A stretch of DNA of 64,000 nucleotides. Origin: a virus (taxonomy: Duplodnaviria; Caudoviricetes). The stretch lies in the IMG/VR virus record IMGVR_UViG_3300049988_000286, positions 288,001 through 352,000 of that record. The stretch is one strand, 5' to 3'. Both the position numbers and the translations under genes were made by a program. Each line of letters opens with the position of its first letter. The first letter of the stretch is position 1. Under the pieces are notes generated by a model. The model was not told the DNA's origin, did no database searches, and was given only the letters and a program-made list of their open reading frames with translations. Positions 1 through 64,000 of this stretch are shown here, piece by piece.

Positions 1-2
1 TC

Positions 3-353
3 GATCGCCTCATCGTCGCGTAGATCACGCTCGCTGATCTCGTATTGGATGGTGACCGAAATCTTCTCATTGGAAGTCGGGTTCCAGTCCTTGACGAAGA
101 TGTGTTTTGCGCGCTCATCGTGCGCAAGAGCGAAGGCTCTCGCGATCTCGTTGATGCGCATACCGAACCTACGGAGTTGTGCATACGCGGCCTTGGTAGT
201 GGTGAGGTCCGTGGCCTCGCGCTCCTTCTCCTTTCGGGTCAACGCCGCGTGGGCGTCCTCGAACAGTTTGGTCATGCTACCCAGCATGGGGTTGTCGCGG
301 TTAGCGGCAATCGCTTCGGCGAGTCTCGTAACGATGTTACTCTTTGCCATCAT
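3..353 (-). CDS. hypothetical protein, runs off the window start
   Basis: Manual translation MMAKSNIVTRLAEAIAANRD... is open to position 1; AAGGA RBS; ATGA overlap with the stop of the upstream gene; absent from the ORF track. Confidence 0.6.
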   Translation of the reverse strand, partial: MMAKSNIVTRLAEAIAANRDNPMLGSMTKLFEDAHAALTRKEKEREATDLTTTKAAYAQLRRFGMRINEIARAFALAHDERAKHIFVKDWNPTSNEKISVTIQYEISERDLRDDEAI

Positions 354-736
354 ATATCCTTTCCATCGAGGTCGGGGGCGAGGCCAGCAAGATGATAGCC
401 GCGCTGTACTTGGCGGGGGTAATAGCGAGACCACAGTCGCGAGAAAATACCCTTCGTGGTCTCCACCGCGCATTGATAGGCGGGACGCCGTTCATCGTAG
501 CGATCATAGGTGATCACCACGTAGAGGACTTTCGCCCGCATAGCCTTGCCCGTCCCGTTATCGACGAAGATCACGTCACCGGGTTTATAGGGGAGTGCGG
601 CTTTCCACGCGAGGACGCTCGTTCCCATCTCGGCGAGATCGTCTTCGGGACCATCGTAGTCCCACGTGTAGCGATGAGGAGCGACATCGAAATCTTCGAC
701 GCGCTCCTCCTGCCAGTTACGAATGACTCGGCTCAC
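350..736 (-). CDS. hypothetical protein
   Basis: 128-aa ORF coupled to both neighbours by stop/start overlaps. Confidence 0.7.
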   Translation of the reverse strand: MSRVIRNWQEERVEDFDVAPHRYTWDYDGPEDDLAEMGTSVLAWKAALPYKPGDVIFVDNGTGKAMRAKVLYVVITYDRYDERRPAYQCAVETTKGIFSRLWSRYYPRQVQRGYHLAGLAPDLDGKDI

Positions 737-1185
737 TTAACCTCTTCCCACGCGCGGTAAGCGGTATCGACACGAGAGCCCACGCTGCCGTCCTTCTTGC
801 AGATGCGGATGAACAGCGAGCCGATCAGCGGGAGACCGTACCTCATGTTCAAGGGGAACCGCGTTTCCGCTACCCGCATTTCAAGGATGCCGAACGTCGT
901 CTCCGTCTCCTGCTTCGAAGACCAGCGATTGACGAACCGGGTCGTCGTCTTCTGCATCTTCTTGCCGATCATGGGGTTCTTCGCTGCCATCTCGGCGACA
1001 CGCGCATCGTCGAGTGCCCGCTGCGCGGCGGAACAGGCGACGTTCGCGTCGTGGAGACGGTCGCGGTTCGCCTCGTGGATAGCGTCAGTCGCGGCCCGGA
1101 TCGCAGCACGGATTTCGTCCTTGATGCGATCCACCTCCTTCTCGGCGGCGCGATAGTCGGTCTGGCGGTCCTCGACGTTCGACAT
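733..1185 (-). CDS. hypothetical protein (coiled-coil N-terminus)
   Basis: GAGGAG RBS before ATG at 1185; overlaps the next gene by 4 nt. Confidence 0.7.
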   Translation of the reverse strand: MSNVEDRQTDYRAAEKEVDRIKDEIRAAIRAATDAIHEANRDRLHDANVACSAAQRALDDARVAEMAAKNPMIGKKMQKTTTRFVNRWSSKQETETTFGILEMRVAETRFPLNMRYGLPLIGSLFIRICKKDGSVGSRVDTAYRAWEEVK

Positions 1186-1233
1186 CAATGTTCTCCTCAC
1201 CGCCCTGATAAACGATTATAGTTCGGTGTCAAC

Positions 1234-1239
1234 TAAATA
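1234..1239 (+). promoter_or_regulatory. T4-like late promoter core TAAATA
   Basis: TAAATA 5 nt before ATG 1245; the same geometry recurs 17 times in the window. Confidence 0.6.
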
Positions 1240-1244
1240 TTTGC

Positions 1245-1613
1245 ATGTTGGGGGTCGAGTTTTCAGCCGTGTATGACGCGCGCCTAGATCAGGTGGATAT
1301 CTCCGCTCGACTCGGTGATGAGCAACTCGGCTACATCTGGATCGATGATGTTAGTCGCCACCCTGTTGTCGGGTATGCGAGCACTGGACCCAATGTCTAT
1401 CGATCGATCAGGGACAATCGTCGTCGCGGCGTCGGCGTGCAACTCTATGTTTTCGCCTCCATCTGGCTTCTCAATAATCAACATGGATCGCGTCTCTACG
1501 CCTCCCAGACACAGACCAGCGATGCAAAATCGTTTTGGCTGCGTCTTTGTGATCGTGGTTGGGCGCACGACGATGGCACCGGGCTTCATCTGGATGTCGA
1601 TCGCATCGCCTAA
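1245..1613 (+). CDS. putative GNAT-like acetyltransferase
   Basis: RRRGVGVQLY acetyl-CoA-binding-like motif and QTSDAKSFW C-terminal motif; late promoter upstream. Confidence 0.5.
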   Translation: MLGVEFSAVYDARLDQVDISARLGDEQLGYIWIDDVSRHPVVGYASTGPNVYRSIRDNRRRGVGVQLYVFASIWLLNNQHGSRLYASQTQTSDAKSFWLRLCDRGWAHDDGTGLHLDVDRIA

Positions 1614-1616
1614 ATA
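1611..1616 (+). promoter_or_regulatory. late promoter TAAATA overlapping the upstream stop codon
   Basis: 4 nt before the ATG of the neck gene. Confidence 0.65.
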
Positions 1617-1620
1617 GAGC

Positions 1621-2676
1621 ATGGCAAGAATCCAACTCTGGAACCACGGGGCGAAGAACGCCGATTATCGCTTCACCGATCGCACCATCTTGGAATTCTT
1701 CAATGCGAGCGGCACCGGTCTATTCGTTCACCTGTACCTCGGCACCTACGGGCAGGACGGTCAACCCGATAAAGGCGTGACTGAAATCCAAGATGTGGTC
1801 TTTCAGGAGAACCGTGACCGCCGCTATTCTTCCGAGGTTTATGAGATTCGCGGCACCTACAATGTCGCGGACAGTGACTTCGACCTTCGCCAATTCGGTC
1901 TCTTCCTCACTGGTGATACGATCTTCATCGAGGTTCACTACAATGAGATGCTGCGCCTCCTCGGCCGCAAGCTGATGAGTGGCGACGTGATCGAGTTGCC
2001 CCACTTGCGCGATGATGCCCTCCTCGACGAGGGCAAGGCCATTAACAAGTTCTACACCGTGGAGGATGCGAGCCGTGCCACCGATGGCTATGGCTCCTCG
2101 TGGCTCCCTCACATCTGGCGGATCAAGGTCGCTCCGATGACCAACAGTCAGGAATACGCCGACATCCTCGATCAGGCCAATCGCGATCCCTTCGGCCTCG
2201 AAACAGGAGGGACGTTGGGTGATCTCATTGGAATGCTCAATGCCGACATGGCCACCAACGAGGCGATCATCGACGAGGCGGAAGTGCACGTGTTCGCACG
2301 CAACTTCGACACGCGCCAGTTCTATATGTGCCCCGGTGACGAAGAGACTAACAATCCCAATTCGTGGATTTTCTCCGGCGACGGCACGCCCCCGAACGGT
2401 GCAGTGGCTATTGGTTCCGGTGATGCCTACCCCGATGATGTGGAGCCGGGAACTTATTTCCTGCGCACCGACTATCTCCCCAACGCTCTCTTCATGCGGA
2501 CAGGGACGGGTTGGAAGATGATGGAGTTGGATTATCGCCGTGGACGGTGGAGTGCTGCTACCCGTCTCTTGGAGGATTTCTTCAACAATACGGAATCGAC
2601 GACACTCGAAGACGGCACGGTCATCAAGGCGCGTCAGGCTCTCTCGAAGACAATCAAGCCGAGCGCAGATTTTTAA
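1621..2676 (+). CDS. neck/head-completion protein (T4 gp14-like)
   Basis: FQENRDRRY...DFDLRQFGLFL...GRKLMSGDVIELPHL motifs typical of large myophage neck proteins; late promoter. Confidence 0.65.
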   Translation: MARIQLWNHGAKNADYRFTDRTILEFFNASGTGLFVHLYLGTYGQDGQPDKGVTEIQDVVFQENRDRRYSSEVYEIRGTYNVADSDFDLRQFGLFLTGDTIFIEVHYNEMLRLLGRKLMSGDVIELPHLRDDALLDEGKAINKFYTVEDASRATDGYGSSWLPHIWRIKVAPMTNSQEYADILDQANRDPFGLETGGTLGDLIGMLNADMATNEAIIDEAEVHVFARNFDTRQFYMCPGDEETNNPNSWIFSGDGTPPNGAVAIGSGDAYPDDVEPGTYFLRTDYLPNALFMRTGTGWKMMELDYRRGRWSAATRLLEDFFNNTESTTLEDGTVIKARQALSKTIKPSADF

Positions 2677-2730
2677 CTTGCCTCGACAGTAAACCGGCGG
2701 CTATGGCGGGCTTCGATCAGAGGAGATCGT

Positions 2731-3846
2731 ATGCCCAAGAATTTCAGTTTCGATCCACCACCCGCTCCCGTCCCCGCTCCGGTCGCCTTTGCGCCGCCGA
2801 TTCAGGCCACGCCGATTCAGGTCGCACCCGCCCCCACCGCTGCGACCGCCATCGCGGTACCGCAGGGTAGCACCGACCTGTCGGTCCTGACCGGTCGTCC
2901 CGGCAAGGCGCTCACCATGGAGGAGATCGGTAACTACGGTGGTCGCGCGCAGGGGCAGCTTGCCTCGGTGACCGACAAGATTACCGGCGTCGCCAAGACC
3001 AGCGACATGGACGAGGTGGGCAAGCTGCTCACCGACACCATCATGGCGGCGAAGGGCTACGATCCCTCGAACCTGTTCAAGAAGGGCTTCATGAGCTTCT
3101 TCAAGGGCAAGGCCACCCAGATGCAGATGAAGTTTGATTCCGTCGATTCGACGGTCAATCGGCTCGTCGGCGAGATCGACAAGCGGATCAACCTGTTCCG
3201 CTCGCGCATCGGCGATCTCGAACAACTCGCCATCCAGAACCGCGCCTTCCATGACTCGCTCGACGACGAGATCGCCGGGGTGAACGAACGCGCCGACTGG
3301 ATGGAGGCCAACCTTCCCGAGGTCGATCCCGCTGACCCCATGTCGGCCACCACGCGCAACCAGTGGATCACGGTCGTCAACTTTGCGCGCAAGCGTGCCG
3401 ACGATCTCCGCCGCGCGCAGGTGCTGGCGCAGCAGCAGCAGGCGCAGATCAGCCAGATGGCCGACAACTCCGGCGCGCTGGTGATGACGTTCGCCGACAT
3501 CAAGCAGACCACCGTCCCCGCGATGAAAACGACCTTCTCCCTCTATGTGCTGAACATGGAGCAGAAGTCGGGCGCGGAGTTCGCCACGATGACCAAGGAC
3601 TTGAACGACGATGTGATCAAGCGCAACGCGGCGCTGCTGGGTCAGAACACGACCCTGATCAACACGGCGCTCACCCGGTCGAACGTGTCGTTGGAAGCCC
3701 TACAGGCGAACCACGACTCCGTGATCAAGAGCCTCGAAGAAGTCGAGCGCATCCGCACGGAAATGAAGACGCGCATCGCCGCCGAAGCGCCACGTCTGGA
3801 ACAACTTAGTTCGGACTTGACAAAGCGGCTGGCGCAGAAGAAGTAA
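2731..3846 (+). CDS. telA: toxic anion resistance protein, TelA family
   Basis: IGNYGG-AQ, D-D-VGKLL, long coiled coil, TTVPAMK motif; AGGAG RBS; heads a ter-type cluster. Confidence 0.75.
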   Translation: MPKNFSFDPPPAPVPAPVAFAPPIQATPIQVAPAPTAATAIAVPQGSTDLSVLTGRPGKALTMEEIGNYGGRAQGQLASVTDKITGVAKTSDMDEVGKLLTDTIMAAKGYDPSNLFKKGFMSFFKGKATQMQMKFDSVDSTVNRLVGEIDKRINLFRSRIGDLEQLAIQNRAFHDSLDDEIAGVNERADWMEANLPEVDPADPMSATTRNQWITVVNFARKRADDLRRAQVLAQQQQAQISQMADNSGALVMTFADIKQTTVPAMKTTFSLYVLNMEQKSGAEFATMTKDLNDDVIKRNAALLGQNTTLINTALTRSNVSLEALQANHDSVIKSLEEVERIRTEMKTRIAAEAPRLEQLSSDLTKRLAQKK

Positions 3847-3870
3847 CCCTCGAACTACAAAGGAACGAAG

Positions 3871-4602
3871 ATGTCTGGTATTTCTCTCCAGAAGGCAACC
3901 GAGCGCAGCGAAAAGGTCGGCAAGATTCTGCTGACCAAGGGTGTCTCGGTGGCACCCACCATGCGCTGCGGTCTCGCGATCGATATCTCGGGGTCGATGG
4001 GTGGCTATTTCGCCCGTGGAACCGTCCAGAAGAGCGTCGATCAGTTGGTCGGCGTATCGCTCAAGTTCGACGACAACGGCGAACTCGACATGTTCAAGTT
4101 CAACACCGGCTGTGATTACGTCGGCACCGCCAATGTGAACAACTACGACACCTTCATCGCGGACAATCGCGTGTCGGCGAACGGCGGCACCGCCTACATT
4201 CCGATCGTCGAGGAGGCGGTGAAGTTCTTCTTCGCGGGCCAGAAGAAGTCGAGCGGTGGGTTCCTCGGTTTCGGCAAGAAGACCGAGGTGGTCGCTGGCG
4301 ACGATTCGCCCGTGCTCATGATGGTCCTCACCGATGGTGAGCCCAATGAACGTGTCAACGACATCCTGCGTGCCTTCAAGGACGCGGCCCAGCACAACAT
4401 CTACTTCCACCTCGTTGGCATCGGCGGTGATCGTCGCAGCTTCCCCACGATCGCGCGCATCGCCGATGATCTCGACAATGTGGGCGAGGTCTATCTCCCG
4501 ACGCTCGACATGACCGACGACGAAATCTACGCCCAGATCATCGGTGATGAACTGGTCCAGTGGATCAAGACCCATGGTGGTTCGCAGCGCGCGACCGCCT
4601 AG
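3871..4602 (+). CDS. vWA domain protein (TerF-associated vWA type)
   Basis: MIDAS-like DISGS, FDDNGELD, LTDGE motifs; ter cluster context. Confidence 0.8.
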   Translation: MSGISLQKATERSEKVGKILLTKGVSVAPTMRCGLAIDISGSMGGYFARGTVQKSVDQLVGVSLKFDDNGELDMFKFNTGCDYVGTANVNNYDTFIADNRVSANGGTAYIPIVEEAVKFFFAGQKKSSGGFLGFGKKTEVVAGDDSPVLMMVLTDGEPNERVNDILRAFKDAAQHNIYFHLVGIGGDRRSFPTIARIADDLDNVGEVYLPTLDMTDDEIYAQIIGDELVQWIKTHGGSQRATA

Positions 4603-4612
4603 TTCACACGAG

Positions 4613-4636
4613 TGAGGGCGGGGAAACCTGCCCTCA
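4613..4636 (+). other. intergenic GC-rich hairpin with GAAA tetraloop
   Basis: TGAGGGCGGG-GAAA-CCTGCCCTCA; no U-tract. Confidence 0.6.
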
Positions 4637-4666
4637 TTCCTCCCTGAAACCATATTGGATAATCAT

Positions 4667-5740
4667 ATGGAAACGCTGAACAAATACTACCGATGGTCCT
4701 TCATCTTCGCGATCGTCGCCCTCTTCGCCGGGGCGGGTATCGGCTGGCAGCAGGGCGGTCTCCCGAGCGCGCTCTCGGTTGCCCTCACGGTTGCGATCCT
4801 CGCCGTGCTGGAAACCAGCCTGTCCTTCGACAACGCGGTGGTCAACGCCAAGATTCTCTCCAACTGGGATCATCGCTGGCAGCAAATCTTCCTCACGTGG
4901 GGGATTTGGATCGCGGTGTTCGGTATGCGGATCGTCTTCCCGATCGCTATCGTGTCCGTCGCGACCGGTATCGCGCCCTTCTACTTCCCCGGCTGGTTCG
5001 GTATGGATCAGAATGTGCTCTCGCTCGCACTGTTCGCACCCGAGCAGTACGCGGAGCAGTTGCGCAGCGTCCATCACGAGGTCGCGGGTTTCGGTGGTGC
5101 GTTCCTCTTCATGGTCGCGTTCGGTTTCTTCTTCGCGGAAAAGCACGTCTATTGGCTCGAAGCCATCGAGACGCGCCTCACCAAGCTGGGGCAGATCGAG
5201 GGTGTGTCGGCAGCGCTGACGCTCATCATTCTGCTCGTCGTCTCCAAGCTGTTCGACAACGCGGAGGAGGGCACGCAGTTCTTCATCTCGGGAGTCTGGG
5301 GCGTGGTGACCTTCATCCTCGCACATGGTCTGGGCTCGGTGCTCGGTGGCGAGGGTGACGAAACGGGCGAGAAGATCGTTCGTGCTGGACTGGCGGGCTT
5401 CCTCTATCTCGAAATCCTCGATGCCAGCTTCTCGTTCGACGGCGTGATCGGTGCGTTCGTGCTCACCAATTATCTGCCCGTGATCGCGCTCGGTCTTGGT
5501 GTTGGTGCGTTCTTCGTCCGCTCCATGACTATCCATCTGGTCGAGAACGGCACGCTCGCCGAGTATCGTTACCTCGAACATGGTGCCTTTTACGCAATCT
5601 TCGCCCTCGCCGTCTTGATGTTCGGCAGCGGCGTGGGCTATGAGCTTCCCGAGTGGGCGACGGGGCTCATCGGCGCTGCCTTCATCGGCGTCGCCTTCAT
5701 CAACTCGCTCTCCTACAACCGCAAGAATGGGAACGCATAA
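4667..5740 (+). CDS. TerC-like integral membrane protein (DUF475 type)
   Basis: LETSLSFDNAVVNA, LEILDASFSFDGVIGAF, YLEHGAFYAI motifs; multiple TM segments. Confidence 0.85.
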   Translation: METLNKYYRWSFIFAIVALFAGAGIGWQQGGLPSALSVALTVAILAVLETSLSFDNAVVNAKILSNWDHRWQQIFLTWGIWIAVFGMRIVFPIAIVSVATGIAPFYFPGWFGMDQNVLSLALFAPEQYAEQLRSVHHEVAGFGGAFLFMVAFGFFFAEKHVYWLEAIETRLTKLGQIEGVSAALTLIILLVVSKLFDNAEEGTQFFISGVWGVVTFILAHGLGSVLGGEGDETGEKIVRAGLAGFLYLEILDASFSFDGVIGAFVLTNYLPVIALGLGVGAFFVRSMTIHLVENGTLAEYRYLEHGAFYAIFALAVLMFGSGVGYELPEWATGLIGAAFIGVAFINSLSYNRKNGNA

Positions 5741-5743
5741 GTC

Positions 5744-6394
5744 ATGACGATCAGTCTCAAGAAGGGTGAGGGCATCTCCTTGAAGAAGGAGGCCCCCGGC
5801 ATCACCAAGTTCTACATCGCGCTCGGCTGGGATGAGGAGCGCGGCGTCGATCCCGACGTAACGGCGTTCTGCTGCAAGACCGATGCGTCGGGCAATCCCG
5901 TGCTCTATCCCAACACCGCCGCCACCGAGCAGTCGGCAATCGACTACGGCAACCTCGTGTTCTTCAACAATCCGAAGAGCGCCGATGGTGCGGTGGTGCA
6001 CGGCGGAGACAATCGCACGGGCAAGAACAACCCCGCGCTGGCGGGCACGGCGGCGGCGGATGATGACGAGCAGATCGTCGTCGATATCGCCAAGCTGGAC
6101 CCGAACATCGATGAGATCGCGATCGTGGTCACCATCGACAAGGTGAAGGAACTCGGCCTCGACTTCTCGCGCGTGCGCAATTCGTTCATCCGCATCTGCC
6201 AGAACGATGCCACCGGCCGCGAACTCGCGCATCACAAGATCACCGAGGACTATGCGTCTGCTACTGCCGTGGCGTTCGGCTCGCTGCTCAAGGACCAGAA
6301 CGGCGACTGGGACTTCACTGCTGCATCGCAGGGGTTCGGATCGAAGAAGAACGTCGTTGATTTCGAGGCCGTCGTCGGCCAGTACCTCAAGTAA
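5744..6394 (+). CDS. terD: TerD family stress protein
   Basis: ISLKKGEGISL, LGWD, VFFNN-KS-DGAV-H-GDNRTG, DDEQI motifs. Confidence 0.9.
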   Translation: MTISLKKGEGISLKKEAPGITKFYIALGWDEERGVDPDVTAFCCKTDASGNPVLYPNTAATEQSAIDYGNLVFFNNPKSADGAVVHGGDNRTGKNNPALAGTAAADDDEQIVVDIAKLDPNIDEIAIVVTIDKVKELGLDFSRVRNSFIRICQNDATGRELAHHKITEDYASATAVAFGSLLKDQNGDWDFTAASQGFGSKKNVVDFEAVVGQYLK

Positions 6395-6397
6395 GCG

Positions 6398-7270
6398 GTG
6401 CCGAAGAAGTTCGACTTCGGTAACGGGGAGGTGGTGCCAGCGGCACCGCCTCCCTCACCTGTGCGCCGGGGAAAGGCGTTCGATTTCCCCGAAGCCACCG
6501 CTCCTGTGGAAGAGGCTGCCCCGCCACGGCGCGGCAAGTCGTTCGACTTCTCCAACCTGCCCGCCGAAATTCCCACACCAGCCGAGCCCAAGCGCCAGCC
6601 CAAGGTCATCGTACCAGAGGGTCGGGGAGAGGTTCGTTACCAGCGTGCAGCCCGTGAGCGCACGCTCACCGATGCCCTGATGGACAAAGCGCGGACGATC
6701 GCTCCGGGTATGCAGATCGACCGCCTCCGGGGACGCATCGATCAACTGCTCGTCATCGACATGGAGGCGCTGACGAAGTGGGGCGACCTCAATCTCCTTC
6801 CCTTGCAGCAAGCGAGCGGCGTTCAAGCCGATATCGCCGCCAAGCTACAGAGCATCGATGCGGTTGGGCGTCTCAAGGAAGCCCACGACGCGGTATGTCG
6901 CCCGGTGACTTTCTTCGACCGTGTGGCGGGCCGTAAGCCCGAGCATTACGAGCAGAGCCTCGCGACGGCAAAGCGCGGTTTGCAGGAGTTGATGCTCAAG
7001 TCGGAGGCGCAGCGCCGCGAATTTGAGCCCGAGGTTATCGATCTCCACCTCGACGCTATCGCGCTGTCGGTGACCTTGACCGAGTTTAGTAATCCCAGCA
7101 TGGGGAACATCGCAAACTCTCGAACCAAGACGCTGTTGCTCGCGCACCAGACGGGCACCATGCTCCTGCAAGTGCTCACTAATACGATCGAGCAATGCGC
7201 GACATTCTTGGGCCAGATCGATTCGTTGATCAACGTCACTATCCCACAGTGGAAGCTGTCCCAGCGATAA
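6398..7270 (+). CDS. TelA/KlaA-like coiled-coil protein with Pro-rich N-terminus
   Basis: GTG start; C-terminal TIPQWK resembles the TelA family; ter cluster context. Confidence 0.5.
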   Translation: MPKKFDFGNGEVVPAAPPPSPVRRGKAFDFPEATAPVEEAAPPRRGKSFDFSNLPAEIPTPAEPKRQPKVIVPEGRGEVRYQRAARERTLTDALMDKARTIAPGMQIDRLRGRIDQLLVIDMEALTKWGDLNLLPLQQASGVQADIAAKLQSIDAVGRLKEAHDAVCRPVTFFDRVAGRKPEHYEQSLATAKRGLQELMLKSEAQRREFEPEVIDLHLDAIALSVTLTEFSNPSMGNIANSRTKTLLLAHQTGTMLLQVLTNTIEQCATFLGQIDSLINVTIPQWKLSQR

Positions 7271-7290
7271 GAGTCCGATGAAGGGTCAGT

Positions 7291-7306
7291 TCCCCTAAAT
7301 AGGGGA
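7291..7306 (+). promoter_or_regulatory. late promoter TAAATA centred in an inverted repeat
   Basis: TCCCCT-AAAT-AGGGGA; TAAATA 4 nt before ATG. Confidence 0.65.
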
Positions 7307-7923
7307 TGACCTTCACTGTCCAAAAACTCCGCGCTATCTTCCCGACAACGAAAAACGAGGTTCTCGAAACCTTTGTAGCGCCCCTTAATGCCACCTGCGC
7401 ACGCTTCGACATCTCGACGGTCGCGCGCCGCGCCGCCTTTATCGCACAGGTGGGTCACGAGAGCGGCAACCTTACTGCCATGAAGGAGAACCTCAACTAC
7501 GGCCAGAGCGGCCTGTTGAAGGTATTCCCGAAGTATTTCCGTGATGCCGCCACCGCGTCTCGGTACGCCCGTAACCCAAAGGCTATCGCCAATCGCGTCT
7601 ATGCGAACCGGATGGGTAACGGCGACGAGGCGAGCGGAGATGGCTACCGCTATCGTGGTCGTGGTCTGATCCAGATCACCGGCTCGTATAACTACCACGC
7701 GTTCGCGACCGTCATGAAGATCAGCGTCGCTGATGCTTGCACCTACATGGAGACGCTGGAAGGTGCGGCTATGTCGGCGGGTTGGTTCTGGTCACAGGCC
7801 GGGCTCAACGCGATGGCGGATCAGACGCGCTTCACCGACATTACACGGAGGATCAACGGTGGTGTAAATGGTTTAGCGCACCGGAAAGAACTCTGGGCGC
7901 TAGCCCTCAAGGCGTTGGCTTAA
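7306..7923 (+). CDS. glycoside hydrolase family 19 endolysin
   Basis: AAFIAQVGHESG, ENLNY, YRGRGLIQITG, AMSAGWFW, TRRINGGVNG motifs. Confidence 0.9.
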   Translation: MTFTVQKLRAIFPTTKNEVLETFVAPLNATCARFDISTVARRAAFIAQVGHESGNLTAMKENLNYGQSGLLKVFPKYFRDAATASRYARNPKAIANRVYANRMGNGDEASGDGYRYRGRGLIQITGSYNYHAFATVMKISVADACTYMETLEGAAMSAGWFWSQAGLNAMADQTRFTDITRRINGGVNGLAHRKELWALALKALA

Positions 7924-7961
7924 TTAATGCGTGGGCGGAAACGCCTCGCTATATCACTCCA

Positions 7962-8090
7962 ATGACCAAGCCCCTTGATCCCGCCCTCGCCCAGAAGATC
8001 GAGCAGATTCTCGATCGCCACGTCGATGATCGCGTCATGCACGCGGTCATGCATCGCCTTGCCGTGGCCTTGGAGCCGCACCTCAAGTAA
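7962..8090 (+). CDS. small hypothetical protein (42 aa)
   Basis: MTKPLDPALAQKIEQIL...; TAATG coupling to the next gene. Confidence 0.45.
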   Translation: MTKPLDPALAQKIEQILDRHVDDRVMHAVMHRLAVALEPHLK

Positions 8091-8347
8091 TGATTACCGA
8101 CATCCCCATTGACCGCCTCGAAGCGCAAGGGGTGCGTTGTGGTACCGACGCGCAAGCCGTCGCGGTCAAGTTGCCGCCACGGATGGTGCGCTGGATGCGC
8201 GACCATTCCGCTGATCCCTATCGCTTCGAGATCGTTGAGGGCGAGGGTCTCAAATGTGGTGAAATCGTTATTCCGGTCGCGGTAGCATGTCGCCTTCATG
8301 CTTCGGAGAATGACGCCATTCTATTCCGGATCAGATTCGGTTTTTGA
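8090..8347 (+). CDS. small hypothetical protein (DAxLFxL C-terminal family)
   Basis: C-terminal ENDAILFRIRF motif shared with other small ORFs. Confidence 0.6.
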   Translation: MITDIPIDRLEAQGVRCGTDAQAVAVKLPPRMVRWMRDHSADPYRFEIVEGEGLKCGEIVIPVAVACRLHASENDAILFRIRFGF

Positions 8348-8348
8348 C

Positions 8349-8362
8349 CACCTAAATAGGTG
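8349..8362 (+). promoter_or_regulatory. late promoter TAAATA centred in an inverted repeat
   Basis: CACCT-AAAT-AGGTG directly before ATG 8363. Confidence 0.65.
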
Positions 8363-9703
8363 ATGATCACACGATACGATTATTTTTGCGACTACCAGAT
8401 CAAGCGCTTCATCATGCAAGTGGTTCGCGCCTTTTCGGGTTTCCAGTATCAAACCGGTGCACGCGGCGACAAAGCACCAGAACTTCGCTTGGTGCCTTGC
8501 CTCCCTGCCAGCCGCAACCGTCAGGCAGCCGCTATCCGCCGTAACATGTCGGAGAACACCCTTCTATCTGTTCCTCTGATCACGGTGGATATGATCAGCT
8601 TTGAGCCAGATCGCGATCGTGTGCAAAGCCCAGATCACATCGACACCGTTCAGGTGCGCGAGCGCGAGCGGGATGCCATCACGGGCGATTACACAGGTCG
8701 AGCCGGAAACGCCATGACGATCGAGCGTATGATGCCTCGCCCTTACACGATGACGATGCAGGTCGATATTTGGACTGCGAATATGGATCAGAAGCATCAA
8801 TTGCTCGAACAGATCGACATCTACATCAATCCGTCTTTCGACATCCAGAACAGTGATAATCCCCTTGATTGGACCGCACTCACCACTGCCTTCATGGAGT
8901 CGCAAACTTGGTCCTCCCTCTCGATCCCGATTGGCACCGAGAACGAGATCGATGTGGCGACGATTACGCTCAAGATTCCCATGTGGCTCACACCACCCGC
9001 TCGTGTTTCCCGCCAGACCCTGATCCATCAAGTGGTTACCAATATCGCAACCGCAGATCGTGACGAACACGGCGTGATCCGGACTGGCGAAACCTTGATT
9101 GAGCACGTCACGACACCGGATGACTGTCATGTTCGTGTCGAGCGCGGCGTCCTCACGCTCCTTGGTAGCGGGGGTGAAGAGACGCGAGCCGATGGGAGCA
9201 CGTTCTCATGGCACGCCCTTTTGGGGAAGATGGGCGCGATCCTTCATCCATCAGAGACTCAAATCCGAGTGCGCTGCGATAACCGTGATATCATCGGCGT
9301 CATTCAGCCAACCGACGACGACAATCGGGTGATCTGGCAGACAGACATTGATACCCTTCCCCATAATACGCTGTCGCCCATTGATCGCGTCATCGATCCC
9401 CGGCGACACGTCCCCGGTGAGGGTAACATGGCCGCGCCCAGCGATGGTCAGCGTTACCTCCTGCTCGAAGACCTTGCGAGTAATTCGCTGGTCTGGGGGG
9501 CAATTACCGCACGCGAGGGCTCGATCATCGAGCGCCGAAATGGCGCGTGGGTTGTCGTCTTTTCCGGCACGAGCGATCAGTCCGAGTATGTGGTCAATCG
9601 CACCAGCGGGAGACAGCTTCGTTGGGTCGCGGATACCAAGGAGTGGGTCATCGCTATCGATGGTATCTACTCGCCGGGTGAGTGGCGTATCGGGATCGTT
9701 TGA
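8363..9703 (+). CDS. tail sheath stabiliser/terminator (T4 gp15-like) with C-terminal extension
   Basis: YFCDYQIKRFIMQVVRAFS, TIERMMPRPY, QLLEQI-NPS, DVATITLKIP-WLTPP motifs; late promoter. Confidence 0.65.
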   Translation: MITRYDYFCDYQIKRFIMQVVRAFSGFQYQTGARGDKAPELRLVPCLPASRNRQAAAIRRNMSENTLLSVPLITVDMISFEPDRDRVQSPDHIDTVQVRERERDAITGDYTGRAGNAMTIERMMPRPYTMTMQVDIWTANMDQKHQLLEQIDIYINPSFDIQNSDNPLDWTALTTAFMESQTWSSLSIPIGTENEIDVATITLKIPMWLTPPARVSRQTLIHQVVTNIATADRDEHGVIRTGETLIEHVTTPDDCHVRVERGVLTLLGSGGEETRADGSTFSWHALLGKMGAILHPSETQIRVRCDNRDIIGVIQPTDDDNRVIWQTDIDTLPHNTLSPIDRVIDPRRHVPGEGNMAAPSDGQRYLLLEDLASNSLVWGAITAREGSIIERRNGAWVVVFSGTSDQSEYVVNRTSGRQLRWVADTKEWVIAIDGIYSPGEWRIGIV

Positions 9704-9746
9704 CAACTCGGTAGTTCGCTGCTAACTGATCTTCAAGGAGATCACG

Positions 9747-10124
9747 ATGCCGCAGAAGAAGACCGAAATGGAATCCGGAGATATTTCTGCGGAGAGCGGT
9801 TATGTCGCGCATACCCCGGAGCAGATGCGCCAACTCGCGATCGATGTCGCCGCAGGGAGCGTGTTCGGTTCGTGGCAGCTTCCCGAACACGATATGCAGC
9901 ACGTGAACCTGATCTTCATGCCACTGATGTTCATGGATGATATCATGGTCAAGGAAATGCAGCGCGACGGTGCTATGCACTTCTACGGCCATATGCGCGA
10001 CTCGTTTGATCGCGGCATCAACGGCTACCCGATCTTCATGTCGGTACGCGTGATCGATGCCGCTGACTGCGCGCGCCTCAATCAAATGCTCAAAGCCTTG
10101 GAGGCTCTCAATGAGGGTAACTGA
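9747..10124 (+). CDS. hypothetical protein
   Basis: TTGACA promoter and AAGGAG RBS upstream. Confidence 0.7.
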   Translation: MPQKKTEMESGDISAESGYVAHTPEQMRQLAIDVAAGSVFGSWQLPEHDMQHVNLIFMPLMFMDDIMVKEMQRDGAMHFYGHMRDSFDRGINGYPIFMSVRVIDAADCARLNQMLKALEALNEGN

Positions 10125-10404
10125 TCGCAAGCTTGGCGGCGAGGCCAATTTCGTCGGTGGAACCGCGCTCACCAACGAGCAGTGGCGTGCGCAGCTTCCG
10201 CCCATCCACTGGCATCGGCTGAAGTTCGCTTCATGGACCGAATCCCACTACGCCCTCGCCTACCGGTGGGCGGCGACGAACAGCGTCGGCTGGGTCTACT
10301 TCAGTGATGAGACCTACTATTTCGGCGACTCCGGTGACGCGGCGCTGTTCATGCTTTGGGTGACGGAGAGCGGCGTCGAGGACGACAGCGGCACGATCGC
10401 ATGA
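10111..10404 (+). CDS. small hypothetical protein (DAxLFxL family)
   Basis: GGAGG RBS; YFGDSGDAALFMLW motif. Confidence 0.6.
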   Translation: MRVTDRKLGGEANFVGGTALTNEQWRAQLPPIHWHRLKFASWTESHYALAYRWAATNSVGWVYFSDETYYFGDSGDAALFMLWVTESGVEDDSGTIA

Positions 10405-11063
10405 TGCGCGTCGCCCACATGGCGGTCAGGGACTTTCGAGCTATTCGGAAGTTCGACCGGCGCTTCGATCCCAGCCACCAGATCATCGTCGGCCCAAACG
10501 GTTGCGGGAAGACGACGCTCCTCAACCTCTTGGCGATGGCAGCGGGAAGCGACCGCGCCTCGGGGCTGTTTGCGGGCGAGAGGATCGGTCATCTCTCCGT
10601 GACTCTCGTCAATGACGGTTGCGAATATACGATCGAGATCGGGGATCGCCTTGATCCCGACTATTTCGACGAATGCAAGGCTGCGTTGCCGCAGCGGGTG
10701 AACTTCGCCTTTGACGAGGATTACAGCGATTGGCTGGCGAACGGCAAGATCGATGTCGAGGAGGCGGAGCGCTTGATCGATGCATATCGGGTCCGTGAGA
10801 ACCTCGACACCAACGTCTTCGGGCGTCGCGGCCAGACGGTTCAGGCGTGCTTCGGTGACGGGTCGAAGCAGGGCATACGCCTTTGCCTGTGCGCGGCAAT
10901 GCGGGATGGCCCGCTCCTCTTGGATCAACCAGCACGCCACCTCCACATCGTGGTTAAGCGCTTCATGGGCATCATGTTCGCAAAGACTCCCCAGCAGGTG
11001 ATTTCCGTCACCCATGATCCGGAGTGGATTGCCGAATCCATGAACTCCGCGTTTAGTCTGTGA
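10401..11063 (+). CDS. ABC/SMC-like (AAA_21-type) ATPase
   Basis: Walker A GPNGCGKTT, degenerate signature GDGSKQ, Walker B LLLDQP, H-loop VTHD. Confidence 0.7.
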   Translation: MMRVAHMAVRDFRAIRKFDRRFDPSHQIIVGPNGCGKTTLLNLLAMAAGSDRASGLFAGERIGHLSVTLVNDGCEYTIEIGDRLDPDYFDECKAALPQRVNFAFDEDYSDWLANGKIDVEEAERLIDAYRVRENLDTNVFGRRGQTVQACFGDGSKQGIRLCLCAAMRDGPLLLDQPARHLHIVVKRFMGIMFAKTPQQVISVTHDPEWIAESMNSAFSL

Positions 11064-11134
11064 AAAATAGTTGTTGACAAGTCTTTCCAGTATCCTATTT
11101 GACGCCGGGTCGGAACAGCAACAGGAATTTCTAC

Positions 11135-11701
11135 ATGAACGACAATGCAAATCAGGCGATCGATCAGAGCCTCGACATCGCGTCGCGTATCGTCATCGCC
11201 TACGTGGGCAACTCGCACAACCACCTCAATACCGATGCGCTCAACACGCTGATCACTGCCACCTACTCGACTGTGCAGGGTCTCGCCGGTACGGCCGCGC
11301 CCGTCGCCGCCACTGCCGAGGTCGAGGAGGAGATGCGTCCTGCGGTCTCGGTCCGCAAGTCGATCGCCGATCCCGAGTTCATCATCTGTCTCGTCGATGG
11401 CCAGAAGGTCAAGGTGCTCAAGCGCTACATTCGCACGCGCTTCGGCCTGACGCCCGAGCAGTATCGCGAGAAGTTCAACCTCCCCGCCGACTACCCGATG
11501 GTCGCCCGCGCCTATTCGGATCGTCGTCGCGAACTCGCCAAGACGATCGGCCTCGGCACCAAGGGCCGTGTTCGCCAGTCGGCCGTCGAGGCGCTCGCCG
11601 ATATGACCGGCGAGAGCGCGGATACGATCAAGGCAGAGATGGACGGCAAGAAGCCGGGCCGCAAGCCGCGCGCCAAGAAGGCCGAGATGGCGGACGCCTA
11701 A
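11135..11701 (+). CDS. mucR: MucR/Ros family transcriptional regulator
   Basis: PAVSVRKSI...IICLVDG..VKVLKRYI...GLTPEQYREKFNLPADYPMVARAYS.RRRELAK.IGLG. Confidence 0.9.
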   Translation: MNDNANQAIDQSLDIASRIVIAYVGNSHNHLNTDALNTLITATYSTVQGLAGTAAPVAATAEVEEEMRPAVSVRKSIADPEFIICLVDGQKVKVLKRYIRTRFGLTPEQYREKFNLPADYPMVARAYSDRRRELAKTIGLGTKGRVRQSAVEALADMTGESADTIKAEMDGKKPGRKPRAKKAEMADA

Positions 11702-11720
11702 TCGGCCTCGTCTGAATAAT

Positions 11721-11755
11721 AAAAGCCTCGGTGTCTTGCGACGCCGGGGCTTTTT
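11721..11755 (+). terminator. Rho-independent terminator
   Basis: AAAAGCCTCGGTGTC-TTGC-GACGCCGGGGCTTTTT. Confidence 0.85.
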
Positions 11756-11770
11756 CTATATCTTCCCATT

Positions 11771-12358
11771 ATGGAACCGAGCATTGCTGCACTGAATGTC
11801 TCCCCCTCGATCGCGGACGCGTGGCTCGCGGAATTATCGGCTCCGCACCGCTTCTACCACAATGAGCGGCATATTCGCGCCATCGTGGCTAATTACGATC
11901 GTCTCTTCGGTGGTGGCAACCCGATCATCTACGCCACCGCGTGGCTTCATGACATCCGTTACGATGCGCAGCGCGCCGACAATGAGGAACAGTCTGCGGC
12001 AGTCGCCGAGCGCGATCTCGACGGGACTGGGATCGACATCCCCGCCGTCACCGCTCTGATCCTCGACACCAAGTTGCATCGTGGCGGCACACCACTCTCG
12101 AATATCTTCAACGATCTCGACCTCGCGATCCTCTCCGAGCCGTGGGAGGTCTATCTCGAATATGCGAGGGGGATCAGGAACGAGTATCGCTTCGCCCCGC
12201 TTGAGCAATATGCAGAGAGGCGGGCTGCTGTCATGCAGGGATTCAACCGACATCAGCTTTACCGCACCACTGCCTTCATGGCTCGTGAAGCGCGTGGCCA
12301 CGACAATCTGCAACGTGAGATCGACCTCCTTCTCTCCAATCCGGCGATGATCGATTGA
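11771..12358 (+). CDS. HD-domain metal-dependent phosphohydrolase
   Basis: HRFYHNERHI, WLHDI-YD, DNEEQSA, DLDLAIL, IRNEY motifs. Confidence 0.8.
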   Translation: MEPSIAALNVSPSIADAWLAELSAPHRFYHNERHIRAIVANYDRLFGGGNPIIYATAWLHDIRYDAQRADNEEQSAAVAERDLDGTGIDIPAVTALILDTKLHRGGTPLSNIFNDLDLAILSEPWEVYLEYARGIRNEYRFAPLEQYAERRAAVMQGFNRHQLYRTTAFMAREARGHDNLQREIDLLLSNPAMID

Positions 12359-12385
12359 CATTCTCGTAGTTCGTCTGTATCTAGG

Positions 12386-12952
12386 ATGCAGGAGACTATG
12401 ATGGACAAGCAGCTTATCACCGAGAGCATTGCGCGCGTCGTTGCCGCATCGCCGCGTTTCGCCGCCCTCGACGGCATCGAGGTCCGTTTCGTGGACAATC
12501 TCGATCCCTACTCCCCGCTTCGGCTGCGCGAGGATTCGTTCGTGCTCGAAGTCGCTGATGACATGAGCGAGGACTATCGCGCGGAGACGCTCGATTACCT
12601 CGTCGCCATCATGGCGGTTCGTCACGACGAGATCGGCCAGCGCGGCGATCGTGACCAGCGTATCTGGAACATGGCGGGCTGCATCCGCGCCGCCGCCGTG
12701 GTGGGTGCCGAGAACATCGGCGATCCCCTCGCGTCGTCCTTCTACCTCGACGGTCTCGACCCCGCGAAGTCGGTCGCGGAGGTGTACGACGACCTCCTGA
12801 TCGGTATGGTCGGCGGAGAGATCATGGTCAACATCGTTGGCATCGGTGAGTATGGCATTGCCCTTGATGCCATCCCGGTGGAGAGTGACGACATCCACTC
12901 CACCGAGCAACTTGCCGCTGATCGAGCGCGGATTGCGGCGGAGCGCGCATGA
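12386..12952 (+). CDS. degenerate DUF2201-N-like (metallopeptidase-like) protein lacking HExxH
   Basis: RGDRDQRIWNMA and KSVAEVYDDL match family motifs, but the HExxH position reads TLDYLVAIM. Confidence 0.45.
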   Translation: MQETMMDKQLITESIARVVAASPRFAALDGIEVRFVDNLDPYSPLRLREDSFVLEVADDMSEDYRAETLDYLVAIMAVRHDEIGQRGDRDQRIWNMAGCIRAAAVVGAENIGDPLASSFYLDGLDPAKSVAEVYDDLLIGMVGGEIMVNIVGIGEYGIALDAIPVESDDIHSTEQLAADRARIAAERA

Positions 12953-13410
12953 GTTTCGAACTCCTCGCTCCTTACCGAATTGTTGGCGTCGATGTAGATG
13001 ACACGTTGCTCGATAATGGGCGACCAGCCGATTACGCGCGCTTCTGGGAGTTTATCGAGACCAATCCCTATGATCAGGTCTTCCACATCATCACCTTCCG
13101 TTCAGGCGGCTGGGAGAAAATGGTGTGGAGCGATCTGCGCTTCTCGGGCTCGACGCTGACGGAGGATCACTTCGCGTCAGTGCAAAGCGTTCCCCACAGC
13201 GTGTGGGCGCTATCGCAGGGTAGTGCGCCGCGTATCATCACATCGATGTCGCAACTCGACGAAGACCCCTACATGCTCTGGAAGGGCAAGGTTTGCGCTG
13301 AACTCGGCTGCGAGGTGCTCATCGACGATATGACCGAGCACGTCATCCGTGGCTGTGATCAGTATGGGGTGAAGCACATCCACCCCGACGAGCTATTTGG
13401 TCAGGGATAG
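12949..13410 (+). CDS. HAD-superfamily hydrolase
   Basis: IVGVDVDDTLL motif I, ITFR motif II, K...LIDD motifs III-IV. Confidence 0.65.
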   Translation: MSFELLAPYRIVGVDVDDTLLDNGRPADYARFWEFIETNPYDQVFHIITFRSGGWEKMVWSDLRFSGSTLTEDHFASVQSVPHSVWALSQGSAPRIITSMSQLDEDPYMLWKGKVCAELGCEVLIDDMTEHVIRGCDQYGVKHIHPDELFGQG

Positions 13411-13662
13411 TCGAACAAGGGTGCGGTCGGTTTCGTCGCGGAACATCGCGACAAAGTAGCCGTCCTTTATCTTGCTCGACCACGCCCCAGCTATCGCTTG
13501 TGGGCCGCATATCTCCTGCGTGCGCTGGATGATTTCACGTTCCTCATCCTGAAGGTAGCACTGTATCCAGAAGGGATAGGGTGAACCTTTTTCGCCATGC
13601 TGGGCGGGATCGAGAAGGCGGATGGCCATGATTGTTGATAACTGATCTTGCGTCAGAGTCAA
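13393..13662 (-). CDS. small hypothetical protein
   Basis: C-terminal FRDETDRTLVRLSL motif. Confidence 0.6.
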   Translation of the reverse strand: MTLTQDQLSTIMAIRLLDPAQHGEKGSPYPFWIQCYLQDEEREIIQRTQEICGPQAIAGAWSSKIKDGYFVAMFRDETDRTLVRLSLTK

Positions 13663-13663
13663 C

Positions 13664-13669
13664 TAAATA
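13664..13669 (+). promoter_or_regulatory. late promoter TAAATA
   Basis: TCAACT-AAAT-AGTCGA imperfect inverted repeat; 4 nt before ATG. Confidence 0.6.
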
Positions 13670-13673
13670 GTCG

Positions 13674-15080
13674 ATGCAAGACCTGATGGAATATGAGTTC
13701 ACGCATCGCACGACGCTGATGCGCGATGTTGCCAAGTATGTCGGTCAGGGCCTCTTTATTCATTTCGGCACTACACCGAAGTTGGGCATCAATCCGACAG
13801 CGACGCACGGTGATCCCGCTGGGGTCTACTTCTATCCCTTGGACTGGCTGGTCGCACAAGGCAAGTTCCTTGAAGGCAACCAATATGCGGTAGATCGTCC
13901 CTTTTGGACAATCGTGCGCCTCACTGCCACCAACGGAGTGGTCTTCTCGAAGCTGAACGAATTCGAGTTGGAGAACATCGCGGCTCGACAGAATTGGCCC
14001 GACTGGGCCGCGTTCAAAGCCTCGCACAGTGTGTCTGGAAAGCCCGAAGGATGGGCGTCGCTGTTCTGGATGAATGTGACCCGCCTCAATCGCAGCCTTT
14101 CTCCCAACCGGGCGCTTCGCGGTATCCCCTACATCTACGATGATGGCTTTGGTATTATCCACGGTGGCGAGCGCGCGCAGCTTCTCGTCATTGATCCCCG
14201 CGCTATGCAGGTTGTCGCGACGGGCAAACAGTCGAGCGGTAACAACAAGCTGATGAATGACCACGAGCACAGCTTCGTGCAGATGCTCAAGCGCTTTCGT
14301 GGTGAGTTCGGTGGCACACTGTTCTGGAAGCGCAAACTCCCCACATTGTCGTTCGACCATCGCGGCGCACACTTCGACTTCACATGGTTCGCCAGCAGCT
14401 TCGCGGCCTACCTCAAGATCGATGCCCGTTGGGGTCGTGCCACCAAGCAGATCACCATGACGGAGTATAATTTCTCCCAGAAGCCGATGGCGGAGACGGA
14501 GCAGTTCTTCCGAGACTTCATCGAGCGCATCGCGACTCTTGCCGCGAAGAAGCGTGACCTGTTCTTCACTCCCATTCTCACAGAGCAGCAGTGCCGAGAT
14601 GGTCTCGCAAAGGTGATCGATCCCTCGATGTTCGAGATCGTCACCGAGATTGACAATGAACGTCATGAGATGACAGTTACTGCTACCCGCAAAGTAGTCG
14701 AGGACAAGCTAGAACTCACCACCATGGTCTATGTCATTAATGGTGATGAGACTTTTGGTAAAAAGGGGTCTGGAACAGTCAAGTGGTATGCTAGTGTTAA
14801 ATCACAGCCATACACCCTCACTGCTGCTCGTAATTGGGAGGTCGAGCAACTTCCGCTCGGTATCGAGACAGCCTTTCAAGAAACCATCACCAACGTTGCC
14901 AAAGATAGTGACGGCTCGCCCAAGTTCTATTATGAAGAAGATCACCGCGCTTTTGTGGGCTTCGTCGCCAAGGAGTCGGGCATCCGCTCTCTGGCGGAGG
15001 ACCACGCCGACGAGATCGCCGCTTATGAGGCTTACCCACAGAAGGCGAGGCTCTACCGCGAAATCAAACGCGTTTTCTGA
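13674..15080 (+). CDS. hypothetical late protein, N-terminal domain possibly ART-like
   Basis: 468-aa ORF; FIHFGTTPKLGINP...PAGVYFYPL motif. Confidence 0.75.
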   Translation: MQDLMEYEFTHRTTLMRDVAKYVGQGLFIHFGTTPKLGINPTATHGDPAGVYFYPLDWLVAQGKFLEGNQYAVDRPFWTIVRLTATNGVVFSKLNEFELENIAARQNWPDWAAFKASHSVSGKPEGWASLFWMNVTRLNRSLSPNRALRGIPYIYDDGFGIIHGGERAQLLVIDPRAMQVVATGKQSSGNNKLMNDHEHSFVQMLKRFRGEFGGTLFWKRKLPTLSFDHRGAHFDFTWFASSFAAYLKIDARWGRATKQITMTEYNFSQKPMAETEQFFRDFIERIATLAAKKRDLFFTPILTEQQCRDGLAKVIDPSMFEIVTEIDNERHEMTVTATRKVVEDKLELTTMVYVINGDETFGKKGSGTVKWYASVKSQPYTLTAARNWEVEQLPLGIETAFQETITNVAKDSDGSPKFYYEEDHRAFVGFVAKESGIRSLAEDHADEIAAYEAYPQKARLYREIKRVF

Positions 15081-15088
15081 AAGGATTC

Positions 15089-16150
15089 ATGAAGTCTAAC
15101 ATCTATATTTCGCGCAAGGTTCTCAACAAGCAGGACATTATTGACTACGCCACGGATTGTGGTTTCACATCGATGATGCCCGCCGATAGTCTCCACGTAA
15201 CTGTCGTCTATTGTAAGCGCGAAGTTGACTGGAACATCGTTGATCGTGACCAGCCCGAAATGCTCATCATCGAGAGTGCCGAGGACGAGAGCGAGCGGTC
15301 GATCCACAACTTTGACGGTGGGGCTTGCGTCCTAGAGATTACCTGCCCGGAATTACAGGAACGCAACGATGCGCTCCGGGAGCAGGGCATCCATTCCAAG
15401 TTCCCCGATTATCGTGCGCACATCACCCTCACGTACAAGAAACCGAAGAAGATGTCGGTCAAGAAGATCAAGCCCTACATGGGTGCGATCGTGCTCGGAC
15501 CGGAGATCATCGCGCCCGCGAGTTCTGGATGGCAAGAGGAATACAAGGAGGTCAAGCTGATGAAAAGAGAAGTGATCAAAGAGGCTCGTCTCGACGATCT
15601 TGACATCGATGCCACCTATGAGGTTTTTCGTTCCAGCTATGAATCCACGACTGGGCAGTCATGGACTCGCGAGAAGTTTGAAGATCGCGCCCGCAACTGG
15701 ACTTTCTACGGGGACGCGACAGGTTTCGTGGCCTTCCGCGAACAGGCCAGTGGGATGCGTAAACTCGTCGGTGTCGCCGGGGATACCAGCGGCGTCGTCA
15801 TCGGCCTGAAACAACTCGTTGATGAGGGTAAGCCGACATGGGGTGCAGTGAGCGAGAAGATCGCCCGCGCGGCCAAGCGCTTCGGTTTCATCGCCCCCCA
15901 CACCTACCTCGGTGGGGCGCTGGTGATGCGGCTGATCATGAAAGCCATTCCGGCGAGTGTCTTTGGTGGGGTGAAGCCGGAAGTCAATGGCAAGGGTGGC
16001 GTCACCCTCTCGTATGAGGATTTGGGCGAGCAGACGAAGTTTTTCATCGCGAACAAGGCCTACTTCGGTGAACTACTCAACAATCCCTCGTTCTCCGAGC
16101 ATGTCCAGAACCCGGTCGTGAAGAAATTTATCGAGGCGGTTTTGAAATAA
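15089..16150 (+). CDS. Acb1/T4 gp57B-like 2H phosphoesterase fused to an unknown C-terminal domain
   Basis: Two HxT motifs (LHVTVVY, AHITLTY) in the first ~155 aa with Acb1-like spacing; AAGGA RBS. Confidence 0.75.
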   Translation: MKSNIYISRKVLNKQDIIDYATDCGFTSMMPADSLHVTVVYCKREVDWNIVDRDQPEMLIIESAEDESERSIHNFDGGACVLEITCPELQERNDALREQGIHSKFPDYRAHITLTYKKPKKMSVKKIKPYMGAIVLGPEIIAPASSGWQEEYKEVKLMKREVIKEARLDDLDIDATYEVFRSSYESTTGQSWTREKFEDRARNWTFYGDATGFVAFREQASGMRKLVGVAGDTSGVVIGLKQLVDEGKPTWGAVSEKIARAAKRFGFIAPHTYLGGALVMRLIMKAIPASVFGGVKPEVNGKGGVTLSYEDLGEQTKFFIANKAYFGELLNNPSFSEHVQNPVVKKFIEAVLK

Positions 16151-16184
16151 TGCAGCGCTGGGATGGCGCTGATACCATCCCGGC

Positions 16185-17066
16185 ATGATTATCGATTCAT
16201 TGATCTCGAAGAACCTCATCCACCCACCGAAGTGGATGCCCGCCAATACTCACTTTCTCACGATGATGGGCAGTCACGCCTATGGCGTCGCGAGCGAAGG
16301 GTCGGACATGGACATCTACGGGTTCTGCATCCCTCCCAAGGATATGGTGTTCCCACACCTCGCCGGGGAGATCGAGGGCTTTGGAACACAGAAGAAGCGG
16401 TTCGAACAGTGGACGGAAGCCCACATCCACGATGGACCCAAGGAGTACGACTTCTCCGTCTATGGCATCGTCAAGTTCTTCCGGCTCTGTATGGAGAACA
16501 ACCCCAATATGACAGATGCCCTCTTCGTGCCTCGTCGTTGCATCATCCACTCGACCAAGGTTGCCGAGCACGTCAGGGACAATCGCCGCATCTTCCTCCA
16601 CAAAGGATCGTTCCACAAGTTTCGCGGCTACGCCTTCTCCCAGATGGCGAAGATCAAGACGAAGAAGCATGAGGGTAATGCCGAGCGTAGTGCCGATCAG
16701 GAGAAGTTCGGCTACTCGACCAAATATGCCTACCACCTCGTGCGCCTTGCACTCGAAGCAGAGCAGATTCTTGTTGAGCACGATCTCGTTCTCGACAACA
16801 ACACCGCGATCCTCCGCAGCATCCGCAACGGCGAGTGGACCCTCGACGATATCGAGAACTGGTTCAAGGTCAAGGAAGCGGCGTTGGAGACCCTCTACTC
16901 CACTTCCACACTACGAAGCCACCCCGACGAAGCGGCAATCAAGAACCTCCTCTTGGAGTGCTTGGAGATGCATTGGGGGACGCTCAATGATGCGGTGAAG
17001 GTTGAGCGTCCCGCCGACCTGATCCTGCGCGAGATGCAGTCAGTGATCGATCGTTACAAAGGATAA
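16185..17066 (+). CDS. DNA pol-beta-superfamily nucleotidyltransferase (RlaP/Nuc-transf type)
   Basis: GSHAYG..SEGSDMDIYG, KFFRL...NPN, KYAYHLVRL motifs. Confidence 0.85.
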   Translation: MIIDSLISKNLIHPPKWMPANTHFLTMMGSHAYGVASEGSDMDIYGFCIPPKDMVFPHLAGEIEGFGTQKKRFEQWTEAHIHDGPKEYDFSVYGIVKFFRLCMENNPNMTDALFVPRRCIIHSTKVAEHVRDNRRIFLHKGSFHKFRGYAFSQMAKIKTKKHEGNAERSADQEKFGYSTKYAYHLVRLALEAEQILVEHDLVLDNNTAILRSIRNGEWTLDDIENWFKVKEAALETLYSTSTLRSHPDEAAIKNLLLECLEMHWGTLNDAVKVERPADLILREMQSVIDRYKG

Positions 17067-17072
17067 AGGAAT

Positions 17073-17285
17073 ATGCCCGAGTATGCAGAATATCAAGACG
17101 CCATCCAGTGTATCAGAGCCAAGGCCGCATTGGTTCTGGGAAGCCAAGATCGGGCAGAGGAATGGATGGATCATACCAGTGCTACGCTGGGTGGGAAGCC
17201 GCGTGATCTCGCGCACACCCCGGATGGGACGATCGCTGTCCTCCTCCATCTGGCGGCGATTTCGCGGCATTCGTTGAGCGACTAA
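17073..17285 (+). CDS. stand-alone Xre/MbcA/ParS antitoxin C-terminal (DUF2384) domain
   Basis: ALVLGSQDRAEEWM...ATLGGKPRDL.HTPDG..AV..HL fits the family pattern; AAGGA RBS. Confidence 0.7.
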   Translation: MPEYAEYQDAIQCIRAKAALVLGSQDRAEEWMDHTSATLGGKPRDLAHTPDGTIAVLLHLAAISRHSLSD

Positions 17286-17455
17286 CCCTCGCCGCCACCG
17301 CCCATATCACCACCATCGGATGGTTCGCCGGGAGCGGGATCGGGAATGCCTCCGCGTCCGCTCCCCCAGCCGTACCAGCCGCCCACGTAGTAGCGTGGAC
17401 CAGCGCGGCGGCGCTTTCGCTTCTTGCGTTCAGTGATGATCTCGGTGATGCGCAT
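17282..17455 (-). CDS. 57-aa basic/Gly-rich late microprotein with capsid-targeting-like leader
   Basis: Manual translation MRITEIITERKKRKRRRAGPRYYVGGWYGWGSGRGGIPDPAPGEPSDGGDMGGGGEG; TAAATA 4 nt upstream; below the ORF-track cutoff. Confidence 0.75.
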   Translation of the reverse strand: MRITEIITERKKRKRRRAGPRYYVGGWYGWGSGRGGIPDPAPGEPSDGGDMGGGGEG

Positions 17456-17459
17456 CGGA

Positions 17460-17465
17460 TATTTA
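17460..17465 (-). promoter_or_regulatory. late promoter TAAATA (divergent pair with 17495)
   Basis: CGGCT-AAAT-ATCCG on the minus strand. Confidence 0.6.
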
Positions 17466-17489
17466 GCCGTGGCGGCTCCATGGCCTCGG

Positions 17490-17505
17490 AGGGGTAAATA
17501 CCCCT
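17490..17505 (+). promoter_or_regulatory. late promoter TAAATA centred in an inverted repeat
   Basis: AGGGGT-AAAT-ACCCCT immediately before ATG 17506. Confidence 0.65.
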
Positions 17506-17757
17506 ATGGGGATCATCGATCAAATTTTCGCACTAAAGGCACTCGGAGGACTGGGGTTGTTGATCCCACTGCTCTGGGGCTATCGCGTCATCATGCTCTA
17601 TTGCAAGGAGACTCGGGAAAATTACCGGGATCGCCTGACCGCGACGGTGCTGGAATTGGAGGAACAGAAAACGATCAACATCAGGCTGGAGCTTCGCATC
17701 CAGACGATGGAGTTCCTCCAATCGATGCGTGAAGGCAAAGCAAATCAGCCAATCTAA
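17506..17757 (+). CDS. single-TM late protein with coiled coil (possible holin-like)
   Basis: Hydrophobic segment at about residues 5-31 followed by a charged coiled coil; late promoter. Confidence 0.55.
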   Translation: MGIIDQIFALKALGGLGLLIPLLWGYRVIMLYCKETRENYRDRLTATVLELEEQKTINIRLELRIQTMEFLQSMREGKANQPI

Positions 17758-17813
17758 TTGCGGCGGATATAGCTGTGATTGAAAAAGGGCAGCGCATCGC
17801 GGCGCTGCCCCAT

Positions 17814-17981
17814 TCAAGCGATCAACTCAAGCACGTCCCAAGACCACCACAAGCGGTCCTGATCAAGCGCTTGCTGCTCATCGCAGTAGCGGCGTGCTTC
17901 TTCTTCGGAAGCCTTGTAGCCCTTGAGTTCGTCGCAGTCAGAGCACGACTTGAGGCCACGGATAATCACATATACAGTCAT
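17814..17981 (-). CDS. small hypothetical protein
   Basis: GGGAG RBS; MTVYVII...CSDCD. Confidence 0.5.
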   Translation of the reverse strand: MTVYVIIRGLKSCSDCDELKGYKASEEEARRYCDEQQALDQDRLWWSWDVLELIA

Positions 17982-18050
17982 ATTCAATCTCCCAATAAAC
18001 ACACCGGAACATCGGGAGATGAGCGCCTTATAAACGATTACCCGTTACTG

Positions 18051-18611
18051 TCAAGCGTATAGTTCCATGATGGCGCGCTCACCATCTGGATTCAGTTCAC
18101 GGCTGCCGATCCCAGCGTAGACCCCCGTGGGGCGCGGCGGAGCAATGATGGGACACCAAGCCCCCTTCCACTGATACCATTGCTGTGAGTTCTGATCAAA
18201 GACGTAGCAGCGACCATCGGGATGCATGTCTGTGAACATCTGCGTCGCCCACGCTGTGCCGCCTTTGACGAGACCGTTCTTGTCCAAGGCGGAGATCGCG
18301 TAACAGGAATCGCTCCACGCCACCTGATAATAGTTGCGGCGCAGAAGGCTGGCGACAAAGTTGTTCGCGACAGGCCAGCGGCGTTTGAGCGTTAGATTCG
18401 CGTGTTCGAGATAGGGGTCGGCAACAAGGAGTTGATCCGGCGCGAGCACGACGATCTGTGATGCCGAAGCCTTGGAACGATGACCCCGGAACGTCCAGTG
18501 GACGACCGAGTGCCCATAGGCGGCGGCGGAAGTGCCCCAAGCCAGATCAGCGCCATCAGCGCCTCCGCTCAAGCAGACATCTTCGGTATCGAGGGCTGGA
18601 ATGACTTGCAT
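18051..18611 (-). CDS. SLOG/DprA-like Rossmann-fold protein
   Basis: LSGGADGADLAW, GGTAWA and YAGIGSR motifs. Confidence 0.6.
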   Translation of the reverse strand: MQVIPALDTEDVCLSGGADGADLAWGTSAAAYGHSVVHWTFRGHRSKASASQIVVLAPDQLLVADPYLEHANLTLKRRWPVANNFVASLLRRNYYQVAWSDSCYAISALDKNGLVKGGTAWATQMFTDMHPDGRCYVFDQNSQQWYQWKGAWCPIIAPPRPTGVYAGIGSRELNPDGERAIMELYA

Positions 18612-18659
18612 CCGAGGATATAATCAGGTAGGCGGTGGGGCGTCAATATTGGAATCACG

Positions 18660-19115
18660 ATGTATTACGTTCGTCGCATCCGTCAGTTGCCACTCTCCAA
18701 GGTGCTCGCGGATGGCTTCCGTATCGAGGCGAGTTGGAAGCGTGGCCGACGATTGTCTATCATGTTCCACGACGAAACGGTATGGTCGGTGCGCCTTGAC
18801 CAAGATCGCGATGGTTTCATACCTGTTTATCTCCACCATGTCTTTCGCCTATGCTGCGATTACCTCAACACGCCGCGAGCCGAATTGCTCGAATTTCGAT
18901 CGCCAAAACAGTGGAACGGCGCGTGCTCGGTGCTGGCAACCATCTTACCGCTGATCGATCGCCGAGTGGGCAAGTTTCAACTCTCCTCCTTGCTTTTCGC
19001 CACCGATGATCCGATCGTGCGGCGCATTGTAGCCCTACGGTTTAGGAAGTCGTTATGCTCCCCAATTTCATCACCCTCACCGGCATCGATAACCGAACCG
19101 ACTTGCGCCGCGTAG
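18660..19115 (+). CDS. hypothetical protein
   Basis: 151-aa ORF heading a plus-strand run; overlaps the next gene by about 60 nt. Confidence 0.45.
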   Translation: MYYVRRIRQLPLSKVLADGFRIEASWKRGRRLSIMFHDETVWSVRLDQDRDGFIPVYLHHVFRLCCDYLNTPRAELLEFRSPKQWNGACSVLATILPLIDRRVGKFQLSSLLFATDDPIVRRIVALRFRKSLCSPISSPSPASITEPTCAA

Positions 19116-19696
19116 CCGATCTCTCGGCTGCCTTCCATGTCGAATTCGGCATCCTGTTCTCGCGAAATCGGCAAGGGCTGGACAATCGCTACCCCGATGA
19201 GACAACGATCGCGGAAGCATTGTCGGTCGCGGGTGTCGATTACGCGGCCCATTTGTGCGGTAAACATGCCCATGAAGTCATGGACGGAGTGTTCGATCGC
19301 GATAGCCTCCCTCTCGATCCTTTCCGCCGCATTCAGGTCAACCACGTTGCGCCCGATTGTCAGCGCCTTCGCGACTTTGCTCGTGATCAGGTAGTCATCG
19401 CGCAATGGCGAGACGAGAACGCCTTTCCGACGACGGATGAAGGAGTATCTTGGCTCTATGATCCCAGTGGCGGTCGCGGCGTAGCGCCAACACGGTGGCC
19501 GATCAATCAGTCGCCCCGTATAGTCGGCTACGCGGGCGGGATCACGCCGGAGAATTGCCGGTCTGTTCTTGATCAGGTTGGAGAGTTGTCCCAGCAGGGC
19601 TTCTGGCTAGATATGGAGAGCGGAGTCCGCACTGATGATTGGCTCGATCTCGACAAATGCACATCAGTGCTCGAACAAGTCGGTAGGCGTCGGTGA
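19055..19696 (+). CDS. phosphoribosylanthranilate isomerase (TrpF)-like TIM-barrel protein
   Basis: ITLTGID, EFGILFS, LYDPSGGRG, GYAGGITPEN, WLDMESGVR motifs. Confidence 0.7.
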   Translation: MLPNFITLTGIDNRTDLRRVADLSAAFHVEFGILFSRNRQGLDNRYPDETTIAEALSVAGVDYAAHLCGKHAHEVMDGVFDRDSLPLDPFRRIQVNHVAPDCQRLRDFARDQVVIAQWRDENAFPTTDEGVSWLYDPSGGRGVAPTRWPINQSPRIVGYAGGITPENCRSVLDQVGELSQQGFWLDMESGVRTDDWLDLDKCTSVLEQVGRRR

Positions 19697-19986
19697 GGCT
19701 GACGGAGACCGGCCACGGGGGGCGGGTGGTATTTCATTTCCGGGAGGCAGATGTCGTAGATTGCGAAGACATCATCTCATGGTGCCAGCGCTCCTTGGAC
19801 GAAGAAGCACACTGGACAGTCTGGACGCCCATCGTGAAAGTATCGGGCCACCGATGGAGCCGCACTGGACAGCGGATGTTTGATCTTCTTAATGCCAGCG
19901 GTGATTTTCTCTTGTTTGTCCCCGGTGAGGAAGCCCCGCTAGTCAGGCTAGAGTGGGGCCATCTTGAGCGGATGGCTTTTCAATGA
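19693..19986 (+). CDS. small hypothetical protein
   Basis: GTGA overlap; C-terminal EEAPLVRLEW. Confidence 0.55.
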   Translation: MRLTETGHGGRVVFHFREADVVDCEDIISWCQRSLDEEAHWTVWTPIVKVSGHRWSRTGQRMFDLLNASGDFLLFVPGEEAPLVRLEWGHLERMAFQ

Positions 19987-20596
19987 GGCGATCAATCTGC
20001 CTGTAGAGGGCAGGAAGGTCTGTGCTATTGTCGAGGACATGATCGGGCTCCTCCGCCATCCAGAGCCACTCGCTCTCATGGACGCGGAAGACGGTTCGCA
20101 TCCGCTCGGCCGCGATGGCGTCGCCGGATAGAGCGGAGACGGCGATCGGCTGCCATGCGGGATCGTCACCGCGACGGACGCGAAGAATGGTGCCACCGAG
20201 TTTGCGGGTCATCTTCAACTCGTTGGGGAAGCGCCCATCGGTGAGCACCACTGGCCCCTCTGCGTTGCTGAACTTGCGCTCGGTGTTGAGAATCCAGATA
20301 TCGTCGTGAAACCACTTGCGCATCACATCGGTGCCGAAGTTCGTCATCGCGAACCGTGGTGTAAAGTGCGGGATACCAAGGCGAGACGCCCACCAAGCAT
20401 CGACTTCCTCGCGCCAAAGTCGCGATTCAGGAGTACGCCCTTCCAGCATGGCACGATCCCAGTCGAATATTACAGCTAGACAATCCTTTAGACTGTCCGC
20501 GAACGAGAAGGTCCGGTAGCCGTAATGATCATGTAGGTATTGCCCAACGGTGTCTTTACCCGCACCCGCGAGGCCGCATAGTGTAATCAACTTCAT
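19943..20596 (-). CDS. deoxynucleoside monophosphate kinase (T4 gp1-like)
   Basis: LITLCGLAGAGKDT, FSFADSLKD, PRFAMTNFGTDVMR, VLTDGRFPNE, HESE motifs. Confidence 0.85.
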   Translation of the reverse strand: MKLITLCGLAGAGKDTVGQYLHDHYGYRTFSFADSLKDCLAVIFDWDRAMLEGRTPESRLWREEVDAWWASRLGIPHFTPRFAMTNFGTDVMRKWFHDDIWILNTERKFSNAEGPVVLTDGRFPNELKMTRKLGGTILRVRRGDDPAWQPIAVSALSGDAIAAERMRTVFRVHESEWLWMAEEPDHVLDNSTDLPALYRQIDRLIEKPSAQDGPTLA

Positions 20597-20659
20597 TGCA
20601 TGACTTTACCGCGCCGGGTTTCCCGTTGACAATAAAACTCGATAGTGTAGACAAGGGTT

Positions 20660-21301
20660 ATGAGCACAACCACCCTCCTCTTCCGCTGGGGCGCACTACC
20701 CGAGCAGCGCTTCGCCTTCGAGAGTCTCGATGCCGCCCTCGACGCTTTGTGGGCGATGGCCAGTCTTGGCGGTGCAGCCGTCGATAGCAGCGATGGATGG
20801 CGCGAGGATCGGCGTCGCCGCCTCGAAGCCGGTGAAGTCATTCCGTTCAACGGCTTCACGGCAGAGATCGACACCGCTCTCGGAGTGACCGAAGAACAGG
20901 AAGCCGTCGATGGGCTGATCTGCTACCAGTTGGTGCGCAGCGATGTGCCCTCCTATGTCGTCGGTAAGGCGCTCGCTCAAGCCAACCACTGTGGCACCGC
21001 GATGGTTATCCGGGCACTCAAACGCGATGATCGCACCAACCTCGACCTCCTGCTCGAATGGGCGGAGGAGGCGGATGGTTTCGGAACCTGCATCACGCTG
21101 GAGGTCACGCTTCCGGTCGCGCGCCAGATCGTCTCGCTCGCCAACCTCTCGGGGCTCTACTCGGAGATGATCAACGATCCCACCTATCCGATTCGCGATG
21201 GGGACACGATCAAGACGCTACCGGTGGACACCTGCGCCTTCGTCTTCGGACGCCAATCGCGGGCGAAGGCTGTAGTGCGTGGCCTGAACCTCTTCCCATG
21301 A
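20660..21301 (+). CDS. peptidyl-tRNA hydrolase 2 (Pth2)-like protein with N-terminal extension
   Basis: LVRSDV.SYVVGKALAQANH, then DT..FVFG and GLNLF, resembling the Pth2 fold. Confidence 0.55.
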   Translation: MSTTTLLFRWGALPEQRFAFESLDAALDALWAMASLGGAAVDSSDGWREDRRRRLEAGEVIPFNGFTAEIDTALGVTEEQEAVDGLICYQLVRSDVPSYVVGKALAQANHCGTAMVIRALKRDDRTNLDLLLEWAEEADGFGTCITLEVTLPVARQIVSLANLSGLYSEMINDPTYPIRDGDTIKTLPVDTCAFVFGRQSRAKAVVRGLNLFP

Positions 21302-21696
21302 ACAGGGAAGACTTCGACCGACTACTGGAGTGCAAACCCTATGTTGCACCCTTCCACCTCGCGGTACCACTGTTCTCGTCCAATTACGACGACAGAACGC
21401 TGCTCTACGGCTACGATGTCGATCGGGCGACGTGGCACCTCTACGTCGAGGACGGCGAAGTCTTGCTTCATCGTTACCGGATGGAAGCGTCGATACTGCG
21501 GATCAATTTTCGCCACGCCGTGTTCCCCGAGGGTGAGATCGAGCGCCTCGTCGTTCCGAACAAACGCCTCTACCCCGAGCGGTGCGACTTCGAGTTCTGC
21601 CAATGGGCTCGACAGATGAAGCACTGGCATCTACCGTTCACCAAATGGGACGAGACCTTCGCCCATAATGGGTGCACTTACTTCGGGGAAACATGA
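21298..21696 (+). CDS. hypothetical protein
   Basis: ATGA-coupled ORF. Confidence 0.65.
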   Translation: MNREDFDRLLECKPYVAPFHLAVPLFSSNYDDRTLLYGYDVDRATWHLYVEDGEVLLHRYRMEASILRINFRHAVFPEGEIERLVVPNKRLYPERCDFEFCQWARQMKHWHLPFTKWDETFAHNGCTYFGET

Positions 21697-21953
21697 TGGT
21701 GGAACACTGGCAGACGCGCGATTATGGCGGCGCGGAGGGTAAGGCCGTGTCGTTGTCCAAGAAGGGACTGGGAGAGTTCTTCTTTCACCTCTTCTCCATG
21801 CAGGGACGGTTGGTGTCGAGTTTCTGCCTCAACGCAGCATACCACGGTTCTTACGTGCAACTCCTGATCGAGCTTCCCGAAGGCATGAAGGAGAAGTTCG
21901 AGCAGGAGAGTGGCTTCGCCCTTGAGAAACCGGCAAGGATTCAAGTAGCATGA
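21693..21953 (+). CDS. hypothetical protein
   Basis: ATGA-coupled ORF. Confidence 0.6.
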   Translation: MMVEHWQTRDYGGAEGKAVSLSKKGLGEFFFHLFSMQGRLVSSFCLNAAYHGSYVQLLIELPEGMKEKFEQESGFALEKPARIQVA

Positions 21954-22162
21954 TGATGACCGGTAGCGAAATCCTCTCTGCTGTGCGAGCCGGGCAATAC
22001 CTCCTTGAGGAACCCGACCTCAATCAATTGGTGCAAATCTTTGAGGCGGCGCGCTCCGAGGCACAGCCGGGTGATGAATTCACCGCCGATCCCGCGAAGT
22101 GGCCGGTGGTTCGTGGGATCACGGCAGTCAGGGACGTGATGAAGGCAATTCGGGGCGACTAA
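21950..22162 (+). CDS. hypothetical protein
   Basis: ATGA-coupled ORF; its stop lies in a TAAATA late promoter. Confidence 0.6.
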   Translation: MMMTGSEILSAVRAGQYLLEEPDLNQLVQIFEAARSEAQPGDEFTADPAKWPVVRGITAVRDVMKAIRGD

Positions 22163-22195
22163 ATAGCTGATGCTATTTTATGTCGCGGAGAAGTC

Positions 22196-23803
22196 ATGCG
22201 CCTGAACGAATTCAAGATCACCCCCATGTCGTTCAAGGGCGTCCTCACAGGGCTGCAACAGCGCTTCGGCTTGAAGCGGGTTGGCGGCAATCAGCGCATC
22301 TACCGCGTCGGGGATGAACTCGGTGTTGTCTACCTTGTGCGCGGTGGGCCGAAGGCGGTGGGGTTCACGTGGCAGCACGGTGACGCGACCCTCCGCCGCG
22401 TCTATCTCTGGAACAACTTCAACGCCTCGCACTCGCCCGATCTGGTTGTCGATATCCCCCCTACGCTCGATCTGGAAAATGGTTTGCGCGAACTCGCCAC
22501 CTTCATCGATGGTCCTCGAACCGGCGTCTTCGAGGCCGCTGCTCCCATCACGACGATCGCAGCCTTGGTGGCACTCGTGAAGGCAGAGGGGCGCGATCCC
22601 AAGGCGATCAGCGCCGAGGAACTCAACCGCATCGTGGGTTCAACCGGCCATATTCTGTCCGCGCATCTGGCGGATCATCTCCCCGCCACCGGGACGATTG
22701 ATCTGACTGCCGAGGTGGAGCGTCCGATGGCGGTCACCATCATGGCGCGCGCTGCCAATGGGGTGATGTTCGAGGTTCCCGGTAGTGCCGAGATTGCGTC
22801 GCGGGTAGCCAAACAGATGGCTGCGGCGGCGGGCGGTTCCGGCGAAACTATGGAGCAGCAGTATGAGAAACTGCGCGCCAAGGTTCGCCTCGTCGCATCG
22901 GGCAAGTCCTCCTACATCAAATCACTTCTCATCACTGGCGCACCATCGGCGGGCAAGACCTACTCGGTCATGCAGGTTATCAAGGAGTTGGGCCTTCAGG
23001 AAGGGTCCGACTACATCGTGATCAAAGGCTCGATCACCGATGTGGCGTGTTACCAGACCCTCATCGAGCAGATCGATGGGCTGACGATCTTCGACGATTG
23101 CGACTCTGTTGTGAGCACAGTCAACGGCAAGAACATGATGAAGAACGCGCTCGACACCTACGCGATTCGTGACATCAATCGTCCGACCAATAACAGCATC
23201 AACACCAAGGTGATGCCCGAGGAAGAGCGCACGATCTTCGTTGACGCGATGTCGCGAGTGTTGCGCGGTGTTGCATCCGCTGATGATCTCCTCCACTTCG
23301 AACGCTTTGCGGTCAAGAAGAAGAAGGACGAGAAGGCTCCGAAGAAATCACCCTACATCAACGATGATGGCGATTTCTTCATTCCTGATCTTACGGGAGA
23401 GCTAGAGGTTCTCGACGACGATAATGCATCGTTACAAGATCGTATGCACGAGCTACAGCAGTACTTCAGCAAGCATCTTCCGAACAAAATTGATTACCGT
23501 GGACGAATCATCTTCATCTCCAATATGATGGAGTCGGATTGGGACTCCGCGATCTTGACCCGCGCCTTCCGCCAGAACATGAACTTTGCCGATGGTGAGA
23601 TGTTGGACTTCCTCGACAAGATCAAGGATACCATCGCGGCACCCGGTCTCTCGTCGAGCGACAAGGCAGAAGTGATGGCACACATCCGCACCATGTATGA
23701 GGCGGGTCAGCTTCACTCGCCGATCAACTTCCGCCTTGTTCAGCAGTGCTATGATCTTCGCCTGACCGGCGACGGATGGCAGCAGATGATGATCGGGCTT
23801 TGA
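22196..23803 (+). CDS. AAA+ ATPase domain protein with N-terminal extension
   Basis: Walker A GAPSAGKT, Walker B TIFDDCD, RIIFISN; GGAG RBS. Confidence 0.75.
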   Translation: MRLNEFKITPMSFKGVLTGLQQRFGLKRVGGNQRIYRVGDELGVVYLVRGGPKAVGFTWQHGDATLRRVYLWNNFNASHSPDLVVDIPPTLDLENGLRELATFIDGPRTGVFEAAAPITTIAALVALVKAEGRDPKAISAEELNRIVGSTGHILSAHLADHLPATGTIDLTAEVERPMAVTIMARAANGVMFEVPGSAEIASRVAKQMAAAAGGSGETMEQQYEKLRAKVRLVASGKSSYIKSLLITGAPSAGKTYSVMQVIKELGLQEGSDYIVIKGSITDVACYQTLIEQIDGLTIFDDCDSVVSTVNGKNMMKNALDTYAIRDINRPTNNSINTKVMPEEERTIFVDAMSRVLRGVASADDLLHFERFAVKKKKDEKAPKKSPYINDDGDFFIPDLTGELEVLDDDNASLQDRMHELQQYFSKHLPNKIDYRGRIIFISNMMESDWDSAILTRAFRQNMNFADGEMLDFLDKIKDTIAAPGLSSSDKAEVMAHIRTMYEAGQLHSPINFRLVQQCYDLRLTGDGWQQMMIGL

Positions 23804-23842
23804 TGCTTGCGCTGCGAGATACGGCATGGTATCTTCGCGGAA

Positions 23843-24346
23843 ATGAAAATATCAGTTGATACAGAAGCGAGCGGGCCTTGCCCCACTCTGGGTGATCTAA
23901 TCAGTTTCGGCGCGGTGGTGATCGAGCCGGGTTTGGAGCGGACCTTCCGCTCCCCCGACATGCGACCAACCTGCGACGCCTTTCAAGAAGGCGCGTATCG
24001 CTCGATCGGCCTGACCCGTGAAGAGCATCTCGCCTATACGGCTACTGTTGAGGATGGCTTTCGCCTCTTCGATGAATGGCTGTCGGGGCTGCGGGGCAAC
24101 CGTTACACGCTCGTGACCGACAATCCCGCTTTCGATTGGCAGTGGATTAACTGGGGGTTCCACACCTATCTGGGCCGCAACCCCTTTGGTCATAGTGCTC
24201 GTCGCATCGGAGACATGGCGGCTGGCTTGTCGGGGAAGGTCAACGACCATTCGAGTTGGAAGCGGCTTCGTCGCACACGCCACACGCATGATCCACTCGA
24301 TGATGCGAAGGGCAACGCAGAGGCGTTTCTCGCGCTGTGGAATTAA
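23843..24346 (+). CDS. DEDDh 3'-5' exonuclease
   Basis: ISVDTEASG, NPAFD, HDPLDDA motifs. Confidence 0.8.
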   Translation: MKISVDTEASGPCPTLGDLISFGAVVIEPGLERTFRSPDMRPTCDAFQEGAYRSIGLTREEHLAYTATVEDGFRLFDEWLSGLRGNRYTLVTDNPAFDWQWINWGFHTYLGRNPFGHSARRIGDMAAGLSGKVNDHSSWKRLRRTRHTHDPLDDAKGNAEAFLALWN

Positions 24347-24685
24347 TCCCCCATAGCCGCGACCCCCATGACATCGCGCCGTGGCGCAGTCGTGATGAGA
24401 TCGACTTCTCCGAATCGATCCTCTGGTTCCCGAACAGCAGAACGCTGATCTGTGGTAGGAGGCGTGATGACCAGCGCGGCGACATCCCTGTTGCCGCCCC
24501 CTTTTTTGCTGTCATGCACGCCAGTCGCGTTTGGACGTGCTCTTCCACGCACTGGTTCGATGATATCTATAGCAGCAAGAACTGGCCTCGTGAGTTCCGG
24601 ATGCATAAAAATCGGCATGGACCAGTTGACCCAAATCCTTTCTTTCTCTCACATGCTCGGTTCCTCATCTCTGTGATGTGAATGA

Positions 24686-25228
24686 TCACGCTTTCAACAT
24701 CTTGTTAGGTCTTGCCACGATGTTCCCATTGCCGTCTGCAACGCTGGTAAGGAACACGTCACCCATTACGGTAATTTCGTGTTCGTGAGGGTGAGAGAAA
24801 TGCTGCTGGAACGTTGTGGGCCAGTGAATCACGGTTGGTCGAACCTGTGCGGTGAGAAGTAGCCTTGTTTCTAATGCGGCTTCGCTGTGATACTCGCAAC
24901 TAGCACTACTACGATCATAGCTCCAGTGAACACCCAATGGCCTATGATCAAGCACCCCTAACCAATCATGCACATCTGCGACCGAAATCTCTCGGAACAA
25001 AGTAATGGTGCCATCACGTATGATCGAGGTGAAGCGGGACACACAGAAATCGAAGTAAGCCTCCTCCGCATTGTCTTCATCAAAATCAGCCACTTCGTCG
25101 TAGATGCCATCATGATCAACATCAACACCGGGGTTTTGTAGAAAGTCGTCTTTGGCGTTAATCATTTCTTGCAAACTGCCGCTATTCATCCAGTCCACAG
25201 CTTCGAATAGGGCGATCCATTTGCGCAT
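24686..25228 (-). CDS. late protein with capsid-targeting-like leader and ART-like motifs
   Basis: MRKWIALFEA leader; TLFR / VHWS / HEHEI; TAAATA at 25233-25238. Confidence 0.65.
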   Translation of the reverse strand: MRKWIALFEAVDWMNSGSLQEMINAKDDFLQNPGVDVDHDGIYDEVADFDEDNAEEAYFDFCVSRFTSIIRDGTITLFREISVADVHDWLGVLDHRPLGVHWSYDRSSASCEYHSEAALETRLLLTAQVRPTVIHWPTTFQQHFSHPHEHEITVMGDVFLTSVADGNGNIVARPNKMLKA

Positions 25229-25283
25229 TGGATATTTATCGTGAATATTGCGAGGCCGGGAGCAGCCCCTCTACGCTGCTCCA

Positions 25284-25664
25284 ATGACTCGTATCAATGT
25301 TGTCCCCGCAGAAGAATTGTCACAGCTTCACTTGATTGCAGAATACCGCGAGCTTCCTCGCATCTTCAACCTAGTGCGTGCCGCTGTTGCGAGGGGTGAG
25401 CGTCCCGATGATCGCCGCAATCCCGTGCTCTATTGTCTTGGGAGCGGTCACTGCCGGTTCTTCTATCCCCGTTTGGGATGGCTGCGAGAACGCCAGCGCG
25501 CTCTCGTCGCGGAGATGTTGGCGCGCGGTTACCAACCCAACTTCACCGACATCGAAGGGCTCACTGCCGGTATCCCGGATGAGTGGTGTCAGGATTGGCA
25601 ACCCGACGACCTCGCGCTAGCGCTCAACCGGGGCCGGATCGAGGAACGCACCCCTAAACAATAA
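25284..25664 (+). CDS. denV: pyrimidine dimer DNA glycosylase / endonuclease V
   Basis: MTRINVVP..EL...HLIAEYRELPRIF, LGSGHCRFFY, EMLARGY closely follow T4 DenV. Confidence 0.9.
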   Translation: MTRINVVPAEELSQLHLIAEYRELPRIFNLVRAAVARGERPDDRRNPVLYCLGSGHCRFFYPRLGWLRERQRALVAEMLARGYQPNFTDIEGLTAGIPDEWCQDWQPDDLALALNRGRIEERTPKQ

Positions 25665-25702
25665 TCTTGCCCTGCCCCGAACTTTGGGGTAAATAAACGA
25701 TC

Positions 25703-26275
25703 ATGGCTGACGTTCTATGCCTCAATGCCGACATGGCACCCATCAACCTATTGAAACTTTCTGTCATGGATTGGCAGGAAGCCATCAAGGCTGTCTTTCT
25801 CGATACCGTCACCGTCGTGGAGGAATATCCGGACTGGCAGGTTCACTCGCCTAGCGTCACGATGAACGTCCCCTCGGTCATCATGGCCAAGCGCCACGTG
25901 CATTTCACGCGCCTCGTTTCCTTCTCGGAGGACAATGTGAAGCTGCGTGACCGCTACACCTGCCAATATTGTCACCGCGTGTTCCCGGCCTCGAAGCTGA
26001 CGATGGACCATGTGCTGCCTCGCAAGCATGGTGGCCGGACTGCGTGGGACAACATCGCATCCGCGTGCGGGCCGTGTAACTTCCGCAAGGGACACAATCG
26101 CAAGATCGTGCCCCGGCTGTTGCCGCGTCGTCCCAGCTATTGGGAAATGGTGTCGATCGTCAAAGAGTATCCGCTCACCATTCCGTGTGAGACTTGGGTC
26201 GAATATTTGAACTGGCCCGAGGACAAGTTGTTCGTTGGTGGTCAAAAGATATTGCGGACCAGTCTAGCTGCTTGA
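25703..26275 (+). CDS. HNH endonuclease (McrA-like)
   Basis: RDRYTCQYC, TMDHVLPR..GG.T.WDNI..AC..CNFRKG; TAAATA at 25690. Confidence 0.9.
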   Translation: MADVLCLNADMAPINLLKLSVMDWQEAIKAVFLDTVTVVEEYPDWQVHSPSVTMNVPSVIMAKRHVHFTRLVSFSEDNVKLRDRYTCQYCHRVFPASKLTMDHVLPRKHGGRTAWDNIASACGPCNFRKGHNRKIVPRLLPRRPSYWEMVSIVKEYPLTIPCETWVEYLNWPEDKLFVGGQKILRTSLAA

Positions 26276-26277
26276 TA

Positions 26278-26361
26278 TTATCTCCTGATAGAGCCAACAA
26301 CCCTATCAGGAGATAAATGACTACTTGGCCATTACCTTCTGATCACAACCAGAAGGTCTAA
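26278..26361 (+). promoter_or_regulatory. tandem RBS-sequestering hairpins with a 14-codon uORF
   Basis: 14-bp perfect inverted repeat (26278-26291/26303-26316) and 8-bp inverted repeat (26334-26341/26350-26357), each covering an SD-like sequence. Confidence 0.6.
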
Positions 26362-26364
26362 TAC

Positions 26365-26979
26365 ATGCAGATCACCAAGCATATCGGTATCGAGCCCTCG
26401 ACGAACTCGCGTATCGCCCTCATCATCCCGGTGCTGGAAGGCACTGACCATTGCCTGATCGTTTATGTCGATCGGCTTCCGCGTGACCTCAAGGACGGCT
26501 TTGATCACGTCCTCAACTCATCGGAGGGTCAGGCCGCGCAGAAGCTCGCCGATGTCCTCTCGCGCCGCCTCTACAGCGACACGAAGTCCGACTACCTCGC
26601 CACGCTCCATAACTACAAATTCCTCGTCAAGGCTCCGATTGATTCGATCGAGATGACGCCGATGCCTTCAATCAAGCTACCGCTGCGCACCGTGCTCGTC
26701 GAGAGCGGGCTGATCCCGCGCCCGATCGCAGAGGCGGTGGACAAGTTCAACCCGCACCTCCACAACTCGACCGCAGCCACCCATGGCGAGACGCTCGGTA
26801 CTGCTCGTAACATGCTGATCGAGGCCAAGATGCTCGAAGACGCTGCACGGACGAAGCGCGACGAAGCCTATCGTCTCGCGCCGTCGCTGCGCCCGGAGGA
26901 GCCCACCACGGCCCCGCAGATCATCGCCGACGAGGCAAATGCCGATAAGGCAAGTGCCGATCAGGCCGCAACGGGTTGA
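26365..26979 (+). CDS. conserved large-phage hypothetical protein
   Basis: HCLIVYVDRLP, SSEGQAA..LADVL.RR, IEMTPMP motifs. Confidence 0.75.
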   Translation: MQITKHIGIEPSTNSRIALIIPVLEGTDHCLIVYVDRLPRDLKDGFDHVLNSSEGQAAQKLADVLSRRLYSDTKSDYLATLHNYKFLVKAPIDSIEMTPMPSIKLPLRTVLVESGLIPRPIAEAVDKFNPHLHNSTAATHGETLGTARNMLIEAKMLEDAARTKRDEAYRLAPSLRPEEPTTAPQIIADEANADKASADQAATG

Positions 26980-27233
26980 TGCAACCCGTTGACCTGATCC
27001 TTGCGGAGCGCGAACGGCAGTTCAACCTGCCGGGGACGGAGCACGATGCGAGAAAGTCACCCAATGACTGGATCACCACCATCGTGTCCATCCTCGGTGA
27101 AGGGGTTGAGCGCAGCGGTATCCCTCCGACGAAGCAGGACTTCGAACGATCCATCACGAAAGCAGCAGCGGTATGCCTTGCAGCACTTGAGCATACCGCG
27201 CTGATGAGTGAGCAGAAGAAACTAACCCTCTAG
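26976..27233 (+). CDS. hypothetical protein (MazG-like helical)
   Basis: ILAERERQ...DW...LGE pattern; overlap coupling. Confidence 0.6.
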   Translation: MMQPVDLILAERERQFNLPGTEHDARKSPNDWITTIVSILGEGVERSGIPPTKQDFERSITKAAAVCLAALEHTALMSEQKKLTL

Positions 27234-27237
27234 GGGT

Positions 27238-27271
27238 GATGGGGTGTGCTTCGGTGCTCCCCATCTTTTTT
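27238..27271 (+). terminator. Rho-independent terminator
   Basis: GATGGGG...TTCG...CCCCATC followed by T6. Confidence 0.8.
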
Positions 27272-27294
27272 ATCATATGCGTAATAGAAACATC

Positions 27295-27570
27295 ATGCAG
27301 ACGATCGACATGTTCCGTGATTTGATTCAAGAACTCGATGCCACGGAGATACCGGTGAAGTATATCGCGGCTGCGTGTCACACCGACGAAGACGGGAACG
27401 AGAATGTGGTCACTGGCGACGACCTCGACAACCTCATGGATAGGAGCCATCCCTATGAACGAGTCATGGATGTTCAACTCCTCCTCGATCTCCGGGTAAT
27501 CGCCATCGATGTCGGACTAGAAGTCAGAGAACTATTCGATCGAGTTTTGGACCGGTTGGCTGTGGAGTAA
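27295..27570 (+). CDS. hypothetical protein
   Basis: Acidic 91-aa ORF. Confidence 0.6.
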   Translation: MQTIDMFRDLIQELDATEIPVKYIAAACHTDEDGNENVVTGDDLDNLMDRSHPYERVMDVQLLLDLRVIAIDVGLEVRELFDRVLDRLAVE

Positions 27571-27608
27571 TATTGCCCGCTAGGGTGTCACTCCTGTACC
27601 ATCACGAA

Positions 27609-28559
27609 ATGAATAACGAAACCACTTATCTCGATCTTCTTCGAGATGTTCTTGACAATGGATTGGATCGCCCGGATCGAACCGGCACTGGTGTTCGCGG
27701 CGTGTTCGGCCGTCAGGCGCGATACGATCTCTCCACCTTCCCGCTCCTCACCACGAAGAAACTCGATCTACGCTCCATTGCAAGCGAGTTGCTGTGGTTC
27801 ATCGAAGGATCGGGCGATGAGCGTCGCTTGGCAGAAATCCGCTATGGGCGGGATCGTAGTGAACTCGCGGACAAGCGGACGATCTGGACCGACAATGCCC
27901 AAGCCCCCTACTGGCGCGACAAGGCCCGGTTCGAAGGCGATCTCGGTCAAGTCTATGGCGTGCAGTGGCGCAACTGGGAGACGCACACGCGCTACGAGTC
28001 CAGTGATGAACTCTCCCGTCTCCTTGATGCCGGATCGGGAAATTTCCTGCCCGATCCGATGGGGACAGGCGGTGTGGCGTTCCGCAAGACCGACCAGATC
28101 AAAGACCTGATCGATGGTCTGCGTCGCGATCCCTTTGGTCGTCGCCACATCCTCACCGCATGGAACCCCGGCAAGCTGTCCGAGATGGCGCTACCGCCCT
28201 GCCATGTCATGTCACAGTTCTATGTCGGTCAGGGGAAGCTGTCCTGTATGCTGACGCAGCGCAGTAATGATTTATTTTTGGGGACGCCCTTCAACGTCAG
28301 CAGTTATGCCCTATTCACTCATATGATCGCACAGGTGGTGGGTCTCAAAGCCGGTGAACTCATCCATTCGATGGGTGACGCACATATCTACAGTGATCAT
28401 ATCCCGGCCGTCGAAGAACAGCTTGCTCGCACGCCTCGATCTGCACCCTTCCTCTACGTCGATCCGGGCGTGAAGGAGATCGATCAATTCAATATGGATA
28501 GCTTCGAGATCATGGGTTATGACCCACATCCCGCTATTAGAGCAAAGATGGCCGTATGA
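27609..28559 (+). CDS. thyA: thymidylate synthase
   Basis: DRTGTG, FPLLTTKK, ELLWFI, GDLG.VYG.QWR, MALPPCH, QRSNDLFLGTPFN, GDAHIY. Confidence 0.97.
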   Translation: MNNETTYLDLLRDVLDNGLDRPDRTGTGVRGVFGRQARYDLSTFPLLTTKKLDLRSIASELLWFIEGSGDERRLAEIRYGRDRSELADKRTIWTDNAQAPYWRDKARFEGDLGQVYGVQWRNWETHTRYESSDELSRLLDAGSGNFLPDPMGTGGVAFRKTDQIKDLIDGLRRDPFGRRHILTAWNPGKLSEMALPPCHVMSQFYVGQGKLSCMLTQRSNDLFLGTPFNVSSYALFTHMIAQVVGLKAGELIHSMGDAHIYSDHIPAVEEQLARTPRSAPFLYVDPGVKEIDQFNMDSFEIMGYDPHPAIRAKMAV

Positions 28560-29014
28560 TCACACTCATTGCTGCAATGGATGAAGCTCGCGTCATTGGT
28601 GCAAACAATGCCCTGCCGTGGCACCTTCCGGCAGACTTCGCGCATTTCAAAGCCACGACGATGAAGCAAACCATTATCATGGGGCGTTTGACGTTTGAGA
28701 GTCTGCCGTTGAGGCCGCTCCCGCATCGTCGCAATATTGTCGTGACGCGTGATCTCGATTATACCCGCAACGGTATCGAGGTCGCGCATTCCTTGGATGA
28801 AGCCTTCGAACTCGCGGGATCGGAATGCTTCGTCATCGGTGGACAGAACATCTACGAGCAGACGATCGACCGCGCTCATCGTCTGCTCATCACCCATGTC
28901 TCCGGGGTTCATGAGGGCGACGCCTTCTTCCCCGAGATTGGCGAGCGATGGTCCAAAGCGCGGGTGCTCGGCGCGGGGGAAAAATACCGCATCGTGGAGT
29001 ATATGGCGATTTAG
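28556..29014 (+). CDS. folA: dihydrofolate reductase
   Basis: LIAAM...VIG.NN.LPWHLPADF.HFK, IIMGR.TFES, VIGG, GDAFFP. Confidence 0.95.
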   Translation: MITLIAAMDEARVIGANNALPWHLPADFAHFKATTMKQTIIMGRLTFESLPLRPLPHRRNIVVTRDLDYTRNGIEVAHSLDEAFELAGSECFVIGGQNIYEQTIDRAHRLLITHVSGVHEGDAFFPEIGERWSKARVLGAGEKYRIVEYMAI

Positions 29015-29088
29015 ATGTTGACATCCCTACACGGGCGCGTATCAGCACCCTTGCGTATCAAGCAAGTGTGACTGTGTAGGAATCCCAT

Positions 29089-29676
29089 ATGCCGATTTTT
29101 AACGCCCATCCGCGTGACCGGGTAACCGTGTTCATGGATGGCAACAATCTCTACGCTACCCTGCGCGCGCTCGATCTCAAGATCAACTACAAGCGCTTCA
29201 TCGCGCTCTTGCGAGAAGAGACGCGCCTCGTCCGCGTCAATTATTTCACCACGGTGCGCCCCCCGGCCGACGAGCAGATCGATCCCGCCCGCGCGCAGTC
29301 CGATTCACAGCTACGCCGTGTCCTCGATATGATGAGCTTCAATGGCTATCAGGTCGAGATGCGCGAGATGCGCGAATACGGTGACGATTTCGGCAACGTG
29401 CGCTTCAAGGGGACGGTGATCCCTGACATGATCGTCTCGATGATCGACGCCGCTGATGCCAACACTGATCACATCGTGCTGATCAGCGGCGATGGTGATC
29501 TCACCGCTGCCGTGGAGGCGTGCAAGCGCCGTGATGTTCGTGTCACCGTCGTATCGTCGGAGCACGCTGATGTCATCTCCGAGAACCTGCGGCGCTCGTG
29601 TGACCAGTATATCGATATCGAGGATTTGCCCGAGGACGTGATCCTCGACAGCAGCCAGCCTTTCCCCAACGATTAA
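29089..29676 (+). CDS. NYN domain protein (LabA/DUF88, PIN-like RNase)
   Basis: VFMDGNNLY, LISGDGDL, LRRSCDQYIDI; TTGACA promoter and TAGGA RBS upstream. Confidence 0.85.
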   Translation: MPIFNAHPRDRVTVFMDGNNLYATLRALDLKINYKRFIALLREETRLVRVNYFTTVRPPADEQIDPARAQSDSQLRRVLDMMSFNGYQVEMREMREYGDDFGNVRFKGTVIPDMIVSMIDAADANTDHIVLISGDGDLTAAVEACKRRDVRVTVVSSEHADVISENLRRSCDQYIDIEDLPEDVILDSSQPFPND

Positions 29677-30683
29677 ATCGAGGTTCCCAGTCTTCCAATA
29701 AATCCGTCACGGCCCACAAAGCCGATGAGGGTCTGGATGCACTCGTTGGTCTTGAACAAATTCTGCATGGCGTTTGCGGCACCGAGTTTGCGCAGCAGCG
29801 AAGTGGCCTGATTGGCGTGGGTGAGTTCCCGCCCAATCATGTCGAAGATGCTGGCGCGACCGGCGCTGATCTTCGCCACCGCAGAGTTGACGCTTGCCTT
29901 CTTGTTGAAGAAGTTGTTGAGCGTTGGGGTAAGGAACACGGCGATCTCGCTGCGGACCTGTGTAGCCGTCGCAGAGTCCTTGGCAAAGCCACCCTCGATC
30001 AGAATGGCGTCTACCTGATCCTGAAGACCCGTCCCCTTGACCACGCGGCTCAAGATCGTGTTGTTGACGCGACCGGTAAGGATTTGCACTACCTTGTCGT
30101 CGAAGGTGTTGATCTCACTCTGAATTTGAGTCTTGATCTGCTTCACCTCGGTGAAGACGTTCTGGATGTCGTTCTTGGCCGCGAAGAAACCCGCATAGGC
30201 TTCCTTTCCCGTTGACAGGATCGAGCCGAAGTTCTCCACGAGGCCTCCGCATCCAGCGCTCTGTCCGAGCGCGTTGCGGACGCTCTGCGAAGACGCATAG
30301 AGGGACATCCGATCCGAGAGATTGGCGAAGTGGCTGGTGACATGATTGCGGAACATGCCCGTCATACCACGCGGAAGGCCCACCAAGGCTTGTTTCATCT
30401 CTGCGCTGAATGGGACACCCGAGGAGTCGCGGATGTCCAGCGAGGAGAAATCGTCGAGGGTGAGAGGGGTCTCATCAACGGCGAGCACCACGTTGTCGAA
30501 CTGGGTAGTCGTTGGCGAGAAGCTTCCCATCACCGTGGAGTATTCGACCTTCTTGGCTGCAATCCCGGCGAGATCGGTGCGCAGCGTTGATAGCTGACCC
30601 GACAGGCTATCGTCGAATGCCGTTCCATTGGTGAGATCATCGATGATCCCCTTGGTGTTGTCGGGAATGGAGAAAGTGGCCAT
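29673..30683 (-). CDS. hypothetical (probable virion/baseplate) protein
   Basis: 336-aa ORF directly after the PAAR gene (TAA ATG). Confidence 0.7.
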   Translation of the reverse strand: MATFSIPDNTKGIIDDLTNGTAFDDSLSGQLSTLRTDLAGIAAKKVEYSTVMGSFSPTTTQFDNVVLAVDETPLTLDDFSSLDIRDSSGVPFSAEMKQALVGLPRGMTGMFRNHVTSHFANLSDRMSLYASSQSVRNALGQSAGCGGLVENFGSILSTGKEAYAGFFAAKNDIQNVFTEVKQIKTQIQSEINTFDDKVVQILTGRVNNTILSRVVKGTGLQDQVDAILIEGGFAKDSATATQVRSEIAVFLTPTLNNFFNKKASVNSAVAKISAGRASIFDMIGRELTHANQATSLLRKLGAANAMQNLFKTNECIQTLIGFVGRDGFIGRLGTSI

Positions 30684-31649
30684 TTAGTATCGGTATCCTG
30701 AATTATAGGCTCCACCCGCCCACCAGCAAATTCGCTTGGCGGAATTCACGCCATTGCGGCGACAGGCTAGATGCAGCCAAGAGTTATTTTCGTGGATGAT
30801 CTGGGTAAACGGTAGCTTGAGCGTGTTGATGATGATCTTCTCGATCTCATCAAGTTTGCGTCCATCGGCCTTCTTACCATTGAAGCGAAACTGCACATCG
30901 CACGCCGAACCGATGTTGTGATCCGACCCATTACTCGCCCGTCGAAACCCTGACGTGATGATCATCGATGACCGACCAAACTTGTCCGCGACTGGATCGA
31001 GGAGATTGGTGGCGAGGTGGCGAAGGTTGCAGATGATCTCGGCCCGGCTCAAACCGCGATTGGCCAGCACCGCGCCCGAAGATGCCCCTCCTCCGCGTGC
31101 GCACGCCGCACCGGAACTCAAATCGGCAAGGGTGAAGTGGCGAGAAATCCGGAGGGAACCGGGGGCATTCTCCGGGATGTCGCGGCACGCGACCGGGGTG
31201 GCTTGGGTCACAGGAGCACCATCGGCGGGCGTGGGCTCACTATCCTGATCGCCACCAGCAGCGGCCATTAGCGCGCGGGATCGCGCTTGAGCGGCCGGAG
31301 AGGCACCAGAGAGGCCTCCGCCGTCCACGCCCTCGTCGAGGGTATCGTCATTTTCCATCAAGGCCTGATCAGCAGCGGAGACGCCGCTGGCGGGCGAGGG
31401 GTTGTTGAAGATGCTCGGGAGGATCATGGCCCCACATGCCGCCAATGCGGTCTGGTGGGCGGTGGCGCGACCATCCGTGAGCGGCATGTTGGGGATGATC
31501 TGGACGATCGGATTCCGACCGTGGATGGGGCAGTCCACCATGTCGCCCATGCGAGCAACGGGCTGGCCGTTGACGCGGCGGGTTGATGATCCTGTGACGA
31601 TCTTGGCATTGTGGGTGCACAGGTCGCCCATCACGGAGGTGGTGAGCAT
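30684..31649 (-). CDS. PAAR spike-tip protein fused to a peptidase M15-like domain
   Basis: N-terminal VARMGDMVDCPIHG...ACGA PAAR; C-terminal ITSGFR, SDHNIGSACD, WLH Zn-peptidase motifs. Confidence 0.8.
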   Translation of the reverse strand: MLTTSVMGDLCTHNAKIVTGSSTRRVNGQPVARMGDMVDCPIHGRNPIVQIIPNMPLTDGRATAHQTALAACGAMILPSIFNNPSPASGVSAADQALMENDDTLDEGVDGGGLSGASPAAQARSRALMAAAGGDQDSEPTPADGAPVTQATPVACRDIPENAPGSLRISRHFTLADLSSGAACARGGGASSGAVLANRGLSRAEIICNLRHLATNLLDPVADKFGRSSMIITSGFRRASNGSDHNIGSACDVQFRFNGKKADGRKLDEIEKIIINTLKLPFTQIIHENNSWLHLACRRNGVNSAKRICWWAGGAYNSGYRY

Positions 31650-31900
31650 CAGAGAGCCAATTCCCTGATCTCACTGGGGGTCTGGGAGACCACCATCGTC
31701 TGACCGTTGACGCCGATCATGGTGCCGTAATTGTAAGGGCACGGCGACAGGTAGATGATATCCTCGAACGCGACTTCGAACGAGGACCGCCTTGATACCT
31801 GCCACTCGTATCGGGGACAGAATACAGCCGCGATGCGCCCACACAGCGACGCGGGCGCGACGCAGCAGCGACGGAAGTGAAGGCGCTCCAGCGTAATCAC
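31649..31900 (-). CDS. small hypothetical protein
   Basis: Coupled to both neighbours. Confidence 0.5.
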   Translation of the reverse strand: MITLERLHFRRCCVAPASLCGRIAAVFCPRYEWQVSRRSSFEVAFEDIIYLSPCPYNYGTMIGVNGQTMVVSQTPSEIRELAL

Positions 31901-32226
31901 AGCAGCGGGCTGCTCGGCGCGAGATCGAGGCCCGAGGTCATCTTCACATAGGCGGCAACGAGTTCGTCACGCGGGCGCATGGCCTCGATGAGGATCGCCG
32001 ACGACGGAATCCGGTAGGTGTCGTCCTCATCCACTGTGGGGAATAGTGGGGTATAGTAGATACCATACCCCTGTTCATTCTGGACAGGGTTGGCGACCAC
32101 GGGCTTGGTGACGATCAGGTGAGTATCGCTACGGCCGATATACCGAGCAATAACAGTCTCACCAGTGATGATGCGGAATGATACCGGAGAATTGGCCGCG
32201 ATGGGGGGTTTGATGATTGGAGTCAT
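31897..32226 (-). CDS. Sm-like small protein
   Basis: SFRIITGETVIARY...VTKP beta-rich pattern common in T4-like phages. Confidence 0.65.
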   Translation of the reverse strand: MTPIIKPPIAANSPVSFRIITGETVIARYIGRSDTHLIVTKPVVANPVQNEQGYGIYYTPLFPTVDEDDTYRIPSSAILIEAMRPRDELVAAYVKMTSGLDLAPSSPLL

Positions 32227-32329
32227 GCATCGGTTATGTCACGCCTACTTTCCTTCCCGCAATATTTGCGAGCATGGCACGGCAATTCCTGTGTTGAACA
32301 ACACAAGCCTTTACTGTAGATTGATCGAT

Positions 32330-32935
32330 ATGTCGATTTATCAACGCTCCATTCGAGCCTTCGTGTGGCTCCTCCTTCGAGCCATGTACCGCGTCCGTGT
32401 AATCGGGGGCTCCTCCATCCCAGAACAGGGTGGTGCGCTTCTCACGCCCAATCATGTCAGCTACATCGATGCAGTGCTGATCGCCGCGCACGTCAAGCGG
32501 CCGATCCGCTACGCGATGTATCATCGGCTGTATAATCGTTTCCGTTGGATCGTGGAGCCGATGGGTGCTTTCCCGATCGCGGGTAAGTCCGAGAACGCGC
32601 ACGTGTATGAGAGCGCGATGACGCTCATTGCACAAACCCTCCGTGATGGGGGGCTCGTCTGCCTGTTCCCGGAGGGCAAGATCACCACGACGGGACTGGT
32701 CGATGACTTCCGACCCGGCGTGTTGCGGATTGTTGCCGATACTCCGGTGCCGGTCATCCCGGTCGGCCTCTGCAACCTCTGGGGTAGCTATTTCTCGAAG
32801 AAGAAGCCCGGCATCTTCAAGCTACCCGAGCACTTCATGGCGCGGGTCACGATGAAGGTCGGTGAGCCAATCGCGCCCCGTGATCTCACACTCACTGCTC
32901 TACGCGAGCGTATCCTTGCTCTAACTGTGGGCTAG
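32330..32935 (+). CDS. 1-acyl-sn-glycerol-3-phosphate acyltransferase (PlsC/Aas LPLAT family)
   Basis: Catalytic NHVSYID, FPEG and VPVIPVG motifs. Confidence 0.85.
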   Translation: MSIYQRSIRAFVWLLLRAMYRVRVIGGSSIPEQGGALLTPNHVSYIDAVLIAAHVKRPIRYAMYHRLYNRFRWIVEPMGAFPIAGKSENAHVYESAMTLIAQTLRDGGLVCLFPEGKITTTGLVDDFRPGVLRIVADTPVPVIPVGLCNLWGSYFSKKKPGIFKLPEHFMARVTMKVGEPIAPRDLTLTALRERILALTVG

Positions 32936-33208
32936 ATAGAAGAGGAGGGCGTCGCCCTCACTGATGAACGACACCGCGTTGATCTTGCCCGCCGATGCGG
33001 ATGCAAGCGTGATGTGGAATCGGCCCGCGCAGTTATCGGCAAGCCACTTGCGCATCACCTCTGCGCGATCTGAATCGTCGCCCACCCAACTCAACCAACT
33101 GCTGTTGACCACAACGGTCCACGTGGCTTTGAACATACAGCCGCCGCGCCGAGTGCGGACCGTCTGTGACCAATATTCCGAAGTGCGCAAAGGAGGATCG
33201 AAGGTCAC
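32921..33208 (-). CDS. small hypothetical protein (DAxLFxL family)
   Basis: GTG start overlapping the upstream stop; FISEGDALLFYL. Confidence 0.55.
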   Translation of the reverse strand: MTFDPPLRTSEYWSQTVRTRRGGCMFKATWTVVVNSSWLSWVGDDSDRAEVMRKWLADNCAGRFHITLASASAGKINAVSFISEGDALLFYLAHS

Positions 33209-33525
33209 ATGAAATGTCCCAAGCTGCGTTCCATGTCGCGGAGAAAGGCATGCGCGTTGGTGAGATCGTCGGGTAGCACCGTCGCCCACGACACTTCTAC
33301 ACGTCCCCAACGACGATGACTATGAAGTGGACGAAAGGCGTATCCTCCAAGCACGCGCTGCTCATGCGGGGCGGGCTTTGTCCACTGATATGAGGTGAGT
33401 TGCGCACCAAGACCGGGGGAGAAATGGTACAGTTCTCCCGACAACCAGTAGAAGCGACCGTCACAGGTGGGCGTTGCCATCCCGTGACCGCTGCCGAAAA
33501 TCCAATGGTCAAGAGCGACGATCAC
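33205..33525 (-). CDS. hypothetical protein
   Basis: GTGA coupling. Confidence 0.5.
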   Translation of the reverse strand: MIVALDHWIFGSGHGMATPTCDGRFYWLSGELYHFSPGLGAQLTSYQWTKPAPHEQRVLGGYAFRPLHSHRRWGRVEVSWATVLPDDLTNAHAFLRDMERSLGHFM

Positions 33526-33824
33526 AGCCGCGCCTGATTGTGGAACCCATCGCCGCAAATGCACATCGTCAGCATGGTGTCGAAGTCCTGCTGGAAGCCC
33601 GGCTTCATTATTTCCATATCGGCAAAGCTGCTCTCGCGATAGTCGCGATCTGACTTCTTCTTCCGGATCAGCTTCTCGACATCCTCGCCCACTGCGTGCA
33701 GCTTGAACCGAAGACTATGTGCGCGCGGCCCCCAGAACGAGACCGCGCGGCCATGATAATCAGTTACGCCCCACACCTTGTCGCTGGTGCCTACGTGGTT
33801 CCAGAGGATGATGGTCTCGATCAC
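33522..33824 (-). CDS. WGR-like domain protein
   Basis: SDKVWG...SFWGPR...KKKSDRDY pattern. Confidence 0.6.
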   Translation of the reverse strand: MIETIILWNHVGTSDKVWGVTDYHGRAVSFWGPRAHSLRFKLHAVGEDVEKLIRKKKSDRDYRESSFADMEIMKPGFQQDFDTMLTMCICGDGFHNQARL

Positions 33825-34090
33825 TGATACACCCGTGCGCGCAGATACGCGAAACGATCGTCCTGCGTCGCGAAGACGAGGTAGAAGCGCGAGCCATCAA
33901 AGTGGCGCAGATGCGGGCGATCGAAGCCTCGTTCCATCGCGATGTGATTGGCATCGAGAAGCGCATCAGCGACTTCGTGCTTGGTCGTGATGGCGGGGCC
34001 AAGATCGTGAACCCGACCGGCCCAAGACGGGCCGATAAGGCGCGCGCGCTTCATGGCGCGGATGAGCGCGTCGATGATCTGGTCCTTCAT
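33821..34090 (-). CDS. hypothetical protein
   Basis: GGAGG RBS; overlap coupling. Confidence 0.55.
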   Translation of the reverse strand: MKDQIIDALIRAMKRARLIGPSWAGRVHDLGPAITTKHEVADALLDANHIAMERGFDRPHLRHFDGSRFYLVFATQDDRFAYLRARVYQ

Positions 34091-34416
34091 GCCGCCAGCC
34101 TCCGCAGATGGGCGACGAGATACATGTATTCACCGTGGTGGCGGATCATCTCGCCATCCCGGACCATCGTCGTGGGATTGCTGACGCGCAGATGGCTCTC
34201 GGGATGATCGCCCACGATATCCTGCGCCTTCCGCGTAACCTGAAAGTCGAGCCCGTTATGGTTGCTGTCGAGACGCACCCAATCGTCCTCATAGGTGCGT
34301 CCACCGAAGCGGTTCGGCTCCCCACCGAGACGATCGAGCACCTGCTCCGCCAAGGCGACGAACTCGGGACCGCCCATGCGATCCTCCATCGTTGGCTGAC
34401 AATCGATCATCCGCAT
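34087..34416 (-). CDS. hypothetical protein
   Basis: AAGGAG RBS; overlap coupling. Confidence 0.6.
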   Translation of the reverse strand: MRMIDCQPTMEDRMGGPEFVALAEQVLDRLGGEPNRFGGRTYEDDWVRLDSNHNGLDFQVTRKAQDIVGDHPESHLRVSNPTTMVRDGEMIRHHGEYMYLVAHLRRLAA

Positions 34417-34505
34417 GGCTTTCTCCTTGTCGCGAACTATAGCACAACACGATCTTGATGCAAGATCAATAATGCCGCCGTGACGGTTGCGCGGTATAAC
34501 GCTGT

Positions 34506-34724
34506 ATGACTATCGAACCCGACACAATCACCCGCCTCTGGACCGCGCTTGCCCATGGCGATGATGATCACCGCGAATGGCTCCGGGAAGCCATTGAGGC
34601 TTTCTTCACCGATCAGCCCATCCCTGCCCCCTACGGATCAGGTAATAAAGAGCGGCTGATTCATGACTTGCAGGATGAGATCATCACCCTGCGCAAAGAG
34701 ATCATGTTGCTGACGGAGCGCTGA
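34506..34724 (+). CDS. hypothetical protein
   Basis: 72-aa ORF downstream of a TATAAC -10 box. Confidence 0.6.
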   Translation: MTIEPDTITRLWTALAHGDDDHREWLREAIEAFFTDQPIPAPYGSGNKERLIHDLQDEIITLRKEIMLLTER

Positions 34725-34727
34725 ATA

Positions 34728-35156
34728 TTAACTTTGCCGTCGAAAGCTACGACGCCCCACGTCTGTTGTTAGATCGAATTTGGTATAAAGCGCCCACCTT
34801 GGTAGCCAGCGACAGAACCGCCACCAATGATCTTTACTCGTGAAGTAGGTGGCGCGTAAATGCAGTCTCAACCCGAATTTCATTTCGTGTTGGTTGAAGG
34901 TGTTGTCAAATATGCCCACCGTAATGATCGGCGAAACCGGTACGATCCAGAGGACCATAAGCCTTAAACGACATTCATAGATGAACGTCAAATTCTTATG
35001 CATGTCAATAAGGTCGATGTAAGGCGGCGATCCATTTTTGTTGAAGGTCAGCCCAAAGGGGCGAGGCGAACGGAGCGCTACTAATGTCGCGAGCAGCGTA
35101 GCAATAACAGCGGCAATCCGCACAGCAAGGTCGATGGTCATATAGCAAATATACAC
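34728..35156 (-). CDS. hypothetical protein (AT-richer, N-terminal TM)
   Basis: 142-aa ORF in a lower-GC segment. Confidence 0.4.
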   Translation of the reverse strand: MYICYMTIDLAVRIAAVIATLLATLVALRSPRPFGLTFNKNGSPPYIDLIDMHKNLTFIYECRLRLMVLWIVPVSPIITVGIFDNTFNQHEMKFGLRLHLRATYFTSKDHWWRFCRWLPRWALYTKFDLTTDVGRRSFRRQS

Positions 35157-35201
35157 CCATCGAGGAAGATGGACACCATCTATTTTTTTCCTAAATAGAA
35201 G

Positions 35202-36215
35202 ATGACGAACTGTCCTTTTTGTAAAGTCGAGTTGGTGTCAAATACCAGACACATCTATACATGTGTGGTCAATCCATACCAAGATGACCGTGGCAAAACG
35301 AAGAAAGCTTTCATCGATCATAACTATGGACCGATCACCTACGAGGCGTTTCGCGATCTCTACGTAGAACAAGGATGGTCGCTGCCCGACTTCCAGCGAG
35401 AACTTGGCTTTCCTTTCTCCACTACCCAGTGGCTTTGTGAACATTTTGCGATCCCGCGCCGTTCTATAAAACAGGCGGTCGGAGGGGCACGTAGGAAAGC
35501 AAAACAGACCAACCTTGAACGCTACGGTGTAGAGAACCCCTCACAGGCGGAAGAGATCAAAGAGAAGAAAGCTGCTACGTTTTTGCGCAATTACGGTGCA
35601 TCAAACATATTCGCTACAGCAGAGTTCAAAGAGAAACACGCAGAGACTATGCTTGCGCGTTACGGGAAGGGAAGCTTGTCAAATCGTTTCGGGGGGCTAA
35701 ACCGGTGGTGGGACGATCAAACAGAGGAATATCGATCCGCAACGGGAGCGCGGCTTGGTCATGCTACTAAACAGTTGTGGAGCAGACTATCCGAATGTGA
35801 AAAGCAAGAGATCGTACGTAAAAGGCTCGCGGCTCTCCGCGCAAATGGTAAACCTCGGGCGCACTATGCGTCCAAGCTAGAAGATAGCTTTGGCGAGCTT
35901 TTAGAAGCTGCTAGTATCGTCCACTCTCGGCAGTACTGGTTCAAGCAACGCTCGTTCGATTTCCGGATAGACGGAACGAACATCTTGATAGAAGTTCAAG
36001 GCGACTACTGGCACGCCAATCCAGAATTTTACGCGGAGGAAGACATCATCCCGAGCATGTCACTCACCGCTAGGGAGGTCTGGGACCGCGACGACGCTAA
36101 AAGAAAGCTTGCAGAAGAAGCTGGGTTTCAAGTGCACCATGTCTGGGAAACGGAGATCAAAAAACACCCAGTCGAAACACTGCTGCGGGTGATCAAGCTA
36201 ATTGATTTGGCGTGA
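35202..36215 (+). CDS. putative free-standing homing endonuclease (Vsr/DUF559-like PD-(D/E)xK C-terminus)
   Basis: N-terminal CPFC, TNLERYGVENP-type repeats, FDFRIDGTNILIEVQGDYWH...VWETE; AT-richer codons; TAAATA at 35192. Confidence 0.7.
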   Translation: MTNCPFCKVELVSNTRHIYTCVVNPYQDDRGKTKKAFIDHNYGPITYEAFRDLYVEQGWSLPDFQRELGFPFSTTQWLCEHFAIPRRSIKQAVGGARRKAKQTNLERYGVENPSQAEEIKEKKAATFLRNYGASNIFATAEFKEKHAETMLARYGKGSLSNRFGGLNRWWDDQTEEYRSATGARLGHATKQLWSRLSECEKQEIVRKRLAALRANGKPRAHYASKLEDSFGELLEAASIVHSRQYWFKQRSFDFRIDGTNILIEVQGDYWHANPEFYAEEDIIPSMSLTAREVWDRDDAKRKLAEEAGFQVHHVWETEIKKHPVETLLRVIKLIDLA

Positions 36216-36756
36216 TCCTCTGCCCGAACATCCAATGCTGTGCAGCACCGACGTGGTTCCGCCTAACGAACTTGGCCAGCTTCGTCTGATATTCAAAGTA
36301 GCTGAATTCATCTGCAAGGCGCACGACATAGCCCTCTACAGTATCGTAGTCGGTCTTGTAATCGTACAGGTTCTGAATGGCCTTCTCATCCCAGATGCCA
36401 TCGTAGAGCACCGGCACCGGGGTAAGGCCAAGTAGGTCGAGCCATTCGATCGTATCATCCCATGACAGGCACATGTTCTTGTCGTTCCAGACGGAGAAAG
36501 CCATGAAGAACGATGGCAAGTCGTTATAGAAGATCGAATGCTTGGCATACATGTTTTCGCCGACCACGCGCCAAGCTGGCGGGATGTCACCACAGACGGA
36601 CGCCCAAATCGCCTTGGCTCGCCCCTGCGACGGGTGTGAGCGACCATCTACGCTGCGGGAATGGCACGTCTCGGGGGTGAAGGTGAAATTCTGGCCATCC
36701 ATCTTCTCCGTGGCGATAACACGCCTTCCCTTGAACGCGTCCAAGGACTTGATCAT
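36193..36756 (-). CDS. RNA ligase-family nucleotidyltransferase, N-terminus apparently truncated
   Basis: Motif I ATEKMDG, VVGENMYAKHSI.Y, VEGYVVR, AKFVR; no KYPRT segment. Confidence 0.7.
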   Translation of the reverse strand: MIKSLDAFKGRRVIATEKMDGQNFTFTPETCHSRSVDGRSHPSQGRAKAIWASVCGDIPPAWRVVGENMYAKHSIFYNDLPSFFMAFSVWNDKNMCLSWDDTIEWLDLLGLTPVPVLYDGIWDEKAIQNLYDYKTDYDTVEGYVVRLADEFSYFEYQTKLAKFVRRNHVGAAQHWMFGQRITPNQLA

Positions 36757-37190
36757 CTTGTATAGAGCGGCAACACGCCACCCTTCTCCAAGATTTTCTG
36801 CACCGACTCATCGTAGAAGAGCGGTCCCTTCATTCGGGTGCCGTTCACCATAATGGGATCGCCCCACTTCGTATAGGCGACATCATCGTAGAAATACTCG
36901 GGAAGGATGATCTCCTTGATCCCCGCTGCCTCCCGCACCTCCTCGCACGACAGCACCGTGGACTCGCACTGGCGATGATGGTCCTCACAGACCGTCGCAC
37001 CGTTGTTGACGAAGTATCCACCAAACTCATGGTCGGCCGTAAAGAGGCGGCGCTCGATGATGTGATGAGCGTCCAGCTTCCCCTCCGGGGTCTGTTCGGC
37101 CGATCGTCCGCAGAAGACGCACTTCCCCGAGTCGCGGGCAAAGACTGCCTCGCGAAACTGATCCCGAGTTAAGAGAAGTTGCTTTTTCAT
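36753..37190 (-). CDS. HNH nuclease domain protein (usually fused to the RNA ligase)
   Basis: FARDSGKCVFCG, DAHHIIERR, NGATVCEDHH. Confidence 0.75.
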   Translation of the reverse strand: MKKQLLLTRDQFREAVFARDSGKCVFCGRSAEQTPEGKLDAHHIIERRLFTADHEFGGYFVNNGATVCEDHHRQCESTVLSCEEVREAAGIKEIILPEYFYDDVAYTKWGDPIMVNGTRMKGPLFYDESVQKILEKGGVLPLYTR

Positions 37191-37264
37191 GCAACGCATA
37201 TACCACGGATTTGTTCCCAATCAACTAAATAATTAGTGCAAAAAGTTGATGGTCTCGGACAGTA

Positions 37265-37915
37265 ATGGATTGGCTACTCCGCCTCGTAGTAGCCATCGGG
37301 CTCGCCTTCCAAGCCCCTTCCTCAACTATTGCTATCAGCCAGCCAAGTTCTCTGACGCATTTCAAGGCCGAACCCGAGGACCAATTCTTCATTAATCTCA
37401 CGGCTGTTCGCCATATCGTCTGCCCGGCTGTTGGCTCTGGCACCGGCGAGATCATCGACACCGATACGATCTTGACCGCGAATCATGTCACCAAGAATGC
37501 CGGAACGTGCATGGATGATGCAACCGGCGTAGCGGGCGAGGTCATCTACAGCAACGCTGATCTCGACATCTCGGTCATGCGGTTCCCGGCCGGAACCCTC
37601 CCGTCGAGCAAAATGAAGATCGATTGCTCCGGCTTCCGCAAGGGGCGGACCTATTACGCCATCGGGTGGCAGCGCGGCACCGACCTGATTGTCAACCGGG
37701 TGATCGGCACAGAGGAGTTCGGGATGCTGATCGACCGGAAGACCAATACGCTGTTCAACCGTGTCGCGCTCGTCAGGGGCAACATCATCCCCGGCATGTC
37801 GGGCGGACCGATCGTCGATGAACACGGCGTTCTCGTCGGCACCAATCAGGCGACGAACAAAGGCGGTATCGGGTGGTCGAGAGAACTCCGCGATACCTAC
37901 CTTTGCACCAAATAA
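37265..37915 (+). CDS. trypsin-like serine protease with signal peptide
   Basis: Catalytic triad TANHV / DISV / GMSGGP; hydrophobic N-terminus; TAAATA at 37226. Confidence 0.85.
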   Translation: MDWLLRLVVAIGLAFQAPSSTIAISQPSSLTHFKAEPEDQFFINLTAVRHIVCPAVGSGTGEIIDTDTILTANHVTKNAGTCMDDATGVAGEVIYSNADLDISVMRFPAGTLPSSKMKIDCSGFRKGRTYYAIGWQRGTDLIVNRVIGTEEFGMLIDRKTNTLFNRVALVRGNIIPGMSGGPIVDEHGVLVGTNQATNKGGIGWSRELRDTYLCTK

Positions 37916-38169
37916 TCGATCACACCACGGAAGCGTAACTCGAAGAAGGTGAAGTCCTCATCCGAGATGCGCGCCCAGCACCACGTACCGATAGTGTCGC
38001 GTGGCGGACCCGCCACGGCGGTTTCCTCAAGGGTCTGGTAGACCGATTGGATGGTTACGGGGTTATGACGTTCCTGAACTTTGGGAATAAAGAACCGCAG
38101 CGTGAGGTCAAGGCCACACGCCGCGCAGCCCTCAACAATAAGGGCGATCCGATCAAGGGGAAGGCTCAA
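37897..38169 (-). CDS. small hypothetical protein
   Basis: TTG start overlapping the upstream stop; SDEDFTFFELRF. Confidence 0.5.
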   Translation of the reverse strand: MSLPLDRIALIVEGCAACGLDLTLRFFIPKVQERHNPVTIQSVYQTLEETAVAGPPRDTIGTWCWARISDEDFTFFELRFRGVIDYLVQR

Positions 38170-38507
38170 CTGCACGCAAGAGTCACCATGGTGGCATCGT
38201 AAGCATCTAGGTCGGCATAGACACGGTACCGACATGGTTTGCCGTTACCTTCGTGATAGCGAAAGGTTGCTTGCTCCGTATCTGCCCAGCGGTAACGGAC
38301 ACCCCTATATCGATCGTCGTATTCATCGGGAGTGCCGTATATGGCTTCCACACGAAACGATACGGGTGAGGTGTTTTCGAGAACATAGCCAAAGCGTTCT
38401 TTGAAATTCTGCGGCTCCAGCGCCCATTGTTCATGCATCCAGCCGAGGATGGTTTCGTCATCGAGACGATCACCCTCGACAGTTACCTGATAGACCAACG
38501 CGCGCAT
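38166..38507 (-). CDS. hypothetical protein
   Basis: Follows glutaredoxin; C-terminal AYDATMVTL. Confidence 0.6.
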   Translation of the reverse strand: MRALVYQVTVEGDRLDDETILGWMHEQWALEPQNFKERFGYVLENTSPVSFRVEAIYGTPDEYDDRYRGVRYRWADTEQATFRYHEGNGKPCRYRVYADLDAYDATMVTLACS

Positions 38508-38511
38508 CGAC

Positions 38512-38748
38512 TTATCGTGCCGCCATCCACTTTACGAGATCGTCGTAGCCGCCAATGTGGCGACCCTCGATGAAGATTTGAGGCACCGTGCGGGGAGGAG
38601 CGCCCGTCTCGTTTGTGACACGCTCGATCAGGGTCTCGCGCTCGTCAACAGCGCTGCGCTCCTCATAGGCCATGCCCTCCTTTGTCAGCAGCGCCTTTGC
38701 TCGATCGCAATACGGGCACGAGGGCTTCGAAAATACCTCAACTTTCAT
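38512..38748 (-). CDS. glutaredoxin
   Basis: CPYC active site, TVPQIFI, IGGYDDL; next to nrdB. Confidence 0.93.
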   Translation of the reverse strand: MKVEVFSKPSCPYCDRAKALLTKEGMAYEERSAVDERETLIERVTNETGAPPRTVPQIFIEGRHIGGYDDLVKWMAAR

Positions 38749-38759
38749 AATTCATTCCT

Positions 38760-39851
38760 TTATAGATTGGGGAGTTCATCTAGTTCTACCTCGCTCGACA
38801 TAACGCCGATGACGTAATTACCCGATTCTGTTTCTTGCAAGGCCACCTGCTTCTTCGAGATATCGACATGCTTCTGGAACCACGGCAGCGGATTAGTCTT
38901 TGTCGGGTTCTCCAGATACTTGACCCCGATCGCTCCCAAGCGGGTCGTTGCCGTGTAATCGACGAAGTTCTTCAAAATCTCTGCATTGAGGCCGATCACG
39001 ACGCCGTGCTGGAAGAGGTAATCGGCCCACGCCTTCTCCTCTTCAATGACTTCGAGGTACATGCGATAGACTTCCGCCTCACACTCGACCTTGGCGCGAG
39101 CGAAGCGGGGATCATCCTTCACCACCTGCTTGATCAGGTAGGTGGTCCACTCCGTGTGGAGCAACTCGTCCTGCAAGATCAGCGAGATGATGTTGCCGTT
39201 GCCCATGAAGATGCCCTGCTCCATCCACGCAAGGCTGACTGCGAAGCTGGACAGGAAGCGGATGCACTCAAGAGCCAACGACGCATTGAGCGCCATCCAG
39301 ATCGCGTTGATGTGCTCCTGCTCATCTACCGGGATGTTCAACTCCTTGCGGATATTGAGGTTGTGCAGCCCATCGTAGTAGCGCCCCACCCCGGCTGCCA
39401 TCTCGACGATCGGTCCGATGTCGTGCATGGAGTCAAACTGCTCCTTGGGCATCTGGTAGACGTTGCGGATGATGTGGCTGTAGGAGTTGGAGTGGATGTT
39501 GGTCTCGAAGAACGACCAGTTACTCACAAGGGCTTCCAGTTCCGGAACGCTGCTCACAGGAGTGAAGATTTGCGAAGGCGCGCGCCCCTGTAGCGAATCA
39601 AGTGCCACCTGTCGCAAGATCGTCTGGGTGAAGATGAACTTGGTGGTGTCGTTGCTGTGCTTGAAGTCGATCTTGTCCTTGGTCAGGGTGATCTCCTCGG
39701 GCACCCAGAAGAAGCCACGAGCGATCTGCTCAAACTTCTGAATGCGCGGGTAGGCGACTTCCTCGAAGCGCTGGACCGTCACGGACCCGGCGGGATCGAG
39801 AAACATCTGCCGCTCGGTGTAGTTGGTAACCTTACTGTAATCGTATGCCAT
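38760..39851 (-). CDS. nrdB: ribonucleotide reductase class Ia beta subunit
   Basis: FFWVPEEI, LDSLQGR, ETNIHSNSY (radical Tyr), LECIRF, DELLH, QVALQETE. Confidence 0.95.
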   Translation of the reverse strand: MAYDYSKVTNYTERQMFLDPAGSVTVQRFEEVAYPRIQKFEQIARGFFWVPEEITLTKDKIDFKHSNDTTKFIFTQTILRQVALDSLQGRAPSQIFTPVSSVPELEALVSNWSFFETNIHSNSYSHIIRNVYQMPKEQFDSMHDIGPIVEMAAGVGRYYDGLHNLNIRKELNIPVDEQEHINAIWMALNASLALECIRFLSSFAVSLAWMEQGIFMGNGNIISLILQDELLHTEWTTYLIKQVVKDDPRFARAKVECEAEVYRMYLEVIEEEKAWADYLFQHGVVIGLNAEILKNFVDYTATTRLGAIGVKYLENPTKTNPLPWFQKHVDISKKQVALQETESGNYVIGVMSSEVELDELPNL

Positions 39852-39949
39852 ATGGTTCCTCAATAGTCCCACCAAGATAACGGCGAGATGTTCCTTTCTG
39901 CAATATAGAGACGATGCCCCCGAAATTACTCGGGGGCATATTTAGTATT

Positions 39950-42271
39950 CTACAAAACGCAGGCTTCACATTCGCCATCATCACCCTCTGTGATACCGCT
40001 GGGAAGTTCGATCTCTTCCTCATTCTCGGTCTTCGAGCCGCGCTTCTCCACAAGGCTGTAGTAGACCGTCTTACCGCCCCAATAGTGAAACAGCATCAGG
40101 TTCTTGGCGATCAGCGTCGCGGGAATCTTACCCCCCTCGAAGTGGCGCGGCGAGTAGAAGGTGTTGGTCGAGATGCTCTGATCGCAGAAAGCATTGAGGA
40201 CCGCCGACGTCTTGAGGTAGTCGATACAATCGGTCTGATCCCACATCAACTGGTAGCGGTTCTTCAGCTTCGCATATTCGGGCACAACCTGCACGAACGA
40301 ACCCGACTTCGACTCCTTGATGGAAATGAGCGCCATCGGCATCTCGATCCCGTTCGTGGAGTTGATCACCACTGAACTCGACTCCACCGGCGCAATGGCC
40401 ATCAGCGTCGCATTCTTGATCCCGGTGGTGAGCAGCTTGGTGCGAAGACCTTCCCAATCCAAGGCGGGGTTGGGAGTGAAATCGGTGAGATCGTTCACGC
40501 CCTTGGCGCGACGCTCCCACGGGAACACACCCTTGCCATACCACGTCGTCGCCGACTTCGAGCAAGCACCACGCTCTGCCGCCAGATCGGCGCTCGCTTC
40601 GGTGAGGTAGAAGGCCTGAAACTCCATCCAACGCTTCGTCTCCGCGAGCGCCTCGTCGGTGCCGTAGTGGAAGTTGCGCTTGGCGTGCCAGTAAGCGAGG
40701 TTGGTGACACCGATGCCGAGCGGCTGGTACTCGTCGTTGGACAGCTTCGACTGGATCGAGAGGAAATCCTGATAGCCGAGCAGATTAGACAGCGCGCGCA
40801 CGAGGACGCGAACGGCGTTGCGCATATCCTCTGGCTTGCGGAAGCTTCCCCAATTGATCGAACCAAGGGTGCACAGCGCGATCCGGCCAGCGGGATCATC
40901 GAGACGCTCGAACGGCTTGGTGGGCAGAAGGATTTCCACGCACAGATTGGACTGCACGATGGGATCGACCCGCACGTCGAACGGGGTCTGGCCGATCACG
41001 TTGTCGATGTTGACGATGTAGATACGACCCGTGTCGGTGCGCTCCTTGAGGAACCACTCCTTGATCACGACGGAAGCCGGATAGACCTTCTTGCGCAGAT
41101 CGTCGCGCTTCTCGTTCTCCTCATAGAGGCGTTCGAACAGCGCGGAGTCCTTGTAGAAGGCTTCGCGCATCTCCGGCACTTCGGCTGGGTCGAACAAGGT
41201 GATCGACTTACCCTCACGAAAGCGACGCCAGAAAAATGCACTCATGACCACAGCGTAGTCGAGGTGCCGAACGCGAGTTTCTTCCGTCCCCTGATTGTTT
41301 TTGAGGACGATGAAGTCATCGAACTGATAGTGCCAGATCGGCATGTTCATCGTCGCCGATGCGTTGCGGATACCCCCCTGTGAGCAGCAGCGCAGATCAC
41401 CGAACCACTTCTTGTAGAAGGGGATAATGCCGGTATGCTTGATCTCGCCACCACGGATCGGCGCATCAACGCCGCGCATCCGCCCCGCCTCAAGCCCGAT
41501 ACCCGCGCGCTTGGCCGCATACTGGGCCATCATCTCGCCGGTGGCGAAGATGCTGTTCAGGGTATCGTTTGAGGAGATGAGGACGCAGGATGAGAACTGC
41601 TTGGTCGGGGTGCCAAGGCCCGCGAGCACGGGTGTTGCGAGCGTGAACGCACCATCGCTGCCCGCCTTGTAATAGTCGCGCACGTAGGTGAGACGATCCT
41701 CTCCCTCCATGTGGAACGCCGTGGCGGCAGCTACCGCGTAGCGGACTTGCGGCGTCTCATAGACTTGCTTGGTGACGCGATTCTGGACGAGATACTTCTC
41801 GATCAACTGCTCCAAGGCGGAGAACGAATAGCGCTCATCCTTGGTGTGATCGATCATCTCGTCGATGGCGTCCCAGTCCTCTTTCGAATACCAGTCGAGC
41901 AACTCGGCGGTATAGGCACCGGCGGCGACATTCGTCTTGACGATCTCATAGAGGGGCGGGGGCGTGTAGCCACCATAGACATCCTTGCGGAGCATACGGA
42001 GACGCTGCCTACCCGCGACGTGCTGATAGTTGACATGGCCGGTCTCTGGATTGGATTCCATATCGACGAGATCGACCATGGCGCGCAGGAGCAGCTTGTC
42101 GATGTTCTCGCTGGTCATCCCATCGACGAACTGGATACGAGCGGCGATCTCGATCATCGAGGGGGAGACATCGTTTATGTCCCCACAAGCGCGAGCGATC
42201 TGCGTCTGAATCTTCTCTAGGTTGAGTTCTTCCTTCTTACCGCTACGCTTGATGATTTGAATGGGCTTCAT
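39950..42271 (-). CDS. nrdA: ribonucleotide reductase class Ia alpha subunit with ATP cone
   Basis: IIKRSGKKE ATP cone, FSSCVL, QSNLCVEI, ALCTLGS, C-terminal CEAC; no intein or intron seen. Confidence 0.97.
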   Translation of the reverse strand: MKPIQIIKRSGKKEELNLEKIQTQIARACGDINDVSPSMIEIAARIQFVDGMTSENIDKLLLRAMVDLVDMESNPETGHVNYQHVAGRQRLRMLRKDVYGGYTPPPLYEIVKTNVAAGAYTAELLDWYSKEDWDAIDEMIDHTKDERYSFSALEQLIEKYLVQNRVTKQVYETPQVRYAVAAATAFHMEGEDRLTYVRDYYKAGSDGAFTLATPVLAGLGTPTKQFSSCVLISSNDTLNSIFATGEMMAQYAAKRAGIGLEAGRMRGVDAPIRGGEIKHTGIIPFYKKWFGDLRCCSQGGIRNASATMNMPIWHYQFDDFIVLKNNQGTEETRVRHLDYAVVMSAFFWRRFREGKSITLFDPAEVPEMREAFYKDSALFERLYEENEKRDDLRKKVYPASVVIKEWFLKERTDTGRIYIVNIDNVIGQTPFDVRVDPIVQSNLCVEILLPTKPFERLDDPAGRIALCTLGSINWGSFRKPEDMRNAVRVLVRALSNLLGYQDFLSIQSKLSNDEYQPLGIGVTNLAYWHAKRNFHYGTDEALAETKRWMEFQAFYLTEASADLAAERGACSKSATTWYGKGVFPWERRAKGVNDLTDFTPNPALDWEGLRTKLLTTGIKNATLMAIAPVESSSVVINSTNGIEMPMALISIKESKSGSFVQVVPEYAKLKNRYQLMWDQTDCIDYLKTSAVLNAFCDQSISTNTFYSPRHFEGGKIPATLIAKNLMLFHYWGGKTVYYSLVEKRGSKTENEEEIELPSGITEGDDGECEACVL

Positions 42272-42308
42272 GTCTTGGTGGTCTCACTCTTGATTTTGGG
42301 ACTCCTAT

Positions 42309-42779
42309 TTAGTAGGAGGCTGCCTCGTATGATCGGCCGCAATACTGCCACACACCGGTGATTACTTGATCGGTGGACGGGTATTCGACGACTTCACCAA
42401 CAATATAGTTGAGCACATCTCTGTCGTCAATTTTAAGAACTAGCAACTCTTCGCTAATCCCATAATCGCGCAAATAGATGAGCTTGAGCCGTGAGGCATC
42501 CCAGCCAGCAAGCCGAAGAGTCATCTCCATCGCGAGCGCGACCATCTTGCGGCACCAATCCCCTTTGGCGATGCCCTCCCAAGGTGTGGGCCATTCCTTT
42601 GGCGTCTCGGGATTGTAGGAATGGGCGCTCAACGGCGCATTGCCCCAATAGGCGGCTACTGCCGCAAGGGCGTCCCGGTCGGGGAGGGTGGCGATCTGCT
42701 TGCGCAGTTCTTTCCACGATGCAAGGCGATCGTCGGCTGAATTCAACGCGACAAAAGGATTGGCGGCATGTGCTTTCAT
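42309..42779 (-). CDS. conserved hypothetical protein
   Basis: RLASWKELR, WPTPWE motifs; virion gene cluster. Confidence 0.7.
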   Translation of the reverse strand: MKAHAANPFVALNSADDRLASWKELRKQIATLPDRDALAAVAAYWGNAPLSAHSYNPETPKEWPTPWEGIAKGDWCRKMVALAMEMTLRLAGWDASRLKLIYLRDYGISEELLVLKIDDRDVLNYIVGEVVEYPSTDQVITGVWQYCGRSYEAASY

Positions 42780-42823
42780 GCCACCAAGTGTACCGACTGG
42801 GTTGTTTTATTTCAGTATGATTC

Positions 42824-43363
42824 TCAAATACCGGATGCGTTGGGCCAATTGCCCTCGATATCGATCGCCGCAATCTCTGCGGTCGAGATGGCGGCATCGA
42901 GGCGTGCTTTCAAATCCCAGCTATACTGATAAACACGATCGACAAAATCACCGGAAGCAACACCGATCGCGATCATCTCTCCTGCGTCCACGACTTTAAC
43001 GGAATTGTCGGCGAAGCGGAAACTCTTTGAGAAGTCCTGTCCCAAGGACAGAGCCGTGGTTGCCATGACGACGAGACCCAAGATATTTCGAATAGAGCGG
43101 TCATCACTGTCCACCACGCCACTCGGTGTGGGAGCGCCACCCGCGATGACGGCATCGCGACGATCCTCAACCTTCGACTTGCTGATCAACTTCGCGTTGA
43201 TGAGGGCATCATCATCCGAGGACTGGCTGACGATCGTCTCCGGCAGGTTCTCGCTGGTGCCGTCGTCGTAGTGGACCGTGATCAGGCTGTAGACGGTGGT
43301 GGTGCCACTAACCTCGTCGAGGGTGGTGCGCTGGGTTTCGACGCGGACAAATTCCGTAGCCAT
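42824..43363 (-). CDS. tail fibre assembly-like protein (DUF4376-like)
   Basis: VDSDDRSIRNI, FRFADNS, LKARLDAA.STAEIAAID; follows the tail spike gene. Confidence 0.65.
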   Translation of the reverse strand: MATEFVRVETQRTTLDEVSGTTTVYSLITVHYDDGTSENLPETIVSQSSDDDALINAKLISKSKVEDRRDAVIAGGAPTPSGVVDSDDRSIRNILGLVVMATTALSLGQDFSKSFRFADNSVKVVDAGEMIAIGVASGDFVDRVYQYSWDLKARLDAAISTAEIAAIDIEGNWPNASGI

Positions 43364-45255
43364 TAGATGTCCTCCAAGACGTTGATAGTAGTCCCAGCAG
43401 GAGCATTCCACTGCTGACCAGTATTACGCACGATAACGCGCACGACGTTGTACTGCTGCGGGATAGCGGTGATGGTGATCACCGATGTCTGGGAGACGTA
43501 GCTCGTGAAGTTTGCCTTCCAATAGCGGACCGTGACCGCACCCGGAATGGTGAGATCGAAGATTGTCGTAGTATTGGCACCGAAGGTAGCACCGCCGGTG
43601 AGCACATAGTCGTACGAGATACCAAGCTTGGGTGCCGGGGGATTGAAATTGTCCGCCACGTTCATCGGCGTATCGAACAACTCGTTACCGATCTTCTGGC
43701 TCGACGGTCCGGTTGTGACACCATCGCCGGTCTGCGCGAATGCCTTGATGCGACCAAGGCGGTTACGCATAAGGTTGTAGTTCAGACGCAGACCCACGCT
43801 GCCGTAGCGGGCGAGCATGACCCAACCACCGAGATTATCGGTTCGCCCGCACTCGTAGATGCGGTTCCACGAAAATGAACAGTCGCGGCACGAGTCATCT
43901 ACGAGAAGAACCGCGCCGAGGGTGCGACCCGAATAGGAGAAATAGTTATGGTCGATGCGGGTCTCGTTCGCCGTGATGCCGGTGTTGTCGAGGCCGAGGT
44001 AAATCGTTCCTACGTTGTCGTGCTGATTGTAGATGTAATCGACGCCGAATGCGCCGCGCAGACGAGCCGGAGCCTCCACATCTCGCATCTGATTGAAGGC
44101 GATGATGATCTGCTGACGCACACCCACGGTCTCACTAACCGGAGCCGAGCCCGAAATCTCGATACCACGGAAGCAGCGCGTCATGTTGTTACCAATAATT
44201 CGAAACGAACGCGTCTTCAGATTGTAATAATCGGGTGAGTTGATATACAGCGAAACTGCTGAACGACCACAATCCTCGAAGGTGCAATCCGACACGGTGC
44301 CACCACCGTTCTGGTACGTGACGCGATCACGCGGCTCGATATCAATCGCGGCAACACCAACGTTATCGTCTGGCGCTGTAATGTTGCGGAAAAGGCACCG
44401 ATGGATGGTCCAATTGAGGCAATCCTCAATCGAAATAGCATTGCGGTTGCGGCCGTCAATACCGTCATAGACATCTTCGACAAAGTGGAAGTTATAGTTG
44501 TGGCGAACGGTGTCGGGGCGCGAACCCATCCATGCGATAACGGCATCCGAGTTAAACGCAATGTAGTGCACGCGATGCGATGAGAATCCAGTCACACCAG
44601 CGAGTGCTACCAAGTGCTGGCCGTTGGCTGCGCCAGAGTTGTCGCCCTTGAGCGTCAAATCAGAGAGGTAGAAACCTTTGAGGTTATCAACCGGATTCTC
44701 GGACAAGGAGTTGTGCATGAAAAGATAGTTGTTGCGACCTTGGAAGATTACAGTCAACTCTGGACCGTCACCGAACAGGTGCAAGCCGTGCGCGGGGACG
44801 CCCGCCGTGGTCGAAAGGTTACCGCGATTCTCGATATAGTCGAGGGCGCTGGTGGAATTGGCGGGGCGACCCGGAATAACACCCGTCCACGGTCCGCAAC
44901 CGATCAGATACATACCACCCGGCCCGAGGCCCTTGCCGCCACGGAGATGGATGCTGCGATAACCCTGATCGATCAAACGCTGCAAGGCGGCGTCGTCGGT
45001 GACATCGCTGGGTAGGCGACCATCGTCGAGCGCGATCGACTCATTCAGCTTCTGATTGATCGTCTTGGTTGCGCTGTAGGGCGGCGTGGTGCCGAGATCG
45101 ACATCTGCAAGAATGTCTGCCTTCATGTCAGCGAAGGACATGCGGTTCGTCAGCGAGGCATTCTCACCCGTGCCGGAAATGAGCATGTACGCGTTATCGA
45201 TATCGAGGTCCGCTGGGAGGACGCGGGTAAGTTCGTTGATCTTCTTGTTCGCCAT
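43363..45255 (-). CDS. tail spike / fibre with right-handed beta-helix (pectate-lyase-like depolymerase)
   Basis: DDAALQRLID, IHL..G motif, repeated beta-helix rungs; TAAATA at 45261-45266. Confidence 0.75.
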   Translation of the reverse strand: MANKKINELTRVLPADLDIDNAYMLISGTGENASLTNRMSFADMKADILADVDLGTTPPYSATKTINQKLNESIALDDGRLPSDVTDDAALQRLIDQGYRSIHLRGGKGLGPGGMYLIGCGPWTGVIPGRPANSTSALDYIENRGNLSTTAGVPAHGLHLFGDGPELTVIFQGRNNYLFMHNSLSENPVDNLKGFYLSDLTLKGDNSGAANGQHLVALAGVTGFSSHRVHYIAFNSDAVIAWMGSRPDTVRHNYNFHFVEDVYDGIDGRNRNAISIEDCLNWTIHRCLFRNITAPDDNVGVAAIDIEPRDRVTYQNGGGTVSDCTFEDCGRSAVSLYINSPDYYNLKTRSFRIIGNNMTRCFRGIEISGSAPVSETVGVRQQIIIAFNQMRDVEAPARLRGAFGVDYIYNQHDNVGTIYLGLDNTGITANETRIDHNYFSYSGRTLGAVLLVDDSCRDCSFSWNRIYECGRTDNLGGWVMLARYGSVGLRLNYNLMRNRLGRIKAFAQTGDGVTTGPSSQKIGNELFDTPMNVADNFNPPAPKLGISYDYVLTGGATFGANTTTIFDLTIPGAVTVRYWKANFTSYVSQTSVITITAIPQQYNVVRVIVRNTGQQWNAPAGTTINVLEDI

Positions 45256-45283
45256 ACGACTATTTAGTCATGCATGAACACGA

Positions 45284-46060
45284 TCAGACGGTCTCGTGCA
45301 ACTCATCCCAGTTGAAGATATCGCCAGTTCCAAGATCGAGGAACTCACCCGTGCCGAGATCGAAGTAGAATGTCTCGGGCGTGATGTCGAAGCCGGGCAG
45401 GTAGTCGGGGCGCGATACTCGGAAGCGGAAGTCAAACACTTCCGTTGAATAATTCCTATACTGCATTTGCAGGTAGGGGGAAGTTACCGATCCAGCCACG
45501 ACGAAGCGGAACATGACTTGACCGAAGACAATCGAAGGGTCATAGTTCTGCGGTGCCGATTGGGTGAGGTCGCGCGCGGAGGAACCGTTATCATGCAGGA
45601 CCGCATCCTGATTGTCCGCGTGGGCGTATTGCAGCACCATCTGGCCAGCACGAGCGGGACGATCGCTGCTACCGATGAGGGTGTAGTCGATGAAGGCGCT
45701 CAACGCCGTGAGGTTGCGGATGCGGTAAGGGGCAAGAACACCATCACGGGTGACCGTGACATTCTGCCAATCATCACCGGTGTAGCAGTAGGTGGCGTAA
45801 TAGTCGCTACCTCCGCCTTCGCGCATACGATCACCGTGCATCTTGGCGAAGAGGTCGGTGGCGTTCTCGGTCAGGACTTCGATGTTCTGATAGGGGAAGG
45901 CGGTGCGCTGATACTGGGGCTGTCCCACCACGGGGTTGCTGCCGAGGAAGAGGCGTCCCTGATCCTTCGCGAACCCGAACTCACCGCTATCGAGCGCAAC
46001 CGGGAGCGCACTCGCCGGGCCATTCAGCACTATGATCTTGGTGATATCGATGTCCGCCAT
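45284..46060 (-). CDS. virion structural protein
   Basis: LDSGEFGFAKDQGRLFLG N-terminal motif; TAAATA at 46066-46071. Confidence 0.7.
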   Translation of the reverse strand: MADIDITKIIVLNGPASALPVALDSGEFGFAKDQGRLFLGSNPVVGQPQYQRTAFPYQNIEVLTENATDLFAKMHGDRMREGGGSDYYATYCYTGDDWQNVTVTRDGVLAPYRIRNLTALSAFIDYTLIGSSDRPARAGQMVLQYAHADNQDAVLHDNGSSARDLTQSAPQNYDPSIVFGQVMFRFVVAGSVTSPYLQMQYRNYSTEVFDFRFRVSRPDYLPGFDITPETFYFDLGTGEFLDLGTGDIFNWDELHETV

Positions 46061-46107
46061 AGGGGTATTTAGCCGAAAGGAAGAAACCTTGAACGACTAA
46101 ATACCTC

Positions 46108-47640
46108 ATGCGTTGGAATCAGATCATCACCGAAGCCGTATCGACATACCGCCCCATGTTCGCGTCCTTCTACCCAGAAGGAATCCCGCCATCCATCGTT
46201 CAGATGATCAAGAAGGTTGAGGCGCTGATGAAGCGCAAGGACCGTATTGTCTGGATGCTGCGTTGGGAGCGTTTCGCCGAATTGGGGTTCACACTTGACA
46301 TCTCTGCTCCGCCGGAGGAACTCGCGGTGGCGAAGAAAATCCAGCAGAAGCTGATGCGCGACCTTGCGGATCATCCCATCAATGTTTCGCTTGCCCGCAA
46401 CGAGAGCGACCGTGCCGCTAACATGTGGGACGACTTTGAGCATTGGTTCTCTCTACCGATCGCTGGTATTCAAAACTACGTCTTCCACAAGCAACTCCCC
46501 AGCGAGATCAATGCCGAGTTCATGGAGTTGGAGGACGAGTGGAAGGAGACGCGCAAGCGCGCGATCGAGCACAAATCAGGCGATAATTGGTACAAGGCAC
46601 CCACGAAGATCATCGACTTTGGTAACGGTTGGGCGTGGTTCGATCTGGAAAAATCATCATGCAGCGAAGAAGGCGACGCGATGGGGCACTGCGGTAACGG
46701 TGCGGGCTCTTACAACGAGACTGTCTTGAGCCTCCGCCAGAACGTGGGTGGCAACTTCTGGGAGCCCCACGTAACCTTCATCCTCGACAGCGATGGCTAC
46801 ATCGGAGAGATGAAGGGTCGGAACAACGAGAAACCCATCGAAAAATATCACGGGATGATCATCGCGTTGCTGAAGGACGATCGCGTAGAGGGTATTAAGG
46901 GCGGTGGCTACATGCCGGAGAACAACTTCTCACTCGACGACCTCACAGCAGAAGAACAGAAAGAGTTGAAGGCGTTGAAGCCCGGCCTCCGTTCCATCTC
47001 TGAACTCGCCAATGAGGGTTTGATCGAGGACGCCACCAAGGTGGCCAAGCGGTTGATCAGCGCCAAGGGTCTACCCGACTGCGATGCCTTCGATAAGGAC
47101 GGAGCGGTAGTGAGCGAATATCATAGCGTGGCGACTTTCGCAAACACTGAAATAGACGGCTATACAGAGATTTTCAACAATGTTGAGAGAGCCCTCGACC
47201 GAGAGGAAAACGGTGACTTCATGGCATCATCGTTCAGAGAGGAGTACTTCCTTGAATCATTGAAGCACCACATCTATGACCTGTTGGCGTTCCGAGCCGA
47301 ATGCCACGTGAAGTTTGGCAATAGCGTGAACGATCCGGTCAAGGTCTGCCTTAATTGGGCGGACTTGGACGATGCCCTGTATGACGGCGAGGATAGTTAC
47401 CACTCTGTCAGGGAAGCGCTGGACGAAACGGAGGACGGCCATGACCGTGAGACCCGCGATTACCTCGATGACATCGACGAGAGTATCATGACCGTTCTCG
47501 CTGACCGCAAAGGTAGCGGGGTCGCGTTCGAGCGACTCCTTGATGAAATCCGCGCCGAATATGGTGGTCTTGGAGGCTCGGGATGGGGATCACCAACGAG
47601 TCGCGATCCCGACCAGCTAGGCTTCGACTTCGGCGATTAA
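46108..47640 (+). CDS. late protein with capsid-targeting-like leader and PcfJ-like domain
   Basis: MRWNQIITEA leader; EEGDAMGHC, LSLR, PHVTF, EMKGRNNEKP; TAAATA at 46098. Confidence 0.7.
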   Translation: MRWNQIITEAVSTYRPMFASFYPEGIPPSIVQMIKKVEALMKRKDRIVWMLRWERFAELGFTLDISAPPEELAVAKKIQQKLMRDLADHPINVSLARNESDRAANMWDDFEHWFSLPIAGIQNYVFHKQLPSEINAEFMELEDEWKETRKRAIEHKSGDNWYKAPTKIIDFGNGWAWFDLEKSSCSEEGDAMGHCGNGAGSYNETVLSLRQNVGGNFWEPHVTFILDSDGYIGEMKGRNNEKPIEKYHGMIIALLKDDRVEGIKGGGYMPENNFSLDDLTAEEQKELKALKPGLRSISELANEGLIEDATKVAKRLISAKGLPDCDAFDKDGAVVSEYHSVATFANTEIDGYTEIFNNVERALDREENGDFMASSFREEYFLESLKHHIYDLLAFRAECHVKFGNSVNDPVKVCLNWADLDDALYDGEDSYHSVREALDETEDGHDRETRDYLDDIDESIMTVLADRKGSGVAFERLLDEIRAEYGGLGGSGWGSPTSRDPDQLGFDFGD

Positions 47641-48308
47641 GACGCGAGGTAGCGTTCGAGGCGATCCAAGAACGCTACCTTCCCCGCCGCGATCTCCAAG
47701 GCGTCATAGACAAAGGTCTGGCACTGTAGATCACGATCTACCATGAAGATCACACCCTGTTCGATGTCGGTGCCATAGCGATCATTATGGGCGATCACAT
47801 ACGCGGACATCTGCAAGAGATAATCTTGAATCTTCTCACGCGTCCGCATCTTCTTGGCGTTCTTGTGATCGACGATTGAGGCCTTGCCCTGATACACGCC
47901 AACGAGATCACAAGTTCCGGCATAGCAACCGGGGACGTAGAGGTGCTTCTCGATGCCCCAAATCTCGTCCAAGTGCGGCAAGCATTCATCGATGATGCGC
48001 TGCGACATCTTGCGTGCCAGAACACGCAACGGCGCATTGCCGGAGGGACGCTCGATGCCCATGATGTGGTTCTCGATGTTCTCGTGGACGAGCGTTCCGA
48101 GGCTCTTGCCGTAGTTGGACTGGCGGTCCGCCTCTTTGTCCCCGATACGATTGCGCCACTCGGTCAGGAAACTCTTGTCGGCTCCGTGGTCGAGGATGGT
48201 GGTGACACTGGTCAAAGGTGCACCAGTTTCAGGACAGACATAGTAGCGGAAGCCGCTCTCTTCGGTGACGCGATTGAGGATGGGATAGTCGAAGCGTTCG
48301 GTGATCAT
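47637..48308 (-). CDS. PD-(D/E)xK exonuclease (Cas4/MGME1-like)
   Basis: TSVTTIL, GTLVHENIE, IWGIE, YAGTCDL, IVDHKN, LQMSAY. Confidence 0.85.
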   Translation of the reverse strand: MITERFDYPILNRVTEESGFRYYVCPETGAPLTSVTTILDHGADKSFLTEWRNRIGDKEADRQSNYGKSLGTLVHENIENHIMGIERPSGNAPLRVLARKMSQRIIDECLPHLDEIWGIEKHLYVPGCYAGTCDLVGVYQGKASIVDHKNAKKMRTREKIQDYLLQMSAYVIAHNDRYGTDIEQGVIFMVDRDLQCQTFVYDALEIAAGKVAFLDRLERYLAS

Positions 48309-48357
48309 CACCCGTGATATCACCACGGGTATTGACCCCGCATTATTGATCAGCTAG

Positions 48358-49692
48358 ATGCGAACTGTGGAGAGCGTCATGTCAGTCACTAATGTAGCGG
48401 TCAGTGATATCAAGCAGGACACCTTCCGGGTCAAGGGCATCAATGTGCCCGATCCGGAGAAGGCACGGATGTCGCTCACGGACAGGGCGCGGCTCGTCAC
48501 GATTGAGCGGCGCATCCTCGCTGGCGCGCGCAAAGTCGATGAGGTGCTCGCCTCCGGTGATCGCGAGTTTCTAGAATCCTTCGATGCGTCGGTGGAAGCC
48601 GAGTTCGAGACCAAGCGTCCCGTTCGTCCCACCCCTACGCTCGCCGATGATCTCCTCTTTGGCAAGACGCGAGGCCTCCTCAATCCGCGAGCCGAGGACC
48701 GCGCCAAGACGCTTCTGCGCTCCGCGAGGCGTTTCGTCCTCACCGACAGCGCGGCGCGTCGAATCGCGGAGGCAATCCGCCAATATCCCGACATGCTGGT
48801 TGAGCAAGGATGGTTCGCGCGAACCCCTTTCGAGACGTGTTGGATCGAGCTTCCCGCACGACCCTTCCACAGCACGATCGCGCCGGGCAGCGACACCCCC
48901 GACAGCGACGATCGCATCGGTTATCTCTTCCACGGCAGCCGCGTTTATGTCGGCGCTTCGAATGAGTCCGATCGTGATCCCGTGTTCTCCCCGCTCATCT
49001 ATCACCTCCATCACCCCAATAGTCTCGCGGACCAACTTTCGCTAGCGGAAGACCTGTCGGTGTCGCGGGGTCAGTTGGACAATTTCTATTGGGGCCAAAC
49101 AATGGCGCAAGGGTTGTCGATGCCGACCCTTCGCGGTCTGCGAGGGCAGCATGGTTTCGAAGTGGCTGTTGAAGAGGCAAATCGTTCCAAGCTGCGCGGC
49201 ATGAACCTCTTGGGTCTATCCGCTGGCGAAATCCGGAACATCGTCGGTCTCCTCCTCATGATCAACCAGCCCTCCGGGGTGGTGCGGATCGAGGACATCG
49301 AGCATCGCCGCACGCTGACCTCACGGGGTAACCGGCTCTTGATGGGGCACAGCGTCGTGACCCTCAACCTCGATCGCCGCTCCAAGGTGTCGCGCCTTTT
49401 GCGCAAGCCGGTTGGTTCGCACGCGTCGCCGCGCTGGCACGCCGTCATGGATCACTGGTGCCATGATCGAGTAGCGCGCACATCCGGCGACCATACCCAT
49501 GACTGGGATACCGACGATGCCGAAGGGCGCTTGGTGGCACGCTGCCGTGTTTGTGGTGGCCGTCGCTGGAGGCGGCGGATGAAGAATGGTCGTGGCGATC
49601 GTGCGCGTGGTATCGTATCACAGGATCGCATCGTGGCCACCGACAATGACCGCACGATGATCAATGAAGCGAGAAGGGATACTCATGATTGA
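48358..49692 (+). CDS. hypothetical protein
   Basis: 444-aa ORF; TTGACC-N17-TAGATG promoter upstream; SPRWH..DHW motif. Confidence 0.7.
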   Translation: MRTVESVMSVTNVAVSDIKQDTFRVKGINVPDPEKARMSLTDRARLVTIERRILAGARKVDEVLASGDREFLESFDASVEAEFETKRPVRPTPTLADDLLFGKTRGLLNPRAEDRAKTLLRSARRFVLTDSAARRIAEAIRQYPDMLVEQGWFARTPFETCWIELPARPFHSTIAPGSDTPDSDDRIGYLFHGSRVYVGASNESDRDPVFSPLIYHLHHPNSLADQLSLAEDLSVSRGQLDNFYWGQTMAQGLSMPTLRGLRGQHGFEVAVEEANRSKLRGMNLLGLSAGEIRNIVGLLLMINQPSGVVRIEDIEHRRTLTSRGNRLLMGHSVVTLNLDRRSKVSRLLRKPVGSHASPRWHAVMDHWCHDRVARTSGDHTHDWDTDDAEGRLVARCRVCGGRRWRRRMKNGRGDRARGIVSQDRIVATDNDRTMINEARRDTHD

Positions 49693-50005
49693 ACTTTGGT
49701 CGGATGCCCAAATTGCGCAACTCCTCACCCCGGAGCGCCTCGATGCCATCTGGGCACAATCGCACCGCCGCCACCCCTACCCCGTTGACCATGAAGGTGC
49801 GGAAATCAAGTTCATCGCCTATGGCGAGGTCACCGACGATCTCACACAGATGATCGTTGAGGCGCGCGGTCCCGATCTTCGCGCCACCCTCTTCGCCGCC
49901 ATCGACTTCGACAGTAGCGGTAACGTCGGCGCGATTAGGCAGGTTCGCCGTGTCACCGAGATGAAGCCGGTGACCTCGTGGATGCCCGTGCGGGTGACGC
50001 GATGA
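49685..50005 (+). CDS. hypothetical protein
   Basis: AAGGG RBS; overlap coupling. Confidence 0.6.
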   Translation: MIELWSDAQIAQLLTPERLDAIWAQSHRRHPYPVDHEGAEIKFIAYGEVTDDLTQMIVEARGPDLRATLFAAIDFDSSGNVGAIRQVRRVTEMKPVTSWMPVRVTR

Positions 50006-50211
50006 TCCGCCATATTCGCTGGACGCCGCTGCGCAAGAGCGAGGCGATCGAGGAGATCAAATCCGGGAAGATGAACCGCACCGCCTTCATGACCGCGAAT
50101 AACATCTCCGAGGATGAGATGCGTGAGTGGGAGCGAGATGCCGAGAAGGGGCCAAAGGCCCATAGCAGGAAGGCGCGGTATCAACGGGCTCGACGCGAGG
50201 GATTACTTTAA
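50002..50211 (+). CDS. SciP/DUF1153-like small HTH protein
   Basis: RWTPLRKSEAIEEIKSG...NISEDEMREWER matches the RW..RK.E...V.GG...L..EEF..W pattern of SciP. Confidence 0.55.
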   Translation: MIRHIRWTPLRKSEAIEEIKSGKMNRTAFMTANNISEDEMREWERDAEKGPKAHSRKARYQRARREGLL

Positions 50212-50216
50212 TAATA

Positions 50217-50246
50217 TTGACCCGACTCGAAATGCGATTCTAATCT
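50217..50246 (+). promoter_or_regulatory. sigma70-type promoter for a non-coding region
   Basis: TTGACC at 50217; TCTAAT/TAATCT 16-18 nt downstream. Confidence 0.6.
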
Positions 50247-50254
50247 AAGGAACA

Positions 50255-50760
50255 TTATCCGAGGGCTTCGGCCTGACTAGATACGCGTTCGATGGACTTT
50301 GCAGGTGGCTCTTGTCGCCGTGTTCCGGGCTGATGCTTGGCTGGGTAGCCGACCGGGAAGCTGTTGCCGGTTCCACCTCGGGTGGGCACAAGAGACAGCA
50401 ATAGAGGAGGGCGATGTCGTGCTGACAACCCTCCGTATGCGGTTGGTCAAGTATTGGCGGCTGATCGTATAAGCTTCTTCGGATAACCGTTGCAGACCTC
50501 GTGTCTGGGAGAGCGCACCAGTGCCGGGTCTCGGGCGACCACCGGCCAGCTATAAACGCGAATGGTGCGAGCCAGTCCTTTCGATCTCAAAGGAAAGATT
50601 TCTCCCCCTCCATCTCATCACTGGGGTGGAGGGGGATAGAGTTCTATCTCAACTCAAGGAAAGTGTAGAAGGGGAATCAAAAATCGATTACCGCCCGTTC
50701 AAGCAAGGCTTGATAAGGGCAGGGAATCTCGTGGATGAGCGCAGCGAGTCCACGACTATG
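50255..50760 (+). ncRNA. candidate large structured ncRNA of unknown class
   Basis: About 500 nt without a credible ORF; many complementary segments (50255-63/50478-86, 50274-80/50443-49, 50309-15/50388-94, 50406-11/50429-34, 50514-20/50563-69, 50603-12/50627-36); cUUCGg tetraloop. Confidence 0.6.
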
Positions 50761-50821
50761 CTTTCAATAGATGCTTGACGCATTGCACGAACTATGCGAC
50801 ATGGGCCGGGAGGAGAACACC

Positions 50822-51316
50822 ATGTCGCTCAAGTCGATCAACGATAAGCTGCGCAGTCGCGGCTACCGTGAGGTGGAACTCGTTCGTGGACAGGGCTACC
50901 TGTATTTCATCTTCGATGATCGCGGTGACAATTATGACACCGAGTCGGTTATGGTCCCCTATATCAAGCATCACAGCGTCACGGAATGGGTGTCGATGGG
51001 CTGCGATTATGCGGAGCGCAAGCGCGCGGAGATCGCCAATAAGGCGGAAGCGCTATCCTACAACGGCGGTCCGTTCGGTGCATTTGGCTGCCGCATCGAG
51101 AAGGTCTCCTATCACGTCGTCCTTGATGGGAAGCGCTCCTACGGCAATCCCCAGACCACGCGCGATGCTGCGATCAGGCTTGCCTCGCAGACCGGCAGCG
51201 ATCGCTACGATGTGGTGCGGAAGTCGGGCGACCGTCAGGAGACGGTCTACTCGTTCGATCGTAGCTGTAAATTCGCAGGACCGACCTCGCAGCCCTTCAC
51301 CGCCCTCAATCTTTAA
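50822..51316 (+). CDS. hypothetical protein
   Basis: GGAGGAG RBS; TTGACG promoter upstream. Confidence 0.7.
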   Translation: MSLKSINDKLRSRGYREVELVRGQGYLYFIFDDRGDNYDTESVMVPYIKHHSVTEWVSMGCDYAERKRAEIANKAEALSYNGGPFGAFGCRIEKVSYHVVLDGKRSYGNPQTTRDAAIRLASQTGSDRYDVVRKSGDRQETVYSFDRSCKFAGPTSQPFTALNL

Positions 51317-51328
51317 GGAACAACCGCG

Positions 51329-51514
51329 ATGGCCATTACCACACAGAACATCAGGCTCGAACTTTGGGGTGGTGGCCCCAACCCCGAGCAAGACCTCGCT
51401 CATCATGTGTTCTTCAATGGCGAGAACATCGGCTACTATCTGAAGCCCGCAGAGGTCGGAGCAGCCATCGCCGCGAAGCTGATCGCGGATTTCAACGCGG
51501 GGAAGATCAAGTGA
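51329..51514 (+). CDS. hypothetical protein
   Basis: AAGGA RBS. Confidence 0.65.
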   Translation: MAITTQNIRLELWGGGPNPEQDLAHHVFFNGENIGYYLKPAEVGAAIAAKLIADFNAGKIK

Positions 51515-52197
51515 TCGATCAGGCTACCATCGCCTTGTTCGAGCGTATGGCGCAGAACGAACCCCTGCATGACGATCTGCGCCAGCACGTCATCGAGTCC
51601 TTCATGGGGCCGATGGTCCATCATCCCTTGGTCATCTCCACCCTGACCTTCGGTATCGATCGAGCCCATACTATCAATGGCCTCTACGAGCAGAAGCGTG
51701 ACACGCTCGCGCGTGCTCGTGAAGTCGGATCGTTCCACCGCATCATCTTCCTGCACGAACGCCCATACCGCCTCAACGCGCTCATGGACCTCATTACCAA
51801 CGATCCCCGATTCACCGCTCACGAGGACTTCTGGGAGATCATCTCGCAGGTATGGACCGACAGCGAGAATATCTGGGAGAATGACGAGGACTGGCGCGAT
51901 ATCCTGACCCGCGACATTCCGAATCGTCACCGGATGATGACGCGTGAGGAACAGGGGCGGCTCGACTTGCTCGGCGACACCATCCGGGTGTTCCGGGGCT
52001 ATTCCGGCGAAGGCACGCCCGATGGTCTGTCGTGGACGGCCAACCGCGAGAAGGCGGAATGGTTTGCCGACCGCTTCGGTGACGGGGAGCCGATCGTCGT
52101 GGAGGGTGAAGTCGATCGCCGCGATGTCATCGCCTACCTGATGGGTCGCAATGAATACGAGGTGATCGCTTTGCCCGAGCATGTCCGACGTGCATAA
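51511..52197 (+). CDS. hypothetical protein with C-terminal ART-like motifs
   Basis: RVFRG / GLSWT / RNEYEVI. Confidence 0.65.
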   Translation: MIDQATIALFERMAQNEPLHDDLRQHVIESFMGPMVHHPLVISTLTFGIDRAHTINGLYEQKRDTLARAREVGSFHRIIFLHERPYRLNALMDLITNDPRFTAHEDFWEIISQVWTDSENIWENDEDWRDILTRDIPNRHRMMTREEQGRLDLLGDTIRVFRGYSGEGTPDGLSWTANREKAEWFADRFGDGEPIVVEGEVDRRDVIAYLMGRNEYEVIALPEHVRRA

Positions 52198-52471
52198 CGC
52201 AGGGGAGCTAGCGGGCTTGGCTCTGCGCCTGTTGCAGACGGCGGATAGGACCATCCCATCGAGGGGGATGGTGTCCCGTTGGTCCCATGACCTTCTTGGT
52301 GCCACGGTGGAGTACCGGGCGCGTAATGGCGGGCGTGAGTATTGCGTTCGCGACCATGGCCGTAAATTCTCCTTCTCCGTCGTGATGGAGAACGGCCACT
52401 GGCGAACGATGAAGATGAAGGACGAGCATGACCAGATCAGTCAATTGATCTTGATGTCCCAATGTCTGTAA
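52181..52471 (+). CDS. hypothetical protein
   Basis: Overlap coupling. Confidence 0.5.
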   Translation: MSDVHNAGELAGLALRLLQTADRTIPSRGMVSRWSHDLLGATVEYRARNGGREYCVRDHGRKFSFSVVMENGHWRTMKMKDEHDQISQLILMSQCL

Positions 52472-52743
52472 CGGCGGATGACCTGATCAGTTGTGCCGTT
52501 CACCTCCAGAGCGGCGCAGTTGAGGTCGGAACGGTGTACCGAGGGGATGTCGTTCTTCTCTGGAATGAGCAGTTCGGAGTCTTCGTCCGGACGCGCATAC
52601 GCAGACGCCATCACGAGTATCATGTCTATGACCGCGAAAAGACATTCAGCTTTCGAGTTCAATGGGGGGCGGGACGCAAACACATCATCTCGCAATGGGG
52701 TGATATCGAATGGCTACTAACCCTTTCGGAGTGCAGGAAATGA
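52462..52743 (+). CDS. hypothetical protein
   Basis: Overlap coupling. Confidence 0.5.
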   Translation: MSVTADDLISCAVHLQSGAVEVGTVYRGDVVLLWNEQFGVFVRTRIRRRHHEYHVYDREKTFSFRVQWGAGRKHIISQWGDIEWLLTLSECRK

Positions 52744-52997
52744 CCCCTACCCCAGAGTGTGACAAGATCACGGCGGCACGGTCGGAGAGCCAGCAAATCG
52801 GCAACTTCCTCGAATGGCTGGCCGAACAGAATATGGAGATTTGCACGCGTCGCGAGACCGGCTGGGGCCATGTCATGATGATCCCCCAGATGGAATCGAG
52901 AGAGCAACTCCTCGCCCGCTATTTCGAAGTCGATCTGCAAGAGGTTGAGCGCGAGCGCCGCGCCCTCCTCGCGGAATTTTCGATGAAGGTAGAGTGA
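52740..52997 (+). CDS. hypothetical protein
   Basis: AGGA RBS; SQQIGNFLEWL...LLARYFEVDL conserved-looking motif. Confidence 0.7.
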   Translation: MTPTPECDKITAARSESQQIGNFLEWLAEQNMEICTRRETGWGHVMMIPQMESREQLLARYFEVDLQEVERERRALLAEFSMKVE

Positions 52998-53437
52998 TGT
53001 CGCGCCGCATCCGTAACGACACCCCGCTGCTCCAAGACGCTGAACCGATCACACCCGCGTTGCTCGCAGCCGGGTTGACCGACGAACAGGCGCGGCTGGC
53101 TCTGAAAACAATTATCGGAGCCGGTTACTTCGTCGCACCACGGGAGCCGACCAACTCCATGCTGCTCGCCTACCTGCACTCCTATGGGCAAGTGGCGACC
53201 AACCCCGCGACAACGGTGACTTCGCTAGCCAAGGCGCGGCAGCGCTGGAAGGCAATGGGGGAGGCTGGTACCCATGTTGCGATGTCGGTGAAGAGGATGA
53301 AAGCCCCCATGAGCGTCGTCGCGGCGGGAAGTCGTGGCGGTAAAGTAGGGGGACTGGCGCGCGCTGCTGCATTGTCGCCGGAACGCCGCAGTGAGATCGC
53401 TCGCGCGGCGGCGCGCAAACGATGGAACAAAGACTGA
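52997..53437 (+). CDS. hypothetical protein with basic C-terminal GGxARAxxLSPERRSEIARxAA motif
   Basis: Recognisable small nucleic-acid-binding-like tail. Confidence 0.65.
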   Translation: MSRRIRNDTPLLQDAEPITPALLAAGLTDEQARLALKTIIGAGYFVAPREPTNSMLLAYLHSYGQVATNPATTVTSLAKARQRWKAMGEAGTHVAMSVKRMKAPMSVVAAGSRGGKVGGLARAAALSPERRSEIARAAARKRWNKD

Positions 53438-53694
53438 TGCAAGACGAATACCAGATCGAGAGCGATGGCCGAACAGTGTGGATCAACCATTCCTCGGGAT
53501 ACAATATGGCACGCTTCGGTGTCATGGGTATCGATATCCACAATTCCCCTGACGAACAGGAGCGAACGGGGCAGCAGTGCCTGTCCTGCACCCATGGACC
53601 TACCACGGCGGCGGATTGGGATCGTTTCGTTGAAGCGATCGAAGGATTCTTCGGCATCGAGGTAGGGGATCAGTATCGGCCGTCGAGGTTTTGA
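53437..53694 (+). CDS. hypothetical protein
   Basis: TGATG coupling; CLSCTH motif. Confidence 0.65.
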   Translation: MQDEYQIESDGRTVWINHSSGYNMARFGVMGIDIHNSPDEQERTGQQCLSCTHGPTTAADWDRFVEAIEGFFGIEVGDQYRPSRF

Positions 53695-53954
53695 TGCCGC
53701 CGATCATCCGCATAGAGGGGACGGATCGACAAGTCTACGAGACGATGCTCGAACTTCGACGCCAGCGCATCCCGTCCTGTCTGCCTCGTCGCATGTTTAG
53801 CGGCGTGTGCAACTCGCGCGCATTGATCGCTGCATGGGAGAAATACGATAGAGACGATGGCGACACGAACGTAAACCTGATGGTGCGGGAACGCGACATA
53901 GTTTTGGTGCGACTGATAAGCGAGTGCGTGGTGAGGGAGACGACGGCGCGATGA
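53694..53954 (+). CDS. array paralog 1
   Basis: LRRQRIPS...NSRAL...MVRERDIVLVRL. Confidence 0.75.
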   Translation: MPPIIRIEGTDRQVYETMLELRRQRIPSCLPRRMFSGVCNSRALIAAWEKYDRDDGDTNVNLMVRERDIVLVRLISECVVRETTAR

Positions 53955-54235
53955 TCTATCTCAAGGTAGTGGGGAAGCGGCACGCCCTTGTGACGGGAGT
54001 AAGGATTGCGCACGAACAGAGAATAGCAATCTTGATGCCGACCGATCGAGGTTCATACTTTCGTTCAACCAAACAGTGCTTTAACGATCTTTGGTATAGC
54101 GCGCCATTTGCCTCGGTATCGGATTATATTCTCTTCTGTGCCGTGCGTGAGCGTGACCTTGAGTTGTTCTGCCTGTGTCAAAGCGGGCGAGTACTGATCC
54201 TAGATCGAAACGAATGGGTTCGACAACAGCGATGA
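53951..54235 (+). CDS. array paralog 2
   Basis: EQRIAI...AVRERDLELFCL. Confidence 0.7.
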   Translation: MIYLKVVGKRHALVTGVRIAHEQRIAILMPTDRGSYFRSTKQCFNDLWYSAPFASVSDYILFCAVRERDLELFCLCQSGRVLILDRNEWVRQQR

Positions 54236-54666
54236 AGCGCAGATGTATCAGACTCGGCTATGTCCCCGAATGGAAGCCCTTCTTCGAAAGCCTTCGGCGT
54301 AATGGCATCCCGGTGCTGCGCCATCCGCGCAACCATGCCCCGTGGGGTTCTCGACTGATGATCAACTCTCTCGTGGTTGACGCCATTCCTTTATATTGTC
54401 TCGTTCGTGAACAAGACCTCGAAATGATCAAGCTGATCTCTCCCGTGTTGGTCGAGATCATTCCCCCTGTCCTCATCCCGCGAGGCTGCCCCTTCGATGG
54501 TGGACCCGGAATCTCCGGCGAGACCGATCACAGCACAGCCGAATCGCGAAGCTACTACGCGGGGTGCACATACTCCGATTGTATCGCATTCAAGGTTGCG
54601 TACGATTTCTCCTCGGAGCAGAGCGCCGTCTTGGCGTGGAATATGCGTTCTAGCTTTTCTTCTTGA
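54232..54666 (+). CDS. array paralog 3 fused to a Lar-like (restriction alleviation) C-terminal domain
   Basis: LRRNGIPV...LVREQDLEMIKL, then PRGCPFDGG...GC...C...AVLAWNMR. Confidence 0.7.
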   Translation: MKRRCIRLGYVPEWKPFFESLRRNGIPVLRHPRNHAPWGSRLMINSLVVDAIPLYCLVREQDLEMIKLISPVLVEIIPPVLIPRGCPFDGGPGISGETDHSTAESRSYYAGCTYSDCIAFKVAYDFSSEQSAVLAWNMRSSFSS

Positions 54667-54689
54667 TCGAACTGTGTAATAGAAAGTTG

Positions 54690-54950
54690 ATGAACCATCG
54701 GCTGAAATTCACGGGCCTGTTCCCCGCCGTCCGCGCCACCGTGGTGGCTTTGCGCGCGCAGGGCATTCCGTTCGTGATGCCTCGCAGCAATATCACGAAT
54801 GAAGTCTGGTCATCTCGGTTCATTGAGCGTAGCTGGATGGAGGCTCGCTGGATCGACACGCGAACCGCGTGCTTCGAAGCATTCTTCCGCGAGCGCGATA
54901 TCGACATCATTCGTCTTATCGCCTCGTGCAAGATCGAGGTTGTGGCATGA
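54690..54950 (+). CDS. array paralog 4
   Basis: LRAQGIPF...SSRF...FRERDIDIIRL. Confidence 0.75.
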   Translation: MNHRLKFTGLFPAVRATVVALRAQGIPFVMPRSNITNEVWSSRFIERSWMEARWIDTRTACFEAFFRERDIDIIRLIASCKIEVVA

Positions 54951-55234
54951 ACCGAACACTCTACCTTGAAGGCGACGAGCGCGACATCATTGCCACGCTC
55001 GTGAGTGCCCGCCAGCAAGGCATTCCTTTCATCGTCATGTCGGTGGAGTTCGTGCAAGCAACCGGTGACCTCGAAACCTTCTGCATCTCATCCCGAGATA
55101 CTATCGATGGTTGGGAGAGGGCTGCGAAGAGTTGGCCCACGATCGCCGCATTCTCCGATGCGGAGATCATCGTCCGAGATCGCGACGTAGAGATGTTCAA
55201 GCTGTTGAGCCAAGTCCCGGTGATGATCAAGTGA
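54947..55234 (+). CDS. array paralog 5
   Basis: ARQQGIPF...SSRD...IVRDRDVEMFKL. Confidence 0.75.
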   Translation: MNRTLYLEGDERDIIATLVSARQQGIPFIVMSVEFVQATGDLETFCISSRDTIDGWERAAKSWPTIAAFSDAEIIVRDRDVEMFKLLSQVPVMIK

Positions 55235-55485
55235 GGAGTTATTCTCGCTTGACCCTGTTCGGCACGATGACCGATCTCAAACACACCGTCGAGGCAGCAC
55301 GGGCAGCGGGGATACCGCTCATACATGGCTGGTCACACTTTTCATCACGCCGTTTCCTCGGCGAAATCAAATTACGCGACATGCATACCTATGAGGCTAT
55401 GATCAGGGTCAAACTCCGGACCACGGACCGCGCTCTCTTCGTCCTGCTGTGCACAGCAAGGATTATATCGCCGAACAACGCTTGA
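55231..55485 (+). CDS. array paralog 6
   Basis: GTG start; ARAAGIPL...SSRR...LRTTDRALFVL. Confidence 0.65.
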   Translation: MRSYSRLTLFGTMTDLKHTVEAARAAGIPLIHGWSHFSSRRFLGEIKLRDMHTYEAMIRVKLRTTDRALFVLLCTARIISPNNA

Positions 55486-55528
55486 CCCACAATCACGAAC
55501 TGTGTAATGGGGAGATCAGGAGATCACC

Positions 55529-56464
55529 ATGACCGCACCCCACGTCGAAGCCACCCTCGTCCAGATGCTCAAGGCGTGGCCGACGCTACGGGGCACCCGT
55601 CTCGACTGTCTGGAAGACCTCGCCACCGCATCCGAGTATGACGCCAAGTGGCTCCCGGATGGCAGTCTGTGGGTGAACAGCGACAAGATCACGGCGGGAA
55701 GTTACCCCGACAAGCCCGAGGAAGAGGACGAGGATGTTGTCCGGTACCGCGACCGGAAAGCCACGCGCTACAACGCGGAAGCGCTCGCGTCGCGCCTTCT
55801 CCAGATTCGTCGCGACCGGATCACCGAAGCGTTCAATCGCGACAATGCCGAAGAGATCATCGCAGCGGGGAACCGCTACAGCAATCCGTTCCGTGACTAC
55901 GATAACGCGCCGGGCTGGGACAACACGCTCCCGCGTGGCGGTTATTCGCTGCTCGCGAATGTCCCACAGAACGCCGATCAGGAATGGGTCAAGGCGTTTA
56001 TCGAACTCATGGAGGAGACGCTCGCGTTCGAGTATCCCTTGGGTAAGTTCGCAAGCATGAGCCCCGCCTATAAGCAGCAGTACCTCGATGATCTCGCCCG
56101 TGCGAAGAAGGAAGCACGGGAAGTCTTGGTGCGCCTCAAGGGGACGGATGAGGAGAAGGTCCAGCAGACGCGCGACCGCGTTCAGGCGCAGATCGATGCA
56201 CTGGTCAAGTCTGCGTCGGCGCTGGGTGTCAAGGTGGAAGCAACGGTAGTTGTGGAAGCCCCTGTGGACAACGCAATCGTCGCTGTCAATTCACCGGTGC
56301 GGATAGTCCTCGGCATCCATAAGGGCAAGTCGGGTCGGGTTATCGAGATCGACGAGCGGCAGCAATTCCCTTACCTCATTGAGTTCGATAACCGCGCGGC
56401 GGATGCAAAGCCGAACGAGGGTCGTTATCGGTGCATTCGAGATGAGATAAAGGTGGTGGCATGA
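55529..56464 (+). CDS. hypothetical protein with C-terminal KOW/SH3-like domain, interrupting the array
   Basis: Own TTGACC promoter and AGGAG RBS; VRIVLGIHKGKSGRVIEI KOW-like segment. Confidence 0.75.
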   Translation: MTAPHVEATLVQMLKAWPTLRGTRLDCLEDLATASEYDAKWLPDGSLWVNSDKITAGSYPDKPEEEDEDVVRYRDRKATRYNAEALASRLLQIRRDRITEAFNRDNAEEIIAAGNRYSNPFRDYDNAPGWDNTLPRGGYSLLANVPQNADQEWVKAFIELMEETLAFEYPLGKFASMSPAYKQQYLDDLARAKKEAREVLVRLKGTDEEKVQQTRDRVQAQIDALVKSASALGVKVEATVVVEAPVDNAIVAVNSPVRIVLGIHKGKSGRVIEIDERQQFPYLIEFDNRAADAKPNEGRYRCIRDEIKVVA

Positions 56465-56507
56465 GTGACGCGCGATGCCGGGCCAAGGCTGGTGTAAGAG
56501 TCAGCGG

Positions 56508-56678
56508 GTGAACGCCGTTGTCTTGCTCGAAGACGATGTGGCGTCGCGTATCCGGGACACGATCGCGGAGTTGCGGCGACAGGGCGTGCCCTTCATCGAC
56601 TACAACCCGTTGGTCACAGAGGGCGTCTACATCACGACTGGGCGGGAACTCCTGAATCGCAGTGTCCTCTATGGCTAA
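56508..56678 (+). pseudogene. array paralog 7, C-terminally truncated
   Basis: LRRQGVPF present, but the ORF stops before the IVRERD motif. Confidence 0.5.
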
Positions 56679-63358: not shown

Positions 63359-63435
63359 CGGGGATTAGGGAAGTAGGTCATCCCGTCTCATTCGGTATGA
63401 GAAGATCGTCGATTCGAATTCGGCATCCCCGACCA
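63359..63435 (+). tRNA. tRNA-Pro(CGG), U37
   Basis: TCTCA-TTCGGTA-TGAGA; C1-G72; ends ACCA. Confidence 0.88.
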
Positions 63436-63463
63436 TTATTGGTGCTTCCGTGATAAATACTTC

Positions 63464-64000
63464 ATGGAAAACGAACGCACCACAAAAGTCTGCTCCCGCT
63501 GTAAAGAGGAGAAGCCTCTCGACAACTTCGGTCTGCGTTGGGGAAGCTCTAGAGATGTCCGCTATCCTACTGCGCAGTGTAAAAGCTGCCGAGCAGTCGT
63601 CCGTGCTGAAAAGGGTTGGAACCCTTCAAAAGAAGCGCGTGATCGAGAGAAGGTTAGAGCGCGGGAAATCAGGAAGCGGAAACGCCGTGATCCTGCCTTT
63701 GTCGGTAAACACATCCTTGAAGACTCTAGGCGCTACGACCGCAAGAAAGGCTTTTCGAACGACCTCGATCTCGCTTTCATCGAAGATCAGATTAAGGATG
63801 GCTGCTCATACTGCGGCGACACAGAGATGCGTCCCTCTCTCGACCGTATCGACAACGATCGCGGTCATCTAAAGGACAACGTGGTGGCCGCGTGTGTGCG
63901 CTGCAATCTGGTTCGAGGGAACATGCCCCACGCGGCGTGGTTGGAATTGTGCGAAGGGATGCGCCGCGCCCGTCTCAAGGGGTTGTTCGGCGATTGGCAG
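63464..64000 (+). CDS. HNH (His-Me finger) endonuclease, runs off the window end
   Basis: Manual translation: KVCSRCKEEK...CKSC, then GCSYCGD...SLDRIDNDRGHLKDNVVAACVRCN; TAAATA at 63454; frame differs from the ORF-track call. Confidence 0.85.
   Translation, partial: MENERTTKVCSRCKEEKPLDNFGLRWGSSRDVRYPTAQCKSCRAVVRAEKGWNPSKEARDREKVRAREIRKRKRRDPAFVGKHILEDSRRYDRKKGFSNDLDLAFIEDQIKDGCSYCGDTEMRPSLDRIDNDRGHLKDNVVAACVRCNLVRGNMPHAAWLELCEGMRRARLKGLFGDWQ

Follow-up and report, generated by a model that had tools for sequence, protein, structure and literature searches.

Can a phage carry its own relative of SciP, and might such a relative act on the CtrA circuit of the host? In Caulobacter and related bacteria CtrA controls the cell cycle, and across the Alphaproteobacteria it controls motility, surface polysaccharide and lifestyle switching; CtrA-controlled surface and motility traits decide phage adsorption. 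SciP binds CtrA and blocks the recruitment of RNA polymerase, and/or binds beside CtrA half-sites (PMC4083442), and SciP proteins are the only characterised members of the DUF1153 family. The question is raised by a 69-aa open reading frame (ORF) in a 64,000-nucleotide stretch of phage DNA (the window), which covers bases 288001–352000 of a 499,572-bp virus record that CheckV rates complete, with 57% G+C, 41 tRNA genes and a tmRNA. A sequence-only reading of the window had taken this ORF and a MucR gene for mimics of two host repressors, a double hijack of the CtrA circuit. We regard it as nearly certain that the ORF is an accessory gene of a 500-kb alphaproteobacterial phage, that it encodes a three-helix helix-turn-helix (HTH) protein of the DUF1153 family, and that this protein belongs to a short clade without the N-terminal arm of SciP.

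A coding gene with a DUF1153-type core

The ORF that had been picked out for its RW..RK pattern and basic C-terminal tail is present, opening with ATG at 50002 and closing with a TAA stop at 50209–50211 (Table 1). Its motif is R6-W7-x3-R11-K12-x-E14, followed by I19, G22, I35-S36, E39 and W43; the pattern holds as first described but the spacing does not, since three residues rather than two separate RW from RK, the same number as in SciP. Counted from the sequence, the net charge of the tail (residues 49–69) is +7. Among the six frames, this one ranks highest by a codon-usage score that was trained on long ORFs of this phage (+22 bits, against −49 to +12 for the five others), and the ORF has 75% GC3 and 46% GC2. 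The ATG shares an ATGA overlap with the TGA of the 113-aa ORF upstream, and the open frame extends only 8 residues further 5′, or 21 up to the nearest stop. The starts of homologs (MIQHTRW, MFTHSRW, MKHLRW) coincide with ATG 50002, which favours the 69-aa protein over a 77-aa form beginning at GTG 49978. The ORF is a real, coding-like gene.

Table 1. Features discussed in the text; positions refer to the window unless an accession is given
Feature	Position	Strand	Evidence
MucR/Ros homolog	11135..11701	+	PF05443, 129 bits vs 25.4 cut-off
444-aa backbone gene heading the same-strand gene run	48358..49692	+	Conserved in related megaphages
113-aa ORF, no known domain	49664..50005	+	Codon score +45.7 in frame
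DUF1153 (SciP-family) arm-less HTH gene, 69 aa	50002..50211	+	ORF, codon score, Pfam, AF2, hhalign
Gene-free gap, taken as 3′ boundary of the gene run	50217..50760	+	No coding ORF chosen; folding z-score −2.59
XM05 gp97, 64 aa, annotated "hypothetical protein"	PV416404.1 79914-80108		DUF1153 match

Pfam places the 69-aa protein in DUF1153 (PF06627) at 25.2 bits (E 1.8e-5; residues 6–62 on profile positions 29–85 of 87), above the gathering cut-off of 23.5 bits. The same model also gave a match in an E. coli control (one control), so scores near the cut-off are not specific to SciP. The sole NCBIfam match is to the SciP equivalog NF051866 (23 bits, E 6.6e-5). When 1.84 billion representatives were searched exhaustively with phmmer, 16 proteins besides the query passed E 1e-3; one is a spurious repeat protein and the others are 56–146 residues long. 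Every one of the 17 rows in the family alignment matches DUF1153. Searched against the PDB, a profile of this short family retrieved only two entries, both solved DUF1153 proteins, 2JRT from Rhodobacter sphaeroides (E 7.6e-14) and 2OA4 (E 6.2e-11), the next match lying at E 0.11; both entries align to the profile through the RW..RK..W core. Compared with a reference set of 33 SciP orthologs, extracted from 151 sampled alphaproteobacterial genomes, the short family reached 98.8% in hhalign (E 1.3e-16; 47 columns, 19% identity). Together, the Pfam, NCBIfam, profile and hhalign results make homology to the SciP/DUF1153 family secure on profile comparison, and the similarity to SciP that had been judged by eye proves real at the level of the family.

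The AF2 model of the protein (pLDDT 86) places helices at residues 9–20, 26–33, 37–47, 51–54 and 56–65, giving a predicted three-helix HTH core at 9–47 that is followed by a further helical stretch, with the basic tail at 49–69. The nearest three structure clusters in the ESM-Atlas are DUF1153/SciP (TM 0.74–0.75), and transposase HTH clusters come behind them at 0.58–0.66. The sequence-only reading had named a generic transposase HTH as the best structural match that would speak against it; in a PDB fold search 2JRT ranked first (Z 4.5), with weak scores tied with those of generic HTH domains (KorB, LsrR, CENP-B and transposase HTH domains, Z 3.9–4.2), so this search alone does not discriminate. 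Might the protein nevertheless come from a mobile element, as the remnant or domesticated HTH of a transposase accessory protein (IS3/IS66 type) that regulates nothing during infection? HTH_Tnp_1 (PF01527) is its second-best Pfam match, and the Atlas neighbours past the top three are of transposase type. The HTH_Tnp_1 match is weak, however, its 14.7 bits lying under the 24.1-bit cut-off and ~10 bits below the DUF1153 score; the reading frame is unbroken and its codon usage good, neither a transposase gene nor any other gene of a mobile element adjoins it, and its clade is conserved in several phages. We therefore give this origin a very small chance.

Several other searches for relatives returned nothing. 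PHROGs held no family matching the 69-aa protein, word-index homolog searches with it and with P0013 returned only the queries themselves, and there was no match from tblastn of P0001, P0008 and P0005 against 50,697 GenBank phage records, from blastn of the 8-kb neighbourhood, or from an IMG/VR scan with the 69-aa protein alone. The sole IMG/VR match of an eight-sequence alignment, a 157-aa protein (L006), was rejected as a relative, as it shares only an ELREWERD-like stretch. The gene for this 157-aa protein adjoins one that resembles, by eye, a terminase large subunit.

Distance from cellular SciP

The 23 bits that the 69-aa protein scores on the SciP equivalog compare with a cut-off of 100, with 147.6 for a cellular ortholog used as control and with 63.6 for gp97 of Erythrobacter phage XM05, and an HMM of SciP orthologs gives the 69-aa protein 18.8 bits. 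Cellular SciP orthologs score 90–145 bits against Pfam DUF1153, are nearly invariant over ~90 residues and sit on near-zero tree branches. Such high scores and very short branches suggest that nearly the whole surface of SciP is constrained, and most of it is replaced in the phage protein. The N-terminal arm of SciP, VIGPDGxPLTxxDLPP, is missing, the 69-aa protein beginning at profile position 29, and the C-terminal GLRxTRxQxYR is replaced by KGPKAHSRKARYQRARREGLL, which retains nothing of the motif but its G and its basic character. Given the score of 23 against 100 bits, the missing arm and the altered C-terminus, sequence comparison makes the 69-aa protein a very distant, shortened relative of SciP and not a SciP ortholog.

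What the protein does keep lies in the core. R6, R11, K12, G22, E39, W43 and G50 are invariant in 33 of 33 SciP orthologs; in the phage clade described below the first six are invariant in 9 of 9 members and G50 in 8 of 9 (one gap). R6 and R11 align with SciP R35 and R40, and S36 with SciP T65, in a SciP numbering that was inferred from the fit of T24, R35, R40 and T65 to one alignment offset. A preprint describes R35 and R40 as critical to the interaction of SciP with CtrA (bioRxiv 10.1101/335265, citing Gora 2010). T24I, in the arm, is reported as a hypomorph that weakens SciP, T65 is likewise a hypomorph site, and a T170A variant of CtrA resists SciP (PMC4083442). Most divergent cellular paralogs share R6 and R11 too, and residues invariant in most of the family may be kept for reasons other than CtrA binding, of which they are weak evidence. 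The clade departs from SciP in its charge as well, with a mean net charge of −4.4 versus −2.2 in helix 3 and of +5.1 versus +2.3 in the tail.

Set beside SciP of Caulobacter crescentus and other Alphaproteobacteria, the 69-aa protein is thus alike in its HTH core family, small size, basic C-terminus and host class, and it shares the counterparts of R35/R40, K41, the conserved G, E, W and G, and a serine at the T65 position. It is unlike SciP in its ~19% identity, the loss of the arm and of GLRxTRxQxYR, its more acidic helix 3 and more basic tail, its encoding by a phage and the lack of a CtrA box in that phage. Retention of the R35/R40 counterparts without the arm, in which the change T24I weakens SciP, would also suit an anti-SciP decoy that occupies the site of SciP on CtrA or DNA without repressing, so that CtrA-activated genes stay on. 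The sign of this effect is opposite to that of SciP-like repression. The arm-less architecture recurs in XM05, as a decoy would have it, but the objection from divergence applies to a decoy as it does to a SciP-like protein, and a role of the arm in repression lacks support in the literature consulted; we think a decoy unlikely.

Phage-borne relatives and an accessory slot

A tree built on the HTH core groups the 69-aa protein with eight other short proteins in a nine-member clade (support 96/87) apart from the SciP cluster; 51 columns were kept, forks other than this clade lack resolution, and XM05 gp97 was left out. Phage-type neighbours surround four of the nine members. P0008 lies between major-capsid and portal/terminase genes, P0006 is near a Mu-F-like head gene, and P0009 adjoins a T5orf172-type gene. 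The contigs of the remaining members are too short for their context to be judged. Taken jointly with the identity of the gene, it is all but certain that these proteins are a distinct clade of short phage-context proteins that start exactly where the HTH core of SciP starts.

A second, less divergent form was found by tblastn with cellular SciP against the 50,697 GenBank phage records, which pointed to one cultured phage, Erythrobacter phage XM05, whose gp97 matches DUF1153 at 65 bits over profile positions 29–87. Like the 69-aa protein, gp97 is encoded by a phage, has no arm, begins at profile position 29 and is short (64 aa), and its gene lies in a run of small unknown genes; the host of XM05 belongs to the Sphingomonadales. 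Unlike the 69-aa protein, to which it is 23% identical, gp97 stands far nearer to cellular SciP (42% identity across a wider reading-frame match) and keeps a SciP-like C-terminus, GLRVTRTQTYR. The nine-member clade and gp97 thus place arm-less SciP relatives in phages at two levels of divergence. Short DUF1153 clusters are already present in the ESM-Atlas, and one of them is 60% viral; another short DUF1153-like cluster, which we treat as a lead only, is dominated by Bacteroidota, which to our knowledge are without CtrA. As judged from these alignments, there is a phage-borne, arm-less branch of the SciP/DUF1153 family, and the 69-aa gene is part of it. The literature searched for DUF1153 and phage-encoded SciP holds no description of phage-borne SciP relatives.

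In the phage itself, the gene belongs to a same-strand run headed by the 444-aa backbone gene, which has 18 homologs (42–58% identity, on contigs up to 509 kb) and no sequence match in Pfam or the PDB. Language-model features in the Atlas bring the product of this gene to a score of 0.94–0.95 with AcrVA2-like clusters, a lead on which it may be AcrVA2-like. Three syntenic loci show the same backbone, consisting of a 510-aa gene, an opposite-strand exonuclease, the 444-aa gene, a gap, a 277-aa gene and further genes, with not each gene present at every locus. The slot 3′ of the 444-aa gene holds unrelated small ORFs at each of the three, and neither a DUF1153 gene nor a homolog of the 113-aa ORF occurs there. 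The family profile likewise found no match in five related phage records, one of them 561 kb, while a positive control on the phage's own genome gave 95 bits. Because the contents of the slot differ in related phages, the 113-aa and 69-aa pair is best read as an insertion in a hypervariable slot, and since the gene is missing from that slot in related megaphages it is an optional extra that does not belong to any conserved takeover programme. The 69-aa gene is an accessory gene. Its upstream partner, the 113-aa ORF, has no match in Pfam, PHROG or NCBIfam, and may start at 49685 (its Atlas entry begins at residue 8). A hypervariable slot in a conserved backbone is a setting often seen for host-directed accessory genes.

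The arrangement of the gene recurs without its neighbours. At seven loci examined, the DUF1153 gene lies directly 3′ of a different, unrelated ORF each time, with a 4-nt overlap in most, and no conserved partner gene emerged, the upstream ORFs of the homologs being unrelated to one another. This pattern at 7 of 7 loci would suit an ordinary small DNA-binding regulator without a link to CtrA, which would adjust transcription, as many small HTH proteins of phages do, by binding either DNA of the phage or the promoter of the cassette it belongs to. Aca proteins are small HTH autorepressors that close anti-CRISPR operons, and as a special case the 69-aa protein could be an Aca-like autorepressor closing its cassette, with the unrelated upstream ORF as payload. 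The likeness to Aca lies in the placement of a small HTH gene straight after small ORFs unrelated to it, in a part of the phage genome that varies, and in this phage the gene is last before the gene-free gap, with the AcrVA2-like lead upstream. A generic three-helix fold, for which 2JRT is tied with other HTH domains (Z 4.5 and 3.9–4.2), and the weak match to HTH_Tnp_1, shared by 11 of 17 rows of the family alignment, point the same way.

Other observations sit less well with an ordinary regulator. Helix 3, normally the DNA-reading helix, is strongly acidic across the clade, which is unusual for base-specific recognition, and the family profile matches no HTH family in the PDB but DUF1153. The 69-aa gene is not conserved alongside the 444-aa gene in related phages, and no anti-defence gene has been shown upstream of it. 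At two loci (L052 and L053) more same-strand genes continue after the DUF1153 gene, so it is not regularly last in its run, in which it differs from Aca genes, and four-base overlaps are commonplace in these dense gene runs. Weighing both sides, we see an ordinary regulator as a serious possibility, though one short of an even chance.

The host circuit and a possible action on CtrA

The tmRNA of the phage matches Rfam alpha_tmRNA (69.7 bits), and its MucR is most similar (49%) to the MucR proteins of a Sphingomonas MAG and a Kiloniella MAG, which together indicate that the host is an alphaproteobacterium. This is the class in which CtrA, SciP and MucR occur. The MucR gene is real (Table 1) and was the sole one found by the search; it lies 39 kb from the 69-aa gene in a separate transcription unit. 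Both zinc-binding histidines are lost from its finger, which reads C-x2-D...Y...F where the canonical form is C-x2-C...H-x3/4-H and the finger of the 49%-identical Sphingomonas MAG protein is C-x2-D...H...H. MucR proteins silence foreign DNA of higher AT content in an H-NS-like manner; this role accounts for a phage copy at least as well as cell-cycle control does, and it is the more likely function of the phage MucR.

Traces of the CtrA circuit were sought across the whole 499,572-bp genome. The CtrA box TTAA-N7-TTAA does not occur in it, where simulations give 0–2 occurrences, and TTAA itself is found only 304 times. The phage genome also contains no Fumeaux-type SciP motif, (G/A)TTAACCAT(A/G), and no GcrA was found in it; its one OmpR-type winged helix, of 95 aa, is generic and not CtrA-specific. 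Of the proposed double hijack, the homology to SciP, the MucR gene and the class of the host therefore stand, whereas the ortholog status of the SciP relative, the linkage and zinc histidines of MucR, the CtrA boxes and GcrA all fall on the other side.

In Sphingomonas melonis, motility, EPS and c-di-GMP are under the control of CtrA (PMC8921679), and a Roseobacter becomes resistant to phage through mutations in the CtrA pathway (PMC13392355), so that acting on CtrA could benefit a phage. We envisage that, during infection, the 69-aa protein would act as a stripped-down SciP. The face of the protein that carries R6 and R11 (R35 and R40 in SciP) would contact promoter-bound host CtrA, the basic tail would help to retain the protein on DNA, and CtrA-activated transcription would change as a result. 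In Sphingomonas-type hosts, the outcome could be altered expression of motility, exopolysaccharide and c-di-GMP genes, and with it a change in the cell surface that phages see. That the protein touches CtrA, which way transcription would shift and what the phage would gain are all inferred, and we hold a SciP-like action of the 69-aa protein on host CtrA to be possible but doubtful.

Family homology, the key arginines, the class of the host, the recurring arm-less form in phages and the accessory slot speak for an action on CtrA. Against it stand the 19% identity, the loss of the arm and of GLRxTRxQxYR, the lack of a CtrA box or GcrA and the gene's absence from related megaphages, together with the Bacteroidota-dominated short cluster (a lead), the DUF1153 match in the E. 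coli control and the family-wide occurrence of R6 and R11. With these points weighed, action on CtrA is the best single mechanism that we can offer, tentative as it is; an ordinary regulator is about as likely when taken as a class, and is less specific. A broader proposal, in which arm-less phage SciP mimics (the clade and XM05 gp97) bind CtrA and reset its regulon (flagellum, pilus, EPS, c-di-GMP), turning it off or locking it on, seems to us rather doubtful.

Other phage genes offer a partial precedent. GcrA of phiCbK-like phages and the CcrM-like methylases of Sinorhizobium phages, known homologs cited in PMC9437464, resemble the 69-aa gene in being phage homologs of host cell-cycle or CtrA-circuit regulators; they are recognisable homologs of host genes, whereas the 69-aa protein is a remote, truncated relative. 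The same paper reports that host CtrA regulates some alphaproteobacterial phages, finds no clustering of SciP sites in phage genomes and describes no phage SciP genes.

If the proposed action is true, the arm-less phage proteins would be the first protein inhibitors of CtrA to be encoded by phages, and would constitute a natural, minimal module for binding CtrA: such binding would show how a phage manipulates this regulator, and would delimit how little of SciP suffices to bind it. Should the proteins not bind CtrA, they would still form a new phage branch of DUF1153, and would caution against reading every DUF1153 match as SciP. XM05 is in culture, which makes the arm-less phage proteins directly testable.

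Relatives of the 69-aa protein and look-alikes

Among the 50,697 GenBank phage records, only two yielded matches to the DUF1153-family queries that we tried. One homolog of SciP, the repressor of the host master regulator CtrA, is gp97 of Erythrobacter phage XM05, a cultured phage with a Sphingomonadales host, which scored 65 bits against DUF1153 and 63.6 bits against the SciP model. The DUF1153 core also occurs in other arrangements: it is duplicated in tandem within a single 146-aa protein (P0010), and in one alphaproteobacterial genome (L045, G053:C23) it is followed in the same protein by a C-terminal region with a PilZ-like appearance, as judged by eye. An ELREWERD-type stretch is common to the family and to a 157-aa protein of another viral record, which is probably a small-terminase HTH, indicating that this motif easily yields false positives.

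Coordinates of the features discussed
Feature	Coordinates	Description
MucR gene	window 11135-11701 (+)	
444-aa gene	window 48358-49692	conserved in related megaphage loci L064-L066
Gap without genes	window 50217-50760	545 nt, 3' of the DUF1153 gene
tmRNA	G000:C1:15534-15873 (L056:535-874)	permuted, alphaproteobacterial-type; Rfam RF01849, 69.7 bits
tRNA genes (two)	G000:C1:102238-102314 and 106351-106425	outside window; anticodon CUA; ARAGORN, labelled Pyl
Winged-helix protein	G000:C1:270852-271139 (L051:1450-1737)	95 aa; OmpR/PhoB-type; stand-alone, without receiver domain
157-aa protein	L006:2026-2499 (IMGVR_UViG_3300033074_001026)	directly upstream of a gene resembling terminase large subunit by eye
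gp97 of XM05	L067:4031-4225 = PV416404.1 79914-80108	64 aa; unannotated; arm-less SciP homolog

Neighborhood of the 69-aa gene

Homologs of the upstream 444-aa gene, found on megaphage contigs of up to 509 kb, are 42-58% identical and have their gene order in common, and the slot immediately downstream of this gene is hypervariable in L064-L066. Language-model features placed the 444-aa gene with AcrVA2-like clusters (score 0.94-0.95), a lead for which we found no confirming match by sequence or in the PDB. On the other side of the DUF1153 gene, the gap has a more stable predicted fold than its shuffled versions (z -2.59).

CtrA boxes, winged-helix protein and MucR

Across the whole phage genome (G000), TTAA is scarce, with 304 copies in 500 kb versus roughly 1,000 expected (a rough estimate from base composition), and the CtrA box TTAA-N7-TTAA does not occur. 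The 95-aa winged-helix protein matched Trans_reg_C at 25.4 bits, slightly below the cut-off, and its top NCBIfam matches were PhoB, RpaB, and OmpR, not CtrA. In the phage MucR, both zinc-binding histidines are replaced, by Y and F, and a C-terminal extension of 40 residues ends in a K/R-rich stretch; in the nearest cellular MucRs, the first ligand pair is already C-x2-D or Y-x2-D.

tmRNA and tRNA genes

The phage tmRNA, whose tag ARAGORN gives as VNDNDIRMAIAA, is of a type that indicates the host class, Alphaproteobacteria. The two tRNAs with a CUA anticodon could be amber suppressors, a hint that part of the phage may rely on recoding of TAG or on its read-through.

Follow-up and report, generated by a model that had tools for sequence, protein, structure and literature searches.

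A structured non-coding RNA outside Rfam common to a T4-related megaphage and to bacterial loci resembling mobile DNA

The stretch of DNA analysed here (hereafter the window; 64,000 nt, bases 288001-352000 of a 499,572-bp virus record) encodes, within an intergenic gap, a structured non-coding RNA, as evidenced by compensatory changes beyond those of controls, by the absence of a coding signal and by conservation above that of the flanks; the RNA family to which it belongs lies outside Rfam. We are highly confident that the locus is a member of a real family of structured non-coding RNA genes. Whether 50252-50756, on the plus strand, is moreover a gene in its own right, specifying a structured RNA of ~505 nt that acts in trans and is used by mobile DNA in its contest with host defences, is a question on which we put even chances; action in trans, taken by itself, is probable.

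Structure and conservation of the predicted RNA

The phage is related to T4, its record encoding a T4-type gp23 capsid protein and, outside the RNA locus, 41 tRNA-like genes and a permuted tmRNA of the alphaproteobacterial kind. A first-pass annotation of the window had drawn attention to an intergenic gap at 50217-50760, and this gap is genuine: the upstream open reading frame (ORF; 77 aa, DUF1153) ends at 50211, and the next gene starts at ~50823. The gap was also correctly described as non-coding, since no codon period is discernible in the substitutions that separate the homologues (p = 0.97 and 0.90). A coding reading of the tiny ORFs over the hairpin was likewise dropped, as these differ in frame, start and length and show no periodicity. 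The elements of the promoter region and of the conserved core are as follows.

50217 to 50245, plus strand: promoter-like box recognised by conservation, with a -35 TTGACC (50217-22) and a -10 region at ~50239-45
50252 to 50756, plus strand: predicted RNA of ~505 nt, its ends placed where homology with the paralogues and the bacterial homologues stops
50256 to 50260, plus strand: 5' strand of P1, UAUCC, pairing with GGGUA at 50343-47; nine of ten sequences pair fully
50263 to 50274, plus strand: P2, a hairpin with a UUCG loop; a hairpin occupies this position in homologues, with variable loops
50285 to 50336, plus strand: P3 (50285-89/50332-36), P4 (50293-96/50324-27) and P5 (50304-09/50314-19), helices 1-3 of alignment A8
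50339 to 50350, plus strand: P6, hairpin GGC/GCC, helix 4 of A8
50351 to 50372, plus strand: P7, a hairpin whose loop carries the pseudoknot strand GCUGU (50360-64); helix 5 of A8, 96% paired
50373 to 50385, plus strand: P8, hairpin CCACC-UCG-GGUGG, helix 6 of A8; absent from the L004 copy
50395 to 50399, plus strand: 3' strand of the pseudoknot, ACAGC, directly after the invariant CAAGAGAC; covaries with 50360-64 in nine of ten homologues
50406 to 50434, plus strand: P9, GGAGGG/CCCUCC with the inner helix UGUC/GACA, helices 7 and 8 of A8; 100% paired, 7 of 10 pairs compensatory
50436 to 50472, plus strand: P10, a long variable hairpin; eight outer pairs, most of them compensatory among the four phage paralogues
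50473 to 50491, plus strand: joining strand GCUUC...GAUAACCGU, of which GAUAACCGU is invariant in ten homologues and in the divergent subfamily
50493 to 50507, plus strand: P11, hairpin CAGAC/GUCUG, helix 1 of alignment A9
50513 to 50569, plus strand: P12 domain, with an outer GCGCACCA/UGGUGCG around GCCGG/CCGGC (with GUC/GAC) and GC/GC, helices 3-5 of A9

A sigma70-like promoter had been proposed at the start of the gap. No sigma-70 promoter was called there by a generic consensus scan, and what stands of the proposal is the conservation of its parts: TTGAC and the downstream GATTCTA, together with CGAnTCG, are kept in each of the four phage copies of the element, where the homology starts on its 5' side, and a TGnTAAAT-type -10 is found at the same position in the bacterial homologues. 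Because the scan did not call the box, its assignment as a promoter draws on conservation and position only, and it is from this box that the predicted RNA would be transcribed.

Comparative modelling yielded a conserved core that measures ~330 nt and comprises two pseudoknots and no fewer than twelve helices. In the 5' domain (alignment A8, ten sequences), 94.9% of the cells are standard pairs and 18 of the 41 pairs show compensatory changes; the corresponding values for the 3' core (alignment A9, ten sequences) are 95.4% and 14 of 24. Column shuffling never reached the observed values in 500 trials, for A8 or for A9, and moving the partners by 1-3 columns brought pairing down to 35-52%, so that compensatory changes among the collected homologues exceed controls in both domains. 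A8 and A9 were fitted to the covariance models, which favours the structure; the same helices were obtained with RNAalifold on plain MAFFT alignments. Folding energy was suggestive only, the plus strand folding better than shuffled sequence by a modest measure (z = -2.93; minus strand, z = -2.04). Invariant G-U pairs identify the plus strand as the one that folds.

Within the 5' domain, P1 covaries among the other copies as UAUCC/GGAUA, UACUC/GAGUA, UGUUC/GAACA and UGCUC/GAGCA, and its 3' strand lies in the P6 loop UGGGUA (50342-47), which creates a pseudoknot. The P3-P5 region contains the invariant strands AUGGACUUUG and GCCGUGUUCCGGG; four of the five P3 pairs are compensatory in A8, and P4 is nearly invariant. 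The second pseudoknot, between GCTGT at 50360-64 and ACAGC at 50395-99, had been put forward in the first-pass annotation as a possibility and is now backed by covariation, the other copies pairing as GGUGU/ACACC, AGUGU/ACACU, UCGU/ACGA and GUUGU/ACAAC. Pairings in P1 and in this pseudoknot were counted by script, with L104, L125 and L126 corrected by eye from the alignment in the case of the pseudoknot. In the 3' core, the P12 domain encloses the conserved GGGUCnCGGGCGACCACC and is 98% paired, with compensatory changes in 9 of 16 pairs.

Most other helices proposed from the single sequence recur in the alignments. The cUUCGg hairpin (50263-74) is conserved or covarying in ten homologues; five of the six pairs of GGAGGG/CCCTCC (50406-11/50429-34) are compensatory; and CGCACCA/TGGTGCG (50514-20/50563-69), the 10-bp hairpin TCCCCCTCCA/TGGAGGGGGA (50603-12/50627-36) and the terminal GTGGA/TCCAC hairpin (50730-54) find the same kind of support in the ten sequences. 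Two helices had to be abandoned. The helix thought to close the 5' domain, TTATCCGAG/TTCGGATAA, would oppose GAUAACCGU, invariant in all ten sequences, to a 5' strand that varies without compensation, and UAUCC pairs instead with 50343-47; CTCTTGT/ACAAGAG similarly sets a variable strand opposite an invariant one. As to TCAAGC/GCTTGA, the complementarity is present in the window as described, but it falls in a variable linker.

None of the 4227 Rfam models (release 15) matched the locus at gathering score, the only matches in the window at that score being five tRNAs, all located elsewhere. A relaxed search (E up to 10) returned one 21-bit match to STnc400 (threshold 80), which was judged to be due to chance. 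The earlier failure to recognise a tmRNA or an intron was upheld, ARAGORN finding no tmRNA or tRNA in 49800-51200 and neither Intron_gpI nor a group-II model matching at E up to 10. Covarying homologues, the lack of an Rfam family and folding better than that of shuffled sequence thus support the first-pass reading of a novel large non-coding RNA, relative to which the replication origin offered as the alternative is less likely.

A 3' module with a twice-repeated word

Downstream of the core, a stem-loop, a C5/G5 hairpin, a look-alike stem-loop, an A+T-richer linker and a terminal hairpin follow one another in this order.

50583 to 50599, plus strand: first small stem-loop, bearing the word R1, AAGGAAAG, at 50590-97; exact direct repeat
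50603 to 50636, plus strand: central C5/G5 hairpin, its base conserved and its tip hypervariable (4 to ~60 nt in other copies)
50640 to 50668, plus strand: second small stem-loop, bearing the word R2, AAGGAAAG, at 50656-63; direct repeat
50664 to 50729, plus strand: A+T-richer variable linker; the 45 nt after R2 have 36-47% G+C in ten homologues, versus 56-62% for the core
50730 to 50754, plus strand: terminal hairpin CGUGGA/UCCACG, likely the 3' end or a terminator, with no U tract; homologues have a G+C-rich hairpin at this place

The stem of the C5/G5 hairpin covaries (e.g. CCCCCCGC/GCGGGGGG in the L004 copy), and the terminal hairpin of the homologues often reads GAGCG-N-CGCUCGG. The word present on both sides of the C5/G5 hairpin is an exact repeat of 8-11 nt in nine of the ten homologues and of 7 nt in the tenth, with 66-114 nt separating the two occurrences. 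Its sequence differs from one RNA to another, eight different words being found among the homologues: AAGGAAAG in the present copy, ATGGGAAT, AGGATGATG, ATAGGAATGAT, AGGGAATGACC, AAGTGAGATGA, ACAGGATGATG and GTTGCAG. The divergent subfamily displays the same twin-word pattern with one mismatch. A complement of the word of at least 6 nt at a homologous place within the RNA was not found, nor was a complementary target in cis, in the whole phage genome or in the bacterial loci. That the two words are identical in step, and not complementary to each other, suggests that one and the same partner reads, or is read by, both sites. A CsrA-type sponge or a Shine-Dalgarno mimic was considered for the purine-rich words and rejected as not general, the words of L122 and L104 being misfits.

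Two identical sites around a unit of 66-114 nt, preceded by large invariant single strands and two pseudoknots of the sort seen in catalytic cores, might also be expected of a self-processing RNA or ribozyme whose core would cut or join RNA at the two words and so release or circularise the hairpin unit. No Rfam ribozyme model matches, even at the relaxed threshold, and the RNA contains no internal guide complementary to the words; we would call such an activity quite improbable.

Phage paralogues and bacterial homologues

Exactly four copies of the element were found in the phage genome (nhmmer, E < 1e-110; next match, E ~1), at these positions of the record:

338217 to 338632, plus strand: the copy described here
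471084 to 470657, minus strand: paralogue
257250 to 256830, minus strand: paralogue
103834 to 104243, plus strand: paralogue

The paralogues are 65-74% identical over the core. Their homology spans the region from the TTGAC...GATTCTA box to the G+C-rich terminal hairpin ~540 nt downstream; it starts at the promoter box and the flanks of the four copies are unrelated, which argues against an intron. The neighbouring phage ORFs have no assigned function in Pfam and PHROG scans. Two of the four copies sit between divergent upstream and convergent downstream genes, an arrangement indicating that the RNA is not a leader.

A near-identical phage is represented by low-depth contigs in sequencing runs from ~14 studies, the best match among DNA runs being a leaf metagenome; no RNA run was among them. 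Two contigs of one such strain (run X2) span 50132-50673 with 10 differences, less than 2% each. Between the two strains the RNA region is more strongly conserved than the flanking ORFs, pieces of which are ~2-10.5% different in run X2, with 3-periodic changes. As for the changes listed within the RNA, T50378A falls in the P8 loop and C50498T in the P11 loop, linkers take up G50575A as well as an insertion after 50598, and A50494G together with T50506C converts an A-U to a G-C and leaves P11 pairing intact; the contig carries two further differences outside this list. Run X2 also contains a variant of the second paralogue.

Relatives outside the phage were sought through samples and exact-pattern scans. 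The working pattern, ATGGACTTTG-N18-32-GTGTTCCGGG, was run on metagenome and genome collections, and covariance models R1 and R2, built on two sub-domains, served to remove 12 and 8 chance matches. Two distinct homologues (L098-type and L104) emerged from the metagenome contigs, and three from the species genomes, namely those of Sphingomonas sp. BK580, Novosphingobium panipatense SM16 and an uncultured alphaproteobacterial MAG, each with one RNA copy per genome. Models R1 and R2 revealed one more distant member among 151 Sphingomonadaceae and two members of a divergent subfamily, which has a different 5' domain and keeps the 3' core and 3' module, among 151 Sphingomonas species; 150 other Alphaproteobacteria gave no match. 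Relatives are thereby known from four species genomes, of which three are Sphingomonas and one is Novosphingobium, as well as from one alphaproteobacterial MAG and from metagenome contigs of two types. A further match, in G038 (L123), was discarded as a false positive located inside ORFs and devoid of the second domain.

Among viruses, model R1 found no copy in 30 IMG/VR relatives of the phage chosen by their capsid protein, one of them a complete 382-kb genome, and the RNA is hence not essential to this phage group. Comparison by blastn with 50,697 INPHARED phage records and 72,556 PLSDB plasmids produced no match. Three exact patterns derived from the four paralogues, which were over-strict, matched nothing in IMG/VR, and two further IMG/VR scans returned only the already known 17.5-kb contig. 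The family thus appears to be rare among what was searched.

All eight bacterial loci resemble mobile DNA, whether integrative islands or a transposon. Integrases are present in L104 and L122, and small or large serine recombinases in L098, L104, L122, L124 and L135; in L136, the RNA and an N6/N4 methylase (722 aa) are enclosed in an IS21-flanked unit. Restriction-modification (R-M) or methylase genes of unrelated types adjoin the RNA in six of the eight loci. In L125 and L126, a type I hsdM-hsdS-DUF4357-...-hsdR operon lies directly downstream, with the RNA on the same strand as hsdM; L098 has a type I hsdM-S-R set convergent with the RNA; L104 carries an HTH-Dam methylase, a C5 methylase, NgoMIV and KwaB, the RNA being divergent from the R-M/methylase gene; in L135 the RNA lies upstream of, and on the same strand as, a 1638-aa type ISP enzyme; and in L136 the methylase gene is convergent with the RNA. 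L122 and L124 contain no recognisable R-M gene. L104 corresponds to an element of the L125 type in which the RNA survived the loss of the entire type I operon. The idea of an invertible segment was set aside, as comparison of L098, L104 and L125 revealed deletion and rearrangement and no simple flip.

Two small ORFs recur in these loci, one of 70 aa and ribbon-helix-helix-like, in five of them, the other with an RNxxxH (HEPN-like) motif, in L125 and L104. A resolvase was entertained as a partner of the RNA and dismissed, being near four bacterial copies and absent from the phage. No homologue of an island gene flanks any of the phage RNA copies, and the only two proteins common to the islands and the phage, a methylase and a 166-aa protein, are both encoded elsewhere in the phage. 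Thus, no protein gene is found with the RNA both on the bacterial islands and in the phage.

These gene orders bear on whether the element is a cis-regulatory leader or giant riboswitch for the downstream gene (e.g. hsdM in L125 and L126), with its 3' hairpins acting as an expression platform. That two genomes have the RNA immediately before hsdM and in the same orientation, that the type ISP enzyme is comparably arranged and that the terminal hairpin is terminator-like would suit such a leader. The next gene is, however, convergent in two of the four phage copies as well as in L098 and L136, the R-M/methylase gene is divergent in L104, and L104 retained the RNA after losing its R-M operon, all of which makes control in cis highly unlikely.

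The dispersed copies might, at the other extreme, be no more than DNA repeats (MITE-like, or an array bound by a protein) devoid of an RNA function, in keeping with their multiplicity in one genome, their presence on mobile elements and the inverted repeat that they hold between direct repeats. Compensatory changes throughout the two pseudoknots and twelve helices, G-U pairs specific to one strand, a conserved promoter-like box at the 5' edge, and homology ends that lack both terminal inverted repeats and target duplications reduce this to a nearly negligible prospect.

A maximum-likelihood tree places the bacterial copies amid those of the phage (bootstrap of 47-82% at key nodes), one bacterial group standing beside the present copy and another with those at 257 and 104 kb; moreover, two P12 types occur in phage and bacteria alike. 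The nesting of the bacterial copies points to exchange between phage and islands, the direction of which is not proven. The RNA could be a means of cross-talk, satellite-like islands copying a helper-phage RNA (or the reverse) so as to sense, mimic or interfere; a loose analogue would be the immunity that P4 and P1 owe to their CI and c4 RNAs, in which a processed hairpin RNA sits between direct repeats. The nested tree and common P12 types would fit, as would small islands that bear an integrase or resolvase with defence cargo, and the repeat-hairpin-repeat layout. We nevertheless consider cross-talk improbable: the hairpin of P4 and P1 complements its repeats and no complement is present here, islands and phage have no capsid, packaging or regulatory genes in common, and the support of the key nodes is moderate.

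The distribution of the copies is also relevant to a transcription-activated replication origin, at which a structured primer RNA made from the promoter would form a persistent hybrid at the G5/C5 hairpin and the A+T-richer stretch, in the manner of ColE1 RNA II or the T4 oriF and oriG transcripts, the four copies forming four origins and the islands carrying one copy for replication, perhaps by the phage. Dispersal at ~104, 257, 338 and 471 kb, each copy with a promoter-like box, would agree with this proposal, and so would the G-run/C-run hairpin flanked by direct repeats and followed in all homologues by 45 nt of low G+C content, the absence of a protein partner moving with the RNA and the fact that no replication gene was recognised on the islands. 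Yet a pseudoknotted core of ~330 nt under pairing selection throughout far exceeds the needs of known primer RNAs; the four copies within this one phage have different words, which, were they iterons, would call for four initiators; none of the 72,556 plasmids has a homologue; and related phages, the complete 382-kb one included, lack the element. GC skew was without signal and uninformative. An origin is, in our estimation, unlikely.

Candidate role and comparison with known RNAs

Of the roles considered for the RNA, one in defence or anti-defence conflict is the most likely single reading, which we favour tentatively because of the R-M and defence cargo, the early-type promoter and the multiple diverged copies. 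The core would provide a platform for a factor supplied by any host cell, or would itself be catalytic, and the twin stem-loops, the same within an RNA and different between RNAs, would give each copy its own specificity, probably through base pairing with a nucleic-acid target. Mobile DNA would deploy the RNA early after entry, against host defences, the phage copies acting in restriction alleviation or anti-defence and the island copies in the control or protection of their cargo. The R-M link may, on the other hand, merely reflect the gathering by islands of defence cargo beside their backbone genes. Somewhat doubtful at this stage is the broader proposition of a new class of RNAs that dispense with a dedicated protein and are shared by a megaphage and R-M islands as a weapon or regulator of mobile DNA against host defence; such a class would include, for instance, a factor made of RNA alone that alleviates restriction or counters defence and has a programmable twin-loop address, or a natural ribozyme of a new kind. 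Cultured carriers, Sphingomonas sp. BK580 and Novosphingobium panipatense SM16, make the function directly testable even though the phage is uncultivated.

Several known systems resemble the element in part. ColE1 RNA II and the T4 oriF and oriG transcripts have their own promoter, a length of ~0.5 kb and a G-rich/C-rich element. The present RNA compares with them in its (putative) promoter, its size, its G-rich/C-rich element and its dispersed copies in a T4-type genome, but its structural conservation is far stronger and it has no plasmid homologue. The P4 CI RNA and the c4 RNA of P1 and P7 are hairpin RNAs of ~70 nt that carry the complement of flanking direct repeats; common to these and to the transcript predicted here is a hairpin flanked on both sides by direct repeats in one phage or satellite transcript, whereas here the complement is missing and the module comes after ~330 nt of conserved core.

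Type III antitoxin RNAs (ToxI) are known to have been copied by phages as a means of escape. Like ToxI, the present RNA is non-coding, belongs to defence loci and contains repeated words at which it could be processed. The arrangement is nonetheless not that of a type III toxin-antitoxin array: only two words are present, 66-114 nt apart and not in tandem array, and the downstream genes differ and are often on the opposite strand; a toxin gene does not regularly follow the RNA, the HEPN-like ORF adjoins it in L125 and L104 alone, and the large core has no counterpart in ToxI. A retron or DRT system was not recognised either, the whole phage being devoid of an RVT_1 match and the bacterial copies of an adjacent reverse transcriptase.

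With the HEARO or omega RNA of IscB and the reRNA of TnpB, the element shares a structured scaffold measuring a few hundred nt, carried by mobile DNA, and a short variable segment that possibly confers specificity. It differs in that no IscB or TnpB nuclease gene is adjacent (Pfam and PHROG scans of the phage neighbours and the eight bacterial loci) and in that the variable word occurs twice and internally, not at the end of the RNA.

Large, ornate RNAs such as GOLLD, ROOL and HEARO are already known from phages and mobile elements. GOLLD and ROOL in particular, at 0.5-0.8 kb and with many helices and pseudoknots, are encoded by stand-alone genes in phages, prophages and bacteria, and the present RNA resembles them in size class, in its helices and pseudoknots, in its association with phage or mobile DNA and in having no obligatory neighbouring protein gene. 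No match, in sequence or in structure, to the GOLLD, ROOL, OLE, HEARO or raiA family models was obtained at gathering or relaxed threshold, and the element is unlike GOLLD and ROOL in its range (Sphingomonadaceae and one megaphage), in its four diverged paralogues, in the twin stem-loop 'address' module and in its location beside R-M genes, not tRNA genes. Large, intricately folded RNAs of bacteria and phages are rare, and several have come to be landmarks, among them RNase P, group I and group II introns and, in more recent times, GOLLD, ROOL and OLE. In this company, the present RNA is notable for clear covariation from only ten sequences, with two pseudoknots supported, and for its distribution, a 500-kb phage carrying four diverged copies and single copies lying on mobile islands beside modification genes of types I, ISP and II; unusual features of the family are the four paralogues in a single genome, the concerted change of a word at its two sites and the variety of R-M types in its neighbourhoods.

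Host and distribution of the phage lineage

Outside the window, the 499,572-bp phage record was found to carry a permuted tmRNA gene:

15556-15913: two-piece tmRNA, tag VNDNDIRMAIAA

Since the tmRNA is permuted and homologues of the structured RNA occur in Sphingomonas and Novosphingobium, the evidence points to an alphaproteobacterial host, probably within the Sphingomonadaceae. Near-identical phage DNA (window 49083-49700 and 50940-51460; ORF divergence ~2-10.5%) was recovered at low depth from runs of ~14 studies, whose sources included leaf, phyllosphere, freshwater and wastewater metagenomes as well as several single-organism runs. Thus, the phage lineage is widespread.

Unusual tRNA-like genes and a methylase of the phage

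ARAGORN reported three unusual tRNA-like genes, and the phage also encodes a DNA methylase (coordinates of the whole phage record, all outside the window):

102238-102314 (+): tRNA-like gene, CUA anticodon ('tRNA-Pyl')
106351-106425 (-): tRNA-like gene, CUA anticodon ('tRNA-Pyl')
402970-403045 (-): tRNA with a four-base anticodon (tcca), within an Ile/Thr/Ser tRNA cluster
160424-161149: N6/N4 DNA methylase

The two CUA-anticodon genes, possibly amber suppressors, bracket the 104-kb copy of the RNA, each ~1.5-2 kb away. The tcca gene may encode a tRNA that resembles a frameshift suppressor, or one whose anticodon loop is merely odd. Over 242 aa, the phage methylase shares 45% identity with the one adjoining the RNA in the bacterial locus L136; no phage copy of the RNA lies near the phage methylase gene.

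Genes adjoining the bacterial RNAs

The contig of L098 and L099 is identical to the IMG/VR record behind L127 and L128. This 17,518-bp contig is a perfect inverted duplication over its whole length, the two matches lying 2596 and 2595, respectively, from opposite ends, and the duplication is most likely an assembly artefact. The contig is classed as viral in IMG/VR despite its resolvase and type I restriction-modification (R-M) operon.

In two loci, a small ORF with an RNPLSHH motif converges on the bacterial RNA at its 3' end:

L125, 13454-13795 (+): 113 aa
L104, 5157-5420 (+): 87 aa

The two products are 75% identical and their motif is HEPN-like (Rx4-6H); the ORF is absent from the remaining bacterial RNA loci.

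In two type I R-M operons, hsdS and hsdR are separated by additional genes:

L125, 3665-13172
L126, 2361-11856

These genes encode a DUF4357 protein together with 177/360-aa or 487-aa proteins, an arrangement resembling the prrC-type layout, wherein an abortive-infection gene is inserted in a type I cassette.
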